Assembly: GCA_964583985.1 (NCBI GenBank)
Contig: CAZOYD010000047.1
Coordinates: 1-27,548, forward strand
Source: an uncultured archaeon
Lineage (GTDB): Archaea > Asgardarchaeota > Lokiarchaeia > Sigyniarchaeales > SOKP01
DNA length: 27,548 nt
Direction of reading: 5' to 3'
Positions 1-27,548 of this stretch are shown here, piece after piece (position 1 is the first letter of the stretch; each line of letters starts with the position of its first letter). The notes under the pieces were generated by a model that was given only the letters and a program-made list of their open reading frames with translations, did no database searches and was not told the DNA's origin. The translations under genes were made by a program, and so were the position numbers.

Positions 1-276
1 ATAGTTTCTGAATATATCTTACCTTCAAGATCTTGCTCTGATCCAGAAAAAGAGTTTGAAATTTTTAGACCAACATGTAACATTCCTTTAGATTTTTCTA
101 ACGAAGGGACATTTATATCTCGTCCCTCGGGGGATCTTTCGATCAATGAAGAGCTTAACTTAATTTTTAAAAAGAGACATTTTACCATGTTACTTGGATA
201 TCCCTATGAAAATTTGGGTTGTGTCAAGTGCTTCGATACAAACGGTAATACTTTAGAGGTCGTATTGAAGGATTAA
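1..276 (+). CDS. 5'-truncated JAMM/MPN (Mov34) domain protein, apparently catalytically inactive (MPN-)
   Basis: Frame +1 is open from base 1 to TAA at 274-276 and is not in the ORF track. Translation: IVSEYILP...NIPLDFSNEGTFISRPSGDLSINEELNLIFKKRHFTMLLGYPYENLGCVKCFDTNGNTLEVVLKD*. This matches the archaeal JAMM C-terminal pattern (LP..x.GT.HSHPS....PS..DL..F.....H.I..YPY.....KCY...G..VE.EV) but lacks the His/His/Ser/Asp residues. Confidence 0.75.
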   Translation: MVSEYILPSRSCSDPEKEFEIFRPTCNIPLDFSNEGTFISRPSGDLSINEELNLIFKKRHFTMLLGYPYENLGCVKCFDTNGNTLEVVLKD

Positions 277-995
277 TTGTATCGGAGATTTTTTTTTATA
301 TGACGTAATGTATAAAAAGCAGCGGGTAAGAGCCAAATTTGTTGGGCAAATAACATTACCCATTCGAGGAATTGAAGAGTTATTGATGCAGGAGGGTTCA
401 AAAATAAAATTCCTGCTATAAATGGTCCAAAAATCATATAAAGTCCTAGGAAATGAGGACAAATTACCTTGTTAAGGAGAATGGCAATTCCAGAAAATAA
501 TGCTCCAAAGATCAATCCTGCAAATACAAAAAAGGAAAAAAAATAATGAAAGGAAGGAATGCTATCAATGCTAAAAATTCCAATTCCAAACAATCCAACT
601 GATCCTACAAGTAGAAAGAAGTAACCTAAAAAGGCACTAAGATCTATAAAGAAGTAATAAAATCTCTTCCATCTTTTCACTGTAGAATTGAAAATAATTT
701 CCTTAGTTCCTTCAATCAAAAATTTATTATTATAAAGATAAGCAGGTACTGTGAAGATAGCTCCAAATATTAAGATAAGATCAAATAAAAAGGGGACAGG
801 AGTATAAGCAATTGATCCAAGTTCACTAATATAATTAGCCCAAATATTATATCCTTGAGGTCCAAAAAAAGTTGCGATTAGGACGCAAAAGATCAAGCCT
901 GGAATAAATGTGATTAGGTTAATTATAATCGTAATTTTAACCATTTTCGGATTAGTGAGAGTTTTAGAAACACTTCTAATCATATAAGAATTCAT
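273..995 (-). CDS. DUF998/Frag1-DRAM-like multi-pass membrane protein
   Basis: 240 aa with about 6 hydrophobic segments, an NYISELG motif after TM1, G.FS followed by a conserved His (FHYFFS), and a late LEW. Its stop overlaps the convergent MPN gene stop within TTAA at 273-276. Confidence 0.65.
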   Translation of the reverse strand: MNSYMIRSVSKTLTNPKMVKITIIINLITFIPGLIFCVLIATFFGPQGYNIWANYISELGSIAYTPVPFLFDLILIFGAIFTVPAYLYNNKFLIEGTKEIIFNSTVKRWKRFYYFFIDLSAFLGYFFLLVGSVGLFGIGIFSIDSIPSFHYFFSFFVFAGLIFGALFSGIAILLNKVICPHFLGLYMIFGPFIAGILFLNPPASITLQFLEWVMLFAQQIWLLPAAFYTLRHIKKNLRYN

Positions 996-1034
996 ACTAC
1001 ATAATAAAAAAGAGAGAAAAAATTTAAATGAATA

Positions 1035-2282
1035 TTAATAATCTTTTTTGAGTTTTTGGAGTTTGGAAATTTTGTAGAAGTTTTCAATCATTCCCGCTAT
1101 AATTCCTATAGTAATGAGAATTATTACCCAGAAATATATGATATAAGCTAATGAGCTCGGATTTACGGTTATAGTAGAAATTAACCCTCCAGAAAATAAT
1201 GAAATCGGAAAAATTTCGGGTTGATTAAGTAGTAATAAGAATAATGGAATATACAGAATGTTGTAACCCGCTAGTACTGCAAGCATTATTTGTTGTCCAG
1301 TATGGTTCCTTATTCCCATTGCCAATCTAATTAAACTAATCAATCCACTAATAAAAATTAACAAGCCAAAAAGTTTTATCCAATTAAGAAAATCTGGATG
1401 GAAAAGCCCAGTTATATCGGCAAATGGTTGAAGGATGAGAAGTAAACCAAAAATTATTCCTCCAACAGCACCAAATACCAAGTCACCAACGGTGACGGGA
1501 TATTTCTTTTTAAGTCTCTGTTTTTCTCGTGCTTCAGCAACTTTTTGCTTTCGTAGCATTTTTGCTTCAGCTATTTTTTGTCTTCTTAACATTCGTGCTT
1601 CAGCGTGTTTTTCTTCTCGAATTAACTGAGCTTCAGCAAGTCTCTCATTAAAATGAGATTTGGCTTTTTCTAATTTTGTTTCTCTATTTAAATGGATTTC
1701 TTCTATTTTCATTTGGGTGTATCTTCGATTTTCTTCGATTTCCTCTTCAGTAAGATTGAAGGGAAATATAAGAGCAAGTCTTTTTGGAATAATTCCAAAA
1801 TCTTCTGGTAAGAAACCCTCCATTGAAAAATATACAAATACTATGGTAATAAACACCGCAGCAATTAGACATCCAACCCACATACCACCAAACATATCTC
1901 CTAATACATTCCACCAAGGCACGACGAAGAATCGGAAAATTGATACGACGATATTAATAAGGATAATAATTCCAAAGAAGAAGAAGAGACTTCTCAGATA
2001 AAATTCGAATAGTTCTTCAGTTAGGAAAAATTTGGGAGTACCACGCGATTTATAAGGTTTAGCTATGCTTTCGGGAGTTCCAAAGTTAAGAATTGCATCT
2101 CGAATATCCTTATCAGTTGGTGAATCTCCAGCTGCGATGATACGAGCTTCATTCATTATTTGAAGTTCTAAATCATCTATAATGCCCTTAACTTGATCCT
2201 CCTTCCATTTTAACCATTCAGGTAATTTTTTCTTTACTTGAGCAAGAAAATCGACAAGTAAAAGATTTTTTTTTTCACTCAT
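1035..2282 (-). CDS. Membrane protein with N-terminal HAAS-like domain and internal 11-residue helical repeat
   Basis: 415 aa. The N-terminus (FL..V...LP...I..DL...I....AI..FGTP..IA..Y) is typical of HAAS/DUF1700-like domains. It is followed by 2 TM, a charged helical linker and about 4 TM. Confidence 0.6.
   Translation of the reverse strand: MSEKKNLLLVDFLAQVKKKLPEWLKWKEDQVKGIIDDLELQIMNEARIIAAGDSPTDKDIRDAILNFGTPESIAKPYKSRGTPKFFLTEELFEFYLRSLFFFFGIIILINIVVSIFRFFVVPWWNVLGDMFGGMWVGCLIAAVFITIVFVYFSMEGFLPEDFGIIPKRLALIFPFNLTEEEIEENRRYTQMKIEEIHLNRETKLEKAKSHFNERLAEAQLIREEKHAEARMLRRQKIAEAKMLRKQKVAEAREKQRLKKKYPVTVGDLVFGAVGGIIFGLLLILQPFADITGLFHPDFLNWIKLFGLLIFISGLISLIRLAMGIRNHTGQQIMLAVLAGYNILYIPLFLLLLNQPEIFPISLFSGGLISTITVNPSSLAYIIYFWVIILITIGIIAGMIENFYKISKLQKLKKDY
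1531..1637. repeat. 33-bp period degenerate coding tandem repeat (GCTTCAGC x4), giving a hendecad AEA repeat
   Basis: GCTTCAGC starts at 1531, 1564, 1597 and 1630, exactly 33 nt apart. Protein: AEAQLIREEKH/AEARMLRRQKI/AEAKMLRKQKV/AEAREKQRLKK. Confidence 0.85.
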
Positions 2283-2353
2283 TTGAATCAGTTTTATTTT
2301 ATTTGTTTTTATTAAATTGTTTTTAAATAGAGATTATCCATAATCATTTATTA

Positions 2354-2374
2354 AAAAATTGGAGACCAATTTTT
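2354..2374. promoter_or_regulatory. Perfect inverted repeat (candidate operator) in a divergent intergenic region
   Basis: AAAAATTGG-aga-CCAATTTTT with 9-bp perfect arms and a 3-nt spacer, between the start codons at 2282(-) and 2439(+). Confidence 0.45.
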
Positions 2375-2438
2375 CGATTTAGGTTGTAAAATAGAAACAT
2401 TATATTAATCAATACTTCACTATATTGCAAAGATTATC

Positions 2439-3860
2439 ATGGATTCTATTGAAAAAGATAAAAGGAGATTTCGCCGGCAATATGGAATTCATATAACTTC
2501 AAAAGATCTATTTAAGGAATTCATTCTTCCTCACATAAAAGACAAATTAAATCAATATTTGTGGGTGGATTTATTTGCGGGGGAAGGTAATCTCATTTTA
2601 CCCATTTTGGAAGAATTTGATCAAGAGGATAGAATATCATTTTTCGAGGAACATGTATATCTTTTTGATATCCATCAAGAAATGGTTCAAAAATGCATTG
2701 ATAACGCTAGTTCTTACGGTATCCCTGACAATATAGCTCAGAATAATATTAAAGTAAGAGATAATCTAAAAAATTTTCCTAATTTTCTTAAAGATAAAAA
2801 ATATCCAATTTACCACATAACAAATCCCCCTTACTTATATCTTGGATACATAATGAAACATGAGGATACGAAGGAATTTTTGAAGTATTTTCAAGAACAA
2901 AATGAAGGATATCAGGATTTATATCAGATAGCGATGATGAATGATTTAAGAAATAATGTTCAAGATATTACCTATATTATTCCCTCAAATTTTCTCTTTG
3001 GGTCATCTGTATCTAATAAGTTTCGCTTAGATTTTTTGAAAGAGTACCAAATTATTAAAATGATAATTTTTGAAACTCAAGTATTTGAATTTACAGGAAC
3101 AAACATATGCTTGGGATTGTTTAGGAAAAAAAAGTTTCCTCTAACCAATGTACAAAATTTTACTGGAATTAAAATCAAAAAAAAAGACATTGTTTTAAAT
3201 CGTAAATTTAGTTTAAATCCTAAATATAAATATCGAGCGGGTTCTCAATTTGATGAATTTATAGAGTCTTTCAAAAGAGAAAACTCTCTTAAGGTCACCT
3301 TTTATTTAACAAAAGATAAAGTCAATCAGAATAACGGTCACTATCGAGTTGAAGTAATTGATGCAAATAATTATAAACATCATGAGTATCAAAGGTTGAA
3401 GCTTGATTTAAATAAAGAATTGATGAATAAAATCAAATCAAATATTTTATACGCGAAAACTGTTGATAGTGGTTCAGATGATGGAAGAGCAGGATTAGGT
3501 ATTATTCATGATGATTTCTATGTAAGTGGTATTTATGTATCAGGAAAAACATATCGAACACATCCCATTCAAATATTTCTATACCCACAAATTTCCATTT
3601 CTTATCAAAAATTACTCAAAGATTATTTTAATTCTTTATTGGAACATTTCAGATACACTTTAGATAGTGAATTTCTAACAACATATAAATATTCAAATGC
3701 TCATTACACGAGAAAATATCTGGGTTTAACTCAAGTAAGAGGTTTAATTCGAACATTTCCTTATGATTTGGATAGTACAAGTATAAATTCTCTTCAAGAA
3801 CTTGTTACCAAAAAAAAAATTGAAGATATCCTTAGATTTTTAAAAAGTGTCAAATCATAA
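2439..3860 (+). CDS. Solitary N6-adenine (amino) DNA methyltransferase, gamma-like motif order
   Basis: Motif I VDLFAGEGNL, motif IV ITNPPY, then DLYQI, YIIPSNFL and VFEFTGTNIC, followed by a C-terminal putative target-recognition region. Confidence 0.8.
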   Translation: MDSIEKDKRRFRRQYGIHITSKDLFKEFILPHIKDKLNQYLWVDLFAGEGNLILPILEEFDQEDRISFFEEHVYLFDIHQEMVQKCIDNASSYGIPDNIAQNNIKVRDNLKNFPNFLKDKKYPIYHITNPPYLYLGYIMKHEDTKEFLKYFQEQNEGYQDLYQIAMMNDLRNNVQDITYIIPSNFLFGSSVSNKFRLDFLKEYQIIKMIIFETQVFEFTGTNICLGLFRKKKFPLTNVQNFTGIKIKKKDIVLNRKFSLNPKYKYRAGSQFDEFIESFKRENSLKVTFYLTKDKVNQNNGHYRVEVIDANNYKHHEYQRLKLDLNKELMNKIKSNILYAKTVDSGSDDGRAGLGIIHDDFYVSGIYVSGKTYRTHPIQIFLYPQISISYQKLLKDYFNSLLEHFRYTLDSEFLTTYKYSNAHYTRKYLGLTQVRGLIRTFPYDLDSTSINSLQELVTKKKIEDILRFLKSVKS

Positions 3861-4727
3861 ACTTGCAAAAACAAAGGATAATAATCCTAGAAGTGCTCCT
3901 ATTTTTAATAATAAGCTTACACGTTTAAACTCGTTCCTTTGCATATTTTTTTTAATCATTAGATAAATTGAAAAAACCACGATTATAAATCCAGAACTCA
4001 TCATTATTAAAAATAGAAATGGATTTATAATATTTGTAAAGAGGGGTAATATGAAGAATATTAGAGCAAGCAGTAAAAAAATCATAGCCAAATTTGTTGC
4101 TTTTTTAGCCCCAATCCGAATAGCAAGTGTTTTCACTCCTTCCTTTTTATCTCCCTCAATATCCTCACATCCCTTAATTATCTCACGTGATAATAGTAGA
4201 AAAAACGCAGTTATAAAGTAGTAATAAATATAAATGGGGATCAATGAGCTATTTAGTAGTGCACCATAAATCATACCGATAGAAAATGAAATGCTAACGA
4301 TTATATTTCCTGGAAATCCACTTTTTTTGCCCCATTTTGCATAAACCCATCCTATGAATCCAAAAAATGCAGCTAAAATAATAATTATGTAATTTAAATT
4401 AAAGATCAAAACGTTAAAAAAACTAAATAGTAGACCAATTAATAAATACGTAAAAAATAACAATTTTGCTTGACTCAGACTAACAGATCCTCTTGGAATA
4501 GGTCGTTGTGGTCGATTTATTTTATCAATTTCATAATCGTAGAAATCATTAATTATCATTCCAGACCCTGCTAGGAATATATAAGTCAATGTTCCTAAAA
4601 TAATATTAGAAAAAAGTAAAGTTAATGAAATAGATGTTCTTGTATTTAGCAAACCGATTATAATAGTTAAAGCTCCCATCAAACAATTAACAGGTCTAAC
4701 TATTTCAATGGCATCCTTTATCTTCAA
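3855..4727 (-). CDS. Digeranylgeranylglyceryl phosphate synthase (UbiA prenyltransferase family)
   Basis: N-terminal RPVN, NDFYDYEIDKINRPQRPIPRG and REIIKGCEDIEGDKKEGVKTLA motifs; polytopic; directly downstream of GGGPS. Confidence 0.9.
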   Translation of the reverse strand: MKIKDAIEIVRPVNCLMGALTIIIGLLNTRTSISLTLLFSNIILGTLTYIFLAGSGMIINDFYDYEIDKINRPQRPIPRGSVSLSQAKLLFFTYLLIGLLFSFFNVLIFNLNYIIIILAAFFGFIGWVYAKWGKKSGFPGNIIVSISFSIGMIYGALLNSSLIPIYIYYYFITAFFLLLSREIIKGCEDIEGDKKEGVKTLAIRIGAKKATNLAMIFLLLALIFFILPLFTNIINPFLFLIMMSSGFIIVVFSIYLMIKKNMQRNEFKRVSLLLKIGALLGLLSFVFASL

Positions 4728-4748
4728 ATCTATTACACCAAGTGGTAA

Positions 4749-5567
4749 TTATTTTAAGCAGAAACTTTTCGGACATTCTTTTCCCGTTTTCTTTATTTCA
4801 TCAATGATAATTTTAAGCGAGTCACCATCATCTTTTAAAATGTTATTTTCCAAAAAAGTACCCATCACGATGATATCTGCGCCAGCTTTTACAAATTCTT
4901 TAGCTATTTCTTTTGAATTAACACCACCTCCAACAATGATGGGAATATTGACAAAATTCGAGCAGAGTTGAATTATATCAATAGGAATTCTTTCAGCTCC
5001 TGATCCAGCTTCTAAATAAATTATTTTATACCCAAGCATTTCTGCTGCTAATGAATATGCTGCTGTTAATTTTGGTTTATTTCTTGGAAGCAATCTCGCT
5101 TTTCCGATCCATCCAGCTGTAGCTCCAGGTTCGATAATCAAATAACCTGTTGAAATCGGTTCTAAATTAGCTCTTTTAACGGTATAAGAGGCAAGTGCTT
5201 GCTGACCAATTATGAAATAAGGATCTTCTGAATTTAATAGCGACATAAAAAGAATGGCATCCGCTTCTTTTGATACATTTGAGAACCCACCTGGAAAAAT
5301 AATTACAGGTACATCAACAACTTCCTTAATCGCAATGATGGTATCGTCTACAAATCTTTGATCGAAGACCGTGCTCCCCCCTATTAATATTGCATCCGTT
5401 CCCGCCTTTTCGGCATATTTTGCCATTTTAGCAGCTTTTTTTGCGCTTTGTTTAATAGGATCAGGATCGATTAAGGAAAAATGCAAGGCACCTTCCTTGT
5501 TTAGCTTATCTAAAATATACTTATATGTATTGAATTCAATAATTTTGTTTGACAAAACATTTACCAT
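4749..5567 (-). CDS. Geranylgeranylglyceryl phosphate synthase (group II GGGPS, PcrB-like TIM barrel)
   Basis: HFSLIDPD, GTDAILIGGST, IIFPG, ADAILFMSLLNS, YLEAGSG, VGGGV and GADIIVMGT. The AGWIG Trp is at the position of the hexamerization anchor of group II enzymes. Confidence 0.93.
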   Translation of the reverse strand: MVNVLSNKIIEFNTYKYILDKLNKEGALHFSLIDPDPIKQSAKKAAKMAKYAEKAGTDAILIGGSTVFDQRFVDDTIIAIKEVVDVPVIIFPGGFSNVSKEADAILFMSLLNSEDPYFIIGQQALASYTVKRANLEPISTGYLIIEPGATAGWIGKARLLPRNKPKLTAAYSLAAEMLGYKIIYLEAGSGAERIPIDIIQLCSNFVNIPIIVGGGVNSKEIAKEFVKAGADIIVMGTFLENNILKDDGDSLKIIIDEIKKTGKECPKSFCLK

Positions 5568-5586
5568 TTACTTCACTTGATTATAA

Positions 5587-6981
5587 TTAATTAACTCTTT
5601 TTGTATTTATTAACATTTTTTTTACCTTATTTTGAACTTCTATTACATTGTTCTTCCATCTTTCAAAATTATTCAAATCTAATGGAAATTTCTTATAAAT
5701 TGAAGATATCTCTCTCATCCTTATTCGAAGATAATTTAAATCTAATAACAAATCCGGTTTTGATATCCCTTTAATAAATTTTGAAGCCATATCAAAAAGA
5801 GATAAATTGAGCCCCCCAGTTGATGAAATTTCTAAAATTTCTTCACCTGATAATAACTCTTTTCCCAATCCAAAATTTAGTTCCTCATTATTAAAAACTT
5901 GAAGTACTTGTCTTAGCAAATCTAAGGAGGCAAAATCCGCTCCAAAATTCCTCATCACTTCTACGTTATATTTCCATAAAGACATAAGTGTATAATCTTG
6001 TCTTTCACACGCCTCAAACGCTACATTAGCAGCGAAATAACCTCCTCTCATTGATGGATCAATGCCTCCACCGTGTAAAGGATTGACTTGACATGCCGCA
6101 TCTCCTATAAACATTATTCCACCATCTGTACACGACCATAATGGCCGCCTAATCGGTACAACACCACCACCAGATGAGAGAATTTCATATTTTGAAGTTT
6201 TAATATAATTTCTGAACACGTTGTTTTGATAAAATTCCTTGACTTTACCTTTATAATCCATAAAAACTCCTAACCCAATATTGATCGAGAACTCATTTTT
6301 TGGAAAATACCAAATATAACCTCCAGGAGCTCTTTTTTTGTCCAAAATAATGGTTATGTATTCTGGATCTTGTACTTTATGTTCAGAGGGGGGAAATTTC
6401 ACTATTTCTCGATAACATAAAATACTATCTTCCTTTGGAATAACTTTTTCTACAATATCACTTTGAATGCTTTTTCTCAAGGGGGAATAAAATCCAGAAG
6501 CATCTATAACAATTTTTGCTCTTAATTCTTTTTTTTCTCCATTTTTTAATCTGACTCTTAGACCCGAAACTATCTTTTTTTGGTAAAGTAACTCTAAAGC
6601 GATGGTATTATCTAAAAATGATGTCACTCCCGCATTTAAAGCATCGTTCAGAAGACGTTGCCCAAATTCTAAACGATTAACAATATAACCCGCTTGGGTT
6701 GGGTCTAATAAATTTATACATTTTTCCATATTTGGGGAATATATTTTTGCTCCTTTAATATGGCAAGATAATTCTTCATTAGTTGGATGTTTGATGTTTA
6801 AAAAATCAAAAATCTCTGTACCTACAGCATCACCACAAATTTTATTCCCAATCTCATTTTTTATTTTCCGATCGATGAGACAAACCTCAAGACCTTTTTG
6901 AGTAGCGACTCGAGCAGCAGTACTCCCTCCAGTTCCGGCTCCGACTACAACTACGTCATATATCTTCTTTATGTCTTCCAT
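5587..6981 (-). CDS. Digeranylgeranylglycerophospholipid reductase (geranylgeranyl reductase, FAD)
   Basis: DVVVVGAGTGG FAD motif, KICGD, R.EF...L, the GGR signature PGGYIWYFP, and GDAA.QVNPLHGGGI; co-oriented immediately upstream of GGGPS. Confidence 0.88.
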   Translation of the reverse strand: MEDIKKIYDVVVVGAGTGGSTAARVATQKGLEVCLIDRKIKNEIGNKICGDAVGTEIFDFLNIKHPTNEELSCHIKGAKIYSPNMEKCINLLDPTQAGYIVNRLEFGQRLLNDALNAGVTSFLDNTIALELLYQKKIVSGLRVRLKNGEKKELRAKIVIDASGFYSPLRKSIQSDIVEKVIPKEDSILCYREIVKFPPSEHKVQDPEYITIILDKKRAPGGYIWYFPKNEFSINIGLGVFMDYKGKVKEFYQNNVFRNYIKTSKYEILSSGGGVVPIRRPLWSCTDGGIMFIGDAACQVNPLHGGGIDPSMRGGYFAANVAFEACERQDYTLMSLWKYNVEVMRNFGADFASLDLLRQVLQVFNNEELNFGLGKELLSGEEILEISSTGGLNLSLFDMASKFIKGISKPDLLLDLNYLRIRMREISSIYKKFPLDLNNFERWKNNVIEVQNKVKKMLINTKRVN

Positions 6982-7036
6982 TATAGCAAAGTATTTATAT
7001 CTTTTTTTGATTAAAAAAGGGTGAAAAATGATTTTA

Positions 7037-7789
7037 TTATATTAAAGTTAGTAAAAATATAATTATTGTCGTTAAAATTGGTACAGTCAAATCATCCCAT
7101 GTGCTCGGTGAGAACAATTCAATTAAAGTTGCTAAAGCACTTGCAATTAAGGAATACAATAGTGCGTCTAAAAAACTAATGTGCATTTGAGTAATGGGAT
7201 TGGTGACACCTAACAAAGTGAAAGCTATCATGCATAAAATATAACCACTAATAAAAAAAGCTAAAGAACCTTCCAGAGTCCTTATTCCTTTGATCCAAGG
7301 AATTTTTATATTATGCTTCCCATATCTTTTTCCAATAACTGATGCTAACGTATCGGAGATTATCATCAATAAAATCGCAGAAAGGGGAAAATACATTTGA
7401 GAAGGTGCAAAAATGACAAATATAAGCAGTAGAAATGTTATGGATATACAATAATGAAAAGGTCCTTGAAGATATCCAACATTTTCTTCAGCTTCTTCTC
7501 CTATGGTCTCGTACAATTCTTTTAATTGCTTTATTTTCGATTTTTTTGAACTCATAAATACTAACACAGTTAGAGAACCTGCAATCACTATTGCCCACCA
7601 AGGCCATTCAAAATAAGGTGTCGTAAAAACACTTAAGCCAGCAAAGAGGTGAACTCCTTTTCGAGCTTGGAACTTCGAGATCTTATCCTTTTTCTTAAGA
7701 TAAACGGGAATGAGAATTGTAGCGAAGACATAGATATAAGTCAATAATACTAATAGTAAATCAGATAATATACTCATAATAATCATCAA
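7037..7789 (-). CDS. CTP-dependent polyprenol/diacylglycerol kinase family membrane protein (phytol kinase/dolichol kinase/Dgk1-like)
   Basis: ARKGVHL, SDTLASVIGKRYG, RTLEGS and EL.SP..WDDLTVP motifs; about 7-8 TM. The start may instead be ATG at 7786 or 7777. Confidence 0.8.
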   Translation of the reverse strand: MMIIMSILSDLLLVLLTYIYVFATILIPVYLKKKDKISKFQARKGVHLFAGLSVFTTPYFEWPWWAIVIAGSLTVLVFMSSKKSKIKQLKELYETIGEEAEENVGYLQGPFHYCISITFLLLIFVIFAPSQMYFPLSAILLMIISDTLASVIGKRYGKHNIKIPWIKGIRTLEGSLAFFISGYILCMIAFTLLGVTNPITQMHISFLDALLYSLIASALATLIELFSPSTWDDLTVPILTTIIIFLLTLI

Positions 7790-8049
7790 TAAGGTTTTTT
7801 TTCATTATTAAACGGTAATTTTACAATTGCTATTAAACAATATCCCACTTAAAATAATATTAAATGTTAGAATAATAAAAATCATAAAAAGATAATTAAA
7901 AGAGTCATAATAGATTTTTTTTTTCCAAATTTATACTCAATTTTAAAACAAAAAAAGATCATATTGATAAACAAAATTGCATTTTTAAATAAAAGCACAA
8001 CGTAACTTTCAATATATAATATCAAAAAGAAAAGAGAGATGATTTTCGT

Positions 8050-8463
8050 ATGGTTGATGAAAAATTATTAAAAGAATTAAAAGAAATGAGAGAAAAGGGG
8101 ACAAGTAAGCCTTCTGATACCTTAAAAATGTATGAGTATGTCAAGCAAATTGCCGAAGAAGATGAAGATTTAAAAGAAGAACTTGAAGACATGGATGAAA
8201 CTAAAGTTCAATTGATTGTCACTGACGTCAAGTATAAATATTATATCATTTTAGGTGAAGGTAAATTTAATTACGCAGAAGGAGAAATTGATGATCCCAG
8301 TGTAACAATGTCAGCTACAGCTGCAACTTGGGCAGGGTTGGCAACTGGAGAACTTGATTCAACAAGCGCTTACATGTCCGGGGATTTAGTAATAGATGGA
8401 AATCTTCAAGATGCCATCGCATATGGCGAAATCTTGAGCATGGCAATGGAAAATATGGAATAA
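8050..8463 (+). CDS. SCP2 sterol/lipid-binding domain protein
   Basis: 137 aa, acidic. GEIDDPSVTMSAT..TW..L.TGELD...AYMSGDL.IDGNL..A is the SCP2 C-terminal signature. Confidence 0.85.
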   Translation: MVDEKLLKELKEMREKGTSKPSDTLKMYEYVKQIAEEDEDLKEELEDMDETKVQLIVTDVKYKYYIILGEGKFNYAEGEIDDPSVTMSATAATWAGLATGELDSTSAYMSGDLVIDGNLQDAIAYGEILSMAMENME

Positions 8464-8490
8464 GAACCACCTTACGTTACATTAACCACA

Positions 8491-8513
8491 TTTATTCATT
8501 TTTTTTTCGTTTT
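8491..8513 (+). terminator. Oligo-T archaeal-type terminator candidate
   Basis: T-rich tract (TTTATTCA followed by a long T run, then CGTTTT) about 30 nt after the SCP2 stop. Confidence 0.4.
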
Positions 8514-8621
8514 ATAGGTTCGCATTATTATGATTAAGTGCTATATTTCACTTCATATAAAAATTTATAATGACAATATAATTTAAAAGACTATCAAGAA
8601 TTAAAGATATAAAATTTTAGC

Positions 8622-9878
8622 ATGCTACGTGTAGGAATCATTGGGACAGGGGATATTGCTAATTTAAATGTACAGGGTTATATGCATTCTCAAGAAGCTG
8701 AACTAGTTGCTGTGAGTGATATTGATATATCGAATGCTGGAGAAAAGTTAGAAAGATGGGGGCTTCGATCTTTAAAAATATATACTGATTTTAAAAAAAT
8801 GATAGACCATGAAGATTTAGATATCATTGAAATCCTTACTCCTCATCACCTTCATTATCCAATGACAGAATATGCAGCTAAAGCAGGAATACCGGGAATT
8901 TCTGTACAAAAACCAATGGCTCACAATATTTCCGATTGTGAAAAAATGATTAAAATCTGTGAAGAAAATAGCGTAAAGTTAAAACTCTTTGAAAATTTTC
9001 GATTTTATCCTCTGTATCTTAAAGCTAAAGAGCTATTAGACAACGGAATTATTGGGGAACCATTGAATTTTCGAATTGTGAACATTTTAACGGGAGGACC
9101 TAGCATGAATAATATTAAAGGTTTTCAATGGAGAACTAATATAGAGATGTGTGGCGGAGGTCCCGAAGTTTTTGATGATGGTCAGCATAAAATGTCAATG
9201 GCTTTATGGCTTATGGATGAAGAAAGGGTTGATCAAGTCTACGGTTGGATAAATTATTTCACGGGTGTCATTGACGCTCCCGCGAATATTATTTGGAAAT
9301 ATCCGCAGAGAGATTCTGAAAAACCTCCCAAATTTGGTACAATGGAATTTACATTTGCAACGAACTTATATTTTCCATCAAATTATTATGGCATCGATGA
9401 ATTTATCGAAATTTCAGGGACAAAAGGAATAATCTGGATAAACCAATGCACATCTGGTGGAAATTTCTTGTCAAAAACACCTCAATATCCACCAATAGTC
9501 GTATTTTCCGATGGAGAAGTCTCAACTTATGGAAATGATTTACCGAGAGATTGGAGATATTCCTTTATTAATTCTACCGAACATTTTATACAAGTGATGA
9601 AAACGGGGAAAGGTGAACCAATTTATAATGGCGACCAGGGAAAAAATCTCTGTATTTTTGGTAAAATGCCTTATATTTCAAATCAAGAGAGTAGAATTGT
9701 TAAATGGGATGAATTTACAGCTGAAAGTGAGGAAAAAGGAGATTGCATTATTGAAGCTCCTTCTTTATCCCTAGGACGTGGTATGTCTAAATACTACATG
9801 AGGAAAAAGAAGGATTTAAATAAAGGAATAGAAGAAGGATTGAAAATAACGAATTTTAAATATGATTATGAGATATGA
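8622..9878 (+). CDS. Gfo/Idh/MocA family NAD(P)-dependent oxidoreductase
   Basis: MLRVGIIGTGDIA Rossmann motif, ILTPHHLH, SVQKPMA (variant of EKP), ENFRFYP and GGG.VFDDGQH. Confidence 0.88.
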   Translation: MLRVGIIGTGDIANLNVQGYMHSQEAELVAVSDIDISNAGEKLERWGLRSLKIYTDFKKMIDHEDLDIIEILTPHHLHYPMTEYAAKAGIPGISVQKPMAHNISDCEKMIKICEENSVKLKLFENFRFYPLYLKAKELLDNGIIGEPLNFRIVNILTGGPSMNNIKGFQWRTNIEMCGGGPEVFDDGQHKMSMALWLMDEERVDQVYGWINYFTGVIDAPANIIWKYPQRDSEKPPKFGTMEFTFATNLYFPSNYYGIDEFIEISGTKGIIWINQCTSGGNFLSKTPQYPPIVVFSDGEVSTYGNDLPRDWRYSFINSTEHFIQVMKTGKGEPIYNGDQGKNLCIFGKMPYISNQESRIVKWDEFTAESEEKGDCIIEAPSLSLGRGMSKYYMRKKKDLNKGIEEGLKITNFKYDYEI

Positions 9879-9912
9879 TTAGATTACACACCCTATTAGA
9901 TTCCATTTTTCA

Positions 9913-11019
9913 CTAAGATAAATCTGATAAGAAAATTTCTTTTCCAAGTTCGCTCGAGTTAATTGCTGCTAAATTAAATTTTAACACATTTCTAGCTTGT
10001 TCCCCAGAAAGAATGGGTGTTTTTCCATTTTTTACTACTTCAATGAAATATTTTGTTGCATTAATAAATGATTTATTCCAATCCTTTTCAAATTCAGTAA
10101 TAGTTTCCACTTTTCCATCTCTTACTATTACAATTGGAGCAAAGACTTCAGAACTTGACATTTTATTTCCCATAGATGTTCCTTGATTGATTTTCATTAA
10201 TCCACGACTCGCGATTATTTCAATAAACTCATCTGTGGGATAATATTTTGAGCGAATTTTCATTTCGGGTAATAGAGCAAATTCCATATTACCATATTTT
10301 GGGACTAAGTGTTCTTCTTTTTCTTTACATTTCCACATTACATAAGCTGGGACATCGATTCCTGAATATCTATCTGTCCAAGCAAAAACTTTCTCAATTT
10401 CTTCGTTGAAAATCCAGTATCCTAATGCAAAAGCGTGCCATCCGTTATCAAACAGTATGGGGGATCCATTTTTTGAACCTCCAATCTGACTTGGGTCACT
10501 TCTCCAAGTATTAGCACTTTTCGGTATTTCCCACCCTCCTTTTGTTCCGATTGCAACCTTGATTCTGATAGATGATATGTCCCCTATGTAATCTTCATCT
10601 AATAATGCTTTTGCTTTCATTATATGTGGTGCAAAGAAAAAATTTTCATATACAGATAATATTGAACCCGATTTTGAACAATCTTCTATCATTTTATCCG
10701 CTTCTTCTAATGTTAGAGCCATAGGCTTTTGTACTGAGATAGCTTTTATACCCTTCTTTGCGGCGTATGAAGTTACCTCTGCATGAAGGTGGTGAGGTAG
10801 CAAGATTTCAACAACATCTAGATTCTCCTTATCTAACATTTCCTTATAGTCAGAATAAATCGGAATATTTTCATCTAATTTGAACTTTTGAATTTTTTGT
10901 CTAGCTTTTTCTTTTGTTCTATTGCATAAAGCAACAACTTTAGCATCCGCATTGTTCAGATACCCAAGAATGTGTAAATCAAAGATTACTCCAGTTCCTA
11001 TGATCCCAACATTTAGCAT
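9913..11019 (-). CDS. Gfo/Idh/MocA family NAD(P)-dependent oxidoreductase (paralog of 8622..9878)
   Basis: MLNVGIIGTG, ILLPHHLH, SVQKPMA, ENFFFAP and LFDNGWH. Confidence 0.88.
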   Translation of the reverse strand: MLNVGIIGTGVIFDLHILGYLNNADAKVVALCNRTKEKARQKIQKFKLDENIPIYSDYKEMLDKENLDVVEILLPHHLHAEVTSYAAKKGIKAISVQKPMALTLEEADKMIEDCSKSGSILSVYENFFFAPHIMKAKALLDEDYIGDISSIRIKVAIGTKGGWEIPKSANTWRSDPSQIGGSKNGSPILFDNGWHAFALGYWIFNEEIEKVFAWTDRYSGIDVPAYVMWKCKEKEEHLVPKYGNMEFALLPEMKIRSKYYPTDEFIEIIASRGLMKINQGTSMGNKMSSSEVFAPIVIVRDGKVETITEFEKDWNKSFINATKYFIEVVKNGKTPILSGEQARNVLKFNLAAINSSELGKEIFLSDLS

Positions 11020-11085
11020 GAGAATTAAAATTATTAATAAAATATAACAACTATGGTTCTTTAATATTTAAAAATACGGAATTTG

Positions 11086-11171
11086 ATTAGAAGTATAGTG
11101 TGCAAATGTTTTGATACTTAACAGATTTAATTAAATATAAAAACAGAGATTTTATATTAGAAGTATGGTGT
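11086..11171. repeat. 16-bp direct repeat (1 mismatch), copies 70 nt apart, in a divergent promoter region
   Basis: ATTAGAAGTATAGTGT (11086-11101) and ATTAGAAGTATGGTGT (11156-11171). Confidence 0.7.
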
Positions 11172-11177
11172 TTTTCA

Positions 11178-12836
11178 TTGAATAATGATTTAGACGCTAG
11201 AAAAGCATATGAAAGAGCATTATATCATGGTTGTGGGTTTTCAAATGAAGCCTTAACGAGACTAAAGATAGCTATTGTAAATTCTTGGAGCGAAATAAAC
11301 CCAGGACATATACATTTACGTGACTTAGCAAGTATTATAAAGGAAAGCATTAAAGAGAAGGGAGCAACGCCTATGGAATTCAATACAATAGGAGCTTGTG
11401 ATGGTATTGCTAATTCTGGAAATAATTCTAAATATATTTTGCCTACTCGAGAAATTATTGCTAATTCTATTGAATGTATCATTAAGGCATATAATTTTGA
11501 TGGAATGGTAATGCTCTGTTCGTGCGATAAAATTATTCCAGGAATGTTATTAGCAGCTGCAAGATGTAATATTCCTACTATCTTTGTAACTGGTGGTGTT
11601 ATGGAACCCAAACATTTTAATGAGGGTCCATTAAAAGGAAGAACTTTTGTTACTTCCGATATTAAAGAAGCAATTGGTGAATACCAAATCGGTAAATTAA
11701 CTGAAGAGGAATTTAGATTAATTGGAGAAGAGACATGTTGTACACCAGGAGCGTGCAATATGATGGGAACTGCCAATACGATGGCTTGTATTGTGGAAGC
11801 AATGGGTCTTTCATTACCAGATTGTGCAACTATGAGTGCGATAAGTGAAGAAAGAAAATCGCTATGCAAGGAATCTGGAAAATGCATTGTAGAGTTGGTA
11901 CAAAAAAAAATTAAAGCGCTTGATTTGATAACTAGCAGATCGATAGAGAATGCTATCAAAGTAGCATTAGCCATAGGAGGTTCCACTAATATGATACTAC
12001 ATATGAGCGCCTTATCCCATGAGATAGGAGGAGATTTAAATCATTTCGATTTTGATGAATTAAGTAAAGCAACTCCTTTATTGGGAAAATTTAAACCAGC
12101 ATCTGAATATAACATCTCAGATTTTTATGAAGCTGGCGGTATAAAAGTCTTGATGAAAAAAATGGCTAAATTATTGGATTTAACAACAAACTCTGTTGTA
12201 GGATTAAATCTTAAAGACTATTTAGATTTAATTTCAATCGAAGATCATCAAATAATACGAAATTTGGATGATCCTTTGAGTCAAGAGGGGGGAATTGCGG
12301 TTCTACGAGGTAATTTAGCACCAGAGGGAGCTATAATAAAACAAAGTGCGGTAAATAAAGAGATGAGATCGCATAAGGGACCTGCGAAGGTGTTTAATTG
12401 CGAGGAAGATGTCAAGGAAGCTTTATTTTCTGGAAACGTCACGGAAGGTGATGTTTTAATTATAAGATACGAAGGTCCTAAAGGATCACCTGGTATGCCA
12501 GAATTATCTATTCCTGCTGCTGTTTTGATTGGTATGGGTTTAGGAAATAGTGTAGCAATGATAACTGATGGAAGATATTCTGGTGCTACTAGAGGACCTT
12601 GTATTGGACATGTTTGTCCTGAAGCTTATGAAGGTGGACCAATAGCAATTGTTAAAGACGGAGATATTATAGAAATTGATATTGATAGTCGTAAGTTAAA
12701 TATCCTAATCGATGAAAATGAAATAAAAAGCAGATTTAAGGATTGGAAAAGACCCAATCAAGAAATAATATCTGGTTATTTACATACCTATAGAAAAATA
12801 GTGACCTCCGCGAAATATGGAGCTTATTTAGAATAA
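11178..12836 (+). CDS. ilvD: Dihydroxy-acid dehydratase (IlvD/Edd family)
   Basis: [70 protein letters not shown] and [11 protein letters not shown] start with GGTG upstream. The substrate (BCAA intermediate or sugar acid) cannot be determined from sequence alone. Confidence 0.88.
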
Positions 12837-12838
12837 TA

Positions 12839-14038
12839 TTGGATTCTGTGATTAAAATGATTAGTGAAGAACGTATTAAAGAAAATTTAGAATTGTTTTC
12901 ATTTCCTAGATTATCAGGGACGAACGGTGAAAAAAAAGCCATGCTGCTAGCGGTTCAAAAAGTTGAAGATTTGAATCTTAACCCATTAATTCAAGATTTC
13001 ATCTTTAGTACTTTCTATGGAAGAACATACCCAAAAATAGCTTTTTCGCTGGGATGTATGGTATTATTTCTATTCTATCTCAATTTTGAAGCATTTATTA
13101 CATCTCTTTTATTAGTGATTGCATTTATAATTTTAGGAATATTATTCATTCTTACTAGAAAGCCGGAATCCATAAATTTGCCTAGGAAATTTAACTCTAG
13201 TAACCTTTATGTTCAATTAGGTCTTCAAACCAAGAATAGTAAGCCAGAATTTATTAAAAATACTATAAATGATAAAGAAAAATATGTCATGTTTTTGTGT
13301 CATTTAGATTCTAAAGGGCAGAGATTCTCAATTCTTGCTCGTGTAAGAATTATAAGAACATGGGTATTCTCAGGATTAGTGTTAACAATTATTATTATTT
13401 TTAAAAATTATATTTTTTCTCCATTTTCCTTACTGTTTTATATCATAGGATCCTTTCCTACGGCTTTAATCATCGTTTCTACATTACTTATTATCTTAAA
13501 TACGACTAACAACGAATCCAATGGGGCAATTGATAATGCTTCGGGTATTGCGTGCATATTTGAATTGCTTACATATTTTTCAAATCCAAATTCTAGATTA
13601 AAGCATTTTAATTTATTATTTATATTTACGGGAGTAGAAGAATGTGGAACTATGGGAATTAGAAATTTTTTTAAAAAGGTTTCGAACGTTAATAGAGATA
13701 AGTCAATTATATTCAATTTTGATTCCGTTGCTAAAAATACTTACATATTTCCAGGTAAAAAGATGAATGAACAAATCTATACTATTTTTAACATGTTTTT
13801 AAAGAATAACAACAAATTAAAAATAAAAAGAAATCCCAAAAGATTTTACTTTGGATCTCATTCTGATGGATATTATTTAAAAAAGAAAGGATTTCATGGA
13901 TTTGGATTTGCTGACATGGAATCATATGAGTTTATTCATTCAATTCATGATACTGTAGATAAAGTAAATAGCTCTTTGTTAAAGAGATTGTGTGAAATGA
14001 TCATCGATAGTTTAATAGCATTTGATAACCAAATTTAA
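12839..14038 (+). CDS. Membrane-embedded M28 family Zn-metallopeptidase
   Basis: PRLSGT, CHLDS, GAIDNASG, FTGVEECG, NFDSV, HSD and IHSIHD motifs, with two pairs of hydrophobic helices inserted. Alternative ATG start at 12857. Confidence 0.8.
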   Translation: MDSVIKMISEERIKENLELFSFPRLSGTNGEKKAMLLAVQKVEDLNLNPLIQDFIFSTFYGRTYPKIAFSLGCMVLFLFYLNFEAFITSLLLVIAFIILGILFILTRKPESINLPRKFNSSNLYVQLGLQTKNSKPEFIKNTINDKEKYVMFLCHLDSKGQRFSILARVRIIRTWVFSGLVLTIIIIFKNYIFSPFSLLFYIIGSFPTALIIVSTLLIILNTTNNESNGAIDNASGIACIFELLTYFSNPNSRLKHFNLLFIFTGVEECGTMGIRNFFKKVSNVNRDKSIIFNFDSVAKNTYIFPGKKMNEQIYTIFNMFLKNNNKLKIKRNPKRFYFGSHSDGYYLKKKGFHGFGFADMESYEFIHSIHDTVDKVNSSLLKRLCEMIIDSLIAFDNQI

Positions 14039-14080
14039 TTTAGTATATAATTTTAAAAACGTATGGCAATTGATCTTTAG

Positions 14081-15613
14081 ATGGATAAAGAATTAGGGGC
14101 TGTTTTTACACCCCCCAAAACTGCTGAATATATAATATCTAGATTGGGAAAAATAAAAGAAACTCATAAAATTTTAGATCCATGTGTAGGTCCGGGAGTT
14201 TTTGTTAAATCTCTAATAAAGGCAGGGGTAAATAGATCCCAGATTTTTTGTCATGACATAAATCCAGATTATAAAAAGATTATCGAAGATTTAGGTGTAG
14301 ACTTTAAAACTGCAGATAATTTACTCTCCTTTAATTCAGAAAGTAAAAATCAGTATAATTTTATCGTTGGTAATCCACCATACTTGAATAAGGCAAGTAA
14401 TTACGTTAAGCAAAATCGAAATGAACTAAAAAAAATTTATGGTAAGATAAATGCTCACGAAGCTTATTCAATGTTTATTGTAAATGCCATTTGGCGTTTA
14501 AAAGAAGGAGGGAAATTGGGATTTATAACAAGTGATTCTTTTTTGACATTGAGCACTCATAAAAAGCTTAGGAAATTTATTCTTGAAAATTGCATAATTA
14601 ATGAAATTTTGCTAGCGCCTATTAATTTATTTGACAATCAAAATGTAAATACTAATCCAGTTATCATAATTTTAACCAAATGCACGGGTTCAGAAAATAA
14701 AGAAGAAAGAAAGAATAATGTGATGAGAATTATTTCTCGAGTAGAAAATGAAAGAGATTACATTATTCCACCCTTTGAATGTCAAATTACACAAAAAAAA
14801 TATCATAGCTTACCTTTTAGTATATTTCACATTAACGTTGAAGAACAAGTCATAAATCTATTTGAAAAAGCTCCAAAGATGATGCATTATTTACAAGGAT
14901 ATATAGGAATGCATACTCATGATAACAGGAAATATATCGCCGCAATTAAAGGAAGTGACTTAGCTAAGATATTTATCAAAAAGAACGAAAAAATTCATGA
15001 AAAAGATAAAAAATATTCAATAATATCAGAAGAGACACTTAGTTCAAATAATTGGCGCCCCTATTTAAAACGTGGGGGAGGGGATCAATATTTTCGCCCT
15101 ATAATCGAAGCATTGAAATGGGAAGAGGAATCGATAAAAATTTATGATATCCCTTCAAATGTACCATTCTTAGAGGAGGGAATAGTGATAAGTGGTATAA
15201 GTTCGCGACTTGCTGCTCGATACATGCCTAAAGGTTGTTATTGGGACTCGAATAAAGCCATAGGATTTATAATCAAGGATAAAATGATTTCAATTGAGTA
15301 CATGTTAGGAATTCTTAATAGTTCTCTATATAATTATTTAGCTAAGGGAATCATAAATAATACTAATAGCATACAAATTACAGGAATACACGCTTTACCT
15401 TTTATTATTCCAACCCCAAACATTAAAGGTAAGATCGAGAAGATAGTGCGGCACATTATAAGTGAAAAAATGAAAAATCAAGAATACAATTATATTTTAG
15501 AACAAAAAAAAATTGATAATCTGATATTCAATTTTTATTCAAGCCAGTTTAACTTTCCCGCAGAATTAAAAGAAAAACTTGATAAAAAATATTCAATTTA
15601 CTCAATTGTGTGA
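14081..15613 (+). CDS. N6-adenine DNA methyltransferase (TaqI/Eco57I-like gamma class), no adjacent endonuclease
   Basis: Motif X LGAVFTP, motif I ILDPCVGPG, motif IV IVGNPPY and LKEGGKLGFIT, plus TaqI-C-like WRPYLKRG...YMLGILNS. Confidence 0.85.
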   Translation: MDKELGAVFTPPKTAEYIISRLGKIKETHKILDPCVGPGVFVKSLIKAGVNRSQIFCHDINPDYKKIIEDLGVDFKTADNLLSFNSESKNQYNFIVGNPPYLNKASNYVKQNRNELKKIYGKINAHEAYSMFIVNAIWRLKEGGKLGFITSDSFLTLSTHKKLRKFILENCIINEILLAPINLFDNQNVNTNPVIIILTKCTGSENKEERKNNVMRIISRVENERDYIIPPFECQITQKKYHSLPFSIFHINVEEQVINLFEKAPKMMHYLQGYIGMHTHDNRKYIAAIKGSDLAKIFIKKNEKIHEKDKKYSIISEETLSSNNWRPYLKRGGGDQYFRPIIEALKWEEESIKIYDIPSNVPFLEEGIVISGISSRLAARYMPKGCYWDSNKAIGFIIKDKMISIEYMLGILNSSLYNYLAKGIINNTNSIQITGIHALPFIIPTPNIKGKIEKIVRHIISEKMKNQEYNYILEQKKIDNLIFNFYSSQFNFPAELKEKLDKKYSIYSIV

Positions 15614-15617
15614 TTAG

Positions 15618-16472
15618 ATGGAGATTATAGCTAAGCTTAAAGCATTGGAAACTTCAGATAAGAATTCGATTACCATTGAAGAAATAAAAAAAGCTTTCAC
15701 ATTGTTTTGCTGTCTCATTAATGAGAATCAGAAGATTCAAGAATATGTTAAAGAAAAAGATCTTTCAATTTTGATGCTTTTAAAAGACGTGGGACCCTTT
15801 TTTCTAACAATTCAAGATGGTTTTGCTGAATATGGAATTGGGACCATCACTAATTATGATTTTTCACTAATTTCCAATACTGACGTCATCTTCAAATTGT
15901 TAATAGGTGAATTGACGGACCCTATTGAAGCTTATTTTTCTGAATTATTTCTTGTTAAAGGAGATTTATATTACATGATCGAGTTTTTTGAAATAATAGA
16001 ATTCATAATTATCAATTATCTAAAAGAAATGAATAGTAAGGTTAGCTTAATAATTGATTCTAACTCCTTAAAAAAGCTTTTTGATATATATGCAAGAGGT
16101 CTTTCTGTTTTAGAGCCAATTCATATTCCGTTATTTTTTGAAATATTGACTGCTTTTGCGAATAACAATGCTAAAGCTAAAAAATTGATAAGTAAAGAAG
16201 ATCTTATTATTCAAATGAATATTGTAAATGTAGGTAAATATTTCATACGGATTTTGGATCAAAAGTTTGGTTGGGCGATCGGTGAAGCTCGCAATCCAAA
16301 TCTTAGGTTTGAAATGGGATATAAAACCTTGGCAGAAGTCATTTTTGAAACAAATCCAATAAATGCATTTATGAGAGGGGAGATTAAAGTGGAGGCCAAG
16401 GAGAATGATATATTTAAAGTTTTAATACTTAAAGATTTAACAGATTTGTTATTCAAGTTTCTAAATTTGTAA
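15618..16472 (+). CDS. Protein with two tandem SCP2-like domains
   Basis: Two similar halves: N.N.K.Q....EKDL.I.M...DVG.F...I.DG......G......F.....TDPIEAYFS..F.VKGD and NNN.KA......EDL.IQM...NVG.Y...I.D.......GE...P..R.....NPINAFMRGEIKV. Confidence 0.7.
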   Translation: MEIIAKLKALETSDKNSITIEEIKKAFTLFCCLINENQKIQEYVKEKDLSILMLLKDVGPFFLTIQDGFAEYGIGTITNYDFSLISNTDVIFKLLIGELTDPIEAYFSELFLVKGDLYYMIEFFEIIEFIIINYLKEMNSKVSLIIDSNSLKKLFDIYARGLSVLEPIHIPLFFEILTAFANNNAKAKKLISKEDLIIQMNIVNVGKYFIRILDQKFGWAIGEARNPNLRFEMGYKTLAEVIFETNPINAFMRGEIKVEAKENDIFKVLILKDLTDLLFKFLNL

Positions 16473-16482
16473 GATCGCCTGC

Positions 16483-17769
16483 TTAACAGTTAAGATATCT
16501 TGTTAATTGCCATTTTTGTTTCTCTCCGGATGTTTTAGCTTCTTCATATTCAGATAATTCCTTATATTTTAATGAAAGATATTTTTTGATGCACTGTTCA
16601 CCTAAAACTTTTAATATCACTTTATTTTTCTCACAAGCCTCGAGTGATTCTTTGAGATTCTTTGGCATTTGCTTAATTCCTAGTTCCTCTCGTTCTTTTT
16701 GGGTAAGGTTGTCTGAATTTTTCGAAGTCGGAATATTAGGTTCAATTTTATGCTTAATGCCATCCATTCCAGCAGCAAGTAAGACTGCAATTCCTAAATA
16801 GATATTCATACCAGAATCGCCTGCTCGATATTCAATCCTCGCAGTTTTTTCATATCCTGGAACTCTAATTAGGGCTGTTCTATTCCCAATGCCCCAAGAA
16901 GTAAAAACAGGTGCTTCGTGATTAGGTTTTAGTCTATCGTAAGAATTAATTAGGGGATTTAGAATGGCTGAGATAGCCATTACATTTTTTTGAATCCCTC
17001 CTACATAATAGCGAAGATTTTCACTAATTTGTTTCCCCTCTCCTGCAAATATGTTTTTTCCATCTTTCATTAGATATTGATGAATATGTAAACCGCTTCC
17101 AGCTTCTTCTATGAATGGTCTAGGCATAAAACTTGCTATCATATCGTTTTCATGAGCTCGTATTTTAATTAATGTTTTTGCTGTTTGAACATTATCCGCT
17201 TGAAATAGAGCAGGTTTCTCAATGAATTCAATTTCTTGCTGAGAGGGTCCTACCTCATGATGAATAGTTTTGATAGGGATTTTCGCTTCAATCAAATCGT
17301 CGCAGATTAATCGCCTTATTCCATGAAATTCATCTTTAGGTGGCATATCCATATAACTTCCTTTGTCTGCTGGACTCAAATCCTTAGTTATAAAGTACCA
17401 CTCTAATTCTGGTCGAACCAAAAAAAGAAAACCTTGAGATTTAACTTTTTCAAGTTGTCGTTTTAATATATGACGAGGACATGCATTATATGGCTTGCCA
17501 TCGTTATTATAGATATCACATATAAAACGTACTATTCTCTTATTATAAGGTAAAACGCTATAAGTACTTAAATCTGGTAATATTTTGAGATCGCTCTGTT
17601 CTATACCTAAGAAACCCAAGCTTGAGCCATCAATTCCCGTCCCTTCCTTCATGTCTTCCCAGATTAATGCTGGAAATTCTACTTCTTTAAATTCACCATT
17701 TAAATTAGTAAATTGGTATTGGATGTAATCAATTCTATCTTCTTTTAGTTTCTTTGGAATATCTAACAT
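16483..17769 (-). CDS. glnA: Glutamine synthetase type I family protein (GS or GS-like gamma-glutamyl ligase)
   Basis: IDGSS, PELE, HHEVGPSQQEIEF, SFMP.P....GSGLHIHQ, NSY.RL.P.HEAP, NRTALIRVP and RIEYR. Confidence 0.82.
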   Translation of the reverse strand: MLDIPKKLKEDRIDYIQYQFTNLNGEFKEVEFPALIWEDMKEGTGIDGSSLGFLGIEQSDLKILPDLSTYSVLPYNKRIVRFICDIYNNDGKPYNACPRHILKRQLEKVKSQGFLFLVRPELEWYFITKDLSPADKGSYMDMPPKDEFHGIRRLICDDLIEAKIPIKTIHHEVGPSQQEIEFIEKPALFQADNVQTAKTLIKIRAHENDMIASFMPRPFIEEAGSGLHIHQYLMKDGKNIFAGEGKQISENLRYYVGGIQKNVMAISAILNPLINSYDRLKPNHEAPVFTSWGIGNRTALIRVPGYEKTARIEYRAGDSGMNIYLGIAVLLAAGMDGIKHKIEPNIPTSKNSDNLTQKEREELGIKQMPKNLKESLEACEKNKVILKVLGEQCIKKYLSLKYKELSEYEEAKTSGEKQKWQLTRYLNC

Positions 17770-17821
17770 AATGTATATTAGAAAAAAGAGTTATAAGTTA
17801 GAATAAAAAGAAAATAATTAA

Positions 17822-17875
17822 AATTTTACCTCGCTATTAAAGAAAGAATATTCTTTTCAAGATTAGGTAAAAATT
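17822..17875. promoter_or_regulatory. Long imperfect inverted repeat upstream of glnA
   Basis: Outer arms TTTTACCT (17824-17831) and AGGTAAAA (17865-17872) flank the perfect 14-bp palindrome AAAGAATATTCTTT (17843-17856). Confidence 0.4.
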
Positions 17876-17936
17876 ATATTGTTCTATTTTAAGTTTAAAT
17901 AAATTAAATAATGAAATACTATAAACTAAATATGAA

Positions 17937-18617
17937 TTATTTTATACCAAGAGCATTTGGGCAGACTTTTCTACAAGTATTGCATTTCTTCAAAATGTAA
18001 CCTTTTTCATGTTCGTAAATTGAGTGAGATCTACAGAGACTTTGATTTACCGTTTTTCCATCTAAAGCTCCTTTTGGACAAGAATTTAAACATAATTCAC
18101 AATCTACTAAGCAACCTTCGTATTTAGCTAGAGGATCACCTACTAAGTCGATATTTACTAAGATAGCTCCAAGTTGGATCATATTGCCAAACTTATTATT
18201 AATTAAAAGAGTGTTTTTTCCTAATATTCCAAGTCCTGCAAGACGACCAGCGTGTCTTAATGACAAGATAGCCCTTCCATATAACCTATCTGGTTCCCAA
18301 TATTCATATGGATCATCAGAAGGAATTGGAACTGCTTCAATTCCTAATTCTTCTAGTTTACGCGCAAATTTTACTGTTAAATTATCAACTTCTTGAATAA
18401 TTACGCTTCCAAGATGAGAATAAGGAATGAAACTCGAAGCATAAAGGGAGCTATTTGGAATTACTTTTGCAAATACAATAACAGATTTACAATTTTTATA
18501 TACATCATTAGGGTGAAATCCATCTGGAGCGCCACTAAATCGATCGACTGGAGCAATACCACATAAATCGAAGCTTAAACTATATGCGATTTCTTTAATT
18601 GATATTGAATCAAGCAT
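17937..18617 (-). CDS. Epoxyqueuosine reductase (QueG)/reductive dehalogenase-like 2x[4Fe-4S] protein
   Basis: FDLCGIA, SVIV, LSLRHAG.LAGLG.LGKN.L.IN..FG....LG.IL, CxxxCxxCxxxCP, and C...CxxCxxxCP. Confidence 0.78.
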   Translation of the reverse strand: MLDSISIKEIAYSLSFDLCGIAPVDRFSGAPDGFHPNDVYKNCKSVIVFAKVIPNSSLYASSFIPYSHLGSVIIQEVDNLTVKFARKLEELGIEAVPIPSDDPYEYWEPDRLYGRAILSLRHAGRLAGLGILGKNTLLINNKFGNMIQLGAILVNIDLVGDPLAKYEGCLVDCELCLNSCPKGALDGKTVNQSLCRSHSIYEHEKGYILKKCNTCRKVCPNALGIK

Positions 18618-20440
18618 TAAAGTTTTTCTCCTTTAATTTCTTCTACATAATCCTTTCTTTTTTCAGTTAAGTAAGAGGGTCTTGGCACGTCCCACCATCC
18701 AACTGCGGGACTTCCTGTAAAAGGATATTCTCTCTGTACTTTTATTTCTATTACGGCTGGTTTTCCCGACTTACTAGCACGTTCTAGTGCGGGTATAATT
18801 TCTTCTTTCTTAGATAATTGTTCAGAATAGCATCCAAATGCTTCACCAATTTTAGCAAAATCAGGGGAATATGAATTTCCATTATTATCTTCAAATGAAG
18901 TACCGTAACCTCGATCTTCACCAAAAGCAGCTTGTTGTAAATCCTTGATTGCTATCCATCCATGATTATTAAGAACGATAAAGAAAAGATTATCTAATCC
19001 AAGTTGTACTGCCATTGAAATTTCAGAGATTGTCATCATGAAATCTCCATCTCCAACGAGGGCAGCAACTTGACAGTTAGGGTTGCCTTTATCGATAACA
19101 CCCAGTTTTGCTCCGATTGCTGCAGGAACGCTATATCCCATTGTTGAAAAACCTCCCGCAGTTAAACACGTTCTTGGTTCATAAAATTCAAGCTCCTGAA
19201 GAATTTGAGCTTGAACATTTCCCGAGCTTGTTACAATGACAGCATCTCTTTTAAAAAATTTCCTTATTTCTTGAAGCACTGTCGAAATCATTACAGGTAT
19301 TTTAGAATTATCTTTATTCTGATTAATGAATTCAAACCATTTCTTCTTCTCCGACTGAATTTCTTTGAAAAATTCAGACTCTTTATAATCCTTTGTGAAT
19401 CCTTGTAAATTTAACTCATTGATCAGTTGTTGTAAACATGCTTTTGCATCTCCGACAATTCCTACTGAAACAGGATAATTTTTCCCTATTTCGTGTGGAT
19501 CAATATCAATTTGTATTAAATTTGTTGGAGGAATAGAAAAGCTCACTCCATCCTTATAAGAACTTGCAGTTTCATCAGCAAATCTGCAACCTATTGCGAT
19601 CAATACATCCGCTTTAGAAGTCATCGAAAGCCCAATTGTTGTTCCTTTCGAGCCAGTAGACCAACAAAAAAGAGGATGATCGTTAGGAAAAGCATCCTTT
19701 CCCATCATTGTAACCACCACTGCCGAACCAATTTTTTCTGCTAATTCTTTTATTTCATCAAAAGCATTTGAAGATGCAATTCCACCCCCTAATAACAGAA
19801 CTGGTCGTCTTGCTTTTTTTATGAGTTCAACTGAGTTTTTGATCTCTATGGGATCACCTTGTATGCGTGACATTGATCTTCTCTTCAATGGTTCAGGTAT
19901 TTCGCAATCAATTGCTTCTGCTTGCACATTCATGGGAACATCAATATGGACGGGTCCTCTCCGTCCTGTCATCATCTGATTAAAAGCTCGCTGCATTACA
20001 TTAGGAAGTTGAGAAACTTGGCTTATTTGCCAAGAACGTTTAGTTATAGGTTCTAAAATTCTTGGAAAATCAGAATCCCGTTTTCGCTCAATTTCTTGAA
20101 GAACTCCCTTTCCACGCATGTGCGTGTGAGTGTCACCTGTTAAACATAGAACAGGAAATCCATCCACAAAAGCATCTGCTAATCCAATTGCAGTATTAAT
20201 AGCCCCAGGACCAATTGATGTTACAACTGCTAATGGTTTTCCAGTGACTCTATAATATCCAACAGCAAGATGTATTCCTCCCATTTCTTGTTTTGGTTGA
20301 ATAAATTTAATTTTTTCTTTATCTCTGAAGAAAGCATCTATTAACGGTAAATTTCCATGACCCGGAATTCCGGCAACATATTTTACACCTTCTTTAATTA
20401 GGTAATTAGAGATTATTTCCCCACCAGTATAATTTGGCAT
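18617..20440 (-). CDS. ThDP-dependent enzyme, IolD-like (trihydroxycyclohexanedione hydrolase/acetolactate synthase superfamily)
   Basis: ThDP motif GDGDFMM...VLNN. IolD-type signatures GIPGHGN, TSIGPGA.N, L.L.GD, VLQEIE and C-terminal WWDVP. Confidence 0.8.
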   Translation of the reverse strand: MPNYTGGEIISNYLIKEGVKYVAGIPGHGNLPLIDAFFRDKEKIKFIQPKQEMGGIHLAVGYYRVTGKPLAVVTSIGPGAINTAIGLADAFVDGFPVLCLTGDTHTHMRGKGVLQEIERKRDSDFPRILEPITKRSWQISQVSQLPNVMQRAFNQMMTGRRGPVHIDVPMNVQAEAIDCEIPEPLKRRSMSRIQGDPIEIKNSVELIKKARRPVLLLGGGIASSNAFDEIKELAEKIGSAVVVTMMGKDAFPNDHPLFCWSTGSKGTTIGLSMTSKADVLIAIGCRFADETASSYKDGVSFSIPPTNLIQIDIDPHEIGKNYPVSVGIVGDAKACLQQLINELNLQGFTKDYKESEFFKEIQSEKKKWFEFINQNKDNSKIPVMISTVLQEIRKFFKRDAVIVTSSGNVQAQILQELEFYEPRTCLTAGGFSTMGYSVPAAIGAKLGVIDKGNPNCQVAALVGDGDFMMTISEISMAVQLGLDNLFFIVLNNHGWIAIKDLQQAAFGEDRGYGTSFEDNNGNSYSPDFAKIGEAFGCYSEQLSKKEEIIPALERASKSGKPAVIEIKVQREYPFTGSPAVGWWDVPRPSYLTEKRKDYVEEIKGEKL

Positions 20441-20641
20441 CCTAAATCATCATTATGCAAATAATTTTATTAAATAAATTAATATAAACAAATAAGTTAA
20501 TTGTCGCTGAAAATTAACCTTTTCTTGATAGAAGGATAAATATCCAAAAATTTGTTATGCCCTCCTTTTTTATAAGTAAACAGTGAGAGATATATCTATA
20601 TCTTAATTGAAGTTAGTAAATTCTACTTAGCTGAAGGATAA

Positions 20642-21970
20642 ATGCCATCTACCTTAGAAAAGATACGTATTTTGGGAGAGAATTCAAAGTATGATATATG
20701 TGCTAGCACGGCTTCAAGTCGTACTGAGAAATATCCAAAATTATTCGGAGATTCAAAGGATTGGGTAGGTGCGGCAGCTAGTGCAGGTATTTGCCACTCT
20801 TATACACCAGATGGTCGCTGCATGAGTCTCTTTAAAACACTCTATACTAACAAGTGCATATATAATTGTAAATATTGTTTCTCTCATGCTTGTAAGCATA
20901 AAATGAGTTTTACGGCAGAAGAATATGCTCGTACATTTATGAAACTTTATTCGATGAATGTAGTGGAAGGAGTTTTTATTTCATCAGGAATTTGCAGGAG
21001 TGCTGATGACACAACTGAAGAAATGTTAGAAGCCATACGTCTTCTTAGGTATAAATATCATTTTCAAGGTTATGTTCATTTTAAATGTTTACCTGGTGTA
21101 AGTCAATCTTTGTTACGAGAGGCAATTACGCTTTCAGATCGCATTTCAGTTAATTCCGAGGCTTCCAGTAAAGATTTTCTTTCTGAAATTGCGGAACAAA
21201 AGGATTTTTATAATGATATAATCTTACGTCAGCGTTGGTTAAAACAAATTCGAGTAAAACATAACATGGAAACTCTAAAAGTTATTAAAGATATGAAAGA
21301 AGACAATCAAAATAAATTCCAAGAAATGATGATCCAAGATCACCGTGAGGATGGTTATAAAAAATTTCGATGGGATGGAGCTCCAATATTAAATAGTGGA
21401 CAAACTACCCAATTTGTAGTGGGAGCTGCTGAAGGTGAAACTGACTATGATCTTCTCAAACAAGTTGATTGGGGCTATCGTAACATTGATTTGCGGCGGG
21501 GGTATTTTTCATCTTTTATTCCTATTGAAGGCACTCCGCTTGCTGGACAAAAAGCTGCTTCACTTTCTAGAGAACACCGATTGTATCAAAGTGATTGGTT
21601 ATTAAGAATTTATCACTACAAGTTAAAAGATTTAAAAGATATCTTAGCTGATGATGGAAATTTACCTAAAGGAGATCCAAAAATCTATCTCGCAAAACAT
21701 TATTTTGAAGGGCGTGGCCCATTGAATCCCAATACTGCGTCATATAATGATTTAATAAGAGTCCCTGGAATTGGTCCTATCTCTGCCAAAAGAATTATCA
21801 ACTTACAATCAAAAAAATTTGAATTTAAGCGACGAGAAGATTTAAAAGCAGTGGGAGTGGTATTAAAGCGTGCTGAACCCTACTTATTAATCAATGGTAG
21901 GAATCAAAGAACTCTTGAAGATTTTACTCAACCATTACAAGAAGAAAATTCATGGAGGGAAATTGCATGA
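20642..21970 (+). CDS. Putative DNA modification/repair radical SAM protein with helix-hairpin-helix (TIGR03916-like)
   Basis: KYDICAS, GICHSYTPDGRC, CxxxCxxC (CIYNCKYC), GQTTQFVVGA, REHRLYQSDWLLRIY and HhH LIRVPGIGPISAKRII. Confidence 0.9.
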   Translation: MPSTLEKIRILGENSKYDICASTASSRTEKYPKLFGDSKDWVGAAASAGICHSYTPDGRCMSLFKTLYTNKCIYNCKYCFSHACKHKMSFTAEEYARTFMKLYSMNVVEGVFISSGICRSADDTTEEMLEAIRLLRYKYHFQGYVHFKCLPGVSQSLLREAITLSDRISVNSEASSKDFLSEIAEQKDFYNDIILRQRWLKQIRVKHNMETLKVIKDMKEDNQNKFQEMMIQDHREDGYKKFRWDGAPILNSGQTTQFVVGAAEGETDYDLLKQVDWGYRNIDLRRGYFSSFIPIEGTPLAGQKAASLSREHRLYQSDWLLRIYHYKLKDLKDILADDGNLPKGDPKIYLAKHYFEGRGPLNPNTASYNDLIRVPGIGPISAKRIINLQSKKFEFKRREDLKAVGVVLKRAEPYLLINGRNQRTLEDFTQPLQEENSWREIA

Positions 21971-22635
21971 ATGGGGAGAGTGAAATTAAGAGAGATCCAT
22001 TGATGGTTTTAGGTCGTGCAAAAGGATATTCTAAAGAAGAGTTATTAAAAAACTTGCCTAGACACAAAAATTTTTCATCAGCTCTAGTCAAACAGATACA
22101 CTCTATTCCAGAAGTAATATTTCGAAATTCTGGCACACCCATTGCAAAAAAAATTAATAGAATGATGCGTGAAGTGTCAACTGAAGCATATCGTGCAAAA
22201 CAATTTACACGAACTGAAATCAATAGTCGGGGAGTCCTCTTTGGAGTCGTAATGCTCAAACATCGAGTAGTTGATCGTGTTTTAGATTATTTTCATAAAA
22301 GATGGCCTACTAGTATAATATGTTTGTATAATGAGTATAGTAAAATTACTAGTATAATCGATGAGAGAGGTAAAATACAAGAAATTGTTTCACCTCTAAA
22401 AGAAGTAGTCGAAAAAGTGAGCAAAATTCGTCCAATAATGCCATATTTTGAGGATATCCAATTTTCTGGAAATGAGATATATAAAACTCTGTACAACTCT
22501 CAATTCATACCTGAGCGAGAAAACCAAACTTATTTTAAACAGATGATACCTAAAAAATGTTTTAATCTACCAGGGATGAGAAACGGTATTGAAAAACGTT
22601 TTAGATATAAAAAACTTGATGATTTTACTCAATAA
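21967..22635 (+). CDS. DUF4130 / TIGR03915-like putative DNA metabolism protein
   Basis: V..EAYRAKQFTR, H.VV.....YF..RWP and Y...YNS.FIPER.N.....QMIPKK motifs, in the usual position after the radical SAM gene. The ATGA overlap at 21967-21970 and GGAGG at 21954-21958 favour this start over 21952. Confidence 0.8.
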   Translation: MNGESEIKRDPLMVLGRAKGYSKEELLKNLPRHKNFSSALVKQIHSIPEVIFRNSGTPIAKKINRMMREVSTEAYRAKQFTRTEINSRGVLFGVVMLKHRVVDRVLDYFHKRWPTSIICLYNEYSKITSIIDERGKIQEIVSPLKEVVEKVSKIRPIMPYFEDIQFSGNEIYKTLYNSQFIPERENQTYFKQMIPKKCFNLPGMRNGIEKRFRYKKLDDFTQ

Positions 22636-22723
22636 GCAAATTCTAGTTCAATTTTCGCAAAGAGAACTATTTAAATGAAATTTAATTTAATTATCCATCA
22701 ATTAACTTCATATATTAAATTTC

Positions 22724-24103
22724 ATGTCTCATTCAATAACACATAAGAAATTAAATATATTATCTTTTAGCGGAGGAAATTTCCTTCAGGAATTTGTGAG
22801 TACCGTTTTTGGAGGGTGGTTATTTTTCTTCTATGAAACAGAGATTGGTCTTAATGGGTGGTTAATTACTTTAGGTTACATAATTTACGCCATTTGGAGC
22901 GCTATAAGTTCACCTATTTTTGGTTATTATACAAATCAAAAGACGAGGTTCACTAAGCGATGGGGAAAACATTTTCCTTGGATTTTAATATCTTCTTTTC
23001 CATGGTTCATTTCATTGTTTTTGGTATATTCGATTCCAAACGAAATAAATAATCAATTGTTCATTTTTTTATGGTTTACTATTTCGATTAACCTTTTTAG
23101 TATATTTTCTACGATCTTTGGCTTAAATTTCAGTTCATTATTTCCTAAGAAATTTTTGGAAGAATCGGAAAGAAGAAATGCTTCGGGAATCATAGGAGCT
23201 GTTTCTTTTATGGCATCGGGTTTTGGATCAATTTTACCTGCTTTAATTATTCAATTTGAGAGTAAAATCTCATACATGATTATGGCACTGATTAGTTTAA
23301 CAATTTCCTCTTTAGTAATGATCCTAACAATTCCCGGAATTAAAGAAAAAGAAGCTACAAATAAGTTGAATATGAATATAGAAGTGTTAGCTTCAAAATC
23401 CTCCTTTTATGCTAATTTGAAGTATGCTCTAAAACAAAAAAATTTTGTGATTCTCATTATCACTTTCTTTTGCACACTAATTATAATGCGAAGTGCTGGT
23501 GCAGCTTTTCCGTATGCAGTTCGATATATTTTTAAAGCTCCAGCTATTTTTGTTGCATTAATAAGCCTCGCCTATTTGATTGGTGCAATAATATCCATGC
23601 CTTTTTGGACAAGAATTGGTAATAGACTAAATAACAATAAATCAATTTTCTTACTAGCGGGGATCCTTCTGGCAATGTCTCAATTGTTGTTAACTATTGT
23701 TCCTGACATTCTCATTGCATTTCCATTTGCTTTTTTTTATGGTTTTTGCATAGCTGGGTTTTGGAGTGTCCTTACAATGCCCATAAACGCTGAAATTCTT
23801 GATGAAATTGCTATTGATACCGGACAACGTAATGAATCAATTTACATGGGTATTCGAGGATTTTTTATAAGTTTCTCAGTCGTGATTCAGTCAATAATAT
23901 TTGCTAGTGTTCATGAAATTACGGGATTTATTGAAAATGCGGAATCTCAGACTGTATTGGCCCAATGGGGTATAAGACTTACTTTAGCGTTTATTCCAAT
24001 GATTCTTACACTAATTTCGATCATAATTTTTAAGTGGAAATATAACTTAACTCCAGAGAAAGTACAATTAAATAGAAAAAAATTAGAGGAATTAGGAATT
24101 TAA
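22724..24103 (+). CDS. MFS transporter, GPH (MelB-like) family
   Basis: About 12 TM; IW.A...P.FGY....TRFT.RWG...PW; EILDE.A..TG.R.E..Y.G; YNLT.EK tail. Confidence 0.85.
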   Translation: MSHSITHKKLNILSFSGGNFLQEFVSTVFGGWLFFFYETEIGLNGWLITLGYIIYAIWSAISSPIFGYYTNQKTRFTKRWGKHFPWILISSFPWFISLFLVYSIPNEINNQLFIFLWFTISINLFSIFSTIFGLNFSSLFPKKFLEESERRNASGIIGAVSFMASGFGSILPALIIQFESKISYMIMALISLTISSLVMILTIPGIKEKEATNKLNMNIEVLASKSSFYANLKYALKQKNFVILIITFFCTLIIMRSAGAAFPYAVRYIFKAPAIFVALISLAYLIGAIISMPFWTRIGNRLNNNKSIFLLAGILLAMSQLLLTIVPDILIAFPFAFFYGFCIAGFWSVLTMPINAEILDEIAIDTGQRNESIYMGIRGFFISFSVVIQSIIFASVHEITGFIENAESQTVLAQWGIRLTLAFIPMILTLISIIIFKWKYNLTPEKVQLNRKKLEELGI

Positions 24104-24114
24104 AAAAAAAGGAA

Positions 24115-25500
24115 TTATAAATTCAATTCTTTAATTTTCTGTTTTATTTCTTTAGTTTTTTCCGTGGTCAGATCATATACAAAGTAAAAAACTACTAAAG
24201 CGATTAACGTTAAAATCATTGGTATCAACCCTGTATGCACCAGAATCCCAAATTTTGCAAGATCTGTTTGATTTGTTCCAAGACTAGCGTCAAATCCCGT
24301 TAATTCGTGTACTATTGCAAAAATAAATGCTTGAGCGACTAGAGAAAATCGGATAAAAAATGTATATACTCCCATAAAAGCACCTTCGGCACGCTTTCCT
24401 AATTTTACGGTAGCTTCATCAATAGTATCTGCAAAAACAGGTCCCCGTCCAATTCTTAATGCGCCTCCCCCGATACCAAGTAGAAGGGCCGCAATTATGA
24501 AACCCAAATATCCTCGCACAAACATAAAAGGTGATAAGAGTATCGTGTTTAAGAAAACCCCAATAATGAGCATTTTTCTGTTATTATTTATTTTTTGTGA
24601 AAAGAAGAGCCATAACGGTAATGATCCCAAAGCACCTAATAGAAAACCTGCAAGGATTAACGTGGAAGCTCCCGCTTCCATTTCTAGGACATATTGCGTC
24701 AAGTACTGAATTGATGCAGTAAGACTTGCCCCAATAATACCGTCCATCAAAAATACAAACATGTACACCATAAAATTCTTCTGGGTTATTACATTTTTAA
24801 GCGCTAAAAGAAAAGGGATCTTTTCCCCTTTTTCTAATTGTCGGAGTGATCTAGCTTTCATCTCCTTGGATTCCTTATGACCCGGTATTACTGCTACGAA
24901 GAGAATTAAATTGATGATAACAAATATCCATGCCATATTGGTATAAGATTGCCTAACTTCATAATCAATTAATAAGGGAGGAATTATGAACCCAATCGCG
25001 GTTCCAAGTAATTCTAAAAACATTATAAAGAAACCAGCTTTTCTCCGTAACTTATCTGAACGAAATTTATCTGGATATAATGCTGAATGGCTTAAATAAA
25101 ATATCGTAAAAAATAATTCATAGAGACAACTTGAACTAATTATCCATACTAAATAAACGAGAGCTCCACTGACAGGATCAAGGTGGGGAGGTGAAAACAC
25201 CATTGCGATAAGAAAAATTGAAGGGATTCCTCCGATAATGATTAATGGAAACCTTTTACCGTATTTTCTCCACATTTTATTAGGTTTATCTGCAAAATAA
25301 CCTACTAAAGGATCATTAACAGAATTCCAAATTGCATAGATCGTGTATCCAATAGCAACTAGCCATACATTTAAATTTACAACGGTTTCCCAGAATAGAA
25401 AGAAAAAACCCCCGAAAATTCCGTTATAAACCGCGGCTAACGTATCTGCTGTACCATATGAAACCATATTCCAATTAGAGATTGATTCATTTTCATTCAT
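24115..25500 (-). CDS. MFS transporter, GPH (MelB-like) family
   Basis: About 12 TM; IWNSVNDPLVGYFADK....YGKRFP; ADTIDE....G.R.EG.F.G; YDLT.EK tail. Confidence 0.88.
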   Translation of the reverse strand: MNENESISNWNMVSYGTADTLAAVYNGIFGGFFFLFWETVVNLNVWLVAIGYTIYAIWNSVNDPLVGYFADKPNKMWRKYGKRFPLIIIGGIPSIFLIAMVFSPPHLDPVSGALVYLVWIISSSCLYELFFTIFYLSHSALYPDKFRSDKLRRKAGFFIMFLELLGTAIGFIIPPLLIDYEVRQSYTNMAWIFVIINLILFVAVIPGHKESKEMKARSLRQLEKGEKIPFLLALKNVITQKNFMVYMFVFLMDGIIGASLTASIQYLTQYVLEMEAGASTLILAGFLLGALGSLPLWLFFSQKINNNRKMLIIGVFLNTILLSPFMFVRGYLGFIIAALLLGIGGGALRIGRGPVFADTIDEATVKLGKRAEGAFMGVYTFFIRFSLVAQAFIFAIVHELTGFDASLGTNQTDLAKFGILVHTGLIPMILTLIALVVFYFVYDLTTEKTKEIKQKIKELNL

Positions 25501-25836
25501 TGAAGATACCTATTTATTATAAATATAGAATTAGAGAATATTCAACTTAAAAATTTATAATACTAACTGTTTTAATATACAAAATTATCAAGAATTAATT
25601 ATGAAATAAATTTCTCTGAAAATGAGGATTTAATTGATGATAGTTGAAATATTAAGAACAAAAAGTAAAAAATCTGTTTAACGATTTATAATAAAGAATC
25701 ACGATATCAAATTTGAATTATCTAATTAGTTTCGCATGCAATTCTTTTAATAGAGCATAAAATCAAACTTTATATGAGGTGTACTTTTTTTCTCACATAG
25801 GCTCGTATAACAGCAAAATGAAGAGTGAGACAAATC

Positions 25837-26616
25837 ATGGCGTTAAAAATAGTATCTTTTAGTGGAAAAGGTGGTGTGGGTAAATCAACACTTTTAGTAC
25901 TCATGCTTAAATATATCTTAGAATCAAAAAAATTCAAGAATGTGCTTGTCATTGACGCAGATCCCGATGCAAATATAGGAGATATTATCGGTGAAAATAT
26001 TGGGTTTAAAGAAACCGTCGGGGGGAAAATGACCGCACTCAAGGATAAAATTCAAAAAAGACAAATACCACTGCAAGTTTCGAAAGATCAAATCATTGAA
26101 TCTGAAGTATTTGAGGCTCTCATAGAACTTGATGACTTCGATCTTTTAGAAATGGGTCGCGGAGAGGGTGAGGGATGTTATTGTAGCGTCAATAACACAT
26201 TAAAGCGCATAATTGATATTTTGTCGAAAAATTACGATATCGTTTTGATAGACTCTCCTGCTGGGTTAGAACATTTTGCTAGAAGGACGGGACAAGACGT
26301 GACCGACCTCATTATAGTAACTGACGCAAGTAAAATGGGTTTTCATACAATGGAAAGAATTGTTGAAGTGACCAATGAAGTCCACTTAGATTTTAAAAAC
26401 ATCCTCATTATCGGTAATCGCTTTCCCGAAGATATGAAAGATTTATTAACCGAAAAAGTTGAAAATGTTAAAGATAATAGAGTCAAATTTTTAGGATTAC
26501 TCCCTAATGATGAAGAAATTAGTAAAATGAACTTACTCTCTAAAAATTTGTTAGATATTTCTCCTGAAAATGCTTTTTACAAATCAGCAAAAGAGTTATA
26601 CAGTAAAATTATATAA
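25837..26616 (+). CDS. cooC: CooC/AcsF-like nickel-insertion ATPase (MinD-type SIMIBI)
   Basis: SGKGGVGKS, IDADPDAN, MGR.EGEGCYC (CxC Ni site) and DSPAGLEHFAR. ATG at 25837 is preferred over GTG at 25825. Confidence 0.85.
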   Translation: MALKIVSFSGKGGVGKSTLLVLMLKYILESKKFKNVLVIDADPDANIGDIIGENIGFKETVGGKMTALKDKIQKRQIPLQVSKDQIIESEVFEALIELDDFDLLEMGRGEGEGCYCSVNNTLKRIIDILSKNYDIVLIDSPAGLEHFARRTGQDVTDLIIVTDASKMGFHTMERIVEVTNEVHLDFKNILIIGNRFPEDMKDLLTEKVENVKDNRVKFLGLLPNDEEISKMNLLSKNLLDISPENAFYKSAKELYSKII

Positions 26617-26657
26617 ATCTCTTTAGTTTTTGACCAAAATCTAATTAAGAGAGATTT
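26615..26657. terminator. Imperfect hairpin between convergent cooC and rps2 (candidate bidirectional terminator)
   Basis: AAATCTCT (26615-22) pairs with AGAGATTT (26650-57); inner TTAG/CTAA and TTTT/AAAA pairs surround a GACC loop. Confidence 0.4.
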
Positions 26658-26689
26658 CAATAAATACTTGTCATTAATTAGAAATTTTA

Positions 26690-27517
26690 TCATGTTTGTT
26701 TATACATTGGTACTATTTTAGAGGTGAATTCTTCAAGCGTATAAGGGAATTCATCTTCACTATTTATTTTTCCCAATTCGAGCATGATTTGTCTTGCTAA
26801 AAGCCAAAATGCTACTCCTAATGCTTTTTTGCCCCTATTATTAGCAGGTATGGCGAGATCTATTCCTTTGAGAGTATCGTCTGTATCAAATAGAGAAACA
26901 ACAGGAACACGTGCTAATTTAGCTTCATTTAATACTACTTTATCTGCATGAGGATCCACGATGAGAACAACGGAGGCATCTTTTATATAATCATCGATGA
27001 TAGGATTAGTAAGCGAACCAGGTATGAATCTATTAGTAATAGCTTTACATCCTAAAGCCTTGCAGAATTTTTTTACAGGTTCTTTTCCATATCTTCTTAC
27101 TGAAGTGACTATAACTCGTTCGCTTCCTTCCTCAATGTATTTACTTAAAAATTTCGCAGCTATTTTCAATCGTTCATCTGTTTTAGTTAAATCAATGACA
27201 TATAAACCATAATTGGTCTGCCTATAAACAAATCTTCTTGCATCTCCAGTTAATAGTTTTGTACCAATGTGAATTCCACAGCTCAGATAAAGTTGTTTTT
27301 TTTCTTCGTCTTTATCGATAATTTGCTCTGGTTCTTCAATCTCAGCATCTAGATCTTCAGTATCAAGTAATTCTAATTCTTCCTCTAAATCGAGATCCTC
27401 TTCAAAGTCTTCCTCGAAATCATCAATGAAATGCTTACCGAGAGGCTTTTTAGCGTCTTCCATTTGACCTTCTTCTTCCTTCTCTGGTTCCTCATCTTTC
27501 TTTTTCTTTCTTGCCAA
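26690..27517 (-). CDS. rps2: 30S ribosomal protein uS2 (archaeal/eukaryote-type) with acidic N-terminal extension
   Basis: YL..GIHIGTK, GLYVIDL..T.ERL..AA, RFIPGSLTNP, DP..D.....EA....VP.V.L.DTD and DLAIPANNRG.KAL...FWLLAR; TTG start. Confidence 0.95.
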   Translation of the reverse strand: MARKKKKDEEPEKEEEGQMEDAKKPLGKHFIDDFEEDFEEDLDLEEELELLDTEDLDAEIEEPEQIIDKDEEKKQLYLSCGIHIGTKLLTGDARRFVYRQTNYGLYVIDLTKTDERLKIAAKFLSKYIEEGSERVIVTSVRRYGKEPVKKFCKALGCKAITNRFIPGSLTNPIIDDYIKDASVVLIVDPHADKVVLNEAKLARVPVVSLFDTDDTLKGIDLAIPANNRGKKALGVAFWLLARQIMLELGKINSEDEFPYTLEEFTSKIVPMYKQT

Positions 27518-27548
27518 AGTAGAGACCTTGTAGTTAATGTTTAATATT

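Follow-up and report, generated by a model that had tools for sequence, protein, structure and literature searches.

A gene for a membrane protein of the CdsA-fold family of CTP-dependent isoprenoid-alcohol kinases heads a putative four-gene ether-lipid operon in the window, the whole 27,548-nt stretch of Lokiarchaeial DNA that was analysed. Its placement in this family is supported by sequence motifs, a predicted structure (pLDDT 96) and profile searches. Our best reading, held tentatively, is that the window enzyme is a prenol-type kinase that starts salvage toward the donor used by the lipid operon. The membrane enzyme would phosphorylate a free C15-C20 prenol, of the geranylgeraniol or phytol type, to its monophosphate, and this would be the first step of a salvage route ending in a prenyl diphosphate, the donor for the GGGPS and DGGGPS encoded downstream. 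In a lineage in which DUF92 was not found, the second phosphate would have to be added by some other means. We infer kinase activity, use of CTP, the substrate and co-transcription.

The sediments inhabited by Lokiarchaeia are rich in free isoprenoid alcohols such as phytol and geranylgeraniol and in fossil archaeal core lipids. To our knowledge, no gene has been tied to the re-use of prenols or core lipids by archaea, for which the geranylgeraniol kinase activities reported from Sulfolobus in 1996 are the sole basis. The four-gene operon hints at the re-use of free isoprenoid alcohols, the putative substrates, and offers a concrete, clonable candidate beside the enzymes to which its product would pass.

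The ether-lipid gene cluster and its conservation

The initial annotation had described four co-oriented genes separated by 55, 19 and 21 nt, and the open reading frame table bears this out, with the kinase, GGR, GGGPS and DGGGPS genes all on the minus strand (Table 1). The ORF finder begins the kinase frame with a TTG (7037-7789), while comparison with the called gene and all homologues places the true start at the ATG at 7777.

Table 1. Features of the ether-lipid locus (positions in the window).
Feature	Position	Strand	Description
Membrane kinase-like gene	7037..7777	minus	246 aa, eight-helix; COG0170-type (VTE5/FOLK/PolK/Sec59/Dgk1 family), Lokiarchaeales variant with S-D-T and D-D motifs
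Kinase-GGR spacer	6982..7036	minus	55 nt, AT-rich, T-runs, TATA-like ATATAAATA
GGR, digeranylgeranylglycerophospholipid-reductase type	5587..6981	minus	464 aa; PF22578, TIGR02032, NF041080
GGGPS, PcrB family	4749..5567	minus	272 aa; PF01884, TIGR01769; single copy in genome
DGGGPS-type UbiA-family prenyltransferase	3855..4727	minus	290 aa; PF01040
Gene with weak N6-methyltransferase-like domain, convergent	2439..3860	plus	473 aa
Promoter-like block (AACAYTTAATAYTAT ... AGTGGGATTTT)	7815..7870	minus	Upstream-region alignment, 9 genomes of g1 and g2

GGR matches PF22578 and scores 214 bits with TIGR02032 (cut-off 159), and its best equivalog is DGGGPL_reductase (NF041080) at 404 bits; elsewhere in the genome, six weaker tblastn matches with 24-29% identity lie on five other contigs. 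GGGPS scores 192 bits with PF01884 and 246 bits with TIGR01769 (cut-off 162). DGGGPS scores 132 bits with PF01040, and its top NCBIfam models are DGGGPS-type prenyltransferases, with scores below the equivalog cut-offs. The convergent 473-aa gene shares 6 nt with the 3' end of DGGGPS and marks where the operon ends. It adjoins DGGGPS in all 10 genomes of the sister genera g1 and g2 and probably lies outside the lipid pathway.

The window had also been described as lacking CarS, GGPP synthase and G1PDH. This was correct, and counterparts or candidate matches sit on contigs other than that of the window (C47): CarS on contig C1 (113-115 bits), polyprenyl synthases on contigs C63 and C3, and, from the G1PDH search, Fe-ADH_2 matches of 23-41 bits on five other contigs. 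NF002626, tried as a G1PDH model, turned out to represent another family.

The kinase-GGR-GGGPS-DGGGPS order with short gaps is present in 10/10 genomes examined from g1 and g2 (the window's genome and nine other species-level genomes), and the four-gene order with short gaps is also found on two metagenome contigs. In the 10 genomes, the kinase-GGR spacer ranges from 7 to 65 nt and the next two from 18 to 29 and from 11 to 26 nt. Given this recurrence in nine other species-level genomes, the arrangement is not due to chance.

One conserved block, lying some 40-95 nt ahead of the kinase ATG, is found across the g1/g2 genomes aligned and is kept although the upstream neighbour gene varies between genomes. 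This promoter-like block is a candidate BRE/TATA box and operon start region; a search of positions 3500-8700, the block included, gave no Rfam match. The T-runs and the TATA-like stretch of the 55-nt kinase-GGR spacer are not conserved in the other genomes, and in one genome (G108) the spacer has only 7 nt, too short to accommodate an internal promoter there. The promoter-like block, kinase, GGR, GGGPS and DGGGPS would form a single transcription unit.

The linkage of the kinase to the lipid genes is conserved in the two sister genera and does not extend further in the sampled Asgard genomes: genera g3 and g4 of the same family showed no such linkage, nor did family f2 or the 10 other families checked. 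This narrow range weakens the proposal of the initial annotation, which had set non-conserved linkage as a refutation. Genus g3 (genomes 98-100% complete) keeps GGR-GGGPS-DGGGPS and has no kinase orthologue, and no remnant of the kinase gene was found upstream of GGR. Since g3 has the lipid operon without the orthologue, the kinase gene is dispensable. Outside g1 and g2, the neighbours of the orthologue are housekeeping genes and, once, a GT4 glycosyltransferase gene. The link between the kinase and the lipid genes is shallow and arose once.

Two other neighbours were considered. In f2, a radical SAM gene next to the orthologue was considered as a tetraether synthase and rejected; its product is B12/radical-SAM-like, its neighbours are SerRS and TsaC genes, and a second lipid link is therefore lacking. 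An SCP2 gene was rejected as a conserved partner, since it adjoins the operon in the window's species alone and in two others lies at a distance of ~2.4 kb.

Family assignment of the predicted membrane kinase

Characterised CdsA-fold kinases phosphorylate phytol, farnesol/geranylgeraniol, dolichol and diacylglycerol with CTP. The kinase protein has no Pfam or NCBIfam match of its own, PF01148, CTP_transf_1, included; 10 of 72 related representatives match PF01148. A family profile matches TmCdsA (4q2e, E = 3e-4), and a single-sequence search of the PDB found nothing. The AF2 model (pLDDT 96, pTM 0.91) has eight helices in a CdsA-like polytopic helical fold, and its top Foldseek match in the PDB is also TmCdsA (probability 1.00), a weak match at E 2e-3. 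Structure comparison gives Z 8.9 over 177 residues with CdsA 4q2e and Z 7.3 over residues 124-246 with CarS 5guf, and a TM of 0.82-0.83 to Atlas clusters that bear the name diacylglycerol/polyprenol kinase family, one of them mainly cyanobacterial.

Residues R39, H43, D142, G170, E220 and D228 are invariant across the 72 representatives. The N-terminal R-K-x-x-H clamp is present as R39-K40-G-V-H43, the central D-x-x-A-x-x-x-G-x-x-x-G-K motif as D142-TLASVIGKRYGK and the (K/R)-(S/T)-x-E-G-S motif as R166-TLEGS, and the C-terminal motif reads E..SP...DD..P. This charged clamp has been described for PfPolK, a CTP-dependent farnesol/geranylgeraniol kinase (PMC10849223). The cytidylyltransferase signature (K-R, PGHGG, DRxD or DQxD) is absent from the sequence. 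Motifs, fold and the absence of this signature agree in placing the head gene in the CTP-dependent lipid-alcohol kinase branch and not among the cytidylyltransferases, as had been proposed.

A divergent cytidylyltransferase, that is, a second CarS or CdsA completing the pathway after DGGGPS, is a very improbable reading. CdsA and CarS have the fold core of this superfamily, and probably the nucleotide, in common with the kinase; CDP-archaeol synthesis is the step after DGGGPS, and one database source labels a close homologue phosphatidate cytidylyltransferase. However, the genome has a separate, bona fide CarS (113-115 bits, on contig C1) with the K-R...D-Q-L-D motif, whereas the window protein has no CarS-like (PF01864) or CTP_transf_1 match and, instead of the C-terminal signature, carries the kinase-type R-K-x-x-H, R-T-x-E-G-S and D-D..P motifs.

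By motif and structure, rather than by tree, the window protein compares well with VTE5, FOLK, PfPolK and the Synechocystis phytol kinase. It has the ~240-aa core and the eight-helix model, together with R-K-x-x-H, D..A...G...GK, (K/R)(S/T)xEG and the C-terminal acidic motif (for the clamp, PMC10849223). Its TM of 0.82 to an Atlas cluster with mostly cyanobacterial members is a further likeness, and, as with VTE5, its relatives pair with the VTE6 family. Unlike these enzymes, it has S-D-T for G-D-G and D-D for D-N, no VTE6/DUF92 partner was found in the window's genome or order, and its gene sits in an ether-lipid operon, outside tocopherol and chlorophyll metabolism.

In a tree built from anonymous representatives, with VTE5, FOLK, Sec59/DOLK, Dgk1, slr1652 and HVO_0053 left out, the kinase falls in a clade that spans the Asgard archaea and has a Bathyarchaeota/Thermoprotei clade as its sister. 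The kinship to Sec59 and Dgk1 raised in the initial annotation holds at the superfamily level; nothing closer emerged, and the nearest clusters are archaeal and bacterial.

The changes from G-D-G to S/A-D-T/P and from D-N to D-D are present in the window protein and in all orthologues read from families f1 and f2. Among the sequences read from other Asgard families, from the TACK sister clade and from DUF92-fused and bacterial representatives, G-D-G and D-N persist; G-D-G gives way to G-D-A in three representatives, two fused and one unfused, and to A-D-G in one unfused representative. The S/A-D-T and D-D motifs thus read as a derived variant and not as exclusion from the kinase family. The shift is common to g4 and f2 orthologues outside any lipid operon, and the altered motifs suggest that the chemistry or the substrate of the enzyme shifted when the DUF92 partner was lost.

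The DUF92 partner and proposed prenol salvage

VTE5 and VTE6 provide a known two-kinase precedent (PMC9782597, PMC9385802). Among the relatives of the window kinase, 13-14 of 23 long proteins are fusions of the kinase with DUF92 (PF01940, the VTE6 family). Family f5 likewise has fused frames, 523-552 aa in length. The Bathyarchaeota/Thermoprotei sister clade shows two distinct arrangements in which DUF92 directly adjoins the kinase, and one of these continues with AcnX mevalonate-pathway genes. PF01940 was found in 70 of the 120 Asgard genomes searched, including 17/17 whose canonical-motif orthologue was read. Fusion, adjacency and co-occurrence with DUF92 support a two-step salvage of prenols to prenyl diphosphates by these relatives.

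The same route would account for the geranylgeraniol and geranylgeranyl phosphate kinase activities of Sulfolobus (1996; see PMC9385802 and PMC9782597). Together they amount to a two-step phosphorylation of prenols in an archaeon, which this kinase family together with DUF92 would explain. These are described as activities, and the papers searched tie no gene to them.

For the window, the salvage proposal stands in part. The downstream operon enzymes consume GGPP, and the relatives of the kinase are tied to DUF92 by fusion, adjacency or co-occurrence, but DUF92 was not found in any of the 17 genomes of the window's order (the window's, 100% complete, and 16 other f1/f2 genomes). The donor that GGGPS and DGGGPS require is a diphosphate, and a monophosphate product has no known route to GGGPS. 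The shallow lipid linkage and the dispensability in g3 are also counted against prenol salvage. In addition, archaeal DUF92 has been linked to the cis-prenyltransferase UppS (PMC5898192), and a UppS gene lies 3 kb from one Thermoprotei relative; this link is just as compatible with a metabolism of long-chain polyprenols or dolichol. In bacteria, uppS-cdsA operons hold carrier-lipid and membrane-lipid genes that share an operon without sharing a pathway, and this precedent is a further point against the prenol-salvage reading.

Possible dolichol or archaeol substrates and a proposed change of substrate

The window enzyme may possibly, though with less likelihood than a prenol-type kinase, be a housekeeping polyprenol/dolichol kinase that supplies N-glycosylation with dolichyl phosphate. 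Its position ahead of the lipid genes would then reflect co-regulation of membrane biogenesis or a neutral rearrangement, and not a common pathway. The protein shares its superfamily and catalytic motifs with Sec59/DOLK and with archaeal arCOG01881 (e.g. HVO_0053), and 'dolichol kinase' is the conventional annotation of the archaeal homologues (PMC5898192). JGI also labels some close homologues in this way. Eukaryotic dolichol kinases have roughly double the length and carry an extensive N-terminal membrane domain, whereas the window protein is a short form; paralogues of 344-378 aa in its genome are nearer to that architecture, and one of them gives a weak eukaryotic DOLK match with a score of 0.82, which is a lead only.

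Of the Asgard clades in the family, the one that includes the window protein is the most widespread, and its sister clade is from TACK archaea, as expected for a vertically inherited housekeeping gene. The housekeeping neighbours outside the two genera, the GT4 gene and the UppS gene of the Thermoprotei relative point the same way. The 378-aa paralogue, the other one tested, is restricted to the window's family, which rules it out as the universal enzyme. The window's genome encodes no fewer than six additional proteins of the kinase family, counting a fourth, weak-motif PlsY-fusion gene, so a dolichol kinase role cannot be assigned elsewhere by exclusion.

On the other hand, dolichyl phosphate is a monophosphate, which leaves the fusion and adjacency with DUF92 unexplained, the near-complete genomes of g3 have no orthologue, and the operon conserved in g1 and g2 joins the gene to enzymes that use a C20 donor. 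We know of no archaeal member of the kinase family that has been assayed, which also counts against this assignment and for which reason a dolichol kinase would still be a useful result. In the literature searched, the sole assayed prokaryotic member is a cyanobacterial phytol kinase (PMC9782597).

The Dgk1-like archaeol kinase put forward in the initial annotation received no direct support and is improbable. As an archaeal counterpart of yeast Dgk1, a CTP-dependent diacylglycerol kinase of the same superfamily, it would convert the head-group-free diether, archaeol or di-O-geranylgeranylglycerol, to archaetidic acid in one step, ready for CarS, which is present elsewhere in the genome. Dgk1, whose one-step re-phosphorylation is the model for this reading, demonstrates that the family can act on diradylglycerol. 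No second kinase would be needed, which fits the absence of DUF92 in the window's order, and the operon partners DGGGPS and GGR produce and process this lipid in its phosphorylated form. The S/A-D-T, R-T-x-E-G-S and D-D motifs of the Lokiarchaeales subclade are consistent with a change of substrate after loss of the partner, but g4 and f2 orthologues, which lie outside lipid operons, show the shift too. Moreover, the cluster has no phosphatase or lipase gene to generate archaeol, specific kinship between Dgk1 and the window kinase is unsupported, and we know of no archaeal diether-lipid kinase.

A broader account, which we consider unlikely, is that a Lokiarchaeales VTE5-type kinase lost its VTE6-type partner, changed its motifs and was then wired into the ether-lipid operon in two genera as a neofunctionalised lipid kinase. 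It would act either as a one-step archaeol (diether-glycerol) kinase or by making a prenyl monophosphate that enters by an undescribed route, for example through PlsY-kinase fusions. If either is true, isoprenoid-lipid recycling in sediment archaea that are close relatives of eukaryotes would have its first gene. The canonical orthologues with DUF92 and the motif-shifted ones without it form a ready-made experimental contrast. The PlsY-kinase fusion proteins occur only in the two operon-bearing genera.

Family assignment of the gene heading the ether-lipid row

Four genes lie in succession on the minus strand at 3855–7789 in the ORF table: the kinase, a geranylgeranyl reductase (GGR), GGGPS and DGGGPS, with spacers of 55, 19 and 21 nt. 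The ORF finder starts the kinase at a TTG at 7789, while the called gene and all homologues use the ATG at 7777, giving a protein of 246 aa. The initial annotation was correct that CarS, GGPP synthase and G1P dehydrogenase are absent from the window; the genome's CarS, polyprenyl synthase and Fe-ADH_2 matches are all on other contigs.

Features of the row, its surroundings and related loci
Feature	Position	Strand	Remarks
Promoter-like block	window, 7815–7870		AACAYTTAATAYTAT...AGTGGGATTTT; roughly 40–95 nt upstream of kinase start
GGR	window, 5587–6981	-	Pfam and NCBIfam, good support
GGGPS	window, 4749–5567	-	Pfam and NCBIfam, good support
DGGGPS-type UbiA prenyltransferase	window, 3855–4727	-	Pfam and NCBIfam, good support
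473-aa gene	window, 2439–3860	+	convergent to DGGGPS, 6-nt overlap; weak N6-DNA-methylase/UPF0020 match only
SCP2-domain gene	window, 8050–8463	+	divergent from the four genes
GFO/IDH/MocA oxidoreductase pair	window, 8622–9878; 9913–11019	+; -	inositol-2-dehydrogenase-like
Tandem paralogues, ~368 and ~344 aa	contig C68, 11769–12902; 13001–14041	+
378-aa paralogue	contig C6, 13513–14661	-
Four tandem genes, 397–417 aa	contig C6, 56183–57406; 59121–60374; 60495–61688; 61791–62999	-	N-terminal PlsY (PF02660)
TACK sister-clade locus L061 (GCA_054027675.1)	5001–10723		kinase, DUF92, 684-aa FMN/FAD oxidoreductase, SCP2 (weak, 8834–9289), AcnX large and small subunits

Taken alone, the kinase protein has no match in Pfam or NCBIfam, the top sub-threshold model being DUF92 (E = 0.019). 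There are 550 close homologues at E ≤ 1e-3 in a 90%-identity collection, and a 50%-identity library yields 1047 representatives; the nearest are all Promethearchaeota/Lokiarchaeota. They are named diacylglycerol/polyprenol kinase family protein, phytol kinase, dolichol kinase or phosphatidate cytidylyltransferase. Across an alignment of 72 representatives, R39, H43, D142, G170, E220 and D228 are invariant; 10 of the 72 match PF01148, and a profile of the 72 hits TmCdsA (4q2e), a CDP-DAG synthase, at E = 3e-4. The AlphaFold model shows eight long helices at high confidence (pLDDT 96, pTM 0.91). Its best solved structural neighbour is TmCdsA (Z 8.9, 177 residues), its C-terminal half resembles CarS (5guf, Z 7.3), and in the ESM Atlas it matches diacylglycerol/polyprenol kinase family clusters at TM 0.82–0.83, one of them mostly cyanobacterial.

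The window protein carries the kinase-branch motifs R-K-x-x-H, D..A...G...GK, R-T-x-E-G-S and E..SP...DD..P. Of these, R-K-x-x-H has been described as the "charged clamp" in PfPolK, a CTP-dependent farnesol/geranylgeraniol kinase likewise modelled with eight helices (PMC10849223). These motifs and the predicted fold, together with the absence of a cytidylyltransferase signature from the sequence, assign the protein to the CTP-dependent lipid-alcohol kinase family; by analogy with characterised relatives, it would be an active kinase using CTP. A cytidylyltransferase would share the fold superfamily, but is very improbable given the missing signature, which is present in the separate CarS of the same genome (contig C1). 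Motifs, fold and the profile's reach to TmCdsA thus bear out the proposed kinase family, and the suggested kinship to Sec59/Dgk1 holds at the superfamily level and no closer. The gene family is already known and its proteins have been named by NCBI. In the literature searched, no description was found of this kinase-headed ether-lipid operon or of the motif-shifted Lokiarchaeales subclade without DUF92 described below.

Extent of the linkage and the upstream region

For the survey, 120 Asgard genomes were searched for the kinase and GGGPS and the positions compared; loci were then fetched and their genes mapped. All 10 readable genomes of g1, to which the window belongs, and of its sister genus g2 have the four-gene row, with kinase identity as low as 54%, and the convergent 473-aa gene, which has no NCBIfam match, keeps its place beside DGGGPS in each of them. 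In two more g1 genomes the cluster is interrupted by a contig end. Spacers in g1/g2 range over 7–65, 18–29 and 11–26 nt. The 7-nt kinase-GGR spacer of one genome is too short to house an internal promoter, and the T-runs and TATA-like stretch in the 55-nt spacer of the window are not conserved. From gene order and sequence, a membrane lipid-alcohol kinase putatively co-transcribed with core ether-lipid genes is well supported in these two genera.

The promoter-like block is conserved in g1 and partially in g2, and resembles a BRE/TATA element with a start region, which we infer it to be. At least five different genes lie upstream of it among genomes. Since the upstream neighbour varies, the unit from block to DGGGPS has been kept intact while its surroundings changed. 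Adjacency of the SCP2 gene is not conserved: it is ~2.4 kb off in two other g1 genomes, was not found within the fetched range in the remaining g1/g2 genomes, and its position is taken by five different genes. The 418-aa protein of the GFO/IDH/MocA pair has counterparts in at least five more g1/g2 genomes, encoded 1.3–3 kb upstream of the kinase.

The initial annotation had made conservation of the linkage across Asgard genomes its criterion. This is borne out in the 10 g1 and g2 genomes and in no other Asgard lineage sampled. A third genus of the same family f1, g3 (three genomes, 89–100% complete), has GGR-GGGPS-DGGGPS, and neither a kinase orthologue nor a remnant was found there; a fourth, g4, has the kinase on a different contig, and in 10 other families no kinase-GGGPS linkage was found. 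Kinase neighbours in those families are housekeeping genes (HD phosphohydrolase, MoCF, Rpb5, SerRS, TsaC, thymidylate kinase), with a GT4 glycosyltransferase in one case. Among the loci read, the complete GGR-GGGPS-DGGGPS cluster occurs in f1 only. Because the link vanishes outside g1 and g2, the linkage is only narrowly conserved by that criterion and represents one evolutionary event. Narrow as its distribution is, the operon opens a putative archaeal prenol and lipid salvage to direct testing.

Upstream of GGR, g3 has a non-coding region of 270–330 nt (L025 about 5160–5490, L026, L027) with conserved AT-rich blocks, TAATATTCGA..AAATGTGATTAATATTAAATAATATC, partly like the g1/g2 promoter-like block; this would fit an older four-gene unit that has lost its kinase, although no remnant was detected. 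A search with GGGPS from the window (E ≤ 1e-10) gave matches in 0/2 genomes of f2 (a second family of the order), 0/3 of f14, 0/5 of f17, 0/4 of f22 and 1/9 of f5; every remaining Asgard lineage surveyed has one copy. Some of the negative families may have a divergent enzyme or none. In four Asgard families, f12, f7, f13 and f26 (L009 8767–9333, L016 6423–7082, L019, L020), orthologues with the canonical motifs repeatedly have an HD-domain phosphohydrolase of 185–245 aa next to them or close by, the f12 protein being TIGR00295-like.

Phylogeny, the DUF92 partner and the substrate

A quick IQ-TREE search under LG+G4 on 145 kinase domains, with SH-aLRT as the only support measure, puts the window kinase in a clade of 44 (support 96), together with 13 of the 14 included Asgard orthologues, which come from 11 additional families. 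Sister to it (support 84) is a group of six, of which the named ones are Bathyarchaeota and Thermoprotei. This topology identifies the gene, as judged from sequence, as the Asgard/TACK representative of the kinase family, inherited vertically. Paralogues from the window's genome lie elsewhere on long branches.

The plant phytyl-phosphate kinase VTE6 belongs to the DUF92 family, PF01940/COG1836 (PMC9782597, PMC3223725). Among the best 150 relatives, 13–14 of 23 long ones are kinase-DUF92 fusions, and such a fusion has been noted in Methanosarcina by Makarova et al. (PMC5898192). DUF92 is directly beside the kinase in the TACK sister clade, either divergent across a 116-nt spacer or co-directional and followed by FMN oxidoreductase, a weak SCP2 match and AcnX genes (archaeal mevalonate pathway); by its gene content, the L061 row is a candidate isoprenoid salvage or supply cluster. 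In Asgard, DUF92 occurs in 70 of the 120 genomes and is fused to a kinase domain in f5. These fusions, adjacencies and occurrences support an ancestral route from alcohol to diphosphate in two steps, as with VTE5 and VTE6. If true, it would account for the geranylgeraniol and geranylgeranyl-phosphate kinase activities in Sulfolobus, as cited in PMC9385802 and PMC9782597. Because archaeal DUF92 has also been tied to the cis-prenyltransferase UppS (PMC5898192), the substrate of this route may be either short- or long-chain; in one Thermoprotei relative, UppS is 3 kb away.

Searches detected no DUF92 in the genome of the window, which is 100% complete, or in the 14 other f1 and two f2 genomes covered. 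Orthologues of this f1/f2 subclade have A-R-K for T-R-K, S/A-D-T/P for G-D-G, R-T-x-E-G-S for (K/R)-S-x-E-G-S and D-D for D-N. Among genomes whose orthologue was read, the variant motifs occur in 12/12 without DUF92 and the canonical ones in 17/17 with it, a match that represents one phylogenetic split and not 29 independent observations. The coherent, derived state of these sequences suggests a change of function.

We tentatively read the window protein as a C15–C20 prenol kinase, pointing to the DUF92 ties of its relatives, the characterised family members and the GGPP-consuming enzymes downstream; the main objection is that the second kinase was not found in this order. A dolichol/polyprenol kinase is the conventional annotation and accords with the broad vertical distribution, but it leaves the DUF92 pairing unexplained and is somewhat unlikely. 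The absent partner and the motif shift would agree with an archaeol kinase, which has no known precedent and is improbable.

Paralogues in the window's genome

Besides the prenol kinase candidate, at least six other members of the family are encoded in the genome. Three longer ones, the C68 pair and the 378-aa protein, have extra N-terminal membrane regions and carry R-K-x-x-H, the central Asp motif, (S/T)xEG and DN..P. The 378-aa paralogue is limited to f1 (13 of 14 genomes), and a language-model search gave a weak lead to eukaryotic dolichol kinase (0.82). In three of the four tandem PlsY genes the C-terminal part is clearly a kinase-like domain of the window gene's family (profile 51–59 bits; D..G...G..FG[KR], KT.EG, DN.TVP), and because of this domain the Lokiarchaeia "PlsY homologues" are predicted PlsY-kinase fusions. 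Fused frames (about 400–425 aa) are seen in g1 and g2 only, the genera with the kinase-headed operon; PlsY in other Asgard families is a stand-alone protein of 220–258 aa.

Follow-up and report, generated by a model that had tools for sequence, protein, structure and literature searches.

The window (the whole stretch of 27,548 nucleotides that was analysed, from a Loki-type Asgard archaeon) contains a pair of genes on the + strand, in which a radical SAM/HhH protein of the TIGR03916 type (20642..21970, an ORF of 442 aa) is directly followed by a DUF4130 protein (21967..22635). The two genes are joined by an ATGA overlap of 4 nt, with the ATG at 21967-21969 and the TGA at 21968-21970, both present as the sequence-only reading of this DNA had claimed. 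The DUF4130 protein has 222 aa when counted from this ATG and 227 aa if an in-frame ATG at 21952 is taken as the start. By direct reading of the sequence, a GGAGG Shine-Dalgarno-like box is located at 21954..21958 (+), 8 nt upstream of the ATG at 21967, which argues both for a start there and for translational coupling; this start is also favoured over 21952 because the homologues have lengths of 219-222 aa. The DUF4130 gene lies immediately downstream of the radical SAM gene in 102 fetched loci, and the neighbours of the pair here are MFS transporters, a ThDP enzyme and glutamine synthetase. A scan for bacterial-type promoters and terminators, which is uninformative for an archaeon, gave the background level only.

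The family assignments made earlier from the letters are broadly borne out by the profile searches. The radical SAM protein matches Radical_SAM, HHH_3 and TIGR03916 (331 bits, E 1.2e-98), the last of these over residues 6-424 and model positions 3-383 of 415. Its score is 12.5 bits below the TIGR03916 cut-off of 343.5, which is passed in 24 of 150 genomes of the same phylum, and the shortfall is probably due to an insertion of ~40 aa (residues 207-247; 21260..21382, +), recognised from alignment A1, phmmer and pLDDT. This insertion is rare in the family: of the 57 rows in alignment A1, at least 51 are gapped at residues 207-241, and 32 by residue 247, while the phmmer matches are split around it into 1-204 and 249-428. 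In the AlphaFold2 model of the protein, whose mean pLDDT is 88.5, it is predicted as a helical extension of lower confidence, with pLDDT 61-68. A CxxxCxxC motif (C72, C76 and C79; 20855..20878, +) is assigned by family alignment as the ligand set of the [4Fe-4S] cluster typical of radical SAM proteins; its cysteines are kept in 56 of the 57 aligned members, the remaining row being a gap. The DNA-binding domain of the HhH type (HHH_3, ComEA-like) occupies residues 361-404 (21722..21853, +; E 3e-10, 40.5 bits against a cut-off of 27), and the ComEA-related 2duy is its top match among solved structures. A universal auxiliary Fe-S cluster was considered and rejected, since the N-terminal C20, C51 and C60 are kept in merely 38, 21 and 25 of 57 members.

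Near the C-terminus of the radical SAM protein, the stretch NQRTLEDFTQ pointed out in the sequence-only reading stands at exactly 21902-21931, that is, at N421-Q430, and is followed by 12 more residues (PLQEENSWREIA). On sequence and conservation it contains a motif of the PIP-box type, Q422-R-T-L-E-D-F-T429 (21905..21928, +), in which the core positions are occupied by Q422 (position 1), L425 (position 4) and F428 (position 7). At position 8, where an aromatic or hydrophobic residue would be expected, stands T429; Thr is also found in the closest relatives, and I, F, V or M in more distant ones. The motif begins ~2 residues past the last strand of the fold, where the pLDDT drops from 94 to 69 and then to 48, and residues 425-429 are modelled by AlphaFold2 as a short helix. 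This drop of confidence is consistent with a flexible docking peptide. With 12 residues behind it and only ~2 between it and the fold, access of the motif to the pocket of PCNA is not guaranteed.

The DUF4130 protein scores 53.4 bits against PF13566 (cut-off 27) and 48.2 bits against TIGR03915, which is under the cut-off of 112.25. The latter match spans model positions 86-235 only, so that nothing here corresponds to the N-terminal third of the bacterial model. The protein ends in RYKKLDDFTQ, as had been read earlier, with the stop codon at 22633-22635. On sequence and conservation the last nine residues, Y-K-K-L-D-D-F-T-Q (22606..22632, +), form a PIP-like tail without Gln at position 1, in which an aliphatic L (position 4) and an aromatic F (position 7) provide the core and two residues remain to the C-terminus. 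At position 1 this protein has Y and other archaea have N, S or G, while Q does not occur in any of them; position 8, aromatic or aliphatic in canonical PIP boxes, is taken here by Thr. When the protein is predicted alone, its residues 164-222 are modelled poorly, and the pLDDT is below 50 over residues 193-222, which fits a flexible docking peptide.

Conservation of the two tails among archaeal homologues was the first point on which the earlier proposal could have failed; since both are conserved within Lokiarchaeia and across phyla, that objection falls away. In the genomic loci of Lokiarchaeia relatives, the radical SAM protein has Q..[LIM]..[FY] in 30 of 30 and the DUF4130 protein has the end K-K-[IL]-x-[DE]-[FY]-h in 29 of 29. 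On the enzyme, the pattern N/G-x-Q-x-T-[LIM]-x-x-[FY]-h recurs throughout the 120 nearest proteins, several of which stop 1-2 residues later, and the 120 nearest DUF4130 proteins terminate in RFRNKK[IL]N[DE][FY][LFI]. In close Asgard relatives the entire C-terminus of DUF4130 is conserved and not the tail alone, so that SLiM-like behaviour is visible only across phyla. For this comparison, named archaeal loci were taken from DPANN, Methanothrix, Methanosarcinales, Thermoplasmata, Methanofastidiosia, Altiarchaeota, Halobacteria and other Asgard groups. There 64 of 67 loci show a radical SAM tail of the consensus [QD]-[TS]-[TR]-L-[ED]-x-[WF], usually ending 1-2 residues further on, a count to be compared with a loose-core background of 49% among the C-termini of this genome itself; many Euryarchaeota have Asp or His in place of Gln as the first residue. 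The DUF4130 end T-L-[DE]-[DE]-[FY]-[FL] occurs in 51 of 59 loci (loose-core background 24%), with the fuller pattern [KN]x[KT][LI][DE][DE][FY][FL] and 0-5 residues after it, a pattern also assigned to all 29 Lokiarchaeia relatives, and the motif sits at a near-constant 21 residues past a conserved MPKKY.

When the C-termini are compared between the two domains of life, the type of clamp motif is exchanged. A beta-clamp motif of the QLxL[FW] type is found on the radical SAM protein in 11 of 12 named bacterial loci and on many unnamed representatives, at the position of the archaeal PIP type; the QLxLF-like bacterial ends named in the sequence-only reading are therefore real, and the expected division into PIP type and QLxLF type is borne out. 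The Q-type PIP box occurs in 0 of the 12 bacterial loci, the bacterial motif in 0 of the 67 named archaeal loci from other phyla, and a PIP-like tail on 0 of 11 bacterial DUF4130 proteins from the named loci. In a set of 150 representatives at 50% identity, motifs of the PIP type lie at a fixed offset, mostly 43-50 residues past the VPGIG anchor, and those of the beta type at +50 to +87, so that in the shortest bacterial tails the two positions coincide. The named PIP-type clusters belong to Woesearchaeota, Diapherotrites, Micrarchaeota and Methanosalsum, and the named beta-type clusters to Armatimonadota and Anaerolineales/Chloroflexota. Natural fusions of the form radical SAM-HhH-DUF4130 also exist (P0286, P0318 and P0325), with QLSFF or QLSLF in the linker of two. 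A locus under Candidatus Deferrimicrobium (L050) was left out of the bacterial counts, its PIP-type tails being nearly identical to those of a Helarchaeota locus (L049); it is probably a mis-binned contig or a transfer.

The host genome encodes one full PCNA, on the minus strand at L001:1024-1836 of contig C2, and several of its own proteins end in similar peptides: PolD DP2 in KQQKLSDFF, FEN1 in KKQISLDSFFK and PolB in IKKMDDFF. Judged by sequence, these are the same type of peptide as both tails, and the PolB end, KKMDDFF, is an example of the Q-less PIP-like form in the host itself. Archaeal PCNA clients in general (FEN1, PolB, PolD DP2, the RFC large subunit, RNase HII, NucS/EndoMS and family-4 UDG) have such a short C-terminal peptide, either Qxx[LIM]xx[FYW]h or a basic variant lacking Q, and this peptide is shared by the pair described here. 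The differences are that the motif is placed here on both subunits of a heterodimer and that position 8 is Thr.

We consider it fairly likely that the two proteins form a coupled heterodimer, each subunit of which docks by its tail on PCNA, and that this heterodimer acts on clamp-loaded DNA. That both products act as one unit encoded by a translationally coupled operon is suggested by the ATGA overlap, the 102 loci with DUF4130 downstream, the natural fusions and a published AlphaFold 3 heterodimer of a bacterial pair (bioRxiv 10.64898/2026.08.19.745780). The radical SAM subunit would hold a [4Fe-4S] cluster through C72/C76/C79 and bind DNA through the C-terminal HhH domain, while the DUF4130 subunit would be non-catalytic, its fold resembling DHH/DHHA1 and probably serving to hold the nucleic-acid substrate; DHH/DHHA1 proteins (RecJ, Cdc45/GAN and NrnA) are counted among the closest known systems. 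The tail peptide of each subunit is expected to dock into the hydrophobic pocket of archaeal PCNA, that of the enzyme as a canonical PIP box (QRTLEDFT) and that of DUF4130 as a Q-less, basic, PIP-like peptide (KKLDDFTQ). As both subunits end in peptides of the PCNA-docking type, the heterodimer may stay attached to PCNA loaded on DNA, perhaps through two of the three protomers of the ring, and would work on DNA at, or in the wake of, replication or repair synthesis. The earlier reading, that of a complex adapted to the archaeal clamp, is supported: the family membership, the motifs and their conservation, the exchange of motifs between archaea and bacteria and the fusion forms are shown by the data, and PCNA binding, bivalent docking and the chemistry are inferred. 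The family as a whole probably works tethered to the clamp, since the archaeal tails are PIP-like and the bacterial relatives carry the bacterial clamp peptide. A stronger version of this reading, in which the pair is a bivalent client with two different tails on two protomers of one ring and clamp tethering is family-wide (beta clamp in bacteria, PCNA in archaea), is put forward tentatively and is open to considerable doubt.

Also among the closest known systems is the bacterial COG1573-COG4277 operon (TIGR03914 UDG-family domain/TIGR03915/TIGR03916), in which the same two families stand in the same gene order with tight coupling. Both versions have the CxxxCxxC motif, the C-terminal HhH and a peptide of the clamp-binding type after the HhH. 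They differ in that the archaeal peptide is a PIP box for PCNA and the bacterial one a QLxL[FW] motif for the beta clamp, in that the archaeal DUF4130 protein has its own PIP-like tail and the bacterial one has none, and in the ~40-aa insertion of the radical SAM protein here. The archaeal DUF4130 protein is also shorter at its N-terminus than bacterial TIGR03915, with ~40 residues against 85 model positions. In addition, a gene of the UDG family is neither fused, adjacent nor elsewhere in this genome: PF03167 has no match anywhere in it (completeness by marker genes 100%), while the profile finds matches in 13 of 14 control genomes, so that the earlier remark that no UDG gene is adjacent holds for the genome at large. 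Archaea are not known to have an SOS system. The bacterial operon is LexA-regulated (PMC8565304), and in Acinetobacter the DNA-damage response that depends on DdaA includes both the radical SAM gene and the TIGR03915 gene (PMC12392091). In bacteria the enzyme would be attached to the beta clamp through a QLxL[FW] motif that the radical SAM subunit alone carries, and the operon belongs to the SOS/DNA-damage regulon; from this the most likely job of the module would be the oxygen-independent, radical-based repair (possibly modification) of a DNA lesion.

The family was named 'SplB-like' by Aravind and colleagues (PMC3765255). SplB, the spore photoproduct lyase (SPL), is likewise a radical SAM enzyme that acts on DNA and is SOS-regulated in several bacteria. 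A specific kinship to it was rejected: no sequence match to a solved SPL was obtained at E up to 1, and the fold search returned generic radical SAM barrels only (headed by HydE, LipA, PFL-AE and BioB, and including viperin), with no SPL among the matches listed. SPL is not known to have an HhH domain, a DUF4130 partner or a clamp motif.

The TIGR03916/TIGR03915 module is widespread, DNA-damage-induced in bacteria and biochemically uncharacterised, and the exchange of clamp peptides between archaea and bacteria, with PIP on the PCNA side and QLxLF on the beta-clamp side, points to clamp-loaded DNA as its site of work. In a literature search outside which most subscription journals lay, no paper was found that describes the clamp motifs of the TIGR03916/DUF4130 pair or counts radical SAM enzymes or DUF4130 proteins among the clients of PCNA. 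If the bivalent docking of the heterodimer on PCNA is true, this would be the first radical SAM enzyme in the sliding-clamp 'tool belt', and radical SAM chemistry, oxygen-independent and coupled to replication or repair on DNA, would join the set of clamp-tethered activities. The enzyme of these UDG-less Asgard archaea would then act without any glycosylase partner; with its two tails and its lack of a UDG, the Asgard form shows that the system does not depend on the glycosylase.

An unlikely alternative is that the radical SAM subunit alone docks on PCNA, the DUF4130 tail contacting its partner or DNA or recruiting another factor. It is favoured by the lack of Gln at position 1 of the DUF4130 tail in every archaeon examined, by the restriction of the bacterial clamp motif to the radical SAM protein, by the poor modelling of residues 164-222 alone, which fits a segment that folds on a partner, and by the fixed spacing of ~21 residues from MPKKY, which is less SLiM-like. 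The tail nevertheless matches the Q-less end of host PolB, being basic and then [LI]-[DE]-[DE]-[FY]-h at the C-terminus; moreover, it is archaeal, and bacterial DUF4130 proteins without it still pair with the enzyme, so that pairing does not need the tail. Modelling of the peptides with host PCNA, proposed in the sequence-only reading, was run for the DUF4130 tail alone, with alignments made by the authors. With residues 176-222 the median score was 0.45 (runs 0.45, 0.18 and 0.64), against 0.00-0.01 for the three controls (best 0.01), and the runs share at least 49% of contacts with a partner pLDDT of at least 39. In calibration, 58 of 80 solved complexes passed the mark, compared with 2 of 110 mismatched pairs, and at scores of 0.60 or less only 7 of the 80 solved complexes passed, as did both of the passing mismatches. 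Because PCNA-PIP complexes are already solved, the pass may also be model memory. The model thus hints weakly at docking of the DUF4130 tail on host PCNA, a result that speaks on both sides: the faintness of the signal suits docking by the radical SAM subunit alone, and its distance from the controls suits docking by both.

It is rather improbable that neither tail binds the clamp and that both are structural or inter-subunit elements merely resembling PIP boxes, as the start of the radical SAM motif ~2 residues past the last strand and the Thr at position 8 of both motifs might suggest. A structural element would not be swapped, in place, for the clamp consensus of the other domain of life; besides, the bacterial motif stands behind linkers of variable length (+50 to +87), QLSLF is found within the inter-domain linker of bacterial fusion proteins, and the archaeal motif matches the bona fide PCNA clients of the host.

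Chance resemblance is conceivable, since the genome is AT-rich, its proteins abound in I, L, F, Y, K and N, and the loose core [LIVM]xx[FYW] lies in the last 12 residues of 24% of ORFs (a crude proteome of 3059 ORFs of at least 100 aa). Its probability is nevertheless negligible, and it is effectively refuted already by the conservation of both motifs from one archaeal phylum to another and by the change of motif type between archaea and bacteria. The full Q-type motif Q..[LIVM]..[FYW]h, moreover, occurs in the last 12 residues of just 20 of these 3059 ORFs (30 for the last 25 residues; PolD, FEN1 and PolB included). As a minor observation, the tail-coding stretches at 21914-21931 and 22615-22632 are identical in 17 of 18 nt. 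Gene conversion between them was considered and rejected, as identical codons are expected with P ~0.03 from the codon usage of the genome and the flanks share nothing, so that micro-conversion, though conceivable, is not needed; the identity follows from the shared peptide together with codon bias.

The radical SAM/HhH protein (442 aa) is encoded on the forward strand at 20642–21970 and has profile matches to Radical_SAM and HHH_3; TIGR03916 matches this ORF with 331 bits (E 1.2e-98), a score 12 bits below the curated cut-off. Its DUF4130 partner, on the same strand, starts at the ATG 21967–21969 and matches DUF4130 with 53 bits, above the cut-off, and its match to the bacterial model TIGR03915 is confined to model positions 86–235. 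This start is favoured because homologues are 219–222 aa long, and a GGAGG box lies 8 nt 5′ of it. The sequence-only reading had described gene coupling by an ATGA overlap, NQRTLEDFTQ near the end of the radical SAM protein and RYKKLDDFTQ at the end of its partner. All three were borne out: the TGA of the first gene occupies 21968–21970, NQRTLEDFTQ lies exactly at 21902–21931, and the DUF4130 protein terminates as described. The source of the window is a Loki-type Asgard archaeon, the nearest homologues being named Promethearchaeota/Lokiarchaeota. The flanking genes (a ThDP enzyme, glutamine synthetase and two MFS transporters) are unrelated to the pair, which is a stand-alone operon whose two genes count as members of the known TIGR03916/DUF4130 module or, by score, as near-members. 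An antisense ORF of 111 codons inside the DUF4130 gene (21924–22259, reverse strand) is most likely spurious.

The peptides of both subunits belong to the known PIP type of PCNA-docking peptide, Qxx[LIM]xx[FYW]h or a Q-less basic variant, and PCNA is encoded in the host genome. In a crude host proteome of 3059 ORFs, 20 proteins have the pattern Q..[LIVM]..[FYW]h within their last 12 residues and 30 have it within their last 25. Among the proteins with such ends are real clamp clients of the host: PolD DP2 (C-terminus KQQKLSDFF), FEN1 (KKQISLDSFFK) and one PolB (LQKDLVLFLEK). A further PolB has the Q-less C-terminus IKKMDDFF, matching the DUF4130 tail KKLDDFTQ in type. Since the loose core [LIVM]xx[FYW] is common at host C-termini (24% within the last 12 residues, 49% within the last 25), the argument is carried by conservation and not by the regular expression. 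The weak points of the likeness are that the DUF4130 tail has no Gln at position 1, that both window motifs have Thr at position 8, and that the radical SAM motif begins very near the folded domain and is followed in this lineage by 12 more residues. The stretches encoding L-E/D-D-F-T-Q in the two genes (21914–21931 and 22615–22632) are identical at 17/18 nt; the probability of identical codons given codon bias is about 0.03, their flanks have no similarity, and the identity is explained by the shared peptide together with codon bias.

Conservation was followed outwards from the closest relatives. All of the 120 nearest radical SAM proteins carry N/G-x-Q-x-T-[LIM]-x-x-[FY]-h, several terminating directly after it, and the 120 nearest DUF4130 proteins end in RFRNKK[IL]N[DE][FY][LFI], the DFTQ/R ending occurring only in this species and its closest relatives. 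At the genomic loci of relatives, the tail motif was present on 30/30 radical SAM and 29/29 DUF4130 proteins. The module is found in 20/24 genomes of the window's own family and is patchy in the phylum (42/150 genomes, 15/52 genera). A pattern scan of species genomes gave 80 named loci, 67 archaeal (DPANN groups, Methanothrix, Methanosarcinales, Thermoplasmata, Methanofastidiosia, Altiarchaeota, Halobacteria and other Asgard groups) and 13 bacterial (Bacillota, Negativicutes, Calditrichales, Patescibacteria and others). The radical SAM enzyme ends in [QD]-[TS]-[TR]-L-[ED]-x-[WF], usually with 1–2 further residues, at 64/67 archaeal loci, and at none of the 67 does it carry the bacterial clamp motif. 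The DUF4130 protein ends in T-L-[DE]-[DE]-[FY]-[FL] plus 0–5 residues at 51/59 archaeal loci, Gln never occupying position 1 among these 59.

In bacteria, by contrast, a QLxL[FW]-type beta-clamp motif (e.g., QQLSLWGD, EQLNMFKE, EQLTFWRE) is present on the enzyme at 11/12 named loci, and none of the 11 DUF4130 proteins has a tail, all stopping soon after the conserved PKKYWDWLPEG. These bacterial counts leave out L050 (DATKTP010000212.1, 'Candidatus Deferrimicrobium sp.'), a locus binned as bacterial. Its radical SAM/DUF4130 pair has PIP-type tails of the archaeal kind that nearly match those at Helarchaeota locus L049, probably through mis-binning of the contig or a recent transfer. An independent sample of 150 representatives (50% identity) agrees: motifs of the PIP type lie at a fixed offset, mostly 43–50 residues past the VPGIG anchor in the HhH domain, with the protein end following, and those of the beta type at +50 to +87 residues; all named clusters of the PIP type are archaeal, and all named ones of the beta type bacterial. 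Therefore, the QLxLF motif that the sequence-only reading had ascribed to bacterial members is real, the two motifs are positional counterparts, and the clamp-type peptides differ by domain of life. Single-chain radical SAM-HhH-DUF4130 fusions of 666–729 aa also occur among metagenomic representatives (P0286, P0318 and P0325), two of which have the beta-clamp motif QLSFF/QLSLF in the inter-domain linker.

Both subunits had been proposed to dock on PCNA. For the DUF4130 tail, residues 176–222 (37-row alignment) were modelled with host PCNA (28-row alignment), giving a median score of 0.45 (runs 0.45, 0.18, 0.64) against 0.01 for the best of three controls, with at least 49% of contacts agreeing between runs and partner pLDDT of at least 39. 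The score mark is reached by 58/80 solved complexes and 2/110 mismatched pairs, and at 0.60 or below by only 7 of the 80 together with both passing mismatches; these counts hold only roughly, because our own alignments were used. As PCNA–PIP complexes have already been solved, the pass may reflect likeness and not binding, and the model lends weak support to docking of this tail.

The radical SAM protein is modelled confidently (mean pLDDT 88.5), and its tail motif forms a short helix (425–429) past the last strand, exactly where pLDDT drops from 94 to 69 to 48. A helix extension of about 40 aa (residues 207–247; 21260–21382, forward strand; pLDDT 61–68) is an insertion, gapped in at least 51/57 aligned family members over residues 207–241 and in 32 by residue 247. 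In the fold search, the core matched generic radical SAM barrels (HydE, LipA, PFL-AE, BioB and viperin), spore photoproduct lyase is not among the matches listed, and a search against solved structures returned no member of this family.

The module is a coupled two-gene unit that combines an HhH DNA-binding domain and a radical SAM cluster motif with a DHH-like partner. The heterodimer would use one tail or both to dock on DNA-loaded PCNA and would perform SAM-dependent radical chemistry on DNA. The bacterial COG1573-COG4277 operon has been reported to be under LexA control in several phyla (PMC8565304), and its genes to depend on DdaA in Acinetobacter (PMC12392091); such control suggests a role in damage repair or tolerance, not in routine modification. 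The absence of an adjacent UDG gene, remarked on earlier, extends to the whole host genome (100% complete by markers), where PF03167 has no match; the superfamily is present in 13/14 control genomes. Therefore, the glycosylase of many bacterial modules is not required. The link between the module and PIP-type peptides appears to be novel, as no paper joining radical SAM with clamp motifs was found in a search that had most subscription journals outside its reach.

Outside the window, other host proteins have PIP-type ends. Two DUF72 (PF01904) proteins, at C9:75294-76094 and C19:591-1310, end canonically in KQKKLTEYF and NQTSLKNFLT, and judging from these ends this uncharacterised TIM-barrel family may be a PCNA client in this host. 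A deoxynucleoside-kinase-like protein (C2:44412-45041, ending in STQLTLNKFLSET) and a leucine-rich-repeat protein (C3:78405-79949, ending in NQKKITDYL) are not expected as clamp clients. In addition, the reverse strand at C2:8767-9003 has an 88-codon open frame, about 3.4 kb away from the gene for PCNA. It shares 89% identity with PCNA residues 192–270 and is a duplicated C-terminal PCNA fragment near the full gene.
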